This document shows positions 1 to 64,000 of a stretch of DNA of 64,000 nt, in pieces (the stretch's first letter is position 1; every line of letters begins with the position of its first letter). The position numbers were made by a program, and so were the translations under genes. Source of the stretch: a virus; the IMG/VR virus record IMGVR_UViG_3300029448_000001, positions 32,001 to 96,000 of that record. One strand, given 5' to 3'. Below the pieces are notes generated by a model. The model did not search any database. It saw only the letters and a program-made list of their open reading frames with translations, and had not been told where the DNA came from.

Positions 1-1011
1 AGAGGAGGTAGAGGAGATACATTAAATACTTCATCTCCAATTCAAATAGGTACTGACGATACTTGGATCGCACTTGCAAACACTACAGGACAAGATGATT
101 TAGATTGGACAGGAGCGATAGCAAATACTAACGGAACATCAACTAGTGGACATCTTTATGCTTGGGGTGATAGTGCATCTGGTCAATTACATCAAGTGGG
201 TGTATCTGAAGGTCCTCACGGCATGCCTGGTATTCATGACTTGTCTTCTCCTGTTCAATTAGGATTTAAGAGTTGGTCAAATGTAGATTCTGGTTATAGA
301 TTTACTCACGCAATTACAACAAATAATGAATTATTTACTTGGGGATTGAATTATTACGGAACAACTGGACTAAATGAAGTTTTTGCAACTGATGGTGGTA
401 CTGTTCACAAATCATCTCACACTTTAGTTAAAGCTGGTACAAGTTTTGTTTCAGTTACAGCGTATCATAATACAGTAGGTGCTTTGACAACTAATGGAGA
501 TATATGGGTTTGGGGAGACCAAACACAATCAGGATTTAAAGAAACAAATATGGTACATAGGTCAAAACCAACTCTCATACCAGGAGACAGGTCTTGGAAT
601 CATGTAAGTGCTGGTAATAATTATAGTGCCGCCATAACATCAAATTCAGAACTATGGACATGGGGATTAAATACTGATGGTCAACTAGGATTAAATGATA
701 CAGTTCATAGAAGTAATATTTCTCAAGTTACAGGAACTTGGAAAGTTGTTGAAACAGGAAATAATCATACAGGAGCATTTGATTCAAGTAATGCAATTCA
801 TACATGGGGTAAAAATGACGTTGGTCAGTTAGGAACTAATGATAATTATCCTTTCTATACAAATCGCTCAACACCTACTGCAATTGCTACTGGTTCAAAT
901 AATCATTCTCAGTTATCTGTAGGTAAAGATTATTCTATGATAATTGACTCATCTAACGGAATACTAGCTTGGGGACATAATAAATATGGAAAAACAGGAG
1001 TAAGAGATTAA
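1..1011 (+). CDS. RCC1/BLIP-II repeat beta-propeller protein, 5'-truncated by window edge
   Basis: Frame is open from base 1 (RGGRGDTLNTSSPIQIG...), not only from 196; repeated WGxNxxGQLG motifs. Confidence 0.85.
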   Translation, partial: RGGRGDTLNTSSPIQIGTDDTWIALANTTGQDDLDWTGAIANTNGTSTSGHLYAWGDSASGQLHQVGVSEGPHGMPGIHDLSSPVQLGFKSWSNVDSGYRFTHAITTNNELFTWGLNYYGTTGLNEVFATDGGTVHKSSHTLVKAGTSFVSVTAYHNTVGALTTNGDIWVWGDQTQSGFKETNMVHRSKPTLIPGDRSWNHVSAGNNYSAAITSNSELWTWGLNTDGQLGLNDTVHRSNISQVTGTWKVVETGNNHTGAFDSSNAIHTWGKNDVGQLGTNDNYPFYTNRSTPTAIATGSNNHSQLSVGKDYSMIIDSSNGILAWGHNKYGKTGVRD

Positions 1012-4000
1012 ATGACTAAAAAAGTTTTTTCCATAAACACCCCTAAAAAATTAGGGAGTGCTAACTCAGTACCTAAGAGTTGGACTCAAGTACAAGTTGC
1101 GCCTACAGGAATAATGGCTAAAGATGCCGATGATTTTTTATTCGCTTGGGGCTCTAGTGGATATGCTAATACTACTATTTTTGGTGGGGCAGGTCCAGCA
1201 TCTTCACCTACGTCAGGAAATAATGTATTTAATTTAGATAGCACAGAACTACAACCTGTTCCTCATCAAGCGTTAGGTTTGCCTAATGCACAAGCGATAA
1301 AAAAACTTATATTTGCAGGTCATGGAAATGATCAAACAGCATATGCTATAACGCAAGATGGCGACCTTTATGCTTCAGGATTTAACACTTATGGAGTAGG
1401 TGGAGGACGAGGAGGAGGTCCTAACTTTGGAGATTCGACTTATAATCTTAATGATGTAAAACAAGCTAGGTCTAGCTTTACTCAAATTTTTAGTGGTCAA
1501 AGAGGAGTAGAACACCCAGAACATACACAACTTATTGATAAAGGTGTTCATGATATAGATTCTAACAGATACGCTGTAGGTATGATAAAAAATGATGGAA
1601 CTCTTCATACATGGGGATATAATCATTTAGGTCAATTAGGAGCAAATAGCACTCAAATTTTATATTCTCCAGTTCAAATAGGTAATGAAAGATATAGAAA
1701 AGTTTTAATGGGTATGCATGACGACCAGAACTCAACTATGGCTTTAAGAGATGACCACACTCTTTATATGTGGGGTTCAAATGAATATGGTCAATTAGGA
1801 ATTACTCATGGACACACTACTTGGCATACAATCGACCGTTCATCTCCTAATCAAGTAACATCAGGAACAGGCAGTTTTATTCACATTTCTTCAAGTGGTA
1901 AACATAGTGCCGCAATAGATTCAGAGAATAGACTTTATATGTGGGGATATAATAATTACGGACAGTTAGGTGTCGGTAATATAGCAAATAGGTCATCTCC
2001 AACACAAGTTCCAGGTAGTTGGTCACAAGTAGAAACAGGGTACGATACGACTTATGCTTTGACTACTGATAATCAATTATTTGCATGGGGAAGAAAACAT
2101 GTTGGTTCTATACCTGAACACCCATTTAATGCAAATCGTTCATCGCCTATAGCTTTAAAAGGAAACAATAATAATACAGGAGCAAACGTAAGTTTTGGAT
2201 TAGTTAGTTGGACAAACATCGCCGCAATTGATTATGGAGGTATTGCTGTAGAGGCAACTACAAATACTGCTTATGTTTGGGGTTCTAATGATGTAGGACA
2301 ATTAGGTCTAGGCGATAGTGCTAATAAATCTAGTTTTGTTGCCATAGGAACACATAACGGAGGGCATCTTTCTAATAAGAGTTGGTATAATGTAGATGCT
2401 GGTCCTAGAAATATAATATTATATGATCCTGATGGTAAAATATATGTATCAGGTGGTGATTACTACGGAGCAACAGGTAGAAGAAAGTCTGTTAATGCAC
2501 AAAATAATAAGCGTGTATATAGAAGTTTTCCTATACAAGTAAGCACAGTAGATGAATCTAAATGGTATTATCCACAAAAAATTCAAACAGGTTCAAACAC
2601 AGCATTCAAAGAATTTTCAGTAGGTCAAAATCATGGACTTGCAATAGACTCTAACGATAAACTTTGGGGTTGGGGTAATTTTGCTGGTCGTGATTTTTTT
2701 GCAAATACAACAGAACATAACTCTTGGAAAAAAATTGCATCAGCCCATACTCATAGTATAGGTCTTACAGATGATGGAGAAGCATATGCATGGGGAGAAA
2801 ATAATTGGGGTCAGCTTGGAACAGGAGAAAAAACGCATAGGTCTTCCCCTGTTCAAATTCCATCTGAAGAAGGCACAAGTTGGATTGATGTAGATGCAGG
2901 AACAGGTTATTCAGCACTTGTTAGAAGTGATAAAACTTTATGGACTATGGGAAGAAATGAGTATGGTCAGTTAGGTCCTAGAATGTTTGCTAACAATACT
3001 CTCTACTATGGTACTACAACTGGAATATATTCTCATAGAAGTTCTCCAATACAAATAGGTTCGCATGAAGGAGTTCGCAAATATAAATCTCTTGGTATAG
3101 GACAACATACTTCTTATGCACTTGATGAAGATGGGAATGTATTTGCTTGGGGAAGAAATGGAAGTGGTTCTTTAGGTGACATGGGTCCAGGAGGAGCAGT
3201 AACAAGTAAAAGTTCTCCAGTACAACTAACTATAGCATATAAGAATGATGGCTCTGCTCATTACGGAGCAAATAATACTTTTGCTGGAGGTGGAATACCA
3301 GATGAAGACAATACTTTTAATGTAGCAGGCAACTTTAACGCTAGAAGATTTAGTGCAGTAGATATTGTAGGTTCTATGGCTGACCATGCAGTTATACTTG
3401 ATGAGTACGGAAGAACATTTCATTTTGGACTTAATACATGGGGACCATACGGATTCAATGATATTGTAAGTAGAAGTACGCCCTACTTAAATACAGTTTT
3501 TGGACAAAAAAGTTTCGCACAAGTATCTTTAGGGTCAAATTATGGAATGTATCTTACACATGATGGACAGTTATGGACATCAGGTCATAATCCTGATGGA
3601 AGATTAGGAGACAATACAGTTATTTCTCGTTCCTCTCCTGTACAAATATCACACCCTAATTCTAGAAGTTGGAGTCAAGTATCAGCAGGTTTTGGACAAT
3701 GTTATGCATTAGATGAAGATTATAAACTTTGGGGTTGGGGTAGAGCGAATATGGGAAGGCTAGGACCTTCTAATAACAATCAATCATCACCAGTTCAAAC
3801 TGATGCAGGATTCACAAGAGCAAACATGGGAGTAAGTGTAATCTCAATGGCCGCTGGTGGAGAATACTCAGGTCATGTTCTTTCTAATAATGCTTTGTAT
3901 ATGTACGGAACAGGAACTTATGGTCAGTTAGGAAAAAATGATATATTAGCTTCAAGTTCTCCAATTCAGATTGCATCAGATAAAACATGGAAAACAATAC

Positions 4001-7000
4001 ACACAGCACAAAGTTTTACTCATGGAATAACAACAGACAAACAACTTTGGGGTTGGGGAGATAATAGATGGGGATCAGTAGGAGATAACACGATAATAAA
4101 TCGTTCATCACCAGTTCAAATAGCAGGAAGTTGGAATGTTGTTGCGACTGGTGGTGGAAATAGAACACATAATTGTTTAGCAATCAAATCAGACGGAACA
4201 CTATGGTCTTGGGGTTATAATGCACAAGGTCAATTGGGTCTTAATGATGTTGTAGGAAGGTCATCACCAGTTCAAATAGGAACAAAATCTGATTGGACAA
4301 TCGTAGCCGCTAATTATTATAATGGAGCGGCGATTAATGCTAACAATGAATTATTTGTTTGGGGAGATGGTCCTCAAGGATCGATGGGAGATAATACAGC
4401 AGTATCTAAATCTTCTCCAATTCAAGTAACTGGTAGTTGGCAACAAGTCGTATCAGGTGATAGATGGTTCTGGGCTTTAAGTTCAGCGAATCAAGTGTTT
4501 GGTTGGGGTTATAATAACTACGGACATGTTTCAGCAGACACTACTAAAACTAATAAATCTCAACCAGTTCAAGTTGCTACTGGTAGCAGTTTTGCTTTCA
4601 TAGGTGCATTGTCAGGAACAGCATGTATGGGAGATACAAACGGAAAATTATTTGCAGTAGGCTATAATGGTCATGGTGCTGTTGGTGACGGAACTACTGC
4701 ACACAGGTCAACAGTTACCGCAATACTGACACAAAGAAATACTCCTAGAGCGTTTTCTGCCGCTTACTGGAATGAAGGTAGTATAGCGAGAGAAATAACA
4801 GGAGGTTATCATCACTGGCAAATGCTAGACAATTCTAATACATTGTTTGCATGGGGTCATGGAACTACTAATCAATTAGGTCAAATGGGAACAGGATTAA
4901 CAACTCCAAACAAATCTAGTCCAGTTCAAGTTTATGGAAATGATAGTTGGGTTCAAATTTGTGCAAGATTTAACAACGCTACCATAGATGGTGTTTTAGC
5001 AATTAAATCTGATGGAACGGCATGGATTCATGGCTACAATGGAAATGGAGTAGATACTTATGATGGTTCTTTAGGAATTAATGAAATTAATTCTACTTAT
5101 TATTCTCCTGTTCAAGTATCTCTTCCGTCAGGCTTTGATGCATCAGGTAAAAAACCTTGGTTTCACGGACATGGTGGATTTGTTTTTGAAGCAAATACAT
5201 TGTCTACAGCACAAACTGTTTATGGTTGGGGAAGAAATGAACACTCAACATTAGGCTCAAGATATTTTAAATATCATAGGTCTTCTCCAGTTTTAATAAA
5301 TTCTGGCAAAAAATATAAAGATATAAAAACATTTACAACTACAACTGCTGGAGGTCATAGTTTAGGAGTTGATGAAGACGATATACTTTGGTCATGGGGC
5401 GGTTCTTATACTACTAATCATGGAGAATTAGGATTCGCAACATTACTAGACAGATTCCATAGGTCATCTCCTACGCAAGTAAAACTAGCACATCAATGGA
5501 GACCAGAGTCAACAAAAGAAGTAGGAGTACCTGGAACTGAATGGGTTTCAGATATTGTTTCTGTATCGTGTGGTAGAAAATATGATGATTCTGCTTTAGG
5601 TAATATGTCAGTTCTTACAGAATCAGGTAATGTATTCTCATGGGGCCATAACGCAACTTACGGAGGTCTTGGAGATAATACAGTTGTAAATAGAAGCGAG
5701 CCTGTTCAATTAGGGTTTAATTTAGACGGACAATTTGAGGGAATTAGTTTTAGTGCATTATCTACTCATGCATTTGGTGGATTTGCAATCGGAAGTACAT
5801 CAACAACTAATTCAAAATATGGAGCAAATAGTTTATGGGGTTGGGGTAGAAATGATGTAGGAATGCTTTCAAAACAAGCTGAAGATGTAGTAGCATACTC
5901 ATTTCCTATTCAAGTAGATGGAGCGTTTCACGATCAATTCTGGACTAAATGGGACACTTATAGATATCATGGAATCGGAATCGCTAATAACGGAACTTTA
6001 TGGGTTTCAGGATATAATCAGAATGGGTGCTTAGGTCAAAATTTAAATCCAACAGAACTTGTAGCAAGGTCATCTCCAATTCAAGTAGGAACAGCAAATA
6101 ATTATATTGATGTTGCCGCTGGAGATTATAGTTGCTATGCAATTAAAGATGATGGTAAACTTTTTGCATGGGGGTATAATGCTCAAGGGCAACTAGGACA
6201 AAATGATACTCTAAATCGTTCATCACCTGTTCAAGTTAGACCTGGAACATCATTCACTTCAGTATCAACTTCTTATCGACATGTTTTAGCTACTACTTCA
6301 TCTAATAATATAGTGGCATGGGGAGAAAATACTTCTGGTCAATGTGGAATCAATAATGCGTTAAATGTATCTTCACCGACTCAAATTGGAATATCAACTT
6401 GGAGTAAAATTAAAGTAGGTATTCATCATTCTCTTGCAATAGGAAAAGGATTTTTAAATAATGCTGGAGGATTATACACATGGGGATATAATGTAGTTGG
6501 AGGAGTTTTAGGACAAAATAATGTTGCTAATCTATCTAATCCTACTCAAATTGGAACACACACAAATACAAATAAACTTGCGGCAGGATATCAAAATACT
6601 AAATGGATTAATACTGCAAATCAAATGTTTGTAGTTGGTTATAATACCTATGATGAATTAGGTCAAGGAGATACAGTCCATCGTTCATCGCCCGTTCAAC
6701 TTGCAGGTAGTTGGACTGAGGTAACAAGCGGTTATAATCATGCAATAGCAACTGCGGCTAATGGAACTATATTTGGTTGGGGTCTTAGAACAAGTGGTCA
6801 AGTAGGAGATGGAACTACAACTGCAAATACAAGAGACTTTGGAATACAATTAGTTGCAACAGCGAACAGTTATTATCACCCAAATCCTACAAATGTAAGT
6901 CTTCTTTATTCTGGAGTTTACAATTCAGGTATTATTGATGCAAATAATAAAAGATATGAATTTGGAACAAATGAGTGGGGTCATGCAGGAAGAATCTTCT

Positions 7001-7845
7001 GGGCAGTTGGTGGAGCCCATCACTCAAGTGCTGTTCAAGTTACAGGAAATAAACAATGGCAAACAATAGCTGTAAGAGATGCAGTAGGAGGTCAGGCTAT
7101 ACAGAAAGATACAAATAAATTATGGGCATGGGGATATAACTCTCATGGAGAATTAGGTTTGAATAATCAACTAAATCAATCTTCTCCAACTCAAATATGG
7201 GGAGATGATATAACTAGCGTAACTGATGGAATGCATCACACAATAGGGTGGACTGCTAATACAGGCAAGATGTATATGGTAGGATATAATGACCAAGGTC
7301 AAATAGGTCAAAATGATGTAAGTGTTAGTCGCTCAACACCAACTCAAATAACAGGTGAAGCAAACATACAAGGCATACATGTAAATGGAAATAATTGGTC
7401 AAATGTTTGGGGTGGAGAGAGAAGTGTTTTTGCAGAACTAAAACATTCTAACAAAAGAATTTATGCATGGGGATATGAGGGTATTAGGTCATTTGCAAAA
7501 CTTGGTTTAGGATATAGGAATGATTTTGTTTATACTCCTACGCCAATGGTAGGAAATTATTTTGGAAACACAGAGATTAGTAGATTTGAAACTTCTTTGC
7601 CTGCTCAAATTGGAAATTTAAATTACAAATATGTCGCCGCAGGAAATAATATTTCTTACGCTATATCAGACACAGATTTAATTTATTCATGGGGAAATAA
7701 TCGTGAAGGTCAACTTGGTAGATATGGAGAAGCGAATTCTGAATTTGAATCATTTAGTCCTGTACAAATAGGTGTCGTAGCAGACACCTATCGAAGAGTT
7801 TACTCAGGAAATACAGGAGCGTTTGGAATTAAGTTTAGAGTCTAA
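1012..7845 (+). CDS. Giant RCC1-repeat protein (2277 aa), probable virion/adhesin protein
   Basis: Dozens of (W)GxNxxGQLG...RSSPVQ(I/V)...W repeats. Confidence 0.88.
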   Translation: MTKKVFSINTPKKLGSANSVPKSWTQVQVAPTGIMAKDADDFLFAWGSSGYANTTIFGGAGPASSPTSGNNVFNLDSTELQPVPHQALGLPNAQAIKKLIFAGHGNDQTAYAITQDGDLYASGFNTYGVGGGRGGGPNFGDSTYNLNDVKQARSSFTQIFSGQRGVEHPEHTQLIDKGVHDIDSNRYAVGMIKNDGTLHTWGYNHLGQLGANSTQILYSPVQIGNERYRKVLMGMHDDQNSTMALRDDHTLYMWGSNEYGQLGITHGHTTWHTIDRSSPNQVTSGTGSFIHISSSGKHSAAIDSENRLYMWGYNNYGQLGVGNIANRSSPTQVPGSWSQVETGYDTTYALTTDNQLFAWGRKHVGSIPEHPFNANRSSPIALKGNNNNTGANVSFGLVSWTNIAAIDYGGIAVEATTNTAYVWGSNDVGQLGLGDSANKSSFVAIGTHNGGHLSNKSWYNVDAGPRNIILYDPDGKIYVSGGDYYGATGRRKSVNAQNNKRVYRSFPIQVSTVDESKWYYPQKIQTGSNTAFKEFSVGQNHGLAIDSNDKLWGWGNFAGRDFFANTTEHNSWKKIASAHTHSIGLTDDGEAYAWGENNWGQLGTGEKTHRSSPVQIPSEEGTSWIDVDAGTGYSALVRSDKTLWTMGRNEYGQLGPRMFANNTLYYGTTTGIYSHRSSPIQIGSHEGVRKYKSLGIGQHTSYALDEDGNVFAWGRNGSGSLGDMGPGGAVTSKSSPVQLTIAYKNDGSAHYGANNTFAGGGIPDEDNTFNVAGNFNARRFSAVDIVGSMADHAVILDEYGRTFHFGLNTWGPYGFNDIVSRSTPYLNTVFGQKSFAQVSLGSNYGMYLTHDGQLWTSGHNPDGRLGDNTVISRSSPVQISHPNSRSWSQVSAGFGQCYALDEDYKLWGWGRANMGRLGPSNNNQSSPVQTDAGFTRANMGVSVISMAAGGEYSGHVLSNNALYMYGTGTYGQLGKNDILASSSPIQIASDKTWKTIHTAQSFTHGITTDKQLWGWGDNRWGSVGDNTIINRSSPVQIAGSWNVVATGGGNRTHNCLAIKSDGTLWSWGYNAQGQLGLNDVVGRSSPVQIGTKSDWTIVAANYYNGAAINANNELFVWGDGPQGSMGDNTAVSKSSPIQVTGSWQQVVSGDRWFWALSSANQVFGWGYNNYGHVSADTTKTNKSQPVQVATGSSFAFIGALSGTACMGDTNGKLFAVGYNGHGAVGDGTTAHRSTVTAILTQRNTPRAFSAAYWNEGSIAREITGGYHHWQMLDNSNTLFAWGHGTTNQLGQMGTGLTTPNKSSPVQVYGNDSWVQICARFNNATIDGVLAIKSDGTAWIHGYNGNGVDTYDGSLGINEINSTYYSPVQVSLPSGFDASGKKPWFHGHGGFVFEANTLSTAQTVYGWGRNEHSTLGSRYFKYHRSSPVLINSGKKYKDIKTFTTTTAGGHSLGVDEDDILWSWGGSYTTNHGELGFATLLDRFHRSSPTQVKLAHQWRPESTKEVGVPGTEWVSDIVSVSCGRKYDDSALGNMSVLTESGNVFSWGHNATYGGLGDNTVVNRSEPVQLGFNLDGQFEGISFSALSTHAFGGFAIGSTSTTNSKYGANSLWGWGRNDVGMLSKQAEDVVAYSFPIQVDGAFHDQFWTKWDTYRYHGIGIANNGTLWVSGYNQNGCLGQNLNPTELVARSSPIQVGTANNYIDVAAGDYSCYAIKDDGKLFAWGYNAQGQLGQNDTLNRSSPVQVRPGTSFTSVSTSYRHVLATTSSNNIVAWGENTSGQCGINNALNVSSPTQIGISTWSKIKVGIHHSLAIGKGFLNNAGGLYTWGYNVVGGVLGQNNVANLSNPTQIGTHTNTNKLAAGYQNTKWINTANQMFVVGYNTYDELGQGDTVHRSSPVQLAGSWTEVTSGYNHAIATAANGTIFGWGLRTSGQVGDGTTTANTRDFGIQLVATANSYYHPNPTNVSLLYSGVYNSGIIDANNKRYEFGTNEWGHAGRIFWAVGGAHHSSAVQVTGNKQWQTIAVRDAVGGQAIQKDTNKLWAWGYNSHGELGLNNQLNQSSPTQIWGDDITSVTDGMHHTIGWTANTGKMYMVGYNDQGQIGQNDVSVSRSTPTQITGEANIQGIHVNGNNWSNVWGGERSVFAELKHSNKRIYAWGYEGIRSFAKLGLGYRNDFVYTPTPMVGNYFGNTEISRFETSLPAQIGNLNYKYVAAGNNISYAISDTDLIYSWGNNREGQLGRYGEANSEFESFSPVQIGVVADTYRRVYSGNTGAFGIKFRV

Positions 7846-7849
7846 TAAG

Positions 7850-8062
7850 GTAATTTCGTAGTTAGGTATTGTCTGGGCCTCTTAAAACGGAGGGTTTTCG
7901 TCCGCTGCCGACAACTTTTATTTCAGACAGTTGCTACTCGATCACTATAACACATCTGTCACTTACATTATAGGTCGTCATTTTTCCACCTAACTACTAT
8001 TTCGATTCTTTACGTTAGTTGTTTTCCCGACATTACGGTCGTTATAAAGAATCTCAACCATC
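7850..8062 (-). ncRNA. Putative structured non-coding RNA (~210 nt)
   Basis: Locally GC-richer, ORF-free region; helices GATTCTTTA/TAAAGAATC and GTAGTTAGGT/ACCTAACTAC plus inner hairpins; dedicated promoter upstream. Confidence 0.65.
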
Positions 8063-8068
8063 AAATAC

Positions 8069-8096
8069 AGTTTATCAAATCTACAAAATATGTCAA
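8069..8096 (-). promoter_or_regulatory. Sigma70-type promoter for the putative ncRNA
   Basis: TTGACA-N16-TAAACT with extended -10 TG on the minus strand. Confidence 0.65.
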
Positions 8097-8106
8097 GGGT
8101 ATTTAC

Positions 8107-8919
8107 TTAACTAATATTTTTGTTGCTTTTTAACAACGTAGTGGCTTTTTCTTTTATAGATTCATCTTTAAAACTTGACTGCGTAAAAACTTCATAAATT
8201 TTTTCTATCTTTTCTTTGTCTTCTGCATGTTCGATATACGCTAATCCTGTTTCTATAAAGTTTTTTGTATCTCTTTCTTTGTAGTAATGATTTACTAAAA
8301 ACCAAAGTGTCCAACAATTTGTAGGATTTTCTTCAAACTCTTCCCTTAACATTTTTACATAAAGTTCAGGTCTTTCTTTCTTCTTAAAATCTTGGTCGTG
8401 AATTAAATATATTAAATCATTATAAACTTCATTTTCAAGTTTAGGGTCATGCTTGTACGACCAGAACAAATGTTCATAGATAGGTTGTACCCAATGATAA
8501 TATTTTTTTCTATGAATTTTATTAGTTCCTAAACATTTAGGAGGACCTACACGAACTTCTTTTGTGTATATGTCTAATCTATCACATGCAATATTTGTTA
8601 CTGATGGAGTTTCTTTCATTGTTTTTTCCATCTCATCTAATACGTTGATAGAAAAGTATTCGTCTAAATCAGGAGAAAGACACCATTCAACATCTTTAGG
8701 TATCATGTTCAAATTGTAGTTTCTAGCTACGTTGAATTTCCATGGCGTAAAAGTTTTTTGTTCGACAATTATATTATCAGCTTTTTTAAATTCTTCATAT
8801 GTTCCATCTGTAGAACCTGTATCTAATATGACTCTGTAATCAAAATCTTTTGTATAGTAAAGCCACTTTTCAACATACTTTATTTCATTTTTACATATTG
8901 TATATGCGGCAGTTTTCAT
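8107..8919 (-). CDS. Glycosyltransferase family 2
   Basis: YTICKNE, LDTGSTDGT, FNVARN, DLDE motifs. Confidence 0.85.
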   Translation of the reverse strand: MKTAAYTICKNEIKYVEKWLYYTKDFDYRVILDTGSTDGTYEEFKKADNIIVEQKTFTPWKFNVARNYNLNMIPKDVEWCLSPDLDEYFSINVLDEMEKTMKETPSVTNIACDRLDIYTKEVRVGPPKCLGTNKIHRKKYYHWVQPIYEHLFWSYKHDPKLENEVYNDLIYLIHDQDFKKKERPELYVKMLREEFEENPTNCWTLWFLVNHYYKERDTKNFIETGLAYIEHAEDKEKIEKIYEVFTQSSFKDESIKEKATTLLKSNKNIS

Positions 8920-9626
8920 ACTTCAAGATTATCATTTCTTATTGTAGACCTTCCCTCTAAAGGTCTAGCTTTAATAGTAGTATCATTTGTTTTGTCATAA
9001 TTTTTATCGTATGCAATCAATCCTTGATGAGTGATATGAAATATATCTGTTCTTATCATAATATCTAAAGGAGCAACTATTCCATATTTTAATACATGAG
9101 CAAGTAAATTTTTTGCAACTTGAGGGTCAATACCATAAGCATGGGCTCTACAAATAAAATGATAGTTAGGACCTTCTGATGCATGTGGTGGAACTGACAT
9201 GACAGGCCAGTTTCTCTCAGCCCATTCTATTCCACCAAGATAAACAATTGAATTATAACTTTCGTGCATTTCAATATTCTTAATCACAATTGCATCATGC
9301 TCTAATATAATAATTGGCTTATCTAAATTTACACAATGAATCCATAAACTAATATGACTTAATGCACAAGCAACCTCACCTCTAGTTAAATAGTGGTCGG
9401 TAATTTTTAACATTTTCATAAAGTCGCTGTTTGATGAATGTTCTGGAACTATCATTTTACTTTCTTTAGTTCCATCGTAAGCGTCCCATATTTTCCACTT
9501 CATACCAACTTTATCACAAGAATCTTGACATTCTTTGGAATGTCTTTCCGATTTCTCATGATTTTTTACTGTTATAATATATGCACTTTCATACGCTCTA
9601 GTATTCGACCAAAATGGATTTATCAT
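8916..9626 (-). CDS. Glycosyltransferase family 25-like
   Basis: GEVACALSHISLW...ILEHDA and AHAY motifs. Confidence 0.8.
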   Translation of the reverse strand: MINPFWSNTRAYESAYIITVKNHEKSERHSKECQDSCDKVGMKWKIWDAYDGTKESKMIVPEHSSNSDFMKMLKITDHYLTRGEVACALSHISLWIHCVNLDKPIIILEHDAIVIKNIEMHESYNSIVYLGGIEWAERNWPVMSVPPHASEGPNYHFICRAHAYGIDPQVAKNLLAHVLKYGIVAPLDIMIRTDIFHITHQGLIAYDKNYDKTNDTTIKARPLEGRSTIRNDNLEV

Positions 9627-9627
9627 T

Positions 9628-11433
9628 TTATATTACTCCATCAAGAGGATTTTTCTTTTCATAAATTAGTTTTGCATTTGTATCAATAGTTCTTTTTGCT
9701 TCATCTGAATTTAACCATTCAAATAATTCATTCAGTTCTTTTAAATCACATCTTCCAGGTTTATGCACTTGAACAAGAAGTATAGCCTGATATGCAACAT
9801 TATTATAATGCTGTAAAGCAAAATCTACATCATCTTTTTTAATTTTTTGTTCTTTCAAAAGTCTTTGCCAATGAGGGGTAAACATAAATTGAACATCACA
9901 TAAATCCATATCAACATTTAAATCAAACGCTAATTTTGAAATATTTTTCTTTGCTCGTATTTGATCTAATGTTTCATTCATATTTAAATGTCTGAAAAAT
10001 CCTAAATTGGGTATTCTTTTAATGTATGGGTCTTCTTTAGCTAAATCTGAATTCCAATGTGGGATTTGTATTTCCCAAATAGCTGAGTTACTAGAAACTC
10101 TGTACATTTCTTTTATGATTTCATGAAAGTTTTCTTTTGTATCTCCTAAGTACTCAAGAACATTCTTAGCAACAATATGTGAAAATTCTTCATCTTTAAA
10201 TGGCCAAGGAGTTTTATTTAAATCTAAAACAACATCAGGCTCAACTCTTTTATCAATATCTACATTTACATAATCATCAAATTTATCGAATCCACAACCT
10301 AAATTAAGTCTCTTAAAATCTCTGTCTTCATTAGGCATTTCTACAGAATTTAAAGAAAACTTTTTTTCTAATTGTTTATATACTTCAGCAAATGTATCAT
10401 TCCATTTAGTATAAGTTTTTTGTCTGAATACTTTTGCAGTTTTATAATATGGAGAAGTTGTCGAAGTTGGAGCACCACAAGTCCATGTATGATAAGGTAA
10501 ACATGGAACCATGACCCATGTTTCTTTACCCATAGCCGCAGATAAATGAGCAATACTTGTACAAGAAGTAATTACTAAATCCAGATTCATGATGGCGGCC
10601 GCAGTATCGTCCCATGTGTTTAACTTATCTTGTAAATCTGTAATTTCTTTTGAAAGTTCAACTACGTTATGATCTTTTTGAAGACTGTAGATATCTAAAT
10701 CTTCATACTTTGTTAGATTAATTAAAAACTCTGGAGGAAATCTACGAAACTGTTGATGTTCAAATTTAGGATTACCTGCCCAACGAATACCAACTTTAAA
10801 CTTTTTTCCTTTTTTAAGTTTGACTATTTTAGACCATTTTCTTACTTCATCATCTTTTGCCGACAAATAATTATGATTCGGAAAATCTTCAAAAGTATGT
10901 CCTGCTACCCAACCTGCTGAGAACCCAGGTACCCAAAAATCATGGTCTACTTTATCAAACTGATTTCTTAAAATTACTCCATCAACTCCAGGCACTCTTT
11001 TAAACAAATCATCTATATCTTTAGAACACGCCAGATAAACTTTCTCTGCTCCTAAATCTTTATACGACTTGGCAAATCTAGCATGTATCATCTCATCTCC
11101 ATATCCACCTTCAAGAGATATGATAATTGTTTTACCTCTAATGCTATGAACACTAGGATTGTAAAGAGGTGCTTTTGTATTAGGAACTCCATTTCCATAT
11201 ACGCTTAGAAATCTTCCATTCTCTAATAGTTTAGAGCCTTCTTGATACTTACCTTCTTGAATTAAAAACCAACCTCTATTAAAAGAATGTCTTAACCAGA
11301 TGTCTTCAGTATTCTTTCCATTACCATCTAATATTTTATCTTTACCTATATTTTCTAGTTTATCAGATAATTTTCTAGCTTGTTCATGTTTACCTTCAAG
11401 CTGAAGTTTTAACATTTCATCTATTTCGTGCAT
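9628..11433 (-). CDS. TPR-like / GT9 heptosyltransferase-like / class I SAM methyltransferase fusion
   Basis: EGGYGD, VGIRWAGNP, DTAAAIMNLDLVITSCTSIAHLSAAMG (GT9-like); LNLGCG and YVNVD (MTase). Confidence 0.75.
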   Translation of the reverse strand: MHEIDEMLKLQLEGKHEQARKLSDKLENIGKDKILDGNGKNTEDIWLRHSFNRGWFLIQEGKYQEGSKLLENGRFLSVYGNGVPNTKAPLYNPSVHSIRGKTIIISLEGGYGDEMIHARFAKSYKDLGAEKVYLACSKDIDDLFKRVPGVDGVILRNQFDKVDHDFWVPGFSAGWVAGHTFEDFPNHNYLSAKDDEVRKWSKIVKLKKGKKFKVGIRWAGNPKFEHQQFRRFPPEFLINLTKYEDLDIYSLQKDHNVVELSKEITDLQDKLNTWDDTAAAIMNLDLVITSCTSIAHLSAAMGKETWVMVPCLPYHTWTCGAPTSTTSPYYKTAKVFRQKTYTKWNDTFAEVYKQLEKKFSLNSVEMPNEDRDFKRLNLGCGFDKFDDYVNVDIDKRVEPDVVLDLNKTPWPFKDEEFSHIVAKNVLEYLGDTKENFHEIIKEMYRVSSNSAIWEIQIPHWNSDLAKEDPYIKRIPNLGFFRHLNMNETLDQIRAKKNISKLAFDLNVDMDLCDVQFMFTPHWQRLLKEQKIKKDDVDFALQHYNNVAYQAILLVQVHKPGRCDLKELNELFEWLNSDEAKRTIDTNAKLIYEKKNPLDGVI

Positions 11434-11442
11434 TTCACTCCC

Positions 11443-12306
11443 TTATAGAATATCATTAAGTTTATTTAAATCAGCACATGTCCAATCTTGATAGTGAACT
11501 TTAAGTTCTTCAGGCATCTTTATGAAATCTATTTTAGAGTTATGTTTAGTTTGTATTTCATGAGCAACATCAAGAAATGATTTTACTTTACCTGTGCCAC
11601 AATTATATATGCCGTTTACAGTATCAAATTTTTCTGCTAATTTAAATTTGATATCTAAGACTTCATCAACATGTATAAAATCTCTAAAAAAATTATCAGA
11701 ACCTTCAAAGACTTTACAAGAACCTGTTTCTAAAACTTGTTCTTCAAATTTAGTATAAGGACTAGCTTGGTCTCCTTTATGAGTTTCATTATTTCCGTAC
11801 ACGTTAAAATATCTGAGACCTTGTATTTTAGCTTCAGGCATTTTCTTTATAAGTCTTTCAACGTATACGTCAATTAAATATTTTGAATATGAGTAAAGAT
11901 TTAAAGGATTTAATTTATCACTCTCTTTACTTTTAGTTCCTTTTTCTACTTTTCCATACATACTAGCCGAACTAGCATATTGTATAGGAACGTCATGTCT
12001 AATACACTTTCGTATTAGTTTTTTAGTGAATTCATAATTTCTATTTAACACTAAGTTTCCATCAGTTTCAGTAGTAGAAGTTATTGCTCCCTCATGAAAA
12101 ACTTTTGTAACTTTATCCCATTCATTAAAATGTTTTATGAATACATCAGGATTAAAAAGTCTTTGAATGTCTGAACAATTTACGTTACTAAATTTTTGAG
12201 TTATGTCATCATAATCCTCAACTACCGCAAATTTAACTTTATCTTTTATTAATCTTTTAACTAAGTTTGATCCTATAAATCCAAACCCACCTGTCACTAT
12301 TATCAT
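11443..12306 (-). CDS. hldD: ADP-L-glycero-D-manno-heptose 6-epimerase
   Basis: MIIVTGGFGFIGSNL start (true start 12306), HEGAITSTTE, YASSAS, YxxSK, LRYFNVYG. Confidence 0.88.
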   Translation of the reverse strand: MIIVTGGFGFIGSNLVKRLIKDKVKFAVVEDYDDITQKFSNVNCSDIQRLFNPDVFIKHFNEWDKVTKVFHEGAITSTTETDGNLVLNRNYEFTKKLIRKCIRHDVPIQYASSASMYGKVEKGTKSKESDKLNPLNLYSYSKYLIDVYVERLIKKMPEAKIQGLRYFNVYGNNETHKGDQASPYTKFEEQVLETGSCKVFEGSDNFFRDFIHVDEVLDIKFKLAEKFDTVNGIYNCGTGKVKSFLDVAHEIQTKHNSKIDFIKMPEELKVHYQDWTCADLNKLNDIL

Positions 12307-12662
12307 GTCTGAGAGTCTCCTGGTTCTATTCTGTAATTGTCTTCTACTGAATCTGGCGTTGAAACTTCTAATATTGTTCCTTTCGTTAAACATATAAGTT
12401 GATGAGGAACACATGGTTTATTTCTCCACACATCTCCTCTATCAAGAACTGTTGAATGCTGTTCTGCGGTTTTAGTGTCAATCCATTTTACTGTAAACAT
12501 TCCCTCTAATACATACCAAGTTTCATCTTTTTCTTTATGAAAATGCATAGAAAATTTTTGACCTTGCTTATCAAATCTTAAAAATTTTCCACAATACTTA
12601 TCATTAGTTGCCCATATTAATTCAGACCCCCAACCTTTTTTTACTTCTCCATCAAGCCGCAT
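12303..12662 (-). CDS. Cupin, mannose-6-phosphate isomerase-like
   Basis: KGWGSE, FSMHFHKEKDETWYV, PHQL, EVST motifs. Confidence 0.8.
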   Translation of the reverse strand: MRLDGEVKKGWGSELIWATNDKYCGKFLRFDKQGQKFSMHFHKEKDETWYVLEGMFTVKWIDTKTAEQHSTVLDRGDVWRNKPCVPHQLICLTKGTILEVSTPDSVEDNYRIEPGDSQT

Positions 12663-13932
12663 TCTTAACCTTTTCTATAATTTTAGTTGTAGAGTGCCCT
12701 TCAAGAAGAGGTATAATGACAGTCTTTTTTACAATATCATGCCCTATAACATCTTCTTTTTTGTAGTCTCCACCTTTAGTTATTATATCAGGCTTTATTT
12801 TGTTTATTAAGTCAAGAGGCGTATTTTCTTCAAAAATTATTACTTCATCTACAAAATCTAAAGCAAGTAACATTTTCTTTCTATCTTCTTGATTTACAAC
12901 AGGTCTGTCATCACCTTTTATTCTTTTAACGCTTTCATCTGAATTCAATCCTACGACTAGTTTATCGCCTAGTTTTTTAGTTTTTTTAAGATAGTCAACA
13001 TGACCACTATGAAGCAAATCAAATACTCCGTTTGTAAATACAGTTTTTATTATTCCTAAGTCTTTTTGAGAAACAGAACTTGTTCCTTTTTTAGTAACTA
13101 CTGCTGATGCACCTTGATTTGCCAATTCTACAGCATCATTTACGCTATAATTTTTATCAATTCCATAAGCAATTGATGCCGTTACAGTATCACCAGCACC
13201 AGTAACGTCAAAGACTTCTTTAGCTATAGCTTTTCTGAATTTGAATTTATCTTTAGAAATTAAAATCATACCTTTATTTCCTAATGTAACTAATAAATAT
13301 TCAGCATTTACAGACTCTAAGACTGCTCTACCTTTTTCAATAATATCTAAATTATTATTACATTTTCCTACAGTTTGTTCAAACTCTTTTAAATTGGGTT
13401 TTAATAACCAACAATCTGAGTATTTTGATAAGTTGTTTTTAGGGTCAACTATAATTTTATTATTTGTCTTCTTTATATGATAAATAATATGATTCAATTT
13501 ATTACCTAGTGTTCCTTTTGCATAATCGCTAATTATTACGCAAGAGTATTTACTAAAATCTGTTTTGAGTATTAGATTAAACAACTGTTGGTTGTCATAT
13601 TTCAAATCATGGTCAATTCTAGCATAGTAATGGTTATTAGTATAAATTCTAGTTTTGTGGGATTTAAGACCATTAGAGGGTAAAACATTTTGTAGATTTA
13701 AATGAGTATTTCCTACAAGTATTTCATCTAGCCATGTTTTATCTAAAATCGCAAACAAATCAGTTTTAACTTTTAATTTTTTTAGATTTTGTGCTACGTT
13801 GCCTGCTCCTCCGGACAAAAACTTCTTGTGTGTGTATTCAATTACTGGAACAGGGGCTTCAGGACTTAATCTGCTACTCTCACCGTACAAATATTCATCA
13901 ATAATTAAATCGCCTATTACTGCTACACTCAT
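12652..13932 (-). CDS. hldE: Bifunctional heptose 7-phosphate kinase / heptose 1-phosphate adenylyltransferase
   Basis: RLSPEAPVPV, GGAGNVA, DYAKG, DVTGAGDT (kinase); FTNGVFDLLHSGH, KGGDY, GHSTT (nucleotidyltransferase). Confidence 0.92.
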   Translation of the reverse strand: MSVAVIGDLIIDEYLYGESSRLSPEAPVPVIEYTHKKFLSGGAGNVAQNLKKLKVKTDLFAILDKTWLDEILVGNTHLNLQNVLPSNGLKSHKTRIYTNNHYYARIDHDLKYDNQQLFNLILKTDFSKYSCVIISDYAKGTLGNKLNHIIYHIKKTNNKIIVDPKNNLSKYSDCWLLKPNLKEFEQTVGKCNNNLDIIEKGRAVLESVNAEYLLVTLGNKGMILISKDKFKFRKAIAKEVFDVTGAGDTVTASIAYGIDKNYSVNDAVELANQGASAVVTKKGTSSVSQKDLGIIKTVFTNGVFDLLHSGHVDYLKKTKKLGDKLVVGLNSDESVKRIKGDDRPVVNQEDRKKMLLALDFVDEVIIFEENTPLDLINKIKPDIITKGGDYKKEDVIGHDIVKKTVIIPLLEGHSTTKIIEKVKNAA

Positions 13933-13972
13933 ATTGCATTCTCCATTATCATAAATAGTCTAAAATGTCGTG

Positions 13973-13988
13973 TTTATTTATAAATAAA
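13973..13988. promoter_or_regulatory. Bidirectional T4-type late promoter
   Basis: Palindrome TTTATTTATAAATAAA gives TATAAATA on both strands between divergent hldE and gp13. Confidence 0.7.
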
Positions 13989-14012
13989 AAAGTATACTCT
14001 GGAGAAAAATAA

Positions 14013-14765
14013 ATGGCTAAACCTACAACAAGAGAAGATTTTAAAGAATATTGTCTGCGTAAACTTGGTAAACCTGTAATAGAAATTAATGTAGACGATA
14101 CACAAATTGAAGATAGAATAGATCAAGCAATATTGTATTATCAAGATTATCATTTTGATGGAACTCAAAAGGTCTATCTTGCCCATTCTATCACGGCAGA
14201 TGATATAACGAATAAGTATTTAGATATATCTTCTATCTCATCTAAAGTAACTAGTATTGTTCGTGTACTAGATATCGGAGATAGTTATTCCACAAATAAT
14301 TTATTTAATTTAAGGTATCAAATTTCTTTAAATGACCTATATGCTTTTCATTCAACGCAATTTTCTCCTTATTATATGGCATTACAAAACATAGCTTTAG
14401 CTGAAGAAATTTTTGTAGGAAAACAAGGAATACGTTTTAATCGTCATGTAAACAAATTACATATTGATATGGATTGGAATTCTAAAACTGTAGTGGGAGA
14501 GTTTATAATTATAGAAGCATATGAAATTTTAGACCCAGATACATTCACAGATGTTTGGTCAGATTACTGGTTACAAAATTATACTACTCAACTAATAAAA
14601 CAACAATGGGGAACAAACCTTAAAAAGTTTGAAGGTCTAAGTATGCCCGGTGGGTTAACATTTAATGGTCAACAAATATATCAAGAAGCATCAGATGAAA
14701 TACAAAAATTAGAACAAGAAATGATAACTTCATATTCTTTGCCTGTAAATGATATGGTTGGTTAA
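14013..14765 (+). CDS. gp13: Neck protein
   Basis: LRKLGKPVIEINV, QWGTNLKKF, MPGGLTFNG; synteny. Confidence 0.92.
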   Translation: MAKPTTREDFKEYCLRKLGKPVIEINVDDTQIEDRIDQAILYYQDYHFDGTQKVYLAHSITADDITNKYLDISSISSKVTSIVRVLDIGDSYSTNNLFNLRYQISLNDLYAFHSTQFSPYYMALQNIALAEEIFVGKQGIRFNRHVNKLHIDMDWNSKTVVGEFIIIEAYEILDPDTFTDVWSDYWLQNYTTQLIKQQWGTNLKKFEGLSMPGGLTFNGQQIYQEASDEIQKLEQEMITSYSLPVNDMVG

Positions 14766-14767
14766 TT

Positions 14768-15580
14768 ATGAGAAATAGACATTTTAATCAATATAATACA
14801 TCTTCAGAACAAAATTTAACTGAAGATTTAATTATTGAAGCACTAAAAATATATGGGCACACAGTATATTATTTACCTAGAACTCATGTAAATTTAGATA
14901 GGCTGTATGGTGAAGATGGTTCTGTATTATATGATGATGCAATAGAACTTGAAATGTATATTAAAAATGTTGAAGGGTTTGATGGTCAACAAGATTTTAT
15001 ATCTAAATTTGGTTTACAAGTTGACGAGCAAATAACTTTTTCTTTGGCAATAAAAAGATTTACTCAAGCACTTAAAACAAGTTTAGCTACAGAATATTCA
15101 TACAATCTTATAAATGAAGATGGTAATCAATTACTATTAGATGCTTCAGATACTTACGACTATTCATCTATATTTAGGCCAAGAGATGGTGATTTAATTT
15201 GGTTGCCTATGGTTCAATCAATGTACGAAATAAAATATACACAAGACGAGGAATATTTCTTTCAGTTAGGTAAATTATATACTTACGAATTGAGATGCGA
15301 AAGATTTGAATACTCCTCAGAAAGACTTGATACTGGAATTGCCAATGTTGATATTATTGAAGATAATAGTAGCTTATCAACTTCAATTTCTGATGAAATA
15401 TTGTTGGAAGATGAAAACAAAATGTTACTTGAAGATTCTTCAACTCTTATTATAGAAGGTAATGTTATACAAGCAAGAGCAAATACATCAGATAATGACT
15501 TTATAACTTCTGAAGTTAAAAACGAAGATGTATTAGACTTTAGTGAGCATAATCCATTTGCACTTACAAGGGAGTATTAA
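14768..15580 (+). CDS. gp14: Neck / head completion protein
   Basis: YYLPR, SKFGL, FFQLGK, LDFSEHNPF; synteny. Confidence 0.9.
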   Translation: MRNRHFNQYNTSSEQNLTEDLIIEALKIYGHTVYYLPRTHVNLDRLYGEDGSVLYDDAIELEMYIKNVEGFDGQQDFISKFGLQVDEQITFSLAIKRFTQALKTSLATEYSYNLINEDGNQLLLDASDTYDYSSIFRPRDGDLIWLPMVQSMYEIKYTQDEEYFFQLGKLYTYELRCERFEYSSERLDTGIANVDIIEDNSSLSTSISDEILLEDENKMLLEDSSTLIIEGNVIQARANTSDNDFITSEVKNEDVLDFSEHNPFALTREY

Positions 15581-15583
15581 ACT

Positions 15584-16345
15584 ATGATGTTCGGACACGA
15601 TTTTTACAACGGAACTCTTAGAAGATATATTGTTATGTTTGGAAATATATTTAATGACCTTCAAGTCGATAGATATGCTTCAGATGGAACTACGCCTATA
15701 CAATCAGTTTATGTTCCAATTGAATATGGACCTAAACAAAAATTTATACAGAGAGTAACTAGAAATCCTGATTTGGAATCTGAAGAATTTTCTACTCAAG
15801 TTCCTAGATTAGGTTTTGAAATGACTGCTATGACTTATTCTCCTTTGAGAAAATTAAATAGTCTTCATAAAATGAAAAACGGAACATTTTCTAGTTCCAT
15901 AGACTTTTCACAATCTTTTTCTCCTGTAGCTTATGATTTAAATTTTACTCTTCATGTTTTAGTTAAAAACGCAGAGGACGGAACTCAAATTGTTGAGCAG
16001 ATTGTTCCTTTCTTTACACCTGACTTTACAGTCACTATGAAAGTCTTGCCTGATATAGATTTAAAATTAGACATACCTATAGAATTAACTAATATAGCAA
16101 TTGATGACCAATATGAAGGAGACTTTGAAACTAGAAGAATATTAACATATAGTTTAGATTTTATTGTAAAAGGATATCTGTTCGGTCCTATTATTCGCAA
16201 TAAGTATATTGCTGATTTGACTGTAAGATTTAAAGACGATTCACAATCTTTTGTTGAACCTAGAACGGTTTCTTCTTTTAGAACCACAGGTAATAGTGAA
16301 TTCATTGCAAACACTACATATACAAATAACACGCCGAGAGATTAA
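15584..16345 (+). CDS. gp15: Tail sheath stabilizer / completion protein
   Basis: VPIEYGPKQKF, PRLGFE, QIVEQIVPFFTP, YEGDF. Confidence 0.92.
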   Translation: MMFGHDFYNGTLRRYIVMFGNIFNDLQVDRYASDGTTPIQSVYVPIEYGPKQKFIQRVTRNPDLESEEFSTQVPRLGFEMTAMTYSPLRKLNSLHKMKNGTFSSSIDFSQSFSPVAYDLNFTLHVLVKNAEDGTQIVEQIVPFFTPDFTVTMKVLPDIDLKLDIPIELTNIAIDDQYEGDFETRRILTYSLDFIVKGYLFGPIIRNKYIADLTVRFKDDSQSFVEPRTVSSFRTTGNSEFIANTTYTNNTPRD

Positions 16346-16347
16346 TA

Positions 16348-16719
16348 ATGAAAGATGTAGATAAAAAACTTAATCAAATATTAGACATAGATATTCTTCC
16401 AAAAAAGAATGAAATTGTTGTGCCTAAAAATGATGTCGAAGATGATTATGAATATGCTAGAGGAAATTTAAGAGATTTAATAGACCAAGGCAAAGAGACT
16501 TTACATAATTTAACATACTTAGCTAATGAGGGAGAATCTCCTAGAGCATATGAAGTTGTAGGTCAAATGATTAAAACTCTTACAGACACAAATAAAGAAT
16601 TGTTAGATTTAGCAAAAAAGGCAAAAGAACTTAACGGAGAATCTAATCCTACAAACGTAACAAACGCTTTGTTCGTAGGTAGCACAGCAGAGTTACAAAA
16701 ACTACTAAAAGAAAAATGA
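16348..16719 (+). CDS. gp16: Terminase small subunit
   Basis: DDYEYAR, PRAYEV, NALFVGSTAELQK. Confidence 0.92.
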   Translation: MKDVDKKLNQILDIDILPKKNEIVVPKNDVEDDYEYARGNLRDLIDQGKETLHNLTYLANEGESPRAYEVVGQMIKTLTDTNKELLDLAKKAKELNGESNPTNVTNALFVGSTAELQKLLKEK

Positions 16720-18338
16720 GCGGATATTTAGGAAAATCTACATTAAAGTCGGCTGAAACTACATTACAATATACTAAGGAACAACTTGAAGAATATATAA
16801 AATGTTTAAAAAATCCTGTATATTTTATTGATACTTATTGTAAAATAGTAACGCTTGATAAAGGATTACAACCTTTTAAGTTATATGATTGTCAGATAGA
16901 AAAAATTAAATTAATTCATGAAAATAGAAAAGTTATTCTCATGGAAGGAAGACAGCAAGGTAAAACTACAACTTCGGCCGCATACATTCTTTGGTATACT
17001 ATTTTTCAAGAAAGTAAAACAGTTGCAATATTGGCCAACAAAGCTACGGCGGCCAGAGAAGTTTTAAATAGGTATCAGATAATGTTTGAAAGTTTACCTA
17101 CTTGGTTACAGCAAGGAGTAACTACTTGGAACAAAGGAGATATTTATCTAGAAAATGGGTCTATAGTATTTACATCAGCAACAGCCGCCTCAGGTATTCG
17201 AGGAAAATCTGTAAACATGCTATACGTTGATGAAACTGCAATTATCCCTAATCAAATAGCAGATGATTTCTTCACTTCTGTTTATCCTACAATATCTGCT
17301 GGCGAAACAACTAAAATTTTATTAAGTTCAACTCCTTTGGGGTATAATCATTTTTGGAAATTTTGGAATGATGCTCAAGAAGGTAGAAATGGATTTGTTC
17401 CTTTGTTCATACCTTATACTGAAATACCTGGGAGAAATGAAGAGTGGGCAAATGAGCAACTTAAACTTTTGGGTGAATTAAAATATAATCAAGAAGTATT
17501 GTGTGAGTTTTTAGGTTCAAGTGATACTTTGATAAGACCAGATATAATTAGAAATCAATCGGCATCAACTCCTGTTTGGACAAAAGATAATTTAGATGTA
17601 TATGAAGATGCTCAAAAAGATAGAGCGTATGTTTTGGTCGCAGATACTTCTAGAGGAGTAGGTCAAGATTACTCAGCCTTTATTATATTTGATGCTACAG
17701 AATTGCCTTATAAAATTGTGGCAAAATATAGAAGTAATGAAATAGAACCACTAGTTTTTCCATCAATTATTCAGAAAGCTGGAAAAGAATTTAATAATGC
17801 TTATGTGCTAATTGAGATTAATTCTCATGAACAAGTAGCACAAATTTTATATCATGAATATGAATATGAAAATGTAGTTTTTGTAAATAGAAATACAGAC
17901 GGACAAGTTGTTTCTGGAGGATTTGGCGGAGGAAAGACACAGCTTGGAGTTTATACTGATGTGAAAACAAAAAGAATTGGTTGCTCAAATTTAAAGTCTT
18001 TAATTGAAGAGCAAAAACTAATTATACCTGATGCTGACGTTATATCAGAAATGTCAACTTTTATACGAAAAAGAACTAGTTATGCCGCCGACGACGGATA
18101 TCATGATGATTTAATGATGTGTTTGGTGTTATTTTCTTGGTTATCAACAAATCCGTATTTTAAAGAACTAACAAACGTAGACATAAGAACTGAGTTATAT
18201 CACGACAGAATTAAAAAAATTGAAAGTGAAATGGTACCCTTTGGCATTGTAGATGACGGAATGCATGAACCAGATGCTACTTTTATAGACAATCAGGGTC
18301 AATCATGGCAGACAGCAAACACTTTTGAAAAGTATTGA
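16716..18338 (+). CDS. gp17: Terminase large subunit
   Basis: RQQGKTT Walker A, YVDETA Walker B, SSTPLG, DTSRGVGQDYS, HDDLMM. Confidence 0.95.
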   Translation: MSGYLGKSTLKSAETTLQYTKEQLEEYIKCLKNPVYFIDTYCKIVTLDKGLQPFKLYDCQIEKIKLIHENRKVILMEGRQQGKTTTSAAYILWYTIFQESKTVAILANKATAAREVLNRYQIMFESLPTWLQQGVTTWNKGDIYLENGSIVFTSATAASGIRGKSVNMLYVDETAIIPNQIADDFFTSVYPTISAGETTKILLSSTPLGYNHFWKFWNDAQEGRNGFVPLFIPYTEIPGRNEEWANEQLKLLGELKYNQEVLCEFLGSSDTLIRPDIIRNQSASTPVWTKDNLDVYEDAQKDRAYVLVADTSRGVGQDYSAFIIFDATELPYKIVAKYRSNEIEPLVFPSIIQKAGKEFNNAYVLIEINSHEQVAQILYHEYEYENVVFVNRNTDGQVVSGGFGGGKTQLGVYTDVKTKRIGCSNLKSLIEEQKLIIPDADVISEMSTFIRKRTSYAADDGYHDDLMMCLVLFSWLSTNPYFKELTNVDIRTELYHDRIKKIESEMVPFGIVDDGMHEPDATFIDNQGQSWQTANTFEKY

Positions 18339-18341
18339 AAT

Positions 18342-18349
18342 TATAAATA
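18342..18349 (+). promoter_or_regulatory. Late promoter upstream of gp18
   Basis: TATAAATA in intergenic region. Confidence 0.75.
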
Positions 18350-18406
18350 AATTGAAAATAATAACAAAGTTCTTAGACAAATATTATTAGGACAAGGAGA
18401 AAATAA

Positions 18407-20311
18407 ATGGCAATCAGTCTCATATCACCTGGAGTAAAGATTACTGAACAAGATTTAGTATCGTCTACTCCTAGTTTAGCAACCACTTCTGGAGGATTCT
18501 CTGGACAGTTCAGATGGGGTCCGATAGATGAATCGACAATAGTAAATAATGAATCAGATTTAGTTGAGCAATTTGGGAAGCCAAATTCAACTAATATAGT
18601 AGATTTTTTGTGTGCGGCTAACTTTTTAGGTTATACTTCACCTCTTTATATGGTTCGTGTTGCAAATACGGCACTTAATTCAACTGCTGAGAATACTACT
18701 GGCGGAGGAGGAGCAGGAACAGGACTTCTCATAAAAAATTCAACAGTTTATACAGAGACTTATCAAGGTGGTTCTGCAAACGTAGGTCCTTGGGCAGGAA
18801 GATTTGCTGGTGCTTTAGGTAATTCACTTAAAGTTTCAACATGTCCTAGTGCGACTGCATTCTCAGCCTCATTAACTGGTACTGTAACTGTAGCTGTAGG
18901 CTCAACAACTGTTGTGGGAAGTGGCACAGATTTCGCTAATAATGTAATTGCAGGAGATGTCGTAGTTGTAAATAACAGGGCAATTAAAGTTTCGGCAGTT
19001 ACAAATGCAACATTCTTGACTTTAGAGTCTGCTCACTTAACAGGAGCATCAGCAGGTAGTAGTGCTGTTCGTAGATGGGAATTTCATAGCGAGTTTAGTG
19101 GAGCACCAGGCACATCAACAGATGCTTCAAATCATAGTGCTTCTGGAGACGAAATGCACGTTGTGGTTATAGACGAAGACGGGCAAATATCTGGAGTACC
19201 TGGAACAGTATTAGAAAAATTTGAAGGTCTTTCAAAAGGTTCAGATGCAAGAGCAGATAACGGAGGTTCAAACTTTTATAAAGATGTTATAAACGAACAA
19301 TCAGAATATATTTGGTGGACAGACCATGATAACTCAGGAACTAATTGGGGAAATACTTTATTAGCTGGAACAACATTTACTTCAGTAACAAGTGTTAAAA
19401 ATTATAGTTTAGCAGGTGGTTCTGATGGAACCACATTAACAAATGGAGATAAAATAGCTGGATATTCTTTACTTGCAAACAAGAGCGAAGTTCCTATTTC
19501 AATAGTTGTAGCAGGAAGTTCCGATGCAACAGTAACAAATACACTTACTGCTGATTTAGGAGAAGCTAGAAAAGATTGTGTTGTTTGTGCATCACCATCT
19601 AGAGCCTCAGTTGTAAATAATGCAGGTTCAGAATTATCTTCTATTGAAAGTTACATAGCAGGATTAACACGTTCAACATATCTTGTAATGGATAGTGGTT
19701 GGAAATATCAATATGACAGATATAATGACGTATATGTTTACGTCCCATTAAACGCTGATACGGCAGGTATCATGGCAAGAAATGATACAAACAGAGACCC
19801 ATGGTTATCGCCTGCTGGATATGTAAATGGTCAAGTACAAAATCTAGTTAAACTTGCATATAATCCTACCTTAGCTGATAGGGATATTCTTTACAAAACA
19901 TCTGTAAATCCTGTAATTACAACAACAGGAAGAGGAACAGTTTTATTTGGTGATAAAACATTCTCTTTGAAAAATACTTCTTTGAACAGAATAAATGTTC
20001 GTAGATTGTTCATTACACTTGAGCAAACTATAGGAGAAGTTGCAGATAATATTTTATTTGAACAAAATGATGCCGCTACTAGATCAAACTTTGTAAATCT
20101 AGTTACGCCATATCTTAGACAAGTTCAAGCAAGAAGAGGAGTAACAGCATTTAGAGTTGTTTGTGATGTATCAAATAATTCTGAATCAGTCGTTAATGCA
20201 AATGAATTTGTTTGTGATATATTTGTTCAACCAGTTCGTTCTATAAACTTTATTCAACTTAATTTTGTTTCTGTACGAGGCACCGCCACATTTACTGAAA
20301 TAGCCGCATAA
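18407..20311 (+). CDS. gp18: Tail sheath protein
   Basis: SPGVKITE, FRWGP, PWLSPAG, RINVRRLF, RSINFIQLNF. Confidence 0.95.
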   Translation: MAISLISPGVKITEQDLVSSTPSLATTSGGFSGQFRWGPIDESTIVNNESDLVEQFGKPNSTNIVDFLCAANFLGYTSPLYMVRVANTALNSTAENTTGGGGAGTGLLIKNSTVYTETYQGGSANVGPWAGRFAGALGNSLKVSTCPSATAFSASLTGTVTVAVGSTTVVGSGTDFANNVIAGDVVVVNNRAIKVSAVTNATFLTLESAHLTGASAGSSAVRRWEFHSEFSGAPGTSTDASNHSASGDEMHVVVIDEDGQISGVPGTVLEKFEGLSKGSDARADNGGSNFYKDVINEQSEYIWWTDHDNSGTNWGNTLLAGTTFTSVTSVKNYSLAGGSDGTTLTNGDKIAGYSLLANKSEVPISIVVAGSSDATVTNTLTADLGEARKDCVVCASPSRASVVNNAGSELSSIESYIAGLTRSTYLVMDSGWKYQYDRYNDVYVYVPLNADTAGIMARNDTNRDPWLSPAGYVNGQVQNLVKLAYNPTLADRDILYKTSVNPVITTTGRGTVLFGDKTFSLKNTSLNRINVRRLFITLEQTIGEVADNILFEQNDAATRSNFVNLVTPYLRQVQARRGVTAFRVVCDVSNNSESVVNANEFVCDIFVQPVRSINFIQLNFVSVRGTATFTEIAA

Positions 20312-20339
20312 ATACTGAAACAAACTAAGGAGAAAAGAG

Positions 20340-20888
20340 ATGTCATTTAATGTAAACGATTTTAGAGTAAAACTTGGAACAGGGTCAAGGGGTAATCTTT
20401 TTAAAGTAAAGATTACTCACCCAACTTTAGATTTTAGTAATTTTGATATTCTTTGCAGAGCATCAAGTTTACCTAGTTCCTCTTTAGGTATTGTAGAGGT
20501 TCCAATGGCAGGAGGCAGAAGATTAAAAATAGGTGGCGATAGAGTTTTTGCCGAATGGTCAACAACAGTATTGAATGATGAAAATTTTAGCGTAAGAGGT
20601 GCAATAGAATCTTGGCAAAACACAATTGTAAAGACTAATTATGAATTAGGAGAACTCGGTAACAGAGATATAACAAGTACAAGTGTAACAAATGATGTGC
20701 AAGTATTTCAATTAAATTCTGAAGGATTAGTAATTGATAATTCTGCATATAGACTTGTAAATTGTTTTCCTAGCGATATATCAACGATAGATTTGTCTTA
20801 TGATTCTACTGATACCCTAGAGGAATTCACAGTAACTTGGGTCTACGATTATTATGTCGTCGGTGAAACTGTAGATTCGACAATTTAA
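20340..20888 (+). CDS. gp19: Tail tube protein, paralog 1
   Basis: RGNLFKV, LPSSSLG, KIGGDRVFAEW, FPSDISTIDLSYD, EEFTVT. Confidence 0.88.
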   Translation: MSFNVNDFRVKLGTGSRGNLFKVKITHPTLDFSNFDILCRASSLPSSSLGIVEVPMAGGRRLKIGGDRVFAEWSTTVLNDENFSVRGAIESWQNTIVKTNYELGELGNRDITSTSVTNDVQVFQLNSEGLVIDNSAYRLVNCFPSDISTIDLSYDSTDTLEEFTVTWVYDYYVVGETVDSTI

Positions 20889-20898
20889 GGAGATATAA

Positions 20899-21489
20899 AT
20901 GGCTGTAACATTAATTTCAGATTTGAAAAGTGCTATTTCAAATTCTGCACGACCTAATCTATTTGAGTGTGAAATACAGTTTCCTAATTTAGCGGCCGCT
21001 GGAATTTCTTCAGTTGATGCAAATGAATCATTTAAATTTTTATGCAAAGCCGCGGCAATACCATCTATGACTATAGGAGTTGTCGAAATTCCTTTTAGAG
21101 GAAGAAGAGTTAAAGTACCTGGAGATCGTGTATTTGATACTTGGACAGCTACAATAATGGTAGATGAAGAGCATTTTGTAAGAAGATCATTTAAAGAATG
21201 GGTAAACACAATATCAACATTTAACTATGAACAATCAGGAAACAGACCTGTAGGCGGAACTTTAGACGATTATATGGCTGATATTATTATCAGACATTTT
21301 AAGCAAGACGGTTCAACAGCTAGAACATACAAGTTATTTGATGCATTTCCTACAGATGTAGATGCTTTAGATTTATCTTTTGATGCAGGAGATACTTTGA
21401 GCGAATTTGGAGTAACATTTCAATATCACTATCTTACAGCTAAAAGTGGTGTTGATGATGTAACTTCTGATGACGATTTGAGTGCTTAA
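20899..21489 (+). CDS. gp19: Tail tube protein, paralog 2
   Basis: ARPNLFE, FRGRRVKVPGDRVFDTW, AFPTDV, EFGVTFQY. Confidence 0.88.
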   Translation: MAVTLISDLKSAISNSARPNLFECEIQFPNLAAAGISSVDANESFKFLCKAAAIPSMTIGVVEIPFRGRRVKVPGDRVFDTWTATIMVDEEHFVRRSFKEWVNTISTFNYEQSGNRPVGGTLDDYMADIIIRHFKQDGSTARTYKLFDAFPTDVDALDLSFDAGDTLSEFGVTFQYHYLTAKSGVDDVTSDDDLSA

Positions 21490-21495
21490 AAGTGT

Positions 21496-21557
21496 TATAA
21501 ATAAACTTGTAATAGTTTCACAAAGAAAAAGGAGAGAACTATTACTCTCCTTTTTTT
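21496..21557 (+). promoter_or_regulatory. Late promoter plus structured gp20 leader (terminator-like hairpin / pseudoknot)
   Basis: TATAAATA at 21496; GGAGAG-AACTATTA-CTCTCC followed by T7; upstream TAATAGTT is complementary to the loop. Confidence 0.65.
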
Positions 21558-21574
21558 ATACATAGGATATTAAT

Positions 21575-23200
21575 ATGGCTATCAAGTTATTCGGTTTTAA
21601 AATAGGAAAAGATGTTCCTGAAGAAGAGTTTAAATCTTTTGTCCCAAAAGATGATGACGACGGCTCAGTTGCTATTGCTTCTGGTGGTGTCTACGGAACA
21701 TATGTAGACCTTGAAGGTTCTTTAAGAACAGATTATCAACTAGTAAATAAGTATCGTGAAATGGCAATGCAACCAGAATGTGATGTTGCAGTAGATGACA
21801 TTGTAAATGAAGCGATAGTTTATGACGAGGAAGGTAAACCTGTAGAAATTGTATTAGAACATTTAAATCAACCTCAAAAAATAAAAAATCTTATTCGTGA
21901 TGAATTTCAATATGTACTTCAACTTTTAGATTTTGGAAATACAGCGTATGATACATTTCGTAGGTGGTATGTTGACGGAAGAATTTACTATCATTTAATT
22001 GTAGATGAAAAAAATCCTAGACTAGGTCTTCAAGAGATTAGATATATTGACCCTAGAAAAATAAGAAAAGTAAAAGTCAATAAAAAACAAAAAGATAAAA
22101 ATACTACTGTACAAATTTATAAAGGTCAAGATGAATATTACGTTTATTCGGACAAAGGATTCTTGCGTGATAATACTCAAGGAATAAAGATTGCACCAGA
22201 TTCAGTCTGTTATGCAAGTTCAGGTCTTTTAGATAAAGACGGTAAAATCGTAATATCTCATTTACATAAAGCAATCAAACCTTTAAATCAATTGAGAATG
22301 TTAGAAGATGCCACAGTCATTTACAGAATATCTAGGGCGCCTGAAAGAAGAATATTTTACATTGACGTAGGAAACTTACCTAAGATAAAAGCAGAACAAT
22401 ATTTGCGTGATGTAATGACAAAGTACAAAAATAAACTTGTCTATGATGCACAAACAGGTGAGATAAGAGATGACAGAAGGTTCCAAACAATGCTTGAAGA
22501 TTTTTGGTTGCCTAGAAGAGAAGGTGGTAGAAGTACAGAAATATCTACCCTTCCTGGCGGTCAAAACTTAGGAGAAATGGAAGATGTATTATATTTTCAA
22601 AAGAAAGTTTACAAAGCACTAAATGTTCCGTCTTCTAGATTAGAACAAGATAATGGGTTTTCTTTAGGAAGAACTTCAGAAATTACAAGAGATGAATTAA
22701 AATTTCAAAAGTTTATTGACAGACTAAGATTAAGATTTACAATTATGTTTGACCAACTCATGGAAACTCAATTAGTTTTAAAAGGTATATGTACAAAAAA
22801 TGAGTGGAATCAAATGAAAGAAAAAATAAATTATGATTTCATTTCAGATACACATTTTACAGAATTAAAAGAATCTGAAATTATGAGAGAAAGATTAGCA
22901 GTTTTAAGTGATGCTGATAATTATGTTGGAAAATATTTTTCTGTTGAATATATTCGTAAGCATGTATTACATCAGAGTGAAGATGAAATGAAACAAATGG
23001 ACCAACAAATGAAAGGTGAAGAACCTTCTGAAGAACCTGCTAAACAATCAGAACCAGAGCCAGAATCTGAACCAGAATCTGAACCCGAGAACAATCCTGA
23101 AGAGAGTAATGCTACTCAACAAATTGAACAAACAAAAGAGTCCACTAAATTAGCGGAATCTATGACAAAATTTTATGACGATATTTTGAAGGAAAAATAA
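21575..23200 (+). CDS. gp20: Portal vertex protein
   Basis: WYVDGR, YRISRAPERRIFYIDVGNLPK, EDFWLPRREGGR. Confidence 0.96.
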   Translation: MAIKLFGFKIGKDVPEEEFKSFVPKDDDDGSVAIASGGVYGTYVDLEGSLRTDYQLVNKYREMAMQPECDVAVDDIVNEAIVYDEEGKPVEIVLEHLNQPQKIKNLIRDEFQYVLQLLDFGNTAYDTFRRWYVDGRIYYHLIVDEKNPRLGLQEIRYIDPRKIRKVKVNKKQKDKNTTVQIYKGQDEYYVYSDKGFLRDNTQGIKIAPDSVCYASSGLLDKDGKIVISHLHKAIKPLNQLRMLEDATVIYRISRAPERRIFYIDVGNLPKIKAEQYLRDVMTKYKNKLVYDAQTGEIRDDRRFQTMLEDFWLPRREGGRSTEISTLPGGQNLGEMEDVLYFQKKVYKALNVPSSRLEQDNGFSLGRTSEITRDELKFQKFIDRLRLRFTIMFDQLMETQLVLKGICTKNEWNQMKEKINYDFISDTHFTELKESEIMRERLAVLSDADNYVGKYFSVEYIRKHVLHQSEDEMKQMDQQMKGEEPSEEPAKQSEPEPESEPESEPENNPEESNATQQIEQTKESTKLAESMTKFYDDILKEK

Positions 23201-23201
23201 A

Positions 23202-24986
23202 TTGAAAAAGTTCAAGCGTTACTCAAACTTAGTTAAAGAAGACGTTGTAACTAAAGAAAATGACGAACTATCTTTACAAGAGTTAATAGAACAGCTTAAA
23301 AGTAAACCTTTAACTAAAGATTCCATCAAGGAGTCTTTATATCTAGCAACGTCTGTAAAATATACAGATAAAGAAATTTCAACACTAAAAAAATATCTAG
23401 AATCCAAAATCCCCGTAGCAGAAGAACTACAAGGCCCTAGAGGAGTACAAGGTCTTCAAGGAAGTAGAGGTGAAAGAGGAGACCGCGGTCTACAAGGTCT
23501 ACAAGGAATACAAGGAACAAAAGGAGACAAAGGAGAAGCTGGTGACCCAGGTGGTCCAGCAGGTCCTCAAGGAGAAGCAGGTCTGCAAGGTCCAGCAGGT
23601 CCTCAAGGTCAAAAAGGGGAACAAGGAGACAAAGGCGAAAAGGGAGACAAAGGAGATACAGGTTCTCAAGGACTGCCAGGTGTAGATGGAAAAGATGGGC
23701 TTACTGGAGAAAAAGGAGAACGTGGTCAAACAGGAGCAAGAGGACTTAGAGGACTTAGAGGATTAAAAGGATTAACAGGACTTGCAGGTAAAGATGGATT
23801 AGATGGAAAAGATGGAAAAGATGGGCTAAATGGTGAAGACGGAAAAGATGGGGAAAAAGGAGAAAAAGGAGATGTAGGACCAGCAGGACTTCAAGGGGAA
23901 AAAGGTCTTCAAGGAGAAAAAGGAGACAAAGGAGATGCAGGTCAAGATGCTGATTTAACTAAAGCACAAGAAGAATTTTCTAAATTTAAAAAAGTTTTAC
24001 AAAATGATTTAAGTAAATATAAAACTAGAGTGAATGCCCAAATTGCAAGAACTATAGGCGGAGGTAATGCAGGCTCTGGTGAAGTTAATTTAAGATTTTT
24101 AGATGATGTAGATACTACAAACTTAGCTAATAATAAAATTTTAAAATACAATTCAAGCACATCAAAATTTGAGTTTGGTGATGATGCTACAGGAGGTGCA
24201 TCAGTAAATTTAAGTAATCTTATTTTAACTGGAAACGCTACAGTACAACATTTAATACCTTCAGCGAATGTTACTTTTGACTTAGGTTCTCCCACTAGAT
24301 TTTTTAGAGATTTATATTTAAGTGGAAACACTCTTGTATTGGGTGGACAAACTATTTCGATTGGTGCGAATAACGAACTTTCTTTACCTTCAGGAACTAA
24401 GTTTAGAGGAACTGGAGGATTTAAAATTGGCGATCAAACTATTGAGTTAGATCAAAATGGTGCTTTAAAAATGCCTGCTGGCACTAAATTTGGAACTTCA
24501 AATATAAAACCTGAAGACACAGATACAAAAGCACAAGCCGCTAGAGATGAATCGAACACAGTAAATTTATTAGCACAGTCTTCACATGATTTAGCTAACA
24601 CTAATACAGTCTTGGCTCAAGCCGCTAGAGATGAATCGAATACTGTTAATGTATTAGCAACAGCAACAAGAAATGAATCAAATACAGTAAACTTAATTGC
24701 TACAGCGGCCAGAAGCGAATCAAATACTGTGAGTGTTATAGCAACAGCGGCTAGAAACGAGTCTAATACAGTTAATGTATTAGCACAAGCGGCCAGAGAT
24801 GAGTCTAATACTGTGAGTGTTATAGCAACAGCGGCTAGAAACGAGTCTAATACAGTCAACGTAATTGCAACAGCGGCTAGAAATGAATCAAACACAGTTA
24901 GCGTAATTGCACAAGCTGGTAGAGACACAGCTAACACAAGAGTAACAACAGGAAAATCTATCGCAATGGCAATCGTATTCGGATAA
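23202..24986 (+). CDS. Collagen-like fibre protein with C-terminal 14-aa coiled-coil repeats
   Basis: About 55 Gly-X-Y triplets; GSGEVNLRFLDDVD; ends in TTGKSIAMAIVFG; TTG start uncertain. Confidence 0.8.
   Translation: MKKFKRYSNLVKEDVVTKENDELSLQELIEQLKSKPLTKDSIKESLYLATSVKYTDKEISTLKKYLESKIPVAEELQGPRGVQGLQGSRGERGDRGLQGLQGIQGTKGDKGEAGDPGGPAGPQGEAGLQGPAGPQGQKGEQGDKGEKGDKGDTGSQGLPGVDGKDGLTGEKGERGQTGARGLRGLRGLKGLTGLAGKDGLDGKDGKDGLNGEDGKDGEKGEKGDVGPAGLQGEKGLQGEKGDKGDAGQDADLTKAQEEFSKFKKVLQNDLSKYKTRVNAQIARTIGGGNAGSGEVNLRFLDDVDTTNLANNKILKYNSSTSKFEFGDDATGGASVNLSNLILTGNATVQHLIPSANVTFDLGSPTRFFRDLYLSGNTLVLGGQTISIGANNELSLPSGTKFRGTGGFKIGDQTIELDQNGALKMPAGTKFGTSNIKPEDTDTKAQAARDESNTVNLLAQSSHDLANTNTVLAQAARDESNTVNVLATATRNESNTVNLIATAARSESNTVSVIATAARNESNTVNVLAQAARDESNTVSVIATAARNESNTVNVIATAARNESNTVSVIAQAGRDTANTRVTTGKSIAMAIVFG
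24531..24950 (+). repeat. About 10 tandem degenerate 42-bp (14-aa) coding repeats
   Basis: A(Q/T)AAR(D/N)ESNTV(N/S)V(L/I) repeated. Confidence 0.9.
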
Positions 24987-24997
24987 AGGAAAATTAA

Positions 24998-25366
24998 ATG
25001 GCAAACCCAAACATTGTAAATGTAACAAGCATCTTAGGAAAAAATGCATTCTTAGCCTTAACAACAAGTTTTCAAACTATAGTAACGAATGCTAATAGTT
25101 CAGATAAAATTTTAAAAATTAATAGTTTAATTATTAATAATATAGATGGAACTAATGCCGCCTCTGTTAGTTCTGTCATAGCCAATGCTACAAGTTTAGC
25201 ACTTTCAGGTTACTTAGCTAATACAATTAGTGTTCCTGCTGATTCATCATTAGTTTTAATTTCAAAAGATACTTCAATCTATCTTTTAGAAAATCAAGTA
25301 TTAAGATTGAGTGCAAGTGCTAATTCTGATCTTCACGCAACTATATCATACGAAGAAATAAGTTGA
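24998..25366 (+). CDS. Putative virion structural protein (fibre-associated)
   Basis: MANPNIVNV...ISYEEI; SD AAGGA; position in fibre cassette. Confidence 0.7.
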   Translation: MANPNIVNVTSILGKNAFLALTTSFQTIVTNANSSDKILKINSLIINNIDGTNAASVSSVIANATSLALSGYLANTISVPADSSLVLISKDTSIYLLENQVLRLSASANSDLHATISYEEIS

Positions 25367-25367
25367 G

Positions 25368-26576
25368 ATGGCTTTTAACTACACTAGATATGGTAGCTAC
25401 ATAGGTAGTACAGTTAATTTAAAAGCAAGTGAATCTACAAAGATAGGTGTTTTTCAAAACGCTCCTTATAAACCGTCTTTATTTGCAATGGAAAGATTAA
25501 GTTTTACATCATCTAAAGAAGGACTTTACGGTCCTAACTTAGGAACCGCAAGAGTTGGAATCAGTTTGTTTGTAGATGGAATACAGAGTGCCTTTACAGA
25601 TACGTCTTGGAAATTTTTTCTTAGTAATTTTAACGTAATTGATAACGGAATAATGCAGTTTACTGTTCCAGAAACAGCGAAATATATTATAAGAGCCGAA
25701 GGTGCAGGTCATAGTAGTGCTAGTACTAGTAATACGCATGGTGGTGGAGCAAGAATACAAGCATCATTCAACTTAGAGATAGGAAAGTTTTTATGGATTT
25801 TAGTTGGTCAAACCAACAATCAACCTGACAGTAGTAGAGCATTTGCCGGAGGTGCAGGAGGGTCATTCGTTACATATGGAGATGTTTTTGCTACTAGCGT
25901 TCCTTTAGTAATAGCAGGAGGCGGAGGTTTTCTCAGAAGCGGTATTGCTTCTCAAACAAATAACGGAAAAATTCCAAACGATCACATCAACGGACAAACA
26001 AGTACTCAAAGTGGAGAAGGGCGTACTAATGGTAGTTCAAATTTTGGACAGAGAGGTCTTGGAGGACATAATCAATCAACTGGTGGAACAGCGGCTGGTT
26101 TTGTTCAAGATGGTTCAACACATACAGACTTGAGAAGTGTCCCTACTTCTTTTACTTTTGACAATGGGGGTGGTGCAGTAACTTACAATTATAGTGGAAG
26201 TTATGACGAAGCAAAAAGATTTCACAACGGAGGTGCTGGAGGACAATTTAGAACTCTTTTTGATCTTCAGTATATAGGTGACGGAGGATTTGGAGGAGGT
26301 GGTCCAGGTGGTTGGGGAGGCGAAGGTGGTGGTGGAGGATATTCTGGAGGTGGAAATGGAGATAATAATAATGCCTCATTTTCAGGTGGCGGTGGAAGTT
26401 TTATCTCTGAAAACATAGCAGATGCAAATGATTTAGCAACAAGCACAGGAACATGGACTCTTGCTGGAAGTGTAAGTAGTCATGGTACTTATGTTCCATT
26501 AGCAAGTGCTTCTGGTCTAACTAATTTTGGAAATTATAGAAGTAACAATGGACAAGTTAGTCTAATAAAAGTATAA
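25368..26576 (+). CDS. Gly-rich protein with ALK/LTK-like glycine-rich domain
   Basis: GIMQFTVP..KYIIRAEGAG, FNLEIGKFLWILVGQ, PLVIAGGGG, GGFGGGG, GGGGGYSGG. Confidence 0.7.
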   Translation: MAFNYTRYGSYIGSTVNLKASESTKIGVFQNAPYKPSLFAMERLSFTSSKEGLYGPNLGTARVGISLFVDGIQSAFTDTSWKFFLSNFNVIDNGIMQFTVPETAKYIIRAEGAGHSSASTSNTHGGGARIQASFNLEIGKFLWILVGQTNNQPDSSRAFAGGAGGSFVTYGDVFATSVPLVIAGGGGFLRSGIASQTNNGKIPNDHINGQTSTQSGEGRTNGSSNFGQRGLGGHNQSTGGTAAGFVQDGSTHTDLRSVPTSFTFDNGGGAVTYNYSGSYDEAKRFHNGGAGGQFRTLFDLQYIGDGGFGGGGPGGWGGEGGGGGYSGGGNGDNNNASFSGGGGSFISENIADANDLATSTGTWTLAGSVSSHGTYVPLASASGLTNFGNYRSNNGQVSLIKV

Positions 26577-26580
26577 AATT

Positions 26581-28206
26581 ATGAAAAGAAATAAAGGACT
26601 AATAAAAGAAATTACGGGCGAACTCATTAGTGATACTGTTTCAGGTGTGTTTGATACATTTGATGTATATCAACAAAAGTTAATAGGTGAATGGCCTGAA
26701 ACTCCTGTGGGGCAAGTACTCTTTGATGTGCCAGGCGCAAATACTTTTACTGTTCCAACTGGCGTAACTTCTATCAATATCGTTCTTGTAGGCGGAGGTG
26801 GTAGTGGACGAGGACAGACAGTTTATGGCGGTGGAGGCGGTGGTGGAGGACTGTGTTGGATAAACAACTTTCCAGTAACTTCAGGAACAACTTTGAATTT
26901 AAATGTAGGAGCAGGTGGTATAGGAGGTCATAATGGAGTATCAAATCCAGGTTCAAATACTTGGTTCTCAGCTTCTTCAGGACCAGGAAGAATAGTTGCT
27001 TCAGGTGGTGAAGGTGGTAAATCAAATCCTAATTCACAAAATGCTCAAGGTGGTTATCCAGATATAGGTTCTAATTTTTCTAGTCTTTCAAATGGAGGTG
27101 GTAATGGCGGGCTAGGTGGAGTACACAATCAAGGTGGCGGTGGTGGAGGAGCAGGCGGATATTCTGGAAATGGTGGAAATGGTCAGGGTTGGACTAATGA
27201 ATTCAATAATAATAATCAGGCTCAAACTGCTGGACAAGGTGGTGGAGGTGGAGGTGGCGGAAGAACAAATCAAGATTTACATGGAGCAGGAGGTGGCGTA
27301 AATGTTTTTGGTCAAGGAGAAAACGGAGCGGCCGCAAATGCTACAGTCGGTAATATAGCATCTTCAGGTTACGGAGGTTCTGGAGGAAGTAGAGGACATA
27401 ATCCTCCACAATCATATCGTCCAGACCAAGACTTTACTGGAGGAAATAATACTTTAACTGAATATGGTGGACCTTTTAGTACTCATACTGGAAATGCTGG
27501 AGGAACTACAGATAATGTAAGTTTTACTATTAATTCAATAGCCAGGTCAAGAACAGGACGTTTAATATGGCATTATGTTAATGGAAGTAGTTTTAGAGGT
27601 GATATTCAAATTGATACTGTAGTATTAAGTGGAGGTGCTACTGCTACATTCAATTTTGATTCTAATGCTGATAACTTTCTTACAAGTCCAGACTCAAACG
27701 TATCTTTTGGAACTTGGAGTGCTGACCCATCAACTGAATTAGGAAATTTAGTTGCCGTTAGTAATAGTAGCACTAGCACTAGAGGAAGATGGAATAGAGA
27801 TTCTAATGGCACTCCATCTAGTAGTACAGGTGTAAATGTCGTAGATAATGGTTTTTATCTTTACGCTGAAGTTAGTGGCAGAAACAATAGAAATTTTTGG
27901 TTAGCATCTCCAGAAATTACAATTGCGGCTAATCAAAATCTATCTGTAACTTACAAACAAGTTAGAAATGGCTCAAACATAGGCGAAATTAAATCGTATT
28001 TTTTGGAAAATGCAAATACTGTTCCTGTAGCAGTTGCAAACGGAACATATGGAGGATTTTACGGAGGTGGCGGAGGAGGAGCAGAGGGAAGCGGTGGAAG
28101 TACAGGAGATTATCGAGGCGGAAATGGAGCCAACGGAGCAATCAGAATTATATTTGGACCTAATAGAGTGTTTCCAAATACAAACACAATAGACTTATCG
28201 AACTAA
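26581..28206 (+). CDS. Gly-rich fibre/adhesin protein with MAM-like insert
   Basis: FTVPTGVTSINIVLVGGGG, poly-Gly tracts, GANGAIRII; internal GDIQID / GTPSSSTG / YLYAE motifs. Confidence 0.7.
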   Translation: MKRNKGLIKEITGELISDTVSGVFDTFDVYQQKLIGEWPETPVGQVLFDVPGANTFTVPTGVTSINIVLVGGGGSGRGQTVYGGGGGGGGLCWINNFPVTSGTTLNLNVGAGGIGGHNGVSNPGSNTWFSASSGPGRIVASGGEGGKSNPNSQNAQGGYPDIGSNFSSLSNGGGNGGLGGVHNQGGGGGGAGGYSGNGGNGQGWTNEFNNNNQAQTAGQGGGGGGGGRTNQDLHGAGGGVNVFGQGENGAAANATVGNIASSGYGGSGGSRGHNPPQSYRPDQDFTGGNNTLTEYGGPFSTHTGNAGGTTDNVSFTINSIARSRTGRLIWHYVNGSSFRGDIQIDTVVLSGGATATFNFDSNADNFLTSPDSNVSFGTWSADPSTELGNLVAVSNSSTSTRGRWNRDSNGTPSSSTGVNVVDNGFYLYAEVSGRNNRNFWLASPEITIAANQNLSVTYKQVRNGSNIGEIKSYFLENANTVPVAVANGTYGGFYGGGGGGAEGSGGSTGDYRGGNGANGAIRIIFGPNRVFPNTNTIDLSN

Positions 28207-28216
28207 GGAGATATGA

Positions 28217-28660
28217 ATGTATTCACATAAACAACAATATCCTATAGAAAATTTACCAGAAAGAATAAGACTTTCTGATGGCTCAGTACGAACTGATTCT
28301 TCAACTTTTACTGCTGATGAAATAGCTGATGCAGGATATGTGAGTGTAAGTAATCCGCCTTCAATTACAGAAAAGCAACTTTTAAACTGGACAGGAACAG
28401 AATGGAGCATAGTTGATAATACAGCAAATGCAACTTCAAAAAAATGGAAAGAAATTAGGACTGAAAGAAATAGAAGAATAACTGAAGCAGATGCTAGAGT
28501 TATGAGATATCACGCATTTGCAAGACTTGGCAAAGAACAGATTGACGAAATTGATACTTTAGACACATACATTCAGGAATTGAGAGACATAACGACACAA
28601 TCTGACCCATTTAACATAAATTGGCCTACAGATATTACGGACGAAGGTGCTACTGAATAG
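28217..28660 (+). CDS. Tail fibre assembly chaperone-like protein
   Basis: WKEIRTERN...YIQELRDITTQSDPFNINWP. Confidence 0.75.
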   Translation: MYSHKQQYPIENLPERIRLSDGSVRTDSSTFTADEIADAGYVSVSNPPSITEKQLLNWTGTEWSIVDNTANATSKKWKEIRTERNRRITEADARVMRYHAFARLGKEQIDEIDTLDTYIQELRDITTQSDPFNINWPTDITDEGATE

Positions 28661-28668
28661 CATTTTTT

Positions 28669-28676
28669 TATAAATA
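28669..28676 (+). promoter_or_regulatory. Late promoter
   Basis: TATAAATA upstream of prohead core genes. Confidence 0.7.
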
Positions 28677-28713
28677 AATAAAAAATAAAATATATTAATA
28701 GGAGATTAACACA

Positions 28714-28896
28714 ATGAGCGACAGAGACAATCTTTTTAACATGCAATATTCGGCCGCTGAAGGTTCACCTAAAGACTTCAAAACAGCGTTGTCGCAAGAA
28801 CTTGAAAGTAGAATAAATAATATGCGAGAGAAAGAAAGAGTCTCACTAAGTAATGAAATTTTTAAATCTCAAGACGAAAAGGAAGCAGGAGAATGA
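28714..28896 (+). CDS. Prohead core protein, gp67-like
   Basis: Small helical protein, SD AGGAG, position before gp21. Confidence 0.55.
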   Translation: MSDRDNLFNMQYSAAEGSPKDFKTALSQELESRINNMREKERVSLSNEIFKSQDEKEAGE

Positions 28897-29183
28897 TACA
28901 TTTTAAAGACTTCATATTAGAAGAGAAACCAAATGCGAAACCTAAAGCTAAAGGGGAAGCAGACTTTGTTGCACAGCATGAAGTAGAAATGACAGACAAA
29001 GAAGACCAAGCAAAAAATTCAGCGAAAGTGGTCACAAAGAAATTTAAGAATAAAGCAGATAAAGAAAATGCTGTAAAAATGGGAGAAGAGGCGATAGATG
29101 AAAAAGAACTTTCTCCTCAAGAAAAGAAAAAGAAAAGTATACAGCAAATGAGAAAATTTGTTAGACAAAAAAAAGGTCATTAA
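28893..29183 (+). CDS. Small charged prohead core/internal protein (gp68 position)
   Basis: MIHFKDFILEE N-terminus; synteny. Confidence 0.5.
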   Translation: MIHFKDFILEEKPNAKPKAKGEADFVAQHEVEMTDKEDQAKNSAKVVTKKFKNKADKENAVKMGEEAIDEKELSPQEKKKKSIQQMRKFVRQKKGH

Positions 29184-29193
29184 GGAGTAATAA

Positions 29194-29841
29194 ATGAAAC
29201 TCATAACCGAAGTAAACGAAGCAATAAAAGTTTTGACTGAAGAAGATAAAGGTGGTAAAAAGCATTATTTTATTGAGGGCATCTTTATGCAGGCAGAACA
29301 AAAAAATCGAAACGGTAGAATGTACCCAAGAGAAATTTTACAAAAAGAATCTGAAAGATACTCTAAAGAATATGTTGATAAAAATCGTGCATATGGTGAA
29401 TTGGGTCACCCAGAAGGTCCTACTATCAATCTTGAAAGAGTATCACACTTAATTAAAGAACTCAAAGAAGACGGAAATAATTTTATCGGAAAAGCTAAAA
29501 TTATGGACACACCTTACGGAAATATTGTAAAAAATTTAATGAGTGAAGGTGCTACATTAGGAGTTTCTACAAGAGGTATGGGTTCTTTAGAAGAGAAAAA
29601 TGGAGTAAAAGTTGTAAAAGATGATTTTTATCTTGCTACGGCGGCTGATATAGTAGCTGACCCATCGGCACCTGATGCTTTTGTAAAAGGCGTTATGGAA
29701 AGTAAAGAATGGGTTTGGGATAATGGAATTATTAAAGAAGTTGAAGTTGCTCAAATGAAAAAGCAAATTGAAAAAACATCTAAAAAATTATTACCTGAAG
29801 AAAAAGTTCGTATCTTTAGTGAGTTTATATCTAAACTCTAA
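29194..29841 (+). CDS. gp21: Prohead protease
   Basis: KNRNGRMYP, GELGHP, GVSTRGMGS, DIVADPSAPDA. Confidence 0.95.
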   Translation: MKLITEVNEAIKVLTEEDKGGKKHYFIEGIFMQAEQKNRNGRMYPREILQKESERYSKEYVDKNRAYGELGHPEGPTINLERVSHLIKELKEDGNNFIGKAKIMDTPYGNIVKNLMSEGATLGVSTRGMGSLEEKNGVKVVKDDFYLATAADIVADPSAPDAFVKGVMESKEWVWDNGIIKEVEVAQMKKQIEKTSKKLLPEEKVRIFSEFISKL

Positions 29842-29845
29842 AAAT

Positions 29846-29853
29846 TATAAATA
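29846..29853 (+). promoter_or_regulatory. Late promoter
   Basis: TATAAATA upstream of gp22. Confidence 0.75.
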
Positions 29854-29887
29854 AAAGACAAATAGATTACTTTCATAGGAGAACAAG

Positions 29888-30886
29888 ATGTCAGATTTAG
29901 AAAAAACCCCAATAGCTGAAGAAGAAGTTCTTGATACTGCTGTTGCTGAAGAAGAAGTAGAACCAGTTTCAGAAGACGAGATTGTTGCCGAACAAACTTC
30001 TGAGAAAGAGGTAGAAGAAGTAGTAGAGAAAGAAATGCCTCCAGCTTTGAAAAAGTTCATGGATAAGAAAAAGAAAAATGGCGATGCGAAAAAAGATGAC
30101 GATTCTGATGATGATGAAGAAGAAGAGGATTCTAAAGAAGAAATGTATGGTGCTAAGAAGAAAAAAATGAAAGAAGATATTGATGCCATCTTTTCTGGTG
30201 AAGATTTAGACGAAGAGTTTAAATCAAAAGCTAAAGTTATTTTTGAAGCCGCTGTTGATACTAAAGTAGACAGTCAGATGGAAGAAGTTATTGAATATTA
30301 CGAACACAAAGCAGAGCAAGAAGCCACAGAACTTACTCACGTTCTCGCAGATAAATTAGATGAGTATCTTGATTATTTCATCAAAGAGTGGAAAGAAGAA
30401 AATAAAGTGGCAATTACAGCAAGTATTAAAACTGAAATAGCTGAAGACTTTTTAGTAGGCTTAAAGAATCTTTTCGCAGAGCATTATGTTGACATACCTC
30501 AAGAAAAGGTAGACTTAGTTAATGAGTTTTCTGAAAAAGTTGAAGGGTTAGAAAAAGAATACGATAAAGCTATCCAAGAGAATAAAAAATTATCTCTTGA
30601 AATAACAGAGTACAAGAAAGAAATGGTTATCGCTGAACATACTCATGACTTAACAGAAGTTCAAGCTGAAAAACTAAAAACTCTTTCTGAAAAAATAGAA
30701 TATGTTAGTGATGAAGATTATACAGAGAAAGTTTCTATGGTTCGTTCAAAGTATTTTGATGGCGAACAAGAAATAGTTAAAGCTGATGTGAATGATGAAA
30801 ATGAAACTTCATTACAGACAGAAGAATATAATCCAACAATGCAACATTATGTAAATAACATTGCAAAGGGTTTAAAGAAAGTTTAA
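29888..30886 (+). CDS. gp22: Prohead scaffolding protein
   Basis: Acidic coiled coil; EEFKSKAKVIFEAAV, GLKNLFAEHYVDIP. Confidence 0.92.
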   Translation: MSDLEKTPIAEEEVLDTAVAEEEVEPVSEDEIVAEQTSEKEVEEVVEKEMPPALKKFMDKKKKNGDAKKDDDSDDDEEEEDSKEEMYGAKKKKMKEDIDAIFSGEDLDEEFKSKAKVIFEAAVDTKVDSQMEEVIEYYEHKAEQEATELTHVLADKLDEYLDYFIKEWKEENKVAITASIKTEIAEDFLVGLKNLFAEHYVDIPQEKVDLVNEFSEKVEGLEKEYDKAIQENKKLSLEITEYKKEMVIAEHTHDLTEVQAEKLKTLSEKIEYVSDEDYTEKVSMVRSKYFDGEQEIVKADVNDENETSLQTEEYNPTMQHYVNNIAKGLKKV

Positions 30887-30902
30887 TGTAAATTTAATTT
30901 TT

Positions 30903-30910
30903 TATAAATA
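30903..30910 (+). promoter_or_regulatory. Late promoter
   Basis: TATAAATA upstream of gp23. Confidence 0.78.
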
Positions 30911-30951
30911 AATCAAGAGTAAATAACTACAAAGTTAAGGAGAAAAGAAAG

Positions 30952-32280
30952 ATGAACATTGAATCACTTGTTAAGAAATGGCAACCGGTTCTTGAACACC
31001 CAGACCTAAGTGAGATTAAAGATAGTTTGCGTAAAACAACTGTCGCTCAGTTACTGGAGAATCAAGAAGTTGCTTGTCGTGAAGGACAGTCAGGAGGTTA
31101 TACTGCCCCTCAATCACTTTTAGAGGCAGCCCCAGTAAACTCGATGGGTACTTCAGCAAGTCCATCTACAGTGGCCGCTGGAAACGTGGATATTTATGAC
31201 CCAGTATTGATTAGCTTAGTTCGTAGGGCTATGCCTAATTTAATTGCTTATGACATTTGCGGCGTACAGCCAATGACAGGTCCTACAGGACTTATCTTTG
31301 CTATGCGTTCTAGATTCTCATCACAAGGTGGTACTGAGGCTCTATTCAACGAAGCAAACACAGCCTTCCCTAATACAGTTCAAGCACAGACAGGCTCTTC
31401 ACCAGCAGACTTATCAGGTGGTACAGAGTATACAGTAGGTACTGGATTAACAACAGCCGCCGCTGAAGCATTAGGAGACGGAGCAGGACAAGACTTTCAG
31501 CAAATGGCATTCTCAATCGAGCGTGTTTCAGTTACAGCTAGAAGTCGTGCCTTAAAAGCAGAGTACACAATGGAACTCGCACAAGATTTGAAAGCAGTAC
31601 ACGGTCTTGATGCCGAGCAAGAATTAGCGAACATTCTTTCTACAGAGATTTTATCAGAAATCAATCGTGAAGTTGTTCGTCAAATTAACATTTCTGCTAC
31701 AATTGGTGCCCAAGAAAACGTAGCATCAGCAGGAACATTTAACCTTGACGTAGATGCTAACGGACGTTGGTCAGTAGAGAAATTTAAAGGCTTAATGTTC
31801 CAGTTAGAAAGAGAATCCAATGCGATTGCAAAAGCAACTCGTAGAGGAAAAGGTAATCTTATGATTTGTTCTTCTGACGTAGCATCAGCACTTCAGATGG
31901 CAGGCGTTCTAGATTACACACCAGCTCTTGCTTCTAACAACTTAGAAGTTGATGACACAGGAAATACTTTTGCAGGTGTTCTAAACGGACGTATTCGTGT
32001 ATATATCGACCCATACTTCTCAGCAACATCAGGAGTTCACTATGCTACAATAGGATATAAGGGTACATCAGCCTTTGATGCTGGATTGTTCTATTGCCCA
32101 TATGTACCATTGCAGATGGTCAGAGCAGTTGGTCAAGATACATTCCAACCAAAGATTGGTTTCAAGACACGTTATGGAATGGTAGCTAACCCATTCGCTA
32201 CATCAAGTGCAGACGGTGTAATTGCATTTGCTAAGAAGAATAGCTATTACAGAAGGATTGCTATTAGCAACATAATGTAA
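30952..32280 (+). CDS. gp23: Major capsid protein
   Basis: DICGVQPMTGPTGLIFAMR, ELAQDLKAVHGLDAE, YCPYVPL, FQPKIGFKTRYG. Confidence 0.97.
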   Translation: MNIESLVKKWQPVLEHPDLSEIKDSLRKTTVAQLLENQEVACREGQSGGYTAPQSLLEAAPVNSMGTSASPSTVAAGNVDIYDPVLISLVRRAMPNLIAYDICGVQPMTGPTGLIFAMRSRFSSQGGTEALFNEANTAFPNTVQAQTGSSPADLSGGTEYTVGTGLTTAAAEALGDGAGQDFQQMAFSIERVSVTARSRALKAEYTMELAQDLKAVHGLDAEQELANILSTEILSEINREVVRQINISATIGAQENVASAGTFNLDVDANGRWSVEKFKGLMFQLERESNAIAKATRRGKGNLMICSSDVASALQMAGVLDYTPALASNNLEVDDTGNTFAGVLNGRIRVYIDPYFSATSGVHYATIGYKGTSAFDAGLFYCPYVPLQMVRAVGQDTFQPKIGFKTRYGMVANPFATSSADGVIAFAKKNSYYRRIAISNIM

Positions 32281-32300
32281 ACCAGCATAGATTGGTAATT

Positions 32301-32332
32301 AAGGGGTAACTATTTAGTTGCCCCTTTTTTTT
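32301..32332 (+). terminator. Rho-independent terminator after gp23
   Basis: AAGGGGTAACTA-TT-TAGTTGCCCC followed by T8. Confidence 0.85.
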
Positions 32333-32348
32333 GCTTATAAATAATAGT

Positions 32349-32873
32349 ATGTCAGAACTAGATATACAACCATCAAATAATAGTTTTTTATCAAATAACA
32401 AATATCAATTTGTTATTGATAGACTCCCTCACTTCACATTTTTTGTACAAACAATTAGTTTGCCTTCTATGGCTTTAAATTCTACTTTAGTTACTAATCC
32501 TACAGTTGCAATTCCAGTACCAGGAAATCAATTATCATTCGGACCTTTAGTCTTATCTTTTATTGTAGATGAAGACTTGCAAGGTTGGTTTGAAATTTAC
32601 AATTGGATGGTACAACTAGGAAATCCAGAATCATTTGATAAGTTAGGAACATTAACAAAAGTAGCAGGACAAAATAATAGCGTAACTTCTGATGCTACAT
32701 TATTAGTAAAAACTAATTCAAATTTAGACAACTGGAATTTTGTATTTAAAGATATCTTTCCTACAGACTTGGCTGAATTAGCATTTTCTTCTATTGAAGG
32801 CCAAGACTTTCAATCATCTCAAGTTACATTTTCATACTCTCATTTTCAAGCAAAACGGGCTACAAGTATTTGA
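32349..32873 (+). CDS. gp3: Tail tube terminator / completion protein
   Basis: NFL-like start, FFVQTISLP, FIVDEDL..W.EIYNW, DIFPT; late promoter TATAAATA at 32336; ATG at 32349. Confidence 0.85.
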   Translation: MSELDIQPSNNSFLSNNKYQFVIDRLPHFTFFVQTISLPSMALNSTLVTNPTVAIPVPGNQLSFGPLVLSFIVDEDLQGWFEIYNWMVQLGNPESFDKLGTLTKVAGQNNSVTSDATLLVKTNSNLDNWNFVFKDIFPTDLAELAFSSIEGQDFQSSQVTFSYSHFQAKRATSI

Positions 32874-32899
32874 CATCATTGAATAATATATGATATACT
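32870..32899 (+). promoter_or_regulatory. Sigma70-type promoter for the uvsY/uvsW block
   Basis: TTGACA-N18-TATACT with extended TG. Confidence 0.65.
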
Positions 32900-32927
32900 G
32901 AAACTTTATACTATTGGAGAATTGTAA

Positions 32928-33107
32928 GTGGAAAAAGATAGAAAGTGGATTTTAGAATTAAAAAAACATCATGAAGTTCTTAACGAAAAAATAGAACGCA
33001 TAGAAAGAAATCCTAATCTTCATGCAAGACCTGAAGAGTTAAGTGAATTAAAAAAACAAAAATTATCCATAAAAGACATATTAGTAGATAATGGAGAACT
33101 GCATTGA
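32928..33107 (+). CDS. Small coiled-coil protein, YdcH/DUF465-like (59 aa, not in ORF track)
   Basis: GTG start after GGAG; MEKDRKWILELKKHHEVLNEKI...ELKKQKLSIKDIL. Confidence 0.65.
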   Translation: MEKDRKWILELKKHHEVLNEKIERIERNPNLHARPEELSELKKQKLSIKDILVDNGELH

Positions 33108-33538
33108 CATTAGACCAAATTCTTGAAGAGTGGAGAAAAGATTCAAAAATAGACACCACAAATTTTGATAATGAGTCTACTAAAATTCCAGTACTTCATA
33201 GTAAATATTTAAAAATATATTATGAAGAAAGAAAAAGATTAAAAGGTTATGAATTTCAATATAAAGAAATGCATAGAAAAAAATATGAATATTATAATGG
33301 TAGACTTTCCCAACAAGAGTTAGAAGACTTAGAATGGGAACCTTTTGTTAAAAGATTAATGAAAAATGAAATAGATACATATATTCAGAGTGATAAAGAT
33401 ATTTTACAATTAAATGCCAGAATAGCAAATCAATTAGAGAAAAATAGTTGCGTAGAAGATATTATAAAAAATATCAATCAAAGGAACTTTCAAATAAAAA
33501 ATGCAATCGAATGGAAAAAATTTACTCAGGGATTATAA
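33104..33538 (+). CDS. uvsY: Recombination mediator
   Basis: W.KDSKID, IPVLHSKYL, RNFQIKNAIEW. Confidence 0.9.
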   Translation: MTLDQILEEWRKDSKIDTTNFDNESTKIPVLHSKYLKIYYEERKRLKGYEFQYKEMHRKKYEYYNGRLSQQELEDLEWEPFVKRLMKNEIDTYIQSDKDILQLNARIANQLEKNSCVEDIIKNINQRNFQIKNAIEWKKFTQGL

Positions 33539-34997
33539 CAACATTTTAATATCAAAAATAAATGATGTTTATGCTCACATACATTGTGAGTCTTCCATGG
33601 CCAGGGAATTGAATGAGTATTTTACTTTTTATGTTCCTGGTTATAAATTTATGCCTCAATTTAGAAATAAAATATGGGACGGAAAAATTAGACTATTTGA
33701 TTTAAGGACTAATCAACTATATTATGGATTAATATCACATCTTGAAAAATTTTCAAAAGAAAGAAATTACAATATTATTTACAACGATAATATTGAAGCG
33801 AATGATGAATTCTCTTTGGCTGAAGCAGAAGATTTTATTTTAGATACAAAACTACCTATTAAACCTAGAGATTATCAAGTAAATGCGTTTACTTATGCAA
33901 TAAGAAATAGAAGAGCGTTGCTTGTTTCTCCTACTGCATCAGGCAAATCTCTTATCATATATTTAATCGCAAGATATTATTCTCTTAAAACTCTAGTCAT
34001 TGTTCCTACAATTTCATTAGTTGCTCAGTTGTATAAAGATTTTGAAGATTATGGATTTGATAGTAATAAACATGTTCATCAAATTATGGCTGGAGCAGAT
34101 AAACAAACTAATCATATGATTACTATTTCTACATGGCAATCAATTTATAAGTTACCTAAAAAATGGTTTTCGCAATTTGATTTAGTAATAGGTGATGAAG
34201 CACATTTATTTAAAGCAAAATCTTTAATCAGCATTTTAACAAAATTAGAAACTTGCAAATATAGGTTTGGATTAACTGGAACATTAGATGGTACTCAAAC
34301 ACATAGATTAGTATTAGAAGGTCTTTTTGGTAAAGTTAAAAAAATTACAACAACAAAAGAACTTATAGATGCAGGCAAATTAGCAAAATTCAAAATAAAA
34401 TGTTTAATTTTATCTTATGAAGATTCTATAAGAAATTCTTGTAAAAATTATAAGTATCAAGATGAAATAGGATTTTTGATTTCTTGCCACGAGAGAAATA
34501 TTTTTATTAGAAATTTAGCAAATAGTTTGGAAGGAAATACATTAATATTATATCAATTGGTAGAAAAGCACGGTAAAATATTATATAATATAATAAAAGA
34601 AAAAGCAATTCAAAGAGAAGTATTTTTTGTGCATGGTGGAGTAAATGTTGAAGAAAGAGAAAGTGTAAGAAAAATTACCGAAGAAGAAAACAATGCGATT
34701 ATAGTTGCTTCATACGGTACGTTTTCAACAGGAATAAATATAAGAAACTTACATAATATTATTTTTGCCTCTCCTAGTAAAAGTAAAATCAGAACATTAC
34801 AATCAATAGGAAGAGGACTTAGAATAGGAGATAATAAAGAGATTGCTACTTTATATGATATATCTGATGATCTTACATATAAAAGCAGAAAAAATTTTAC
34901 TATTCAACACTTTTCAGAGAGAATGAAATTTTACAATGAAGAAAAGTTTGATTATAAAATTTACACAATCAAACTAAGGAAAAAAAATGGAAGATAG
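33501..34997 (+). CDS. uvsW: SF2 DNA helicase
   Basis: RDYQ, SPTASGKS, DEAH, GLTGT, QSIGRGLR; exact start uncertain. Confidence 0.93.
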   Translation: MQSNGKNLLRDYNNILISKINDVYAHIHCESSMARELNEYFTFYVPGYKFMPQFRNKIWDGKIRLFDLRTNQLYYGLISHLEKFSKERNYNIIYNDNIEANDEFSLAEAEDFILDTKLPIKPRDYQVNAFTYAIRNRRALLVSPTASGKSLIIYLIARYYSLKTLVIVPTISLVAQLYKDFEDYGFDSNKHVHQIMAGADKQTNHMITISTWQSIYKLPKKWFSQFDLVIGDEAHLFKAKSLISILTKLETCKYRFGLTGTLDGTQTHRLVLEGLFGKVKKITTTKELIDAGKLAKFKIKCLILSYEDSIRNSCKNYKYQDEIGFLISCHERNIFIRNLANSLEGNTLILYQLVEKHGKILYNIIKEKAIQREVFFVHGGVNVEERESVRKITEEENNAIIVASYGTFSTGINIRNLHNIIFASPSKSKIRTLQSIGRGLRIGDNKEIATLYDISDDLTYKSRKNFTIQHFSERMKFYNEEKFDYKIYTIKLRKKNGR

Positions 34998-35361
34998 TAT
35001 ACAACTTATAAAATTAACGACAAACGAAACTATTGTATGCCAAATTATAGAGGAAAATGAATTTACAATTGTTGTTCGTTTACCTTACAAAGTAACAGCT
35101 ATAGGTGCCGAAACTAATAAACCTAAGATGGCTCTAATTAGATGGGACCATTTGATAGAAGCAACAGAAGATATTGTATTAAATAAAAATACAATAGTTG
35201 CTACTTGTATGCCTATAGAAGAATTGTATAACGTGTATGAAGAACTTTTAGTAAAACATGATTTGCCCCCCGAGGCTGAAGCAAAACTAAAAGATGATTT
35301 AGAAACTATTGAAAGATTATTATTAGAACAAATCAATGCTAAAGATTCAACTACACACTAA
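34987..35361 (+). CDS. Conserved hypothetical protein between uvsW and gp55
   Basis: IKLTTNETIVC beta-rich N-terminus; synteny. Confidence 0.7.
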   Translation: MEDSIQLIKLTTNETIVCQIIEENEFTIVVRLPYKVTAIGAETNKPKMALIRWDHLIEATEDIVLNKNTIVATCMPIEELYNVYEELLVKHDLPPEAEAKLKDDLETIERLLLEQINAKDSTTH

Positions 35362-35371
35362 GGACACAACT

Positions 35372-35401
35372 ATTATACGAAGATTTAAAACTGACTGTCA
35401 A
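35372..35401 (-). promoter_or_regulatory. Consensus sigma70 promoter, antisense orientation
   Basis: TTGACA-N18-TATAAT on the minus strand in the intergenic gap before gp55. Confidence 0.6.
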
Positions 35402-35418
35402 GACAAAAAGGAAATATT

Positions 35419-35946
35419 ATGGCGAACCAGCATTATGTAGATAATAAAAAATTTCTAGAAGAAATGAAAATATTTAGGAATAGTGTTATAGAAGCTAAAG
35501 AAAAAAATTTGGCTAGACCTATTGTTTCTAATTATATAGGCGAATGTATTTTTAAGATAGCTACTCATTTAGTTAGAAAACCTAATTTTAATAATTACAC
35601 ATTTAAAGAAGATATGATTTCTGATGGTGTTGAAAATTGTTTGCTTTACATTGATAACTTTAATCCGGCAAAATCAGAAAATCCATTTGCATATTTTACT
35701 CAAATAATATATTATGCATTTTTAAGAAGAATACAAAAAGAAAAAAAACATTTATATGTAAAGTATAAAGCTATGGAAAATGAAGTTATTGTTTCTTTAA
35801 TTGAAAACAACGGAGAAGATGTAGTTGTTAATCAACTAAGCGGTGTTCTTCATGACAGTTACAGTCAAGACTTTATCAATGACTTTATTAACACTTTTGA
35901 AAAAAGTAAAAGAAAGAAAACTAAAAAGAAAGAAAATGTTCAATGA
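35419..35946 (+). CDS. gp55: Late transcription sigma factor
   Basis: HYVDNKKF, DMISDGVENCL, NPFAYFTQIIYYAFLRRI. Confidence 0.95.
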   Translation: MANQHYVDNKKFLEEMKIFRNSVIEAKEKNLARPIVSNYIGECIFKIATHLVRKPNFNNYTFKEDMISDGVENCLLYIDNFNPAKSENPFAYFTQIIYYAFLRRIQKEKKHLYVKYKAMENEVIVSLIENNGEDVVVNQLSGVLHDSYSQDFINDFINTFEKSKRKKTKKKENVQ

Positions 35947-37031
35947 GAGTTTGTTTATTAGGTGATACTCATTTTGGTGTAAGAAATGATTCAAAGGTTT
36001 TTCATTCTTTTTTTGAAAAATTTTATAAAGAAACATTTTTTCCATTTTTAAAAAAAAATAAAATTGATACTGTAATTCAATTAGGCGACCTATTTGATAG
36101 AAGAAAATATATTAACTACTTATCTTTATCAGAGTGTTTAAGATATTTTTTTAAGCCTCTTGAAGAAAATAATATTACTATGCATACCTTGATTGGCAAT
36201 CATGATATCTTTTGGAAAGAAAAGTTAGCTGTCAATTCTCCCGACTTACTACTAAAAGATTTTGATAATATTCATATACACCAATCTCCTACAAAAATAA
36301 AACTAGGTGAATTAAATATTGATATTATACCTTGGATTTGTAAAGAGAATGAAAAAGAAGTTTTAGATTTTGTTAAAAAAAGTAAAAACAGATTATGTAT
36401 AGGTCACTTTGAACTTGATGGGTTTTTATTAAATCCAGGCACTTTAAATGTTGGAGGTAGAAGTGCTAAATTTTTAAAAAAATATGAAAAAGTTTTTAGT
36501 GGGCACTTTCATACTAAATCAAAAAAAGATAATGTAGAATATCTAGGAACTCCGTATGAACTTTTTTGGAATGATTATAAAGATGCAAAAGGATTTTATG
36601 TTTTTGATACAGAGACTTTAGATACTGAATTTATAAGAAACGAAAATAGAATTTTCTATAAATTTAAATATAATGATTCAAAAGAAGATTTTGATTTAAA
36701 CGAGTTTACAAAAACAATTAACAAGCTAAAAGATTTTTATAGAGATACATATGTAAAGGTTATAGTTGTAAATAAATCTAACCCCAAAACATTTGATAAA
36801 ATGATGGAAGAAATTTATAAATTGACTCCGCATGATGTCTCTGTCGTAGAAGACCATACAATAGATTTTTTAGGTGATGATAGTGATATTATTACTCAAG
36901 CTGAAGATACTGTAACTATCATGACAAAATATGTTGATGACTTGAAAATTAATACAAATAAAGATAAAATAAAGAACTTAGTAAGAGAATTATATATTGA
37001 GGCACTATCTACAAATACTATAAATGAATGA
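35943..37031 (+). CDS. gp47: Recombination endonuclease subunit (Mre11/SbcD-like)
   Basis: DTHFG, GDLFD, GNHD, GHFE, SGHFH. Confidence 0.93.
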   Translation: MRVCLLGDTHFGVRNDSKVFHSFFEKFYKETFFPFLKKNKIDTVIQLGDLFDRRKYINYLSLSECLRYFFKPLEENNITMHTLIGNHDIFWKEKLAVNSPDLLLKDFDNIHIHQSPTKIKLGELNIDIIPWICKENEKEVLDFVKKSKNRLCIGHFELDGFLLNPGTLNVGGRSAKFLKKYEKVFSGHFHTKSKKDNVEYLGTPYELFWNDYKDAKGFYVFDTETLDTEFIRNENRIFYKFKYNDSKEDFDLNEFTKTINKLKDFYRDTYVKVIVVNKSNPKTFDKMMEEIYKLTPHDVSVVEDHTIDFLGDDSDIITQAEDTVTIMTKYVDDLKINTNKDKIKNLVRELYIEALSTNTINE

Positions 37032-38743
37032 TAATATTTAAAACTTTAAAATGGAAAAATTTTCTTTCAACTGGTAATTATTTTACAAAGATAAATTTAA
37101 ATTCTAATGTAAATACTTTAGTTGTCGGTGAAAATGGTTCAGGCAAATCTACAATGTTAGATGCATTGTGTTTTGGACTTTTTGGTAAAGCATTTAGAAG
37201 GATTAATAAATCTCAACTAATTAACAGTATCAATCTAAAAGATTGTGTTATAGAAATAGACTTTTCAATATCTGAAAGAAAATTTAAAATAGTAAGAGGA
37301 ATAAAACCTAATATTTTTGAAATATATTGTGATGGAAATCTAGTTTCACAAGATGCTTCAGTTAGAGATTACCAAGAACATTTAGAAAAATTTATATTAA
37401 AATTAAATTATAAATCTTTTACTCAAGTTGTAATTTTAGGTTCGGCATCTTTTACTCCTTTTATGCAGTTGTCCGCAAGTGACCGAAGAAATATTATTGA
37501 GAATATTTTAGACATTCAAATTTTTTCAGTAATGCATGATATCTTAAAAAAGAAAGTGAGTTCAAATAAAGAATCTATTACAGAAAATAAACACGAAATA
37601 CAATTAGCAAATCAAGAACATGATTTGCATAAAAAATATCTTAAAGATTTAAAAGAAAATAATGAACAAAAAATAAAAGAGTTCAATAAAGAAATAACTA
37701 GTAGTGCAAAAATAGTAACAAGTTTATCAAAAAAAATTACTTTAGATAATAAAAAGATTACGACATTATCTACTAAGGTTACTAAAAGAATAGAAACAGA
37801 AAGTAAAATTAAGAAGATTGAAAAACTTGAATCTAAAATAGAATCAAAAATATCTTCATTTGAACATGATATACATTTTTTACATTCTAATGATGATTGT
37901 CCTACTTGCAAACAATCTATTTCCAAAAAATTTAAAGAAAAAGAATTGAATGATTTATCATCAAAAAAGATTGAATGTGAAAGTGGATTAGAAAAAATAT
38001 CAAGTGAATTAACAAAGTATCAAACAAATTTGGGTGAAATACAAAATTTACAAAGTGATATTCATACCTTACAACTACAGGTCGCAGTTGATACAAATAC
38101 AGTTTTAGAAAAGAAAAAGTATATAAAAAAGATACAAAAGGAAATCAAGGAAATACAATCTTTAAAAAATAATAAGGATAGTGAAGAGAATAAATTAAAA
38201 AATGTAAAAGAAAAAATATCAAATTTAAATAAATCATTGGAAGATTTATTAGATGAAAAAACATATAATGAAGCTGTAGCATCTCTTTTAAAAGATGACG
38301 GTATAAAACGAAAGATTGTTAAACAATATTTACCTATTATAAACAAGTTGGTTAACAAGTATCTTTCTACCTTAGATTTCTTTGTTAATTTTACTTTAGA
38401 TGAAAGTTTTAAAGAAACAATTAAATCCAGACATAGAGATGATTTCAGTTACGATTCTTTTAGTGAGGGAGAAAAGCAAAGAATAGACATGGCTTTGATG
38501 CTTACTTGGAGAACAATAGCAAAAATGAAAAATTCCGCAAGTACAAATCTTCTTATACTTGATGAAATATTTGACTCTTCTCTAGACGTAAATGGAACTG
38601 ATGAATTGATGGAAATATTAGGTTCTTTAGAAGATGTTAATTTGTTCGTAATTAGTCATAAAGGAGATATATTACAAGACAAATTTACTGAAGTCTTAAA
38701 TTTTGAAAAAAGAGGGGATTTTTCTATAATCAAAAAAATATAA
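37028..38743 (+). CDS. gp46: Recombination endonuclease ATPase subunit (Rad50/SbcC-like)
   Basis: GENGSGKS, CPTC zinc hook, FSEGEK, LDEIFD, ISH. Confidence 0.95.
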   Translation: MIIFKTLKWKNFLSTGNYFTKINLNSNVNTLVVGENGSGKSTMLDALCFGLFGKAFRRINKSQLINSINLKDCVIEIDFSISERKFKIVRGIKPNIFEIYCDGNLVSQDASVRDYQEHLEKFILKLNYKSFTQVVILGSASFTPFMQLSASDRRNIIENILDIQIFSVMHDILKKKVSSNKESITENKHEIQLANQEHDLHKKYLKDLKENNEQKIKEFNKEITSSAKIVTSLSKKITLDNKKITTLSTKVTKRIETESKIKKIEKLESKIESKISSFEHDIHFLHSNDDCPTCKQSISKKFKEKELNDLSSKKIECESGLEKISSELTKYQTNLGEIQNLQSDIHTLQLQVAVDTNTVLEKKKYIKKIQKEIKEIQSLKNNKDSEENKLKNVKEKISNLNKSLEDLLDEKTYNEAVASLLKDDGIKRKIVKQYLPIINKLVNKYLSTLDFFVNFTLDESFKETIKSRHRDDFSYDSFSEGEKQRIDMALMLTWRTIAKMKNSASTNLLILDEIFDSSLDVNGTDELMEILGSLEDVNLFVISHKGDILQDKFTEVLNFEKRGDFSIIKKI

Positions 38744-38746
38744 ATA
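38739..38746 (+). promoter_or_regulatory. Late promoter heading the Fe-S/cytochrome operon
   Basis: TATAAATA overlapping the gp46 stop codon. Confidence 0.65.
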
Positions 38747-38751
38747 ATGAT

Positions 38752-39066
38752 ATGAAAAAAATATTATTGTTACTACTTTTGTTTAGTTTTTCTACAAATG
38801 CTGTTCCACCTCCTAGAGGAATAGATCCAGTAGAAGCTAAACGACAAGAAAGAAAAGCTAAAGCAGAAAGAGAAAAGGCTCGTAAAGATTCTATAAACTG
38901 TTATATAACAGAAAGAAAAAGAAGAAGCGACGGAGGATATAATTGCATATACAGATGTCCTTTAAAATTCAATCCTAAAACTCGTAAAAGAGAATATCGA
39001 GTAGAAAACAATAATGTAGGGCCCGGGTTTGGGTGTCCTTCAACAATGAATGTTTTAAGGAGATAA
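38752..39066 (+). CDS. Hypothetical exported protein with 4 Cys
   Basis: Signal peptide MKKILLLLLLFSFSTNA; basic mature domain. Confidence 0.65.
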   Translation: MKKILLLLLLFSFSTNAVPPPRGIDPVEAKRQERKAKAEREKARKDSINCYITERKRRSDGGYNCIYRCPLKFNPKTRKREYRVENNNVGPGFGCPSTMNVLRR

Positions 39067-39067
39067 C

Positions 39068-39469
39068 ATGGCTTACAGCGATAAAGTTATAGACCATTAT
39101 GAAAACCCTAGAAATGTAGGGTCTATGGACAAGAGTGACCCTAGTGTTGGAACTGGTATGGTTGGGGCTCCAGCGTGTGGTGATGTAATGAAATTACAAA
39201 TTAAAGTTAGTGATGAAGGTATCATAGAAGATGCTAAATTTAAAACTTATGGTTGTGGTAGTGCTATTGCAAGTAGCAGTTTAGTTACAGAGTGGATTAA
39301 AGGTAGAAGCATAGAACACGCAGAGGAAATAAAAAATACAGCGATAGCTAAAGAGTTGTGTTTACCTCCTGTAAAAATACATTGTAGTATATTAGCCGAA
39401 GATGCTGTTAGGTCCGCAATAGACGATTACAAGAAAAAAAAGATTGAAGTTAAACAGGAGATTCTATAA
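39068..39469 (+). CDS. iscU: Fe-S cluster scaffold
   Basis: [43 protein letters not shown]. Confidence 0.96.
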
Positions 39470-39891
39470 TGTTTGATAAATTACTTTCAAGAAAAAATAA
39501 AGAAAAATCTGATGCAGATGAATTGTTAGATTTTTGTGATGAAGCTAGTACTACAGATAAAATGCCTGACCTTTTTCACGTTACAAAGGCGGCCGCTAAT
39601 AAAGTTTCATCACTAGTAAGCAATGAAAAGAATGCTAAAGGATTAAGAATATTTGTTCAAGGTGGAGGTTGTTCTGGTTTTCAATATGGATTTGCTTTTG
39701 CAGAGGAAATTGAGGAAGATGATACTGAGATAAAACAGCATGGAGTTTCAATAGTAGTTGATGCTATGAGTTATCAGTATGTAATGGGAGCAGAAGTAGA
39801 TTATAAAGATGACTTACAAGGTGCATCATTTGTAATTCGTAATCCAAATGCAACCGCTACTTGTGGGTGTGGTTCTAGTTTTGCATATTAA
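39469..39891 (+). CDS. erpA: A-type Fe-S carrier (ErpA/IscA family)
   Basis: [25 protein letters not shown]. Confidence 0.88.
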
Positions 39892-39901
39892 AGGAGATAA
39901 A

Positions 39902-40210
39902 ATGAAAAAATTATTGTTAATAACATTACTTTGTTTTTCAAATTTTGCAATGGCAGGGAATTCTAAATTAGGTGAAGCTAAATTTAAAATGAATTGTAAA
40001 CAATGTCATGGTCCAGCTGGAATGGGTATGGCAAGTTATCCTAAAGTATCTGGAAATCCAGTAGAATACACAATTGATAAATTGAAAACTTATCGAAGCG
40101 GTCAAGAGGTGGGACCTAATTCAGCACTAATGATAATGATGGCTAAACCTTTAAGTGATACTGATATAGAAAATTTAGCTGAATATCTTAAAAATGCAAA
40201 GAGAGACTAA
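39902..40210 (+). CDS. Periplasmic class I c-type cytochrome (c553/c4-like)
   Basis: ATG at 39902 after AAGGAG; signal peptide; CKQCH heme motif; distal Met; LSDTDIENLAEYL. Confidence 0.9.
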   Translation: MKKLLLITLLCFSNFAMAGNSKLGEAKFKMNCKQCHGPAGMGMASYPKVSGNPVEYTIDKLKTYRSGQEVGPNSALMIMMAKPLSDTDIENLAEYLKNAKRD

Positions 40211-40213
40211 CAA

Positions 40214-40807
40214 ATGGAAATAAATGAATTTATAATATCTTTAGCAGTAGATTTTTGGCAGTGGACAGTTTTAATTCTTTTAATCATACTAGGATTTTTA
40301 ATCAATTTGTTTGATAAAAAAATAGATAATAGAGTTAATTTTAAATACTCAGTATTTCCTCATATGAAACCTATACCTATTAAAACAAAAGGTAAAGGAT
40401 TCTTTAAAATGATTCTTATGTGGATATTTGGAGTCAGGCATTGGGAAATAGTGAAAGATTTTACTTTTTCATTAAAAGGTAAAAGATATGTAATACCAGC
40501 AGGTTTTAAATTTGATGGTGCAAGTATACCAAAATTTTTACATACTTTTTTATCCCCTGTAGGAGTTCTTTTAATAGGAGGTTTAATTCATGATTATGCC
40601 TATAAATATGAAACCTTGTTAAAAGCAAATAAAAAAGATACAATGGGAATTGTAACTCAAAAAAAAGCAGATGAAATTTTTAGAGATATTAATATAGAAA
40701 TAAACGGATTCTTTTTAATGAACTACTTAGCATACTACTCTTTAAGATTGGCAGGTTTTGTTGCGTGGAATAAACATAGAAAAGTAAATGCTAAAATTGG
40801 TAAATAG
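40214..40807 (+). CDS. DUF1353-like membrane-anchored protein
   Basis: IPAGFKFDGASIP, IHDYAY, ADEIF; N-terminal TM segment. Confidence 0.75.
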   Translation: MEINEFIISLAVDFWQWTVLILLIILGFLINLFDKKIDNRVNFKYSVFPHMKPIPIKTKGKGFFKMILMWIFGVRHWEIVKDFTFSLKGKRYVIPAGFKFDGASIPKFLHTFLSPVGVLLIGGLIHDYAYKYETLLKANKKDTMGIVTQKKADEIFRDINIEINGFFLMNYLAYYSLRLAGFVAWNKHRKVNAKIGK

Positions 40808-40821
40808 ATAAAGGTTGCATT

Positions 40822-41328
40822 ATGAAATTAAATTTAGTGAAAGAAACAAATCCAATATTATTTAAAGAGTGTGAAGATTTTAATTTTGAAAATCCTCAAA
40901 CTGACCCAATAGAATTAGCTAAAGATTTAAATGAGACAATGATTTACAATAAAGGATTAGGTCTATCAGCTAATCAAGTAGGTCTATCATGTAAAGTATT
41001 TGTAGTGAGAGTTGAAGATGAAACTCCGTGTGCATTTTTTAATCCTAGAATTGTAGACATATCTGAAAATAAAGTTTCAATGCAAGAAGGCTGTCTAAGT
41101 TTTCCTTTATTGTTTTTAAAAGTAAAAAGACCTGATGCTGTTAAGATTAGATACGAAGATGAAAATGGAAATACAATGACAAATACTTTTACAGGAATGA
41201 CTGCTAGAGTAGTATTGCATGAGTATGACCATCTAAAAGGTCAAGTCTTTACGAATGTTGCTCATAAGTTTGAAAGCGAAAGAGGTTTACGAAAACGCAT
41301 GATTTTAAAGAGAAAACTTAAAAAATAG
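40822..41328 (+). CDS. def: Peptide deformylase
   Basis: GLGLSANQVG, EGCLS, HEYDHL. Confidence 0.95.
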   Translation: MKLNLVKETNPILFKECEDFNFENPQTDPIELAKDLNETMIYNKGLGLSANQVGLSCKVFVVRVEDETPCAFFNPRIVDISENKVSMQEGCLSFPLLFLKVKRPDAVKIRYEDENGNTMTNTFTGMTARVVLHEYDHLKGQVFTNVAHKFESERGLRKRMILKRKLKK

Positions 41329-41359
41329 TGTTGTTTTTACGCAAATATGTAAAAAACTG

Positions 41360-41387
41360 TTGCATTTTTCTGTAGGTTTGTTACCAT
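41360..41387 (+). promoter_or_regulatory. Early sigma70-type promoter
   Basis: TTGCAT-TTTTCTGTAGGTTTGT-TACCAT, near-identical to the 43779 promoter. Confidence 0.65.
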
Positions 41388-41393
41388 TATTAT

Positions 41394-43763
41394 ATGACAA
41401 CAACAAATGAGAAAAAAAACATTATGAATTTAGAACAAAAAAACTTGCTCTATAAATTATATTCCGAAGAAGATGTCAACATAGTTCGTAAAAAAGTTGA
41501 GACCGCTTCTTTCAATATAAAGACTAGAACAATTACCATGCCTGTCTTTGAAGATATGACTACCAGCATGGAAGATACTCTAGGCGGTCACGAAAGTGCC
41601 CACGCAAAATACACACCAACTGATTGGTCATTCGACCCTGCTCATAAAGATAATCCAGATTACATTTACGTTGATTCAAAACTAAAAAGTTTTGTGAATG
41701 TTGTTGAAGATGCGAGAATCGAAAGGTTGATGAAACAAGATTATCCTGGCCTTGCAAAAGTTATGATAAAAGGCTACAAAGATTTTATGAATAGAGACTT
41801 CTTTAAAATTAAAGGACAAGACCCTAATGATTTTCTTTTGATTGACAAAATAAATCTTAGATTTAAACTTGGTCTTGCCAATTTTAATATTGATTTCAAT
41901 GAAGAGGAACAGTCCTTTGTTGACCGCGTTTCAAAATGTAATAAAGATGAGGTCATTTCTCTATCCGAAGAAATTTATGATTACTGTAAAAAAGAGCAAG
42001 AAGAAAAACAGCAAGAGCAATTAGAAAATTCTCAAGAGTTAGAATTCGACCTTGATGATATTGATGAAGATTCTGATTCTTCCGAGAGCGAGTCAACTTC
42101 AGAATCAGATTTTTCAGATGATGAAGATTTTGATGATGAAGATAGTGAGTTAGAAGATGAGACATCTGAAGATTCAGAAAATGATTCAGAAAATGAAACA
42201 GAAAAATCTAAAATTAATTATGATTCTGATGAAGATGATTCTGATTCCGATGAGAATAAAAAATCTGTAGAAACTAGTACTGGTTGGTCTGTTTGTAAAG
42301 TTGAAGCCATGACCGATACTAATTTTGCTGAGTCCTTAGCTAAGTCTGTTAGTGATAAAAAAATTAATCAAACAACTTTACCAGAGTTTGATATTTCTCC
42401 TGTAGTTGTCAACTGGAAAGACGTTAGGGTGTTTAGAAGTGACTTTGCTAATAAGAAAAAGACAATTTGGGCTAATGATAAAACTCTTGTTAAATTTGAA
42501 AAAGAAAATAAGAGTGCGATTAACTACTTAGTAAAAGAGTTTGAGATGAGAAAACAAGCCGCTTCTCATAGAAGAACACAACTATCTGATACAGGCTCTA
42601 TTGACCCTAATAAGTTACATAGCTATAAATTCAATGACAATATATTTCGCAAGATTGGTATTACACCAGATGGTAAGAATCACGGTGTTACTATGTTTGT
42701 TGATTTCTCTGGGTCTATGAATGACATACTAAAAGAAACAATTGACCAGGTAATTACTGTTACTCACTTCTTAAAAAGAGTTGGTATTCCATTTGAAGTT
42801 TACTCTTTTACTAGTACTAACTATGGAAATGAACAAAGAACTTCTGACCAGTGGTTAAAACAATTAGAGAAAAGTAAGTTTGAGCAAAAAGAAAATGAGA
42901 TGTATTTTACTAACGAGGAATTTTCAGACTTAACTATACTGAACCTACTATCTAGTAAAATGACTACTCCGCAATATAGACAAAGGTGTGATGATTTACT
43001 AGACTTTGGAGGATTGTCAAAAGATTGGTGGAAGTTAATTAGAAGAGGTAGAGTTGATATTTCAGCTATTCCAGAAAAATGGAGAGAAAGTCTTTATTAT
43101 CATTCTGATTCAATGATGAGTTTAGGTGGAACCCCATTAAACTTCACACTCATTGGTGCTGTTAAACTAATCAATGACTTTAAAGTCGCTAACAAAATTG
43201 AAAGGCATACTACATTATTTGTTACTGATGGCTGGGATAGTCCTCAAGAACACAATTCAGAGTTAAGAACTCCTGATAAAGATGCAGAATGGGATCCATA
43301 CTTTGTTAGAGGCGATACTGTCCAAGGTCAAACATTACAAGATACTAGTTTCCTTAAAGACAAGGCAACCCAAAAAGTTTATAAAACTTCTGAGTTGGGT
43401 CTTATACCTAGTTTAGTTGAGAGACTAAAAGACAGGACAGATACTAGTGCGTTTAGTTTCTTTATCTCTACTAATAAAACATATGACATACAGGACAACC
43501 TTAAAAGACATGGTCTAAATCCTTATGAAAATGGTATTATTAAAAAGTTTAAAGCCGAGAAGTCTATCTCAACTACGCAATACGGTTATGATGAGTTAGT
43601 TATTTTACCTAGCAATGCACTCAATATCGAAAATGACACGCTTGACGATTTAGTAGATGATGATGCATCAGTTAGAAAAATAGCTACAGCATTTAAGAAA
43701 ATGAATAAAAACAGACTCTTAAATAGACTGTTCTTGTCGAAATTGATAGAAAATGTAGCTTAA
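41394..43763 (+). CDS. Metallopeptidase-like + vWA protein (CobT-like MoxR partner)
   Basis: HESAH, NVVEDARIE, acidic linker, DFSGSM MIDAS, GGTPL, VTDG. Confidence 0.82.
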   Translation: MTTTNEKKNIMNLEQKNLLYKLYSEEDVNIVRKKVETASFNIKTRTITMPVFEDMTTSMEDTLGGHESAHAKYTPTDWSFDPAHKDNPDYIYVDSKLKSFVNVVEDARIERLMKQDYPGLAKVMIKGYKDFMNRDFFKIKGQDPNDFLLIDKINLRFKLGLANFNIDFNEEEQSFVDRVSKCNKDEVISLSEEIYDYCKKEQEEKQQEQLENSQELEFDLDDIDEDSDSSESESTSESDFSDDEDFDDEDSELEDETSEDSENDSENETEKSKINYDSDEDDSDSDENKKSVETSTGWSVCKVEAMTDTNFAESLAKSVSDKKINQTTLPEFDISPVVVNWKDVRVFRSDFANKKKTIWANDKTLVKFEKENKSAINYLVKEFEMRKQAASHRRTQLSDTGSIDPNKLHSYKFNDNIFRKIGITPDGKNHGVTMFVDFSGSMNDILKETIDQVITVTHFLKRVGIPFEVYSFTSTNYGNEQRTSDQWLKQLEKSKFEQKENEMYFTNEEFSDLTILNLLSSKMTTPQYRQRCDDLLDFGGLSKDWWKLIRRGRVDISAIPEKWRESLYYHSDSMMSLGGTPLNFTLIGAVKLINDFKVANKIERHTTLFVTDGWDSPQEHNSELRTPDKDAEWDPYFVRGDTVQGQTLQDTSFLKDKATQKVYKTSELGLIPSLVERLKDRTDTSAFSFFISTNKTYDIQDNLKRHGLNPYENGIIKKFKAEKSISTTQYGYDELVILPSNALNIENDTLDDLVDDDASVRKIATAFKKMNKNRLLNRLFLSKLIENVA

Positions 43764-43806
43764 TCGCTACATTTTCCATTGACATTTTCTGTAGTTTTGT
43801 TACCAT
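43749..43806 (+). promoter_or_regulatory. 11-bp hairpin followed by early promoter
   Basis: GAAAATGTAGC/GCTACATTTTC; TTGACA-TTTTCTGTAGTTTTGT-TACCAT at 43779-43806. Confidence 0.65.
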
Positions 43807-43858
43807 AAAAGAGTAGTTTTTTAATTTGATGATTTAATTTTTGAGGAGAAATTTTGTT

Positions 43859-45028
43859 ATGAATGTAAATCTTGATTTAGTAAATCAACTAAATGCGAAA
43901 TACGGTTCGGTCGTTACACGAAAACAAATTAAAGAAATGTTTCGTGCTAACGGTTCTTTATCTATTGCAAGGTCTGATTATCAGAACTTGATTTCTGATA
44001 ATTTTAGAATCTCTAGGGGTAAGTATTCTTACGAGAAAGTTTTAAATCCTTCAGTAGTTGCCACTCAATCAAATGATACTGAATTGAATGCAATGGCCCA
44101 AGTTGTAGAAATGAAGCCTCTTGCCAAATCAGTTATTGATTCTGTATCGCATGTAGAGAGAAATATAATTCCAGATGTTGACCCTCTTTATGTTCCTTTT
44201 GGCTTTTCAGATGACATGGTTAAAGTAGTTGCTACTAAAAAGTTTTTCCCAGTTTTTGTTTCTGGACTATCTGGTAACGGTAAAACATTTATGGTAGAAC
44301 AAGCCTGTGCTAAGGTTAAACGTGAATGTATTAGGGTTAACATTTCAAATGAGACTGATGAAGACGATTTGCTCGGCGGATTCAGATTAATTAATGGTGA
44401 AACAAAATGGTTTGATGGTCCAGTTGTTCAGGCCATGAAATCAGGTGCGATTCTTATTCTTGATGAGATTGATAGAGGTTCTAATGCTCTACTCTGTATT
44501 CAAGGTGTTATGGAAGGTAAGGGCGTGATTATCAAAAAGACTGGTGAGTATGTTGAGCCTACATTAGGGTTTAATGTTGTTGCTACTGCGAATACCAAAG
44601 GTAAAGGTGATGAGAGCGGTAAGTACATGGCGGCCACAATTCTTGATGATGCTTTTCTTGAGAGATTCCCAATTACAGTTGAGCAAGATTATCCTGCCGA
44701 AAAACTTGAGAAAAAGATTCTTATGAAAAAAATGAGTTCACTAGGCATTGATGATGAGGGTTGGGTAGACAATCTAGTTAAGTGGGCAAATGTGATTCGT
44801 AAGACTTATCAAGAAGGTGGTGTTGATGAGATAATCTCTACTAGAAGGCTTGTTCAGATTCTTGATGCCAATATTATGTTTGATAAGGTTGGGTCTATTA
44901 AATACTGTATCAACAGATTTGATAACGAAACTAAGTCATCATTCTTTGACTTATACACCAAGATAGATTCTGGTGTTGATGTCGGAGAGACTTCTGATGA
45001 AGAGTCTGCCGTAGCTAGTACTGAGTAG
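43859..45028 (+). CDS. MoxR-family AAA+ ATPase (CobS-like)
   Basis: GLSGNGKT, LDEID, TANTKGKG, AFLERF, ISTRRL; ATG at 43859 after GAGGAG. Confidence 0.9.
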   Translation: MNVNLDLVNQLNAKYGSVVTRKQIKEMFRANGSLSIARSDYQNLISDNFRISRGKYSYEKVLNPSVVATQSNDTELNAMAQVVEMKPLAKSVIDSVSHVERNIIPDVDPLYVPFGFSDDMVKVVATKKFFPVFVSGLSGNGKTFMVEQACAKVKRECIRVNISNETDEDDLLGGFRLINGETKWFDGPVVQAMKSGAILILDEIDRGSNALLCIQGVMEGKGVIIKKTGEYVEPTLGFNVVATANTKGKGDESGKYMAATILDDAFLERFPITVEQDYPAEKLEKKILMKKMSSLGIDDEGWVDNLVKWANVIRKTYQEGGVDEIISTRRLVQILDANIMFDKVGSIKYCINRFDNETKSSFFDLYTKIDSGVDVGETSDEESAVASTE

Positions 45029-45039
45029 TAAACTTTTTG

Positions 45040-45068
45040 AAAAAGGCCTCACTAGTTGGGGTCTTTTC
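45040..45068 (+). terminator. Rho-independent terminator
   Basis: AAAAGGCCTCA-CTAGT-TGGGGTCTTTT. Confidence 0.65.
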
Positions 45069-45108
45069 TTATATATAGAAAGTGTGTCATATTTAAAATG
45101 GAGTTATA

Positions 45109-45948
45109 ATGCAAATTGAAATGAATATCGAGTTGTTAAGAAATAAAAAATTATTCTTAGCGACTCCAATGTATGGCGGAATGTGTTCAGGTGTTTACAC
45201 TAAATCTTTAAGTGACTTTATGGTTTTATGTACAAAGTATCAAATTGAATGTAAGTTGTTTTTTATATTTAACGAATCACTTATTACTAGAGCCAGAAAT
45301 TATTTAGCTGATGAGTTTATAAGAAGCGGATATGATCATCTAATTTTTATTGATAGCGACATACATTTTGAGGCCCAAGATGTACTTTTATTATCTCACT
45401 ATGCCGCAACTGAACCTGAAATGGAAATTGTTTGCGGGCCTTATCCTAAAAAAGCAATCTCATGGGAAAAAATAAAACTAGCAGTAGATAAGGGTTACGC
45501 TGATAAAGACCCAAATTCTTTGGAAAACTTTGTAGGAGATTATGTATTTAATCCTGCTGATGGAATTACGTCATTTAGAATTGATGAGCCTGTTGAAGTT
45601 AAAGAAGGTGGAACAGGATTTATGTTAGTAACTAGAACAGCTTTTGATAAGTTTGCTGAAAAATATCCTCAACAATCTTATAAACCTGACCACGTTAGAA
45701 CAAAAGCATTTGATGGTAGTAGAGAAATAATGGCATACTTTGATTGTGTTATCGACCCCAAGACCAAAAGATATTTATCTGAAGATTATATGTTTTGTCA
45801 ATGGGCAAGGGAAGCTGGAGTTAAAGTCTTTATGTTACCTTGGTTAAATTTAAAACATGCAGGTACTTATATATTCGGAGGTTCTTTACAGGCTTTAGCT
45901 ACCATTGGTGCATCACCAACAGCAGATACTAGTGTGCCTAAAAAATGA
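45109..45948 (+). CDS. GT-A fold glycosyltransferase-like protein
   Basis: ATPMYGG, ESLITRARN, FIDSDI (DxD), GTGFML, YLSEDYMFC. Confidence 0.75.
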   Translation: MQIEMNIELLRNKKLFLATPMYGGMCSGVYTKSLSDFMVLCTKYQIECKLFFIFNESLITRARNYLADEFIRSGYDHLIFIDSDIHFEAQDVLLLSHYAATEPEMEIVCGPYPKKAISWEKIKLAVDKGYADKDPNSLENFVGDYVFNPADGITSFRIDEPVEVKEGGTGFMLVTRTAFDKFAEKYPQQSYKPDHVRTKAFDGSREIMAYFDCVIDPKTKRYLSEDYMFCQWAREAGVKVFMLPWLNLKHAGTYIFGGSLQALATIGASPTADTSVPKK

Positions 45949-46232
45949 TAGAATACAAATATGATGAAAATAATTCTTTAAGTGAAATAAAAGAATATAT
46001 TGATAAAACTTATGGGCAACATTATTCAAAAAATAATTTTCAGGCTACTGAATTTATAATTGATGGTGGACATGGTGAAGGTTTTTGTATCGGCAACATT
46101 ATGAAATACGCTCAACGATACGGAAAAAAGAATGGTAGGGATAAAAATGACTTACTAAAAGTGATTCATTATGCGATAATAATGTTACACGTTCATAACT
46201 TAGCGAAAGGAAATGATAATGAAATTAAGTGA
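45945..46232 (+). CDS. DUF3310-like putative nucleotide kinase
   Basis: HYS, GFCIGNIMKYAQRYGKKNG, DLLKVIHY. Confidence 0.75.
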   Translation: MIEYKYDENNSLSEIKEYIDKTYGQHYSKNNFQATEFIIDGGHGEGFCIGNIMKYAQRYGKKNGRDKNDLLKVIHYAIIMLHVHNLAKGNDNEIK

Positions 46233-46890
46233 AAACACAATTTCTATTTTGAAAAATTGTGCCATGATAAATGAAGGCATACAAATAAAACCAGGGTCTA
46301 CTATTAGAACCATTTCTAAGATGAAAAATGTCTTAGCTAAGGCTACTATTGATGAGACCTTTGATAATGAGATAGTTCTTTATGACTTGAATAGATTTCT
46401 TGGGCTTGTAGGTATGCTAAAAGACCCTGAGATAGAAGTTAATTCAGGTGAAAAGATTCTAAATGTAAAGTCTAGTTCTACTAATAGTAAAATAAGACTT
46501 TCTGATGTAAGTATGATTATTGCTCCTCCTGAAAAAGATATTGATTTAGTTTCTCCCGAAGTTGAGTTTGAATTGAAACAGAATGATTTGAATCAAGTTG
46601 TTAGGTCTTCCTCTGTTTTAGGTCTTCCAAATATAGCTGTAATAGGTGATAGGGAAAATATCTACTTGGCGACTCTAGACCAAAAAGATTCTAATAGTGA
46701 TGAGTTTAAAATAAAAGTAGGAACAACTTCTTCTGAGTTTGTTTTTTATTTTGTAACTGAAAACTTAAAATTAATATCAGGTGATTATAATGTTTCAGTC
46801 ACAACAAAAGGCTTTTCACATTTTAAAAATGTAAATGGTAAAATTGAATATTGGCTTGCCAATGAGGCAGGTTCCGAGTTTAGTGAATAA
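46219..46890 (+). CDS. gp45: Sliding clamp
   Basis: MKLSENTISILKN, YDLNRFL, ENLKLISGDY. Confidence 0.92.
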   Translation: MKLSENTISILKNCAMINEGIQIKPGSTIRTISKMKNVLAKATIDETFDNEIVLYDLNRFLGLVGMLKDPEIEVNSGEKILNVKSSSTNSKIRLSDVSMIIAPPEKDIDLVSPEVEFELKQNDLNQVVRSSSVLGLPNIAVIGDRENIYLATLDQKDSNSDEFKIKVGTTSSEFVFYFVTENLKLISGDYNVSVTTKGFSHFKNVNGKIEYWLANEAGSEFSE

Positions 46891-46907
46891 TATATTATGG
46901 AGTTTTT

Positions 46908-47852
46908 ATGCTACAAGATATTTTATGGGTCGAAAAATATCGACCTAAAAAAATTGATGATGTAATTTTACCTAAAGAGTTAAAAAAAACTTTTGTTAAG
47001 TTTGTAGAGCAAAAAGAAATACCAAACTTAATTTTATCTGGTGGTTCTGGTGTAGGTAAAACTACTATAGCTAGAGCCATGCTGGAAGAGTTGAATGCAA
47101 ATTATATTGTTATCAATGGTTCTTTACATGGGAATATTGATACGTTGCGTAATGACATTCAGAACTTTGCATCTACTATGTCTTTTACAGGCGATAGAAA
47201 GTATGTAATCTTAGATGAAGGCGATTATTTAAATGCTCAAAGCACTCAACCTGCATTGAGAAATTTTATGGAAGAGTTTTCATCTAATTGCGGTTTTATT
47301 ATTACTTGTAATTTTTTAAATAGAATTATAAAACCTCTTCATAGTAGATGTTCAGTTATAAATTTTACTATTCAATCTAAGCAAAAGGCAAAACTTGCTT
47401 TTAGTTTTTTAAATAGATTAAAAAATATTCTTTCATTAGAAAATATTTCTTATGATGAAAAAGTTTTGGCACAACTAATCATGAAGTATTTTCCTGATTG
47501 GAGAAGAGTTTTAAATGAGTGCCAAAGACATTCTTACAGCGGTAGTATAAATGATGAAATTTTAAGTAATGTAAAAGATGTTTCATTGGATTCTTTAGTT
47601 AAGGCAATGAAAGAAAAAAATTTTTCGTCAATGAGAAAATGGGTTTCTGAAAATTTAGATAATGATGTAAACGAAATTTTTAAAAATTTATATGAAAGAT
47701 TTATTAAGAATATAAAACCTAATTCCGTTCCTCAGTTTATTTTACATTTAGCAAAATATCAATATCAATCTGCTTTTGTGGCAGACCAAGAAGTTAATAT
47801 AGTTGCTTTATTGACTGAAGTTATGGCAGACTGTGAGGTTATTAATGAATAA
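46908..47852 (+). CDS. gp44: Clamp loader large subunit
   Basis: WVEKYRP, GVGKTT, ILDEGD, LHSRC, FPDWRR. Confidence 0.95.
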   Translation: MLQDILWVEKYRPKKIDDVILPKELKKTFVKFVEQKEIPNLILSGGSGVGKTTIARAMLEELNANYIVINGSLHGNIDTLRNDIQNFASTMSFTGDRKYVILDEGDYLNAQSTQPALRNFMEEFSSNCGFIITCNFLNRIIKPLHSRCSVINFTIQSKQKAKLAFSFLNRLKNILSLENISYDEKVLAQLIMKYFPDWRRVLNECQRHSYSGSINDEILSNVKDVSLDSLVKAMKEKNFSSMRKWVSENLDNDVNEIFKNLYERFIKNIKPNSVPQFILHLAKYQYQSAFVADQEVNIVALLTEVMADCEVINE

Positions 47853-48306
47853 AGACGTAAAGATGCAAATGTTAGGTCAGTTAGGTGAAGCCATAGTTCA
47901 AAATTATTTACAAGATATAGGACATAATGTAAGAAAGTCGGTAAATACTTTTGACCATGAAAAAGATTTTACTGTAGACGGAAGACCAATAGAGGTAAAA
48001 ACTCAAGTTCCTTTCTTCTCAGAAAGTGCATTTACAGTTAAGCCTAATCAATTACCAAAATGTCGTAATGTTGATATGTTATTTTTTGTGGCAGTACCAA
48101 ATACAAAAGGTACGTATAAGGATTTTTATGGTGGTCGGGTTTATCAAGTTGATCCTAAAAAGGCGAGATGGAAAACAAGAACGGTATCTGGTACGAGAAG
48201 AATGAAAATTCTGCCTATTGAACAAGATGCAGTTCAGTTAGTACATACAATTTTAGATAAAAGTATTTTAAGGCAAATGGAAGAACTATCCGTGAGTGAA
48301 ATATAA
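47845..48306 (+). CDS. Putative PD-(D/E)xK nuclease
   Basis: GQLGEAIVQNYL...KDFTVDGRPIEVKT; inserted between gp44 and gp62. Confidence 0.55.
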   Translation: MNKDVKMQMLGQLGEAIVQNYLQDIGHNVRKSVNTFDHEKDFTVDGRPIEVKTQVPFFSESAFTVKPNQLPKCRNVDMLFFVAVPNTKGTYKDFYGGRVYQVDPKKARWKTRTVSGTRRMKILPIEQDAVQLVHTILDKSILRQMEELSVSEI

Positions 48307-48668
48307 TGAATGTTTTTGATTATTTAAATTCTATCAATCATAATAAAACTGATTTGGTGAAAAGTGAAAAGTTTGATGAAAAAGAATATAATCCTTTTAT
48401 AGTAAACAAAGGACTATCCTATTTTATTGATACCATAATATTCGCTAATGATATGAATATGTCTTTTGATTTGAATAAAAAGGCACAATATTTGTATTTG
48501 CTAAATAGTGTTAGACCTAGAAAAAGATATTCTAAATGGTTTAAAAAAGATAAAGCGAAAGATGTTGAGTGGATTTCCGAACACTATGGTTATAGTCATA
48601 AAAAGTCAAAAGAAATCCTAGAAGTTTTAAACAAAAAACAAATTTCGCTAATAAAGGAACAACACTAA
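48306..48668 (+). CDS. gp62: Clamp loader small subunit
   Basis: DYLNSIN, YNPFIVNKGLS, RKRYSKW, YGYS. Confidence 0.92.
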   Translation: MNVFDYLNSINHNKTDLVKSEKFDEKEYNPFIVNKGLSYFIDTIIFANDMNMSFDLNKKAQYLYLLNSVRPRKRYSKWFKKDKAKDVEWISEHYGYSHKKSKEILEVLNKKQISLIKEQH

Positions 48669-48679
48669 GAAAGAATGCT

Positions 48680-49087
48680 ATGATTGGAGTAGAGAATTTA
48701 CTAGAAGTTGAATTAGTTAAAGAAGATGATTTTTTAAAAGTACGGGAAACTCTTACTAGAATAGGTGTGGCTTCCAGAAAAGATAAGACTCTTTATCAGT
48801 CTTGCCACATATTACATAAGAGAGGTAAATATTACATAGTACATTTTAAAGAGTTGTTTGGGTTAGATGGGAAATCTACAGATTTTACGGATAATGATTT
48901 ATCTAGAAGAAATGCAATAACTAAATTACTAGCAGAGTGGAATCTAGTGCAAATTGTTAATGAAAATATAAAAGAGGAGCCTGTTGCACCTTTATCACAA
49001 ATAAAGATTATATCTCATAAAGATAAAGATGAATGGAATTTGGTTGCTAAGTATAATATAGGTAAAAAAAGAGAAAACTTGTCTTGA
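48680..49087 (+). CDS. regA: Translational repressor
   Basis: DDFLKVRETLTRIGVAS, LYQSCHILHK, HFKELF. Confidence 0.96.
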   Translation: MIGVENLLEVELVKEDDFLKVRETLTRIGVASRKDKTLYQSCHILHKRGKYYIVHFKELFGLDGKSTDFTDNDLSRRNAITKLLAEWNLVQIVNENIKEEPVAPLSQIKIISHKDKDEWNLVAKYNIGKKRENLS

Positions 49088-49118
49088 TTTTATAATATTT
49101 TTTTTGTAGAGTATAGTT

Positions 49119-49331
49119 ATGGCTAATAATAAAAAAGTTTATGATTGCGATTTGCACTTGAGAATCACAAAAAAACAAAGAGATGCATTAGACTTTGTGG
49201 CTGACCAGAAAAATGTCAGGCCTTCTCAAGTTGTGAGAGAAATCTTGAATCAATCTCTTCCTAATTTAGAGAGAGATGTAAGAACCCAGAAGGGTGTAGT
49301 AGTTGATCCATTGAGTGGTATTTTTTCTTAA
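49119..49331 (+). CDS. Ribbon-helix-helix-like DNA-binding protein
   Basis: LHLRITKKQRDALDFVA...PSQVVREIL; promoter TTGATT-N17-TAGAGT at 49084-49112. Confidence 0.6.
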   Translation: MANNKKVYDCDLHLRITKKQRDALDFVADQKNVRPSQVVREILNQSLPNLERDVRTQKGVVVDPLSGIFS

Positions 49332-49352
49332 TTTTATATCATAGGAGTCTTT

Positions 49353-49553
49353 ATGAAAAAGCTGTCCCAGTTTCAAAAAGTCCTCAGTTACTTGCGAGGC
49401 AAAAAACGTACTTTGACAAGGTCTCAAGCCATGCAAAGATTCAAGGTCAAAAATTTACCTGCTAGAATTAGTGAAATAAGACAAGCTGGTTATAAGGTAA
49501 ATAAAGTGAAAAATAGAGTAGGAACAACTGCATATTCTATAGTTTCACGCTAA
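49353..49553 (+). CDS. Small winged-helix DNA-binding protein
   Basis: SQFQKVLSYL...LTRSQA..RF.V.NLPARISEIRQAGY. Confidence 0.7.
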   Translation: MKKLSQFQKVLSYLRGKKRTLTRSQAMQRFKVKNLPARISEIRQAGYKVNKVKNRVGTTAYSIVSR

Positions 49554-49560
49554 TTTTTGT

Positions 49561-49635
49561 TATAAATAAAAGCGATACGCCTACCAAGGGTATCGCTTTT
49601 TATTTTATTAACTCGCTTAATTTAAGGAGACTATT
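49561..49635 (+). promoter_or_regulatory. hsp20 leader: late promoter, terminator-like hairpin and ROSE-like SD-sequestering hairpin
   Basis: TATAAATA; AAAAGCGATAC/GTATCGCTTTT stem; CTC-G-CTTA pairs with TAAG-GAG. Confidence 0.65.
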
Positions 49636-50121
49636 ATGACAAACCTAGCATTACAGCCTTTTGGCGATGTCTTTGACAAATTCTCAAAATCTTTTATTGG
49701 TAGTGATTCAGTTTATGATAATATGCATAAACTTCATGATGACTTAACCAAAAATATTCCAAACTATCCCCCTTATAACATTCGTAAGGTTGAAGATAAT
49801 AAGTATGTTATCGAACTTGCTTTGGCAGGATTCGCAAAACAAGACTTAGAAATTCTTCTAGAAGAGAATATGCTAAAGATTACAGGAAAAACTGTTGAAG
49901 ATTCCTCGGAAAACTTCTTATTCAAAGGAATAGCAAATAGAACTTTCACTCGCTCCTTTGCTCTTGATGAACAAGTTGAAGTAAAAGATGCAGAGATGTT
50001 GAATGGGTTGCTTAAAGTTTTTCTGGAAAGAATTATTCCAGAACATAAGAAACCTAGAAAGATTGATGTTAAAGATGAAAATGGTGAGGTTGCAAGTTCT
50101 AAGAAAATAGAAAAGAAGTAG
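49636..50121 (+). CDS. hsp20: Small heat shock protein (Hsp20/IbpA-like)
   Basis: NYPPYNI, IELALAGF, KGIANRTFTRSF, NGLL, IPEHKKPRKI. Confidence 0.95.
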   Translation: MTNLALQPFGDVFDKFSKSFIGSDSVYDNMHKLHDDLTKNIPNYPPYNIRKVEDNKYVIELALAGFAKQDLEILLEENMLKITGKTVEDSSENFLFKGIANRTFTRSFALDEQVEVKDAEMLNGLLKVFLERIIPEHKKPRKIDVKDENGEVASSKKIEKK

Positions 50122-50123
50122 CC

Positions 50124-50156
50124 AAAAGGGGAACAACAATGTTCCCCTTTTTTATT
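50124..50156. terminator. Bidirectional intrinsic terminator between convergent hsp20 and pqqA
   Basis: AAAAGGGGAACA-ACAA-TGTTCCCCTTTTTT. Confidence 0.85.
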
Positions 50157-50228
50157 TTAAGTAGAAGCAATATACATAGTAACTTCAAACCCAAATCGCA
50201 AATCAGTAGCAGTAGGTTTTGTCCACAT
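50157..50228 (-). CDS. pqqA: Pyrroloquinoline quinone precursor peptide (23 aa, not in ORF track)
   Basis: Translates to MWTKPTATDLRFGFEVTMYIAST; W-x-K-P, D-x-R-x-G-x-E-V-T-x-Y with ExxxY core; SD AAAGGA upstream. Confidence 0.92.
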   Translation of the reverse strand: MWTKPTATDLRFGFEVTMYIAST

Positions 50229-50352
50229 GTTTTTTCCTTTTAAAAAGTTAGTATTGATATGAGTAATAGACTCATGTACAATATGTATATGACTTTTTAA
50301 AATAATCGTCTAATGAAAAGTATGAGTTTTAACAAAATAAGTATAAACACTA

Positions 50353-52833
50353 ATGAAATTTTACACTAACTTTTTAAGATATGGTAATCGAATTTTTATT
50401 CGAGGCTATAGTAATGGAAAACAATTCAGCGATAAAGTTGAATATAATCCTGTCCTATACTTTCCTACAAAAGAAAAAACTAAATTCAAAACCTTACAAG
50501 GTGAATATGTAAAACCTGTTCCTCAAGCAAATATTAAAAGTGCATTAGAAGTTATTAAGAATTATAATGAGATAGAAAATTATCAAGTCTACGGTTCTAC
50601 TAATTTTCCTTATGTTTATATAAATGAAACGTATACAGGAAAAGTAAATTATGATGTATCTCAAATAAAAATAGCTAATATAGATATTGAAGTTGCTTCC
50701 GAAAATGGATTTCCTGATGTTGACTTTGCTTGTGAAGAGGTAACAGCAATTACAATTAAACTGAAAGATATTTTTTATGTATTTGGTTGTGATGAATATT
50801 CTAACAATAAAGATAATGTAAAATATTATAAATGTGATTCGGAATCTGATTTATTAAAAAAGTTTTTAAAATTATGGTGTCAACATAGTCCTGATGTAAT
50901 TACAGGTTGGAATGTAAGATTTTTTGATATTCCTTATTTGCACAATCGTATGTGTAAAATTTTAGGAGAATCCGAAACTAAAAATTTATCACCATGGAAA
51001 ATAGTTGAAGCTGATAATATATTCATTAGAGGTAGTGAGCAAAAATCATATAACATTTATGGCGTAACAACTTTAGATTATTATGAACTTTATAAAAAGT
51101 TTACATATACTCAACAAGAAAGTTATAAATTAGACCATATTGCTTTTGTAGAGTTAGGTGAAAAAAAATTAGATTATTCTGAATATGAATCCTTACATAC
51201 TTTGTATAAAAATGATTATCAGAAATTTATTGATTATAATATAAAAGATGTAGAGTTGGTTGATAAGCTAGAATCAAAAATGAAACTTTTAGAACTTGCT
51301 TTTGCTTTGGCTTATGATGCTAAAACTAATTTTGTTGATGTGTTTACTCAAGTAAGAATGTGGGATTGCCTAATTCATAATTATTTAATTAATAAAAATA
51401 TTGTTGTTCCTCAAAAAAGAGTTACAAGAAAAGACGTACAGTATGCAGGTGCGTATGTAAAAGATCCTATAGTTGGTATGCACGATTGGATTGCTTCTTT
51501 TGATTTGAATAGTTTGTACCCTCATTTAATTATGCAATATAATATTTCACCTGAAACAATCATGTCTAATACGGATATGCCTACAGATATTGAGTATTAT
51601 CTAAAAGAATCTAATGAAATAAAAAAAAGTAAATATTGTGTTGCGGCAAATGGTACTTGTTTTTCCAAAACAAAACAAGGATTCTTACCTGAGATGATGG
51701 AAAGTATGTATGGTGAAAGGTCTGAGTATAAAAAGAAAATGATTTTAGCTGAAAAAGAATATGAAAAAACTAAAGATAAAAGTTTAGTTAATGATATCTC
51801 TAGATACAAGAATATTCAAATGGCAAAAAAGATTCAACTAAATTCAGCTTATGGTGCCTTAGGTAATGAGTATTTTAGATTTTTTGATGTTAGACAAGCT
51901 GAAGCAATTACGTTGTCAGGTCAGTTAAGTATTAGATGGATTGCTAATGATTTAAATAGATATTTAAATAATTTATTAAAGACAGAGGATAACGATTATG
52001 TTATAGCCTCTGATACTGATTCCGTTTATATAAACTTTGGACCATTAGTTTCAAAAGTTTTTAAGAATGAAACTGATAAAAATAAAATTGTAGATTTTTT
52101 AGATAAAGCATGTTCCGAAAAAATAGAACCATTCATTGACAACTCTTATGAAAAATTAGCGAAAAGACAAAATGCTTTTTCGCAAAAGATGATTATGAAA
52201 AGAGAAGTTATATGCGATAAAGGAATATGGACAGCTAAGAAAAGATATATTTTAAATGTTTGGGATAGTGAAGGTGTAAGATATGGCTCTGCAAAATTAA
52301 AAATGTCGGGTATAGAGGCCGTTAAGTCGTCAACGCCTTATGCATGTAGAGAGAAGATTAAAGATGCTCTCAATGTTGTTATGAATGGTAATGAAAATGA
52401 ATTTCATTCTTTTGTTGAAAAAACTAAAAACGAATTTAAAAAGTTATCTTTTGAAGATATTGCCTTTCCTAGAAGTGTATCTAATATTAATAAATTTAAA
52501 GACAAAGCACACATTTATGGTAAAGGTACTCCTATTCATGTTAGAGGTGCATTATTATTCAACACATTAGTAAACAAGAATAAATTAGAAAAGAAATATG
52601 AACTTATACGAAATGGGAATAAAGTTAAATTTTGTTATTTAAAACTTCCTAATCCTATTCAAGAAAATGTTTTAGCTATAAATAACATATTACCTAAAGA
52701 ATTTAAACTTGAAGAATATATTGATTATCAACTACAATTTGAAAAGGCATTTTTAGAGCCTTTAAATATCATTGTGGATAAGATTGATTGGACAACAGAA
52801 AAAGTAAATACACTAGAGGGGTTTTTCTCATGA
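50353..52833 (+). CDS. gp43: Family B DNA polymerase
   Basis: DIE ExoI, FDLNSLYP, KIQLNSAYG, SDTDS, KKRY. Confidence 0.97.
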   Translation: MKFYTNFLRYGNRIFIRGYSNGKQFSDKVEYNPVLYFPTKEKTKFKTLQGEYVKPVPQANIKSALEVIKNYNEIENYQVYGSTNFPYVYINETYTGKVNYDVSQIKIANIDIEVASENGFPDVDFACEEVTAITIKLKDIFYVFGCDEYSNNKDNVKYYKCDSESDLLKKFLKLWCQHSPDVITGWNVRFFDIPYLHNRMCKILGESETKNLSPWKIVEADNIFIRGSEQKSYNIYGVTTLDYYELYKKFTYTQQESYKLDHIAFVELGEKKLDYSEYESLHTLYKNDYQKFIDYNIKDVELVDKLESKMKLLELAFALAYDAKTNFVDVFTQVRMWDCLIHNYLINKNIVVPQKRVTRKDVQYAGAYVKDPIVGMHDWIASFDLNSLYPHLIMQYNISPETIMSNTDMPTDIEYYLKESNEIKKSKYCVAANGTCFSKTKQGFLPEMMESMYGERSEYKKKMILAEKEYEKTKDKSLVNDISRYKNIQMAKKIQLNSAYGALGNEYFRFFDVRQAEAITLSGQLSIRWIANDLNRYLNNLLKTEDNDYVIASDTDSVYINFGPLVSKVFKNETDKNKIVDFLDKACSEKIEPFIDNSYEKLAKRQNAFSQKMIMKREVICDKGIWTAKKRYILNVWDSEGVRYGSAKLKMSGIEAVKSSTPYACREKIKDALNVVMNGNENEFHSFVEKTKNEFKKLSFEDIAFPRSVSNINKFKDKAHIYGKGTPIHVRGALLFNTLVNKNKLEKKYELIRNGNKVKFCYLKLPNPIQENVLAINNILPKEFKLEEYIDYQLQFEKAFLEPLNIIVDKIDWTTEKVNTLEGFFS

Positions 52834-53237
52834 GCATAAGAAACATACCAGAAGAATATTTAAAATTTAGAAAAGAAGATGATTATGGATTTAGTGCTGT
52901 AGATGAATCATCACTTCAGACTACAGTAAATCCTGATACATTGGAAACTGAAGTTATTGCAAACTCGATTTCTACATCTAATGAAAACATATCAAAGTTA
53001 GAAAATAAAATAGATGGCATCATGAATCTTTATAATAAAAATAAATTAGGATTAGATGCTGAAAGAAAACAAATGCAAGAGGAAGTTGCATCTAAACTTG
53101 TTAAGTTAGAACAGCTAATTATGCCTTTGTTAGTAAATTTAATGAAGAATCCTGAGAAAGAATATATTTACTGGCCTAACAGAATTGAAAAGTTGCAAGA
53201 ACAAGTAGATAAAGTTTTAGAATTGACTAGAGATTAA
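52830..53237 (+). CDS. Conserved hypothetical protein
   Basis: DYGFSAVDE, PLLVNLMKNPEKEYIYWPNR; ATG at 52830 overlaps the gp43 stop. Confidence 0.7.
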   Translation: MSIRNIPEEYLKFRKEDDYGFSAVDESSLQTTVNPDTLETEVIANSISTSNENISKLENKIDGIMNLYNKNKLGLDAERKQMQEEVASKLVKLEQLIMPLLVNLMKNPEKEYIYWPNRIEKLQEQVDKVLELTRD

Positions 53238-53240
53238 ATT

Positions 53241-54071
53241 ATGTTTTTTGTTATATTGATGTTGCTTAGTGCATTATCAGTTTCGGCAGTTGCGGCATAT
53301 TATTCTATTATAGGACTTATTGCAATATTTGCCGCTAGCCCTGGACCTATAGCTATTATGGGAGCATCTTTAGAGGTAGCTAAACTCATAACCGCTAGTT
53401 GGTTATATAAGAACTGGGATAACGCACCTAGGATAATGAAATATTATTTTACATTAGCAGTGGTTATTCTAGTGTTTATAACATCAGTAGGAATATTTGG
53501 ATTTCTTTCAAAGGCACACCTAGAGGCAAATTTAGATGTAGGAGAAACTTCAGTACAATTAAAAATATTAAAAGAGCGTGAGTCAATGCTAAATGAGAGA
53601 TTACAATATCTTTACAAAAAAGCAGGTGACGATCCTGAAAAAATAGCTAGAGCAACAAATAAAGCCATCTTAGAAACTCAAGATGATTTGCAAAAAATTA
53701 AACTTGAACAGTTGCCTTTGATGAGAGAAGAAAATAAACAGATGGCAGAAGTAGGACCTTTGAAGTACATAGCGGAATTAATTTATGGTGATGATGTGGA
53801 ATCGCACTTTGATTCTGCTGTTAGATTTGTTATAATATTATTAGTATTTGTATTTGACCCATTAGCAGTTTTACTAATTGTAGCATCAAATTATTCACTA
53901 AAACAGATAAGAGGAGAGTTGCCTCCACCAGTAAAAACACCATCAAATGCAGTAGTAAAAAAACAAACAACAAGGAAAAAAAGAGTAAGAAAAAAAATAG
54001 GTGCTTCTACACCATGGCCAGTACCTGTTGATAAAAATGAGTTGAAAGAGTTACGAGATAAAATTTCTTAA
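53241..54071 (+). CDS. Multi-pass membrane protein with coiled-coil loop
   Basis: Hydrophobic segments; [34 protein letters not shown]. Confidence 0.75.
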
Positions 54072-54081
54072 AAGGATAGTT

Positions 54082-55128
54082 ATGAATTTTTTTACAAATT
54101 TAGTTGAGCAGTTAAAAGATGAAGATACCACAATTGCCAGTTTAGAAAACTCTTCTTCAGAGTTTAGTGGATATATTGATACAGGTTCGTATGCACTTAA
54201 TGCCTTGCTGTCGGGAACAATTCACGGGGGAGTTCCTAATAATAAAGTTACAACATTTGCAGGCGAATCAGCTACGGGTAAAACATTTTTTGTTTTAGGC
54301 GTAGCAAAAAGATTTTTAGAAGATAATCCTGAAGGTGGTGTGGTTTATTTTGATACCGAAGCCGCAGTTACAAATAAAATGATGACTCAACGAGGTATTG
54401 ATACGAGCAGAGTTGTTATATCTGAACCAGATACAATTCAAAAATTTAGGCATACAGCACTTCAAATTATACAAAAATATTCTGAGCAACCTGAAGATAA
54501 AAGAAAACCTATGATTATGATTTTAGATTCTTTGGGTCAGTTGTCTTCCACAAAAGAAATGGAAGATACTTCTGAGGGGAAAGAAACCAGAGATATGACT
54601 AAATCACAAACTCTTAAGGCTACATTTAGAGTTTTAAACTTAAAGTTAGCTAAAGTAAATGTTCCGTTGATGGTTACTAATCATGTATATGATGTTGTAG
54701 GTTCTTATATCCCAATGAAAGAAATGTCAGGTGGTAGTGGTCTTAAATATACAGCTAGTACTATTGTATATTTGACTAAGAAAAAAGAAAAAGACGGAAC
54801 TGAAATAATAGGAAATATTGTGAAAGCAAAACTCCACAAAAGCAGAATCACAAAAGAAAATAAAATAATAGAAACTAAACTTACTTACGATAAAGGTTTA
54901 GATAGGTATTATGGTTTACTAGATATAGCTGAAAAGTATGACATAATAAAAAAAGTTTCTACACGATATGAATTGCCTGATGGAACAAAAGTATTCGGAA
55001 AAGCAATAAATCAATCACCTGAAAAATATTTTACTGAAGATATTTTACAAAAAATAGATGATGTTTGTAAACAAGAATTTTTGTATGGGCATGAAACTGT
55101 AGGAGAAGAAGATGAAGCCATTGTTTAA
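54082..55128 (+). CDS. uvsX: RecA-like recombinase
   Basis: [31 protein letters not shown]. Confidence 0.94.
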
Positions 55129-55426
55129 ATTAACTGAGTTTGATTCAAAAAGAAATACGACTATCATAAAAATAGAAGAGCCTGAGTTTAAAGATATAGA
55201 TTTTTATTTTAATGCTATCAAACCTGCTAAAGAACCTAATGAAGATGGTACATATACTATTTCTTTTGAATATGAAACAATAAATCAAAATGAAAATGTT
55301 GAAGCTACTTTTGATGATGAAAAGAAAAAAAGATTTGAAAATGTATTGGGAAATATATTAAACTCTATATTAGAAGAAAATTTACTAGAAATAAATTCAA
55401 AGGAAACGAATGGACTTAGAACATAA
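55112..55426 (+). CDS. Hypothetical protein at the gp40 (head vertex chaperone) position
   Basis: Synteny between uvsX and gp41; FENVLGNIL helix. Confidence 0.5.
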
Positions 55427-56777
55427 AATATTGAAACATTTAGTTTATGATAAAAAGTACACTAGAACTGTTTTACCTTTTTTAAAAAAAGAATACTTTA
55501 CTCAAAATGCTGAAATAGTTTTGTTTGAAGAAATTTGTAAATACATTCATGAATATAAATCTAATCCAACCAAAGAAACTCTTTTAATACAGGTTGATAA
55601 AAATGCATCTTTATCAGAAAATTTACATAAAGAAACTCAAAATCTTGTAGAAGAGGTTACTGCTAATTCTGATATTCAAGATTCAGATTGGTTGATAGAT
55701 ACGACCGAAAAGTTTTGTAAACAAAAAGCAATATACAATGGTTTAATGCAAAGCATTCAGATTGTAGATGAAAATGATAAAGAAAGAAATAAATTAGATT
55801 TAGGTGCTATACCTAAAATATTGACTGATGCGTTAGCTGTTTCTTTTGATAATCATATTGGTCATGACCTTGTAGAAGATGCAGAGCAAAGACATGAGTA
55901 TTATCATTTGGTTGAAAAAAGAGTTCCATTTGATATTGAGATGTTAAACAAAATAACCAAGGGTGGTGTTCCTGAAAAGTCTTTGAATGTTATTCTTGCA
56001 GGTACTGGTGTTGGTAAATCTTTGTTTATGTGTCATTGTGCCTCTGCTAATATGGCTATGGGTAAAAATGTTCTTTACATAACTTTAGAAATGTCTGAAG
56101 AGAGAATTGCTGAAAGAGTTGATGCAAATTTGATGAATGTTAAGTTAGATGATTTAGTTGCTTTACCTAAAGATAGTTATATGAAAAAGATAGAAAGAAT
56201 AAGGGAAAAAACTGCCGGTAAATTAATTATCAAAGAATATCCTACTGCAACAGCAAATCCTCTGCATTTTAAGAGATTACTAGATGAATTAAGATTAAAA
56301 AAGCAATTTATCCCAGATATCATATACGTTGATTACATAAACATATGTACGTCTTCAAGAATCAAGCCTGGGTCCAATGCCAACTCATACACTTATGTCA
56401 AAGCTATAGCAGAGGAACTCAGAGGACTAGCGGTCGAATATAGCGTTCCTATAATATCTGCAACTCAATCTACAAGGTCAGGTTATACAAATACTGATGT
56501 AGGATTAGAAGATACTTCAGAATCTTTTGGGTTACCTGCGACTGCTGACTTTATGTTTGCAATAATTTCTAGCGACCAATTATCAGAATTAAATCAAGTT
56601 TTGATAAAGCAACTTAAAAATAGATATAGTGACCCAAACAAAAATAAAAGATTTATTGTGGGCATAGATAAGCCTAAGATGAGAATTTATGATGTAGAGC
56701 AGACTGCTCAAGGAGATGTTTTAGATAGCGGTCAAACTGAAACCAAGCAAGATAAATTTAAGGGGTTTAAGGTATGA
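55410..56777 (+). CDS. gp41: Replicative helicase
   Basis: AGTGVGKS, LEMSEE, IIKEYPT, VDYIN, SESFGLPATAD, QLKNRY. Confidence 0.95.
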   Translation: MDLEHKILKHLVYDKKYTRTVLPFLKKEYFTQNAEIVLFEEICKYIHEYKSNPTKETLLIQVDKNASLSENLHKETQNLVEEVTANSDIQDSDWLIDTTEKFCKQKAIYNGLMQSIQIVDENDKERNKLDLGAIPKILTDALAVSFDNHIGHDLVEDAEQRHEYYHLVEKRVPFDIEMLNKITKGGVPEKSLNVILAGTGVGKSLFMCHCASANMAMGKNVLYITLEMSEERIAERVDANLMNVKLDDLVALPKDSYMKKIERIREKTAGKLIIKEYPTATANPLHFKRLLDELRLKKQFIPDIIYVDYINICTSSRIKPGSNANSYTYVKAIAEELRGLAVEYSVPIISATQSTRSGYTNTDVGLEDTSESFGLPATADFMFAIISSDQLSELNQVLIKQLKNRYSDPNKNKRFIVGIDKPKMRIYDVEQTAQGDVLDSGQTETKQDKFKGFKV

Positions 56778-57145
56778 TAAACGAAAGAAATTTAGATGAC
56801 TTAAAAAATACATTAAACGGATTAAAAAAATCAATTAAAGAACTTGAGAAAGTGGTTGATAGAATAGAATGCCCTAGAGATTGGAGCCAATCAATTTACA
56901 CTACAACTGTTAATTTAGATAATGAGGTTCGTGAAACTTACGATTTATATGAAAACGTAAAGGAAACTTCTATATACGATTCAGGTTCAGGTGCAACAGA
57001 AACATCTTTAGTCATGAATGAAGACGAAATGAACGACTTACAATTTAAATTTGATTTTGACGAGGAAAACTTGCAATCACACGAAATAGAGGACGAAGTG
57101 AAAAACGTAGTCCAATTTCCATTCCCAAAACAAAACAGACCTTAA
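56774..57145 (+). CDS. Hypothetical protein
   Basis: ORF coupled to the gp41 stop; ends NVVQFPFP. Confidence 0.6.
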   Translation: MINERNLDDLKNTLNGLKKSIKELEKVVDRIECPRDWSQSIYTTTVNLDNEVRETYDLYENVKETSIYDSGSGATETSLVMNEDEMNDLQFKFDFDEENLQSHEIEDEVKNVVQFPFPKQNRP

Positions 57146-57153
57146 CAGTAGAT

Positions 57154-57306
57154 ATGTTTAATCCTATTGAACTAGTTGAAGAAAGTAGTTTAACTAGGAT
57201 TAAAATATATAAAAAAAGTGGTATGTACTACTTGGTTAGAAATTCTGTAATAATATACTCAACATCTTCTAAATTAGTAGCAGTATCGAGAATGGTGACA
57301 TATTAA
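57154..57306 (+). CDS. Possible 50-aa hypothetical protein (not in ORF track)
   Basis: MFNPIELVEE...RMVTY fills the gap; weak SD. Confidence 0.4.
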   Translation: MFNPIELVEESSLTRIKIYKKSGMYYLVRNSVIIYSTSSKLVAVSRMVTY

Positions 57307-57310
57307 AAAT

Positions 57311-57318
57311 TATAAATA
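57311..57318 (+). promoter_or_regulatory. Late promoter
   Basis: TATAAATA before the late gene block. Confidence 0.72.
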
Positions 57319-57353
57319 CTCCTATAGAAAAACGAACAATATAGGAGATTTTA

Positions 57354-57704
57354 ATGTCAAAAGATGTTCTCAAAAATACTGATACTGAGGTAGTTGTTAG
57401 AGTTACCTCAGAGTCTACGGCAAACGTGGCTTTTGCCGACAGTACAAAAGATACTGTGACACCTACTGAATATCATATCAAAGAAATTCATTATTCTAAT
57501 GATGCCTCTCATATAACTCAAATCTTTCGTGCAAATACACTTCTATATAATTTAGGAGGTTCAGGCAGTTTCAAATATGATTCTTGGGTTGATAGTGCAA
57601 ATTCAACTTCTCCTATACGAGTTACTCCCACTAATAGTTCTCATAAGTATACGGTAGTGCTTCATTTAAGAAAAACTGCATCTTATGACTCTAGCGAGTA
57701 TTAA
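57354..57704 (+). CDS. Putative small virion protein
   Basis: Late promoter, SD AGGAG, beta-rich S/T/N composition. Confidence 0.6.
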   Translation: MSKDVLKNTDTEVVVRVTSESTANVAFADSTKDTVTPTEYHIKEIHYSNDASHITQIFRANTLLYNLGGSGSFKYDSWVDSANSTSPIRVTPTNSSHKYTVVLHLRKTASYDSSEY

Positions 57705-57726
57705 TAAATAAGACGAAAGGATTTTT

Positions 57727-58050
57727 ATGGAAAATCAAAACGAAGTATTAGATATGGCTCAAAGAAGACAAAGAGCAATGAGATTCAAAAGACTTCAAAA
57801 AAGAGTACAGAGAGCAAGAACTTTGCAAATGAGAAGATTTGCAGATAGAAGTCGATTAACTAAAAGAGCAACTAGGACAGCTAGAGGATTTTTCAAAAAA
57901 AGACTTGCAGGAGGTAAATCATACTCTCAATTAGGAACATCTGCAAAAATGCAAATTGACAGAAGATTGGGTAAGTTTAAAGGTGCTGTAAAGAAGCTGG
58001 CAACAAGACTAATGCCTACAGTTAGAAAGAAAGAATTAGCTAGGAGATAA
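57727..58050 (+). CDS. Highly basic Arg/Lys-rich protein
   Basis: NEVLDMAQRRQRAMRFKR...; SD AAGGA. Confidence 0.65.
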   Translation: MENQNEVLDMAQRRQRAMRFKRLQKRVQRARTLQMRRFADRSRLTKRATRTARGFFKKRLAGGKSYSQLGTSAKMQIDRRLGKFKGAVKKLATRLMPTVRKKELARR

Positions 58051-58053
58051 AAA

Positions 58054-58914
58054 TTGATTTATGATTATTGTATGTTTTTGAATGAGAATGATTTATTTGA
58101 AGTTAAATTAAATGCTCATTGGAATGTAGTTGATAAGTTTATAGTATGTGAAGCAGGACAAACACATACAGGATTAAAAAAGTCTTTTAATTTTGATGTA
58201 AATAGATTTGAAAAGTATAAGGATAAAATTGTTTACATAAGAATAAATGACTTTGAGGAAGAGATGAAAAAGTTTCCTAATTTTTTCAATGCTAAAGTTT
58301 TAGAAGAAGTAGTGCAGTCTCATCAAAATATTGATGATTGGAAAAGAGAAGCGTTTCAAGTGAATTATGTTTGTATAATATTAGATTATTTAAAAGCTAG
58401 TGATAATGATTTAGTTTTAGGTCATTGTGTAGATGAAATACTAAAAGAAAAAAGTATTACAGAGGCTACACAGTTTTGTGGAAAAGATGAAATAGTTAGA
58501 TTTAATACAGATTTGTATGTTTATAAATTAAATTTACTTCACAAAACAAATGTTACGGCCGCAGGTTGTATGACAACTTTTAAAAAACTAAAGGAGTTAT
58601 CTCCAGCAGTTATTAGACAAATGAATTTAGGAGACAAATATATTGAAAATGCAGGTTGGCATTACACATTTTTAGATAGTACAGATGGAGAAAACGTATT
58701 ATTAAAACAAAAGAGTTGGGCACATTCTAAAGATGTTTATGCAAATAAGAAAACTAAGTTTGATTTTGATACGAAAGAAGAAGCAGTAGAAAGATTGTAT
58801 TCAGATTATGAACCTACATTAGTAGAGTCAGCGTATTTAAGTTACCCTACTTTTGTTCAGAATAATCTAGATAAGTTTAAAAATTACATATACAAAGAGG
58901 AATCAGAGGCATGA
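58054..58914 (+). CDS. Glycosyltransferase family 17-like
   Basis: IYDYCMFLNENDLFEVKL, VDKFIVCEA..THTG..K, VDEI, GWHYTF. Confidence 0.78.
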   Translation: MIYDYCMFLNENDLFEVKLNAHWNVVDKFIVCEAGQTHTGLKKSFNFDVNRFEKYKDKIVYIRINDFEEEMKKFPNFFNAKVLEEVVQSHQNIDDWKREAFQVNYVCIILDYLKASDNDLVLGHCVDEILKEKSITEATQFCGKDEIVRFNTDLYVYKLNLLHKTNVTAAGCMTTFKKLKELSPAVIRQMNLGDKYIENAGWHYTFLDSTDGENVLLKQKSWAHSKDVYANKKTKFDFDTKEEAVERLYSDYEPTLVESAYLSYPTFVQNNLDKFKNYIYKEESEA

Positions 58915-60752
58915 TGTTATTTAAAAAATATACAAATTATCTTTTAGAAAAAAAAGAGGTAGAACAAGATCCTCACGTTTCTAAGAGAGATGGTAGTCAG
59001 CCTAAAAAATATTATAAAGGTCTATCTAAAGATAAAAAGACATCTAGAGCCTCGCACTTTGAAAAGCATGGGAAAAAATCGGATTCAGACCCTGATGCTT
59101 ACAAAGATGCACCTGGAGATAAAAAAGCTAGAGAAAAAGGAAAACTTAAAACATCAAAGCATACAGAAAAATATAAAAAAATGTATGGAGAAAAAAGCGA
59201 TCCTTGTTGGGACACACATATACAAAAAGGAATGAAAAAGAAAGGTAATAGAATGGTTCCTAATTGTGTTCCTAGAGAGCAAACTAATGAAGCTAGTTCT
59301 CCTGAACAACAAGTTCAAATGAGTAGATTGGACCAGTTAGTTCGTATGGGATTAGCTGATAAAAAAGAATTAGCGTTATTAAGAAGAGCAGTTACAAAAT
59401 TAAGAAGTGGTTCAGATTTAGCACAAAATGAAAGAGGAGCCGCTTATGATTTACTAACTACTTTGTTAGACATGGTTTTATCAACAAATAGTATGTTTAA
59501 TTTAACAAAGAAAAAATTAAAAGAAGAAGAAGTTCAAGAAACTCCTATGGGAAATCTTGGTAAAAAAATTGGAAGTTTAATTCACAAAGGACAATATAAA
59601 TCTGCGTTAAAAGATTTAAAAGATGTATTAAAAAGAAAACCAAAAGGAAGAAATTTATATTATGCATCTAGAGTGGCTCAAAGTTATAAAGATGTAGATG
59701 CTAAACTTTTAACTAAAATGTTAGTTACTGAAGATTATAATGAAGGAGTTACTACTGATGGTATAGGTATGGCGAAAATTGAACTTGCTAATTTAGAACA
59801 AGATGTAGAAGATTTGCAAGAGATGTTTATGAATATGCAAGAAGAACCTGAGCAATGGGTTCTTTCAAAAATAGCTAAAGCCACTGATTACATAGAGTCA
59901 GCGAGAGATTATTTGGAGTTTGAAGGTTTAAATAAGTCTGAGGATATGGAAGAAGGTTTAGAAGAACTAGAACTTGATCCTGAACTAGAAGAAGAAGTTG
60001 AACAAATTTTTCAAGAAATGCTTGAAGAAGAAGAGTTTGACCAAGATTTTTATGATGTATTAGAAGAAGAAAAGATTACAGGTTTAGTTAATAAAGCTGA
60101 GAAGTCAGGAATATCATATAGTATTTTAAAACAAGTTTACAATAGAGGAATGGCCGCTTGGAAAACAGGGCATAGACCCGGAGCATCTCAGCAACAATGG
60201 GCTTTTGCAAGAGTTAATTCTTTTATAACAAAAGGTAAAGGTACTTGGGGAGGTGCTGATAAAGATTTAGCCGCTAAGGCTAGAGGTAGTGAAAAGAAAG
60301 AGTCTGTAGAATTAGGAACTGATGCTTCTAGAGTAGCTTACGCTAGAGAAACGCCGGGACAAAACCCTGACTTAGTAACTGCAAAGTATTCGGCAGATAC
60401 AGTATTAAACGTATTAAATGATATTCGTACTCAAAGAGCAAAAAAGATATATGAGGAAGAAGAAGAAATAACCGAAGCAGAATATCAAGGAAAAAAAGTA
60501 AAACTAAACGACCCTTTCAGAACATCTGAAGGTCCTAAAAAGTTTTCTGTATATACAATGGGTCCGAAAGGTAAAGTTGTAAAAGTTAATTTTGGTGACC
60601 CAAACATGGAAATTAAAAGAGATGACCCAGAAAGAAGAAAAAGTTTTAGAGCAAGACATGGTTGCGATACAGATCCGGGACCAAAGTGGAAAGCAAAGTA
60701 TTGGTCTTGTAGAATGTGGGAAAAAGGCAAATCAGTTTCAGAATTAGACTAA
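58911..60752 (+). CDS. Modular putative internal head protein
   Basis: Alternating basic modules and acidic linkers; KSGISYSILKQVYNRGMAAW and FGDPNMEIKRDDPERRKSFRARH modules. Confidence 0.65.
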   Translation: MMLFKKYTNYLLEKKEVEQDPHVSKRDGSQPKKYYKGLSKDKKTSRASHFEKHGKKSDSDPDAYKDAPGDKKAREKGKLKTSKHTEKYKKMYGEKSDPCWDTHIQKGMKKKGNRMVPNCVPREQTNEASSPEQQVQMSRLDQLVRMGLADKKELALLRRAVTKLRSGSDLAQNERGAAYDLLTTLLDMVLSTNSMFNLTKKKLKEEEVQETPMGNLGKKIGSLIHKGQYKSALKDLKDVLKRKPKGRNLYYASRVAQSYKDVDAKLLTKMLVTEDYNEGVTTDGIGMAKIELANLEQDVEDLQEMFMNMQEEPEQWVLSKIAKATDYIESARDYLEFEGLNKSEDMEEGLEELELDPELEEEVEQIFQEMLEEEEFDQDFYDVLEEEKITGLVNKAEKSGISYSILKQVYNRGMAAWKTGHRPGASQQQWAFARVNSFITKGKGTWGGADKDLAAKARGSEKKESVELGTDASRVAYARETPGQNPDLVTAKYSADTVLNVLNDIRTQRAKKIYEEEEEITEAEYQGKKVKLNDPFRTSEGPKKFSVYTMGPKGKVVKVNFGDPNMEIKRDDPERRKSFRARHGCDTDPGPKWKAKYWSCRMWEKGKSVSELD

Positions 60753-60763
60753 GGAGAAAAAAA

Positions 60764-61789
60764 GTGTTTTCAAAAAGAAATTTTGGATTAACGGATAGCA
60801 TTATAGAAACTAGTAAAAAAGTTTCTGAAGACTATCAAGAAAAAGTAAAAGGCTTAATGGCAAAGATGGGAATAAAATCTTTGAAAGACTTGTCGCCTGA
60901 AGAAAAGAAAAAATTCTTCAATAAATTAGATACTATGCACAAAGCTAAACATGAAGAAGTTGAACTTGATGAAGCTAAAAGCAATTTTCGTGGGAAAAAA
61001 TACGCCTACGATAGCGACAAACATTTTGGAGGTAAAGGAACACCAGAACAAAGAGTACAACTTCTTAAACTTAGTAATAAAGCATTGAAAGCCGTTCCTA
61101 ATTCACCTGCACAAAAGAAAATTCAAAAAGAAATACAGGCTCTCAGAAAAGAAATGGGAATGAGTTTTAAAGAAGAAGTTGAACAAGTAGATGAACTCAA
61201 GGTAAGAACATTAAGAAGTTATAAAGATAAAGCAATGGACGATTATGAAGATAAAGTTGATCCTAGAAAAGGTAGAAAATTAACAAGTCCAGAAGCAAAA
61301 AAACGAATGCAAGGTATTCACAGAGCCTCTGATAAGATACAAACTGCAAAGATAAAGCAACGTCAAAGAATGGGTGTAAATGAAATATCTAAAGACTTGG
61401 CAAAAAGTTATGCAAAAAAATCTATGAAAGATATTGCGAAGAAGCAACATTCTACAGGAACAGTAAATACATCTAAAAGATTTGCAGGTCTTGATAGAGC
61501 GAAAAAAAGAATTGTAAAAGATGATTTAGATTTAGAAAAAATGGCTGGTGAATTAGATGGTGCTTCAAAAATGCACAAAGGTCAATCTGATAGAATTAAA
61601 AAGCACTTGAATAAAATGGATAGCGGAAAGACTAAATCTGAAAGAACTCTTACACCAGGAGAAGAAAATAAAAAAGAAAAGATAGTAATGTCTTTAAAAG
61701 ACAAAGCGGCAGATTTTGAAAAGAGATATCCTGGTAAAGGCAAACAAGTTATGTATGCAGTCGCTACTAAAATGGCTAAAAAGGATTAA
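60764..61789 (+). CDS. Modular basic putative internal head protein
   Basis: GTG at 60764 after AAGGAG; EEVELDE / EEVEQVDE linkers. Confidence 0.62.
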   Translation: MFSKRNFGLTDSIIETSKKVSEDYQEKVKGLMAKMGIKSLKDLSPEEKKKFFNKLDTMHKAKHEEVELDEAKSNFRGKKYAYDSDKHFGGKGTPEQRVQLLKLSNKALKAVPNSPAQKKIQKEIQALRKEMGMSFKEEVEQVDELKVRTLRSYKDKAMDDYEDKVDPRKGRKLTSPEAKKRMQGIHRASDKIQTAKIKQRQRMGVNEISKDLAKSYAKKSMKDIAKKQHSTGTVNTSKRFAGLDRAKKRIVKDDLDLEKMAGELDGASKMHKGQSDRIKKHLNKMDSGKTKSERTLTPGEENKKEKIVMSLKDKAADFEKRYPGKGKQVMYAVATKMAKKD

Positions 61790-61791
61790 AA

Positions 61792-62697
61792 ATGGATTTC
61801 GACTTAAATTCTTATTTAAAAGAACTAGATGTTATTTTTGAAAAGGCAAAGAAAAACATCAGTAAAAAAATTACAAAACCTCAACCTGCCGAAGATCATT
61901 TTGGTTTCAAAAAAACTAAACTTAGGTCTTTAAGATATGAACTAGGAGTTATGGAAATAAACATGAAAAAGATGACCGAAAGAGAGTTTAGAAAATTAAA
62001 AGAGGAAGTAGACCTAGAAGAGAGTAAATCTAGTACAGGTTATGAACTTTATCATAAAGATTTTTCTTCGGCCATGCAACATGCTTATGATTTTGCAAAA
62101 AAGAAATATAGAGTTGAAATTGATCCTAGAGATATTGATAAAAAAGTTGCGACAGGACCTAAAAGACCTTCTTCAGGTAAAGCAAATGCTTATAGATTAT
62201 TGGATAAAACTGGTAAAAAAGCAATTCAAGTGCAAGTTACAAATCTTGATAATAAAAGATATGAACTTAACATGTATAAAGAAGACGTTGAACAAGTAGA
62301 TGAGATATCTAAAAGTATGATGGGTAGATATCTTAAAAAATCTGCTACTAGTTTGAGCCATACTTCATATAAGCATGGTGCAAAAAGTATGAGCAAAAAT
62401 AATTATGACGATAAAAAAGATTATAGAAAACTTTCAAACCGTCAAAGTGGAATTCAAAGAGTGGCTTCAAGATTATCAAAAAAAGAAGAAGTCAAAGTTG
62501 ATGAAGATTCTGTTAAAAAAGCTAGAGTAAATTTGCGTATTAAACAAACACAAGCAAGACAGCAAAAAGTTTTAGATAGACTGAAAAGAAGAAAAACTAG
62601 AATTAAAACAGAAAAGATGATGAGAGATGGGGATAAATTAAGTGGTAAAAAAGAACCTATAAATTTAGAACCTGAGTTAAAAACTGATAAAAGATAA
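61792..62697 (+). CDS. Modular basic putative internal head protein
   Basis: EEVDLEE, EDVEQVDE, EEVKVDE linkers between Lys-rich modules. Confidence 0.62.
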   Translation: MDFDLNSYLKELDVIFEKAKKNISKKITKPQPAEDHFGFKKTKLRSLRYELGVMEINMKKMTEREFRKLKEEVDLEESKSSTGYELYHKDFSSAMQHAYDFAKKKYRVEIDPRDIDKKVATGPKRPSSGKANAYRLLDKTGKKAIQVQVTNLDNKRYELNMYKEDVEQVDEISKSMMGRYLKKSATSLSHTSYKHGAKSMSKNNYDDKKDYRKLSNRQSGIQRVASRLSKKEEVKVDEDSVKKARVNLRIKQTQARQQKVLDRLKRRKTRIKTEKMMRDGDKLSGKKEPINLEPELKTDKR

Positions 62698-62731
62698 ATA
62701 TAGAAAATAAAAACAACAAGGAGATACAAAA

Positions 62732-63208
62732 ATGGCACTTTGGGGAACAACAGATAAAGTTGCAGGATTAGGAACAGTTTCAGTTAGTAATTCAGCAAAT
62801 CCTACAATCGTAATTGGTAGTGGTACTGCTTTAAGTTCAAACGTAGAAGTTAAAGACGTTATGCTTTTAGGGGCAGAAAGAAGACAAGTAGAATCAGTTA
62901 CCAACGCTACAGCACTCGTAGTTGATACAGCGTATGACGGAATTAATCTATCAGGTCATGCTGTGTCTATTCAACCTGCACCAAAGTTTGTTGCAGGAGC
63001 AGACGTAGCCGCAAATAATATATATGGAGTATCAGATGCAGAAGCAGTTGTCTCTAACAATATAGGTAGAGGACTAAACACTCCAGGTTGGAACAAGTAT
63101 GTAAGTTATAGTGATATGCATGGAACAACTAGATATAAAGTAGAGCCATTGTGTGTTCTTAATGTATCTGGCGATGCTGAAGATGATGCAGTATTAGAAG
63201 ATTCTTAA
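62732..63208 (+). CDS. Putative virion structural protein
   Basis: MALWG start, TPGW, RYKVEPL; SD AAGGAG. Confidence 0.65.
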   Translation: MALWGTTDKVAGLGTVSVSNSANPTIVIGSGTALSSNVEVKDVMLLGAERRQVESVTNATALVVDTAYDGINLSGHAVSIQPAPKFVAGADVAANNIYGVSDAEAVVSNNIGRGLNTPGWNKYVSYSDMHGTTRYKVEPLCVLNVSGDAEDDAVLEDS

Positions 63209-63279
63209 TTTTAATTTAGTGGCCTGAATCCCAGGATTAGCATTCCGATTAAATTCGGTTTATAGAATAGGAGAAGTAA

Positions 63280-63816
63280 ATGGCAGATAAAAAAGTAACT
63301 CAACTTTCGCAACTAACAGCAGTCGCTAACACCGATGTGCTGTTAGTTATTGATGATCCAGGTGGAACTCCTGTAAGTAAAAAAATAGAACTAGAAGATA
63401 TTTTTGGAGCAACTTCACAAACAAGTTTTTCTACTATGGACTTTGGTGCTACAGGAAATTCAACTATAGCATCTTCATATCTAACAGTAGATACATCAAA
63501 CTTAATGATGGTTCAAACTGGAATGGTTGTAAATGAAGATGGTGGAGATTCTGATACAAGAGTAGAATCAAACAATGATGAAAATATGATTTATGTTGAT
63601 GCTGGTAATGATAGAGTAGGAATAAGAACAAATGCTCCTACTTCAGCGTTAGATATAAATTCTAATTCTATTCGTGTTAGAACAGCACAAACCCCTGCAA
63701 ATGGAGATAATTCAAGTATAGGTTTAGGAGTAGGAACAATAACTTGGGACACTAATTACATTTATGTGGCAGTAAATTCTTCAGCAATATTAAGGGCAAG
63801 TTTAAGCACATTTTAA
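63280..63816 (+). CDS. Putative virion structural/fibre protein
   Basis: MADKKVTQL, DDPGGTPVSKKI, RVGIRTNAP, WDTNYIYV. Confidence 0.65.
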   Translation: MADKKVTQLSQLTAVANTDVLLVIDDPGGTPVSKKIELEDIFGATSQTSFSTMDFGATGNSTIASSYLTVDTSNLMMVQTGMVVNEDGGDSDTRVESNNDENMIYVDAGNDRVGIRTNAPTSALDINSNSIRVRTAQTPANGDNSSIGLGVGTITWDTNYIYVAVNSSAILRASLSTF

Positions 63817-64000
63817 ATGATTGTTAATTTAAGTGATGAAAATTTTGAAGAGTATGTTGTAAGTAGTTATAAGAATCCTAATTGCGTTTCGATTCTTGAG
63901 TTTTTGGACGATTTAAAAAAAATACAATATATAAAAAGATTACTAAACAAATACTCAGACAAAGGAGAATTGAAAGAAAGATTGATATTAAATCATATAA
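63817..64000 (+). CDS. Conserved T4-like hypothetical protein, 3'-truncated
   Basis: MIVNLSDENF...YKNPNC...EFLDDLKKIQYIKRLL...LKERLILNHI, open to the window end. Confidence 0.7.
   Translation, partial: MIVNLSDENFEEYVVSSYKNPNCVSILEFLDDLKKIQYIKRLLNKYSDKGELKERLILNHI

Follow-up and report, generated by a model that had tools for sequence, protein, structure and literature searches.

Phage T4 makes two small folded non-coding RNAs, RNAC (species 1, 139 nt) and RNAD (species 2, 119 nt), which were sequenced in the 1970s. Both share a transcription unit with tRNAs and adjoin tRNA-Arg, and their release by the tRNA-processing machinery is established; we know of no function for either of them. Other phage-borne RNAs, GOLLD and ROOL, are elaborately folded, measure 500-800 nt and often lie beside tRNA genes. 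In marine T4-like phages, described structured RNAs include the manA motif (RF01745), of about 190 nt (Weinberg et al. 2010, PMC2864571), and the two-piece tmRNA located behind an early promoter in phages Melnitz and Mosig (PMC9004378). In addition, Fremin, Bhatt and Kyrpides reported in 2023 a set of 10,006 unnamed candidate structured RNAs of IMG/VR viruses (PMC10690425), which come from the same data source as the RNA described here and are the same kind of object. The main text of that study names no tRNA-Met-linked motif of this kind, and our RNA family may be among its unnamed candidates.

The window analyzed here, a stretch of 64,000 nucleotides, comes from an IMG/VR virus record of 144 kb that is 80% complete. 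By its genes (tail sheath, portal, gp23-type capsid protein and family-B DNA polymerase), the source is a T4-like myophage, and its capsid protein is 64-65% identical to the counterparts of Methylophilales phage Melnitz and Pelagibacter phage Mosig. The locus of interest is a 261-nt gap (positions 7846-8106) between two converging genes. One flank is the plus-strand gene of a 2277-aa RCC1-repeat protein, and the other is a minus-strand sugar operon (HldE-like kinase/adenylyltransferase, epimerase, GT25 and GT2), whose last gene, encoding the family-2 glycosyltransferase GT2, borders the gap. This gap encodes a real, conserved, structured and independently promoted non-coding RNA gene on the minus strand, and its family is absent from Rfam. 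On that strand of the window, no gene lies 3' of the RNA, only the antisense of the RCC1-repeat gene. In agreement with the sequence-only reading, which had noted the lack of an open reading frame and a raised G+C content, the longest stop-to-stop frame in the window RNA is 37 codons, and no frame exceeds 52 codons in any family member, which are thus non-coding. G+C is 36.8% in the gap and 42.1% in the core domain of the RNA, versus 32.2% for the window and 17.6-36% for all other gaps of at least 50 nt, among which this gap ranks highest. Three further long gaps of 264-548 nt (28661-29193, 49088-49635 and 45949-46212), with no ORF of at least 100 aa, have a G+C content of 28-33%, below that of the RNA gap. 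A diversity-generating retroelement template repeat aimed at the RCC1 gene was also considered and rejected: no direct repeat joins the gap to the 3' end of the gene, and the repeats found are all RCC1 blades.

The RNA was then compared with known classes. Rfam 15 gave no match in the window at gathering thresholds and none in 7700-8250 at E<=10, and in the loci of eight relatives it matched only the tRNA. The sequence-only reading had suggested kinship with manA, with wcaG as a second candidate. Like the window RNA, manA is a structured RNA of marine T4-like phages, the habitat and phage type are the same, Mosig, a relative of the window phage, has one, and sugar-nucleotide genes lie upstream of the window RNA on the same strand. 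However, this kinship did not hold. The manA model (gathering threshold 55.2 bits) found nothing in the whole record at E<=1, yet it scored 188 bits in cyanophage P-RSM6 and 64 bits in Mosig as positive controls, and the wcaG model (RF01761, gathering threshold 42 bits) gave no match, with no positive control for this class among the phages searched. Moreover, manA lies in the 5' UTRs of sugar, nucleotide and photosynthesis genes, whereas the window RNA has no downstream gene and is located downstream, not upstream, of the sugar genes. That the RNA is a diverged member of either riboswitch-candidate class is therefore extremely improbable. The manA-class RNA of Mosig (MT647606.1, 108164-108371, 64 bits) precedes a rubrerythrin gene and is unannotated in the record.

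Other classes gave a similar outcome. No tmRNA was detected by ARAGORN in the window or the whole record, nor by Rfam. GOLLD and ROOL are several times larger than the window RNA and had no Rfam match in the window. A Y RNA (YrlA) was rejected, as the record has no TROVE (Ro60/Rsr) domain and no Rfam match. The closest analogues of the family are T4 RNAC and RNAD, likewise small folded non-coding RNAs of a T4-like phage; the folds differ, and an nhmmer search of the T4 tRNA region with the family profile returned only noise at E>=7.

To collect homologues, motif scans of viral and metagenome contigs were combined with a profile HMM, which served as a filter, and with a covariance model, R1. 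The first scan, with the two arms of the closing helix against viral contigs, returned three loci that are 73-76% identical over positions 7854-8007 of the window; by blastn, the window copy is 73-76% identical to the L007-L009 copies over 154-170 nt, the nearest being at about 75%. When the three loci were aligned, conservation was seen to extend to the promoter, the leader and the 5' domain. Motif scans and the HMM yielded 27 contigs with 16 distinct sequences, all from marine samples, and a search with the 100-aa gene that lies downstream in relatives added a diverged member, L396 (with L398). Two more viral scans added no members beyond these. In total, the family comprises 28 marine viral and metagenomic contigs, several of which are the same record in two collections, with 17 distinct sequences in five forms: a long form, a short form missing one inner hairpin, the minimal forms L011/L137 and L396, and the window copy. 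Both minimal forms lack the entire 5' domain, and the window copy is the most diverged of the members that keep it. The family defined by R1 has a promoter-proximal leader with GUUGA, the P1 closing helix and the P3 arm, all of which are found in the window copy; its R1 score of 191.5 bits (E ~1e-34) is partly circular, as the window is one of the ten training sequences, and the blastn identities to L007-L009 support its membership independently.

Beyond these contigs, blastn searches of GenBank phages with the window copy and a relative's copy gave no match. R1 detected no member in Melnitz, Mosig or P-RSM6 either: its only matches, in Melnitz-3, Mosig and P-RSM6, reached at most 20 bits, lacked the core and were spurious. 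A motif scan of bacterial genomes gave chance matches only, and a scan with the P2-loop motif matched a conserved protein-coding gene instead. The contigs that carry the family also resemble Pelagibacter myophages. We conclude that the family is small and narrow, and belongs to uncultured marine T4-like myophages related to Mosig and Melnitz, which are Pelagibacter and OM43 phages.

The RNA has its own promoter. The minus-strand element TTGACA-N16-TAAACT proposed from the sequence is indeed present: a sigma-70-type (early-class) promoter at 8069-8096, with the -35 hexamer TTGACA at 8096-8091, a 16-nt spacer and an extended -10 element TGaTAAACT at 8077-8069 (TAAACT, 8074-8069), which places the predicted start of the RNA near G8062. 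The -35 hexamer is perfect and the site is the best promoter-like match in the surrounding 2 kb; such matches are no more frequent in the window than in shuffles. All family forms carry a -35 hexamer TTGAC[A/T] and a -10 hexamer (TAAACT, TAGAAT, TAAAAT, TATAAT or TATACT) at a fixed distance from the leader, and the spacer between them diverges. Constant hexamers around a diverged spacer are the signature of a working promoter. In T4-like phages, sigma-70-type promoters serve early transcription by the unmodified host polymerase, and it is from this promoter type that we infer the timing: the RNA would be transcribed early, by the unmodified host polymerase. A strong sigma-70-type promoter (TTGACT, 17 nt, TATACT) is also located outside the window (C1:136936-137000), directly after the record's own version of the 100-aa gene that lies 3' of the RNA in relatives, indicating that this promoter class is used elsewhere in the genome.

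A conserved 5' leader follows the predicted start (8054-8062, minus strand), reading GAUGGUUGA in the window and AACAGUUGA in relatives. Its conserved part is GUUGAG, or GUUGA in the two minimal forms; GUUGA is invariant in 10 aligned sequences, including that of L011, which has no 5' domain, and is also found in L396. The leader is complementary to CAACUG in the core, and the pairing is possible in 100% of the alignment cells through G-U changes.

Two domains follow the leader. The optional 5' domain (7999-8053, minus strand) consists of a 9-bp helix (8053-8045 with 8012-8004, GATTCTTTA pairing with TAAAGAATC), a CGAC/GUCG hairpin (8041-8038 with 8031-8028) and a conserved 3' end, AAUCGAAAU. 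The sequence-only reading had closed the domain with this helix, which is present in the window copy but is not a feature of the family: in relatives, no more than 3+3 pairs around a 3x3 internal loop would be possible, and two forms, L011/L137 and L396, have no such domain. Relatives retain the hairpin in the form AAGAU/GUCUU, in which, reading the alignment by eye, a C-G pair has become A-U. The core domain (7858-7997, minus strand) is a multi-branch junction with A-rich joining strands, closed by the 11 pairs of helix P1 (7997-7987 with 7868-7858). The perfect 10-bp closing helix proposed earlier (GTAGTTAGGT with ACCTAACTAC, 7997-7988 and 7867-7858) lies within P1 and shows covariation: three pairs of P1 are changed on both sides, and further G-U/A-U changes are found.

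Inside the core, the variable module (7945-7979, minus strand) comprises GACGAC (7979-7974) and hairpin P1a, CUAUAA/UUAUAG (7973-7968 with 7950-7945). The CTATAA/TTATAG stem of the sequence-only reading is thus found as the base of a variable hairpin, in place of which long relatives have another stem of greater length, built on the CUA/UAG base that all share and showing changes from U-A to U-G. The whole module is absent from the short and minimal forms. The loop of P1a holds GACAG (7960-7956), which had been proposed to form a pseudoknot with CTGTC (7930-7926). The two segments are complementary in the window copy, but the GACAG loop is replaced in long relatives and absent from short and minimal ones, so that the proposed pseudoknot is not conserved in the family. 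Next comes the candidate hairpin P2 (7911-7934, minus strand), GCAACU/AGUUGU with a conserved 12-nt loop, GUCUGAAAUAAA. Its CAACT/AGTTG stem (7933-7929 with 7916-7912), also part of the original model, is present and pairs in 100% of cells; however, its changes are one-sided (G-U) only and it has rival pairings. The P3 arm (7876-7909, minus strand) combines an outer GGC/GCC helix (7909-7907 with 7878-7876), an inner helix AGCGGA/UCCGUU (7906-7901 with 7891-7886), the loop CGAAAACCC and a 7-nt bulge, UUAAGAG. Three pairs of the inner helix are changed on both sides, in support of the CGGA/TCCG stem (7904-7901 with 7891-7888) that had been recognized in the sequence. An alternative CCUC/GAGG hairpin in P3 was rejected, its 3' partner varying freely.

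How strong is the case for this fold? The fold z-score of the window copy is -1.68 over 230 nt and -3.08 for the core alone, and the cores of relatives score -3.9 and -3.6; the window sequence by itself thus gives weak to moderate evidence beyond chance. Since these single-sequence statistics are modest, the case rests on comparison with relatives. When 14 distinct sequences were aligned to the model, 99.2% of cells were standard pairs, versus 27-56% with the partners slid by 1-3 columns. Compensatory changes among homologues had been named as the check on the proposed fold, and the aligned sequences supplied them: six pairs, split evenly between P1 and the inner helix of P3, carry two-sided changes, a number reached in 0 of 500 shuffles, in an alignment that was fitted to the model and in which only about five lineages vary, with few independent events. 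Core-only MAFFT alignments, which misplace the 5' strand of P1 in short forms, were left out. As the most diverged copy, that of the window supplies covariation. P1, P2, P3 and P1a all contain G-U pairs, each of which would read as an A-C mismatch if the opposite strand were transcribed, demonstrating that the RNA is read from the minus strand of the window. Taken together, the promoter hexamers, leader, helices and six compensatory pairs kept by the homologues settle the reality of the RNA, and bear out the original proposal of a stand-alone, independently promoted, structured non-coding RNA of about 210 nt on the minus strand. The family is modular: its functional unit is the core of about 110 nt, to which the 5' domain and one hairpin are joined as dispensable modules.

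The center of the core, around P2, has at least three mutually exclusive pairings. CAACUG can pair either with the downstream AGUUG, forming P2, or with the AGUUG of the leader, forming a pseudoknot, and both pairings are possible in 100% of cells, with only G-U changes. The 3' strand of P2, GUUGUC, is a hub that can pair with CAAC(U), with GACGAC in long forms, or with GACAA (7873-7869), which extends P3. The GUUGUC/GACAA pairing is preserved in L396 through a U-A to U-G change. The thermodynamic ensemble is split, P2 and the extended P3 competing with each other. In L011, the leader and P1 are separated by a single nucleotide, which on geometric grounds makes a pseudoknot unlikely when P1 is fully formed. 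It is possible that the center of the core is switch-like. The RNA would then work in trans as a conformational switch in which the GUUGUC hub picks among GACGAC, CAACU and GACAA, the leader can capture CAACUG as a pseudoknot, and the fold is selected by a small molecule or by a factor from either host or phage. In the early phase of infection, such an RNA might be a sensor, or a decoy for a host enzyme of defence or RNA processing. We regard this trans-acting switch as unlikely. If true, it would add a new class to the known phage regulatory RNAs; the hosts concerned, probably SAR11- or OM43-type bacteria, lean heavily on RNA-based control.

We next consider where the transcript ends and whether the element could belong to its neighbors. 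In relatives, 5-9 consecutive U residues begin 5 nt beyond P1, a run that the window copy lacks. In the window, a 10-bp hairpin followed by UUUG (7765-7791, minus strand; z-score of the region, -3.4) lies antisense to the last RCC1-repeat codons and is a possible terminator, which could end the RNA only if transcription extends for about 300 nt; this hairpin is not conserved in relatives. With no terminator directly after P1 and this strong hairpin on the RNA strand, within the 3' end of the RCC1 gene, the transcript could run into the last 80 nt of that gene and act in the window phage as an antisense regulator by pairing with its mRNA. We find this very improbable: such an arrangement is specific to this genome and, with no converging gene in relatives, cannot be the function of the family, and the hairpin is equally explicable as a feature of the coding sequence.

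The element could also be a 3' UTR, terminator or stabilizer common to the converging RCC1-repeat (plus) and glycosyltransferase (minus) operons rather than a gene. It sits in a gap between convergent genes, a weak hairpin resembling a terminator is located on the plus strand (7878-7893), and no terminator is found from the GT2 stop codon to the RNA. By contrast, homologues have their own promoter and sit between co-directional genes, away from convergent junctions; at five loci with GT2 relatives, close homologues included, nothing similar lies downstream of GT2; the G-U pairs fix the minus strand; and P1 of the window copy is not followed by a U-run. A shared 3' element is thus quite improbable. 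As a caveat on the reading as an independent gene, the late glycosyltransferase operon upstream has no obvious terminator, and the RNA may in addition arise as the 3' tail of its transcript.

Relatives place the RNA in a different setting. In eight of ten viral loci, and in L396, a tRNA-Met(CAT) gene lies on the same strand, 10-130 nt downstream of the RNA; L015-type loci lack it. At L009-, L011- and L396-type loci, the gap of 10-25 nt leaves no room for a separate tRNA promoter, so that both are probably on one transcript. In most relatives, the RNA would be the first product of a promoter-RNA-tRNA-Met transcript, and it would probably be released by host tRNA-processing enzymes, a route established for T4 RNAC and RNAD that we infer for the family RNA. 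The parallel with the T4 RNAs, in which tRNA-Arg takes the place of tRNA-Met, is incomplete: RNAC ends in a T-arm-like hairpin that the family RNA lacks, RNAC and RNAD lie downstream of tRNAs whereas the family RNA lies upstream, directly behind its promoter, and the window copy has no tRNA neighbor at all.

Two further features were observed at these loci. Many relatives have a second folded element of about 65-95 nt between the RNA and tRNA-Met (L008:2645-2752, minus strand; L015:3661-3725), with GUUUGUUGAAG/CUUCAACAAAC as its closing pairs and a U-rich run after it; in L015 the closing pairs are GGAG/CUCC, a compensatory change. It may represent another small RNA, or else an insulator similar to a terminator. 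Just upstream of the RNA promoter, L009 (955-1500) and L137 (9554-10090) encode a ClpP-like/head-maturation-protease-like protein of 180 aa and a 59-60-aa ORF.

The window phage carries the promoter and RNA at another locus. Its record, 144 kb and 80% complete, contains no tRNA and one copy of the RNA. At a different place, the record holds a homologue, 73% identical, of the 100-aa gene that relatives have 3' of the cassette; this homologue is directly preceded by another ORF, with no RNA upstream. With this homologue lacking the RNA upstream, and the RNA located elsewhere, the promoter and RNA behave as a self-contained cassette that has changed place. Here the cassette would operate without a tRNA.

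These observations bear on whether the RNA is a cis-acting leader, a riboswitch or attenuator controlling read-through into tRNA-Met and small early genes, of which the window copy would be an orphan without a target. In relatives, the RNA does head a co-directional operon, with the run of 5-9 U after P1; the competition of the leader AGUUG and the P2 3'-strand AGUUG for CAACUG, with two more partners for GUUGUC, is switch-like; and the conserved junction nucleotides are aptamer-like. In the window, however, there is no same-strand downstream gene, yet the promoter, leader and helices are intact, and the tRNA is missing in L015-type relatives. Furthermore, the U-run lies 5 nt from the P1 stem and abuts the tRNA in L011 and L396, where efficient termination would silence the tRNA, and no Rfam riboswitch matches. 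The persistence of the RNA at a locus with neither a tRNA nor a gene after it speaks against a purely cis-regulatory role, and in favor of a function of its own, independent of the tRNA and of any downstream gene. We therefore consider a cis-acting leader unlikely.

Sequencing runs were searched with the commonest relative, L014. Part of it was found in 20 runs, 12 of which are recorded as RNA. Contigs from four RNA libraries, each of a different study, were placed on the 1.6 kb around the L014 copy. They map to 6194-6841 alone, a segment that comprises the tRNA, the RNA and some 280 nt upstream, and none falls on either flank (5600-6190 or 6842-7200), which is not evidence of absent transcription. 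One 136-nt piece inside the RNA has sequencing adapters at both ends and a depth of 21. These contigs are assemblies that show neither ends nor strand, and in two runs they extend upstream of the predicted start; they are compatible with an expressed small RNA and are no proof of a discrete transcript. RNA-library contigs of L014 also span the small-ORF region.

Taken together, we favor, with a probability of roughly 0.6, the reading of the whole locus as a minus-strand non-coding RNA gene that extends from about 8062 to about 7854, possibly to 7791-7765, has its own promoter, belongs to an uncatalogued family and yields a stable trans-acting RNA. The most likely mode of action is that of a stable trans-acting RNA made early in infection: the product would act in trans as a stable folded RNA, and our guess for its molecular role is a protein-binding or decoy RNA in the early phase.

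The relatives of the window phage infect SAR11 and OM43, ocean bacteria with streamlined genomes, and to our knowledge hardly any information exists on non-coding RNAs in their phages. In one respect the family is one further orphan RNA motif among thousands. However, these phages keep the RNA while shifting it between loci and gaining or losing its modules. The RNA is compact and modular, its promoter is clear, and it is a tractable candidate for addressing the role of phage stable RNAs, a question that has stood since the species 1 and species 2 RNAs of T4.

Follow-up and report, generated by a model that had tools for sequence, protein, structure and literature searches.

The cofactor PQQ is made from the precursor peptide PqqA, whose N-terminal leader (a Trp, a Pro and the residues next to them) is recognised by the chaperone PqqD. 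PqqE, acting with PqqD, cross-links a Glu and a Tyr of PqqA, after which PqqB, PqqC and peptidases complete PQQ, and each PQQ made uses up one PqqA peptide. The linkage of pqqA to pqqBCDE is typical, not obligatory. In Methylosinus trichosporium, pqqA is unlinked from pqqB-E and was missed by the gene caller, and it is expressed at ~12,000-14,000 units versus 160-370 for pqqB-E, i.e. its transcript is 30- to 80-fold more abundant than those of the enzyme genes (PMC3615186).

Viral copies of pqqA have been described before. Coutinho et al. 2020 (Microbiome 8:163, PMC7678222) found PqqA in phages of methylotrophs from Lake Baikal (population VP_266), and proposed the same role that we favour below, that of an auxiliary gene for the PQQ-dependent methanol oxidation of the host; a 2026 study of sediments counts viral pqqA, pqqD and pqqE among auxiliary genes (PMC13188868). 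The paper on the OM43 phage Melnitz names PQQ only as a medium supplement (PMC9004378). The initial annotation of the locus studied here had doubted whether a viral pqqA would be new, and with good reason, since viral PqqA was reported in 2020 (PMC7678222). The principle is therefore not new, and the gene is common in phages of methanol-oxidising bacteria. What the present case adds is that the carrier is a marine T4-like phage, that its PqqA is of a minority peptide type pointing to a different host clade, that the gene is placed in inverted orientation in a shared hotspot, and that it co-occurs with genes for Fe-S assembly and cytochrome c. Like the phage studied here, VP_266 encodes both PqqA and a peptide deformylase. 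VP_266, however, is a freshwater population that has a methanol dehydrogenase, whereas ours is a marine T4-like phage whose record yielded no dehydrogenase; moreover, its peptide is of the 'DL' type, which is in the minority (three of the 119 viral contigs listed), and its gene lies inverted between hsp20 and gp43.

The window, i.e. the whole stretch of 64,000 nucleotides that was analysed, corresponds to bases 32001-96000 of a 143,979-bp IMG/VR virus record that is estimated to be 80% complete and has a G+C content of 32.9%. The features in and around pqqA are the following, G001 and G002 being two cellular genomes (MAGs) that are described below:

49636-50121, plus strand: hsp20, small heat-shock protein (PF00011, 64.4 bits; phrog_432)
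50124-50151, both strands: 12-bp hairpin common to the convergent hsp20 and pqqA (terminator scan, folding)
50157-50228, minus strand: pqqA coding sequence (translation; PF08042; TIGR02107; 62 of 72 nt identical to the operon copy of G001)
50235-50240, minus strand: Shine-Dalgarno-like AAAGGA (read from the sequence; AAAGGAG lies at a similar distance in G001 and G002)
50282-50289, minus strand: TATACATA, a 7/8 match to the T4-type late promoter TATAAATA (putative only)
50353-52833, plus strand: gp43-type family B DNA polymerase (phrog_262, 1100.8 bits; PF00136; PF03104)

The pqqA coding sequence starts with an ATG at 50228-50226 and consists of 23 codons followed by TAA; its translation is exactly the peptide that the initial annotation had read from a minus-strand ORF. 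The peptide matches the PqqA models PF08042 (41.6 bits, curated cut-off 21.1, model positions 1-19 of 19) and TIGR02107 (39.4 bits, curated cut-off 20, model positions 1-21 of 21), scoring about twice the cut-off with both, and the match (E 1e-10) is far above chance. The search with family models that had been proposed as a check thus gave a clear answer. With its 23 residues, the peptide falls within the PqqA size of ~20-30 residues, and the predicted ExxxY pair is present as Glu15 and Tyr19. The leader residues Trp2 and Pro5 are present as well, and residues 1-14, the putative site of PqqD recognition, are identical to those of the PqqA of the G001 clade, which is encoded beside pqqD. By comparison with the two curated models, it is confirmed that the ORF belongs to the PqqA family (PF08042/TIGR02107).

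The phage copy stands alone. Searches by tblastn with queries from Acinetobacter and G001 detected none of PqqB, PqqC, PqqD and PqqE in the 143,979-bp record, and neither radical SAM (PF04055) and PqqD-family (PF05402) domains nor a methanol/ethanol-type PQQ dehydrogenase (TIGR03075) were matched in it. The absence of pqqBCDE, which had been claimed for the window, hence extends to the whole record, although it is not absolute because the record is estimated to be 80% complete. The phage pqqA thus lacks linkage to pqqBCDE, which does not exclude it from the PqqA family. The cellular genomes examined contain two to six pqqA places each, so unlinked extra copies are normal in bacteria.

The genes around pqqA, all of them on the plus strand, encode the gp45 clamp, the gp44/62 clamp loader, RegA, a winged-helix protein, Hsp20 and the gp43 polymerase, and pqqA sits antisense between the last two. 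The gp43 polymerase shares 55% identity with cyanomyophage polymerases and 50% with the polymerase of Melnitz, a myophage of OM43. Judged by these identities, the phage is a distinct T4-like (Kyanoviridae-like) lineage. Megablast of positions 48000-53000 against the phage collection gave no match, i.e. no close phage relative, and the window contains no tRNA gene. The phage is marine, and DNA nearly identical to its own is present in 18 runs that belong to nine studies (2014-2025). In two of these studies, DNA contigs span the junction of hsp20 and pqqA with 0-4 differences, and the arrangement of these genes is therefore not an assembly artefact.

It should be noted that the window also contains a run of host-like genes at 39068-41328 on the plus strand, which encode IscU (PF01592, 179 bits), an A-type Fe-S carrier (PF01521), a class I cytochrome c (PF00034), a DUF1353 protein and a peptide deformylase. 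The IscU shares 80-81% identity with that of small betaproteobacterial genomes. These genes may serve PqqE, which is an Fe-S enzyme, and the transfer of electrons in the periplasm.

The same gene is present in other phages. A tblastn search of ~50,700 phage records with the peptide, which had been suggested as a further check, returned 12 matches, ten of which are in true phage records: Venkman, MEP301, MEP401, MEP402, P19250A, four Melnitz isolates and one uncultured podovirus from a freshwater spring. Nine of these ten are cultured Methylophilales phages, and every cultured Methylophilales phage returned has the gene. The other two matches, both labelled 'Acinetobacter phage MD-2021a', were discarded, being bacterial pqqABCDE operons filed as phage; one of these records (CAKLQF020000010.1, 104210-112272) contains ppk and the full pqqABCDE operon, and looks like bacterial chromosome. 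In each of the ten true phage records, pqqA stands alone, is 23-24 codons long and has a ribosome-binding site. In none of them is it annotated as pqqA: the position either lacks a CDS or is covered by a hypothetical protein on the wrong strand. The latter applies to the GenBank entries of Melnitz (locus L002, 3961-4056) and of the Manatee Spring podovirus (locus L004, 2067-2195), where a 'hypothetical protein' stands opposite an unannotated pqqA of 23-24 codons. We dropped a plus-strand ORF of 34 codons that overlaps pqqA in the window (50139-50243), which is a call of the same kind. The shortness of pqqA, which has 23 codons, thus keeps a real and selected metabolic gene invisible to annotation.

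The pqqA genes of the Methylophilales phages Venkman, MEP301, MEP401/402, P19250A and Melnitz are 68-79% identical to that of the window (tblastn) and, like it, stand alone. Their peptides differ from it in having Glu-Met instead of Asp-Leu at residues 9-10, and most of them end in ...EMRFGFEVTMYVMNK; the Glu-Met motif also occurs in genomes of the same order that are 1.3 Mb and 2.5 Mb in size. Melnitz is a T4-like (Kyanoviridae) myophage, like the phage of the window, but its pqqA is located elsewhere, beside tRNA-Leu and baseplate genes.

A search of IMG/VR with a degenerate DNA pattern showed that the gene is present in at least 120 stretches, of which 119 matches were recovered. These recovered matches, at least 119 in number, are without exception clean ORFs of 23-25 codons starting with ATG, and none of the 119 matches listed has pqqB-E in its flanks. 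They contain 107 distinct 54-nt cores. Because the search patterns require the Glu and the Tyr, the invariance of these residues in the matches is uninformative; at the pattern-free residues 12, 14 and 18, the entropies at codon positions 1, 2 and 3 are 0.30, 0.19 and 0.80 (119 matches listed), and the pattern-free codons are conserved across viral and cellular copies. This variation at third positions argues for selection on the peptide across the viral copies. Residues 9-10 are Asp-Leu, the type found in the window, in three of the 119 viral copies listed and Glu-Met in 92.

Among the matches listed are 12 T4-like contigs that have pqqA between regA and gp43, either before or after hsp20, and whose RegA is 63-72% identical to that of our phage; some of these contigs have ~1 kb of sequence between hsp20, pqqA and the polymerase. 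In all 12, pqqA is co-oriented with its neighbours, whereas it is inverted in our phage. Because of this inverted orientation and the different peptide type, the pqqA of the window was probably captured separately, or replaced another copy, at an insertion hotspot that these phages share.

The cellular counterpart of the phage gene was sought by scanning one genome per prokaryote species for the motif W..P...DLRFGFEVTMYI. The matches listed belong mostly to Methylococcales and Cycloclasticus, and the two best among them are a marine MAG of 1.4 Mb (G001) and a 'Burkholderiaceae bacterium' MAG of 1.8 Mb (G002), in both of which the first 21 of the 23 residues of PqqA are identical to those of the phage peptide. 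In both genomes pqqA heads pqqB-C-D-E, and both encode a TIGR03075 dehydrogenase (663 and 697 bits, respectively; cut-off 480). The phage copy resembles this operon pqqA in being preceded by an AAAGGAG-type ribosome-binding site and followed by a hairpin after the stop codon, but it differs in standing alone, in its last two residues and in the sequence of the hairpin. G002 is listed among the relatives of G001, together with seven more genomes (G006-G012; 1.1-1.9 Mb, 33-40% G+C at the locus), each of which has one to three pqqA copies of this peptide type. The identity of 62 of 72 nucleotides between the phage gene and the G001 operon copy amounts to 86%; of the codon changes, six are synonymous and two are non-synonymous, the latter both in the tail after the Tyr. 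The last two residues of the phage peptide differ from those of every close cellular copy, and the tail after the Tyr varies among the cellular copies too. Among 401 genomes sampled from the same order, four have the Glu-Met type, which is typical of OM43 and LD28 phages; two of these four are 1.3 Mb in size and have three copies each.

The closest listed cellular PqqA peptides are thus encoded in genomes with pqqABCDE and a methanol/ethanol-type dehydrogenase, which fits the suggestion of the initial annotation that the host is a methylotroph with PQQ dehydrogenases. A likely host, mainly because of the 23-residue peptide type shared with the G001 clade, is a streamlined, low-G+C marine betaproteobacterial methylotroph of that clade, and not of the Glu-Met-type OM43/LD28 group. 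Neither the identity of the phage IscU (80-81%) nor that of its cytochrome c (32-41%) distinguishes the G001 clade from OM43/LD28-type genomes.

The T4-type flanks, the 86% nucleotide identity to a cellular copy and the recurrence in other phages characterise pqqA as a host-derived gene that is under selection in a genuine phage genome. We consider it likely that the stand-alone pqqA of this marine T4-like phage is an auxiliary gene that supplies the precursor to the PQQ enzymes of the host. That the peptide is translated during infection, processed by host enzymes and beneficial to the phage, as well as the identity of the host, is what we infer from these data. According to the mechanism that we propose, the phage would make only the 23-residue precursor peptide, Glu15 and Tyr19 of which would be cross-linked by the PqqD and PqqE of the host, and host PqqB, PqqC and peptidases would then finish PQQ. 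The cofactor would be loaded into a periplasmic host enzyme of the methanol dehydrogenase type, and the flow of energy would thereby be kept up during infection. As host transcription falls, the PqqA substrate would run out long before the enzymes decay, and a pqqA gene of 72 nt would be a cheap remedy for this shortage. That pqqA alone is carried would be explained by the consumption of one peptide per PQQ, and by cells expressing pqqA far above the levels of the enzyme genes.

Marine T4-like phages are known to carry 'bottleneck' genes, such as psbA of cyanophages, whereby the phage brings a component with a fast turnover and the host provides the rest. By analogy, the phage pqqA would follow the same logic, as only the consumed component of an energy system of the host is carried, with the difference that psbA encodes a protein subunit, whereas the product of pqqA is a substrate peptide that is destroyed in the making of a small-molecule cofactor. 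If true, phages of methanol oxidisers would sustain a cofactor pathway by giving just its consumable substrate, a variant of the psbA logic that would bear on the carbon flow through marine methylotrophs. In addition, the peptide type may help to assign uncultured phages to methylotroph hosts. A more far-reaching view, which we regard as doubtful, is that pqqA forms part of a coordinated phage programme of PQQ respiration, in which IscU and the A-type Fe-S carrier would metallate PqqE and an exported class I cytochrome c would be the acceptor downstream of the dehydrogenase, and that the sequence of the viral peptide follows the host clade closely enough to be a marker for assigning hosts; in this case, it would indicate a clade of streamlined methylotrophs among the marine betaproteobacteria that is uncultured and differs from the OM43/LD28 type.

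Supply of the precursor is not the only use to which such a peptide could be put. It might be a decoy that diverts or blocks PQQ synthesis via PqqD/PqqE, or a small peptide with an unrelated role, and both the carriage of the peptide without any enzyme and the two C-terminal residues that are unlike those of every close cellular copy would agree with this. However, binding PqqD alone would need just the leader, yet the Glu, the Tyr and the residues between them are as conserved as in cellular PqqA (the Glu and Tyr being preset by the search patterns), which argues against a mere decoy; the tail is variable among the cellular copies as well, and a lytic phage would have no obvious gain from a host with less energy. 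We therefore give this explanation little credence.

We find it equally hard to believe that pqqA is a neutral passenger, i.e. a useless and untranslated scrap of host DNA that was taken up together with its hairpin. The gene is indeed inverted with respect to all its neighbours and to the 12 syntenic T4-like contigs, it is located in the variable regA-gp43 region and it lacks a recognisable promoter. Nevertheless, its frame, start, stop and ribosome-binding site are all intact, and the six synonymous changes versus two tail changes that separate it from the cellular copy indicate selection on the peptide. Moreover, several phage lineages unrelated to one another have retained the gene, as have at least 119 viral contigs, among which it varies mostly at third codon positions, and the sole difference reported within the ORF of the window, at 50196 and carried by diverged contigs, is synonymous.

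The Shine-Dalgarno sequence AAAGGA that had been claimed is present at 50240-50235 on the minus strand, six bases upstream of the ATG. The hairpin at 50124-50151 begins five bases past the TAA stop codon and is among the two terminator-like sites found by the terminator scan versus 0.4 expected. It folds with -18.5 kcal/mol on the minus strand and -19.8 kcal/mol on the plus strand (z -4.7 and -5.3, respectively), and none of 200 shuffled sequences folded as well; on the minus-strand side, the G+C core is followed by only four U. As it is strong on both strands and also ends the convergent hsp20, it is bidirectional in form, as had been proposed.

The initial annotation had also pointed to a late-like box upstream of pqqA. 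The sequence TATACATA is indeed located at 50289-50282, but its role as a promoter is not supported: it is a 7/8 match that is not enriched, with six copies in the genome versus ~21 expected from base composition. Since the box is a variant no commoner than chance, the claim of a late promoter for pqqA is weak. The scan for sigma-70 promoters gave as many sites as expected from shuffled sequences, with no convincing site for pqqA. The canonical TATAAATA, which heads the other operons, is strongly strand-biased, with 18 copies on the plus and two on the minus strand, where base composition predicts ~27 per strand; 15 of the 20 copies are followed after 13-111 nt by an ORF of 60 codons or more, and each of the two on the minus strand precedes a gene of that strand. 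This placement of TATAAATA (e.g. at 13979-13986 of the window) fits T4-type late promoters, and one such box is located at 49561, ahead of hsp20. Just upstream of hsp20 there is also a sub-threshold match to the ROSE_3 RNA thermometer (49571-49641, plus strand; 32.3 bits versus a gathering score of 43, E 1.5e-4, Rfam).

That the element acts mainly as RNA, i.e. as terminator or insulator or in the antisense control of hsp20 read-through into the polymerase, the ORF being incidental, is hardly credible in spite of the strong hairpin serving both strands and of an unstranded RNA-library contig that spans the 3' end of hsp20, the hairpin and pqqA, because matches to two curated PqqA models at E 1e-10 would not arise from an incidental ORF, the Rfam scan of 49400-50500 gave no family at its gathering score, and the co-orientation in the 12 related contigs means that antisense is not a general role.

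The RNA-library contig just mentioned is a marine metatranscriptome contig of 446 nt that is 100% identical to the phage and covers 49824-50265, including the whole of pqqA. Its end at 50265 falls between the ATG, which is 37 nt away, and TATACATA, which is 17 nt away, and the DNA contigs run on past this point. The contig comes from one study and an unstranded library, could be hsp20 read-through or carried-over DNA, and cannot show a start, so it is a weak hint of pqqA expression, and its end a weak hint of a promoter at TATACATA. The RNA-library depth of hsp20-pqqA versus that of the polymerase is contig-derived and cannot rank their expression. Finally, a metatranscriptome contig of run X20 with a depth of 84 matches only the 5' part of pqqA (50182-50228, seven differences), and continues into a different upstream region with an AAGGAG of its own; this contig probably stems from a strongly expressed pqqA that belongs to a different phage, or to a bacterium, of that sample.
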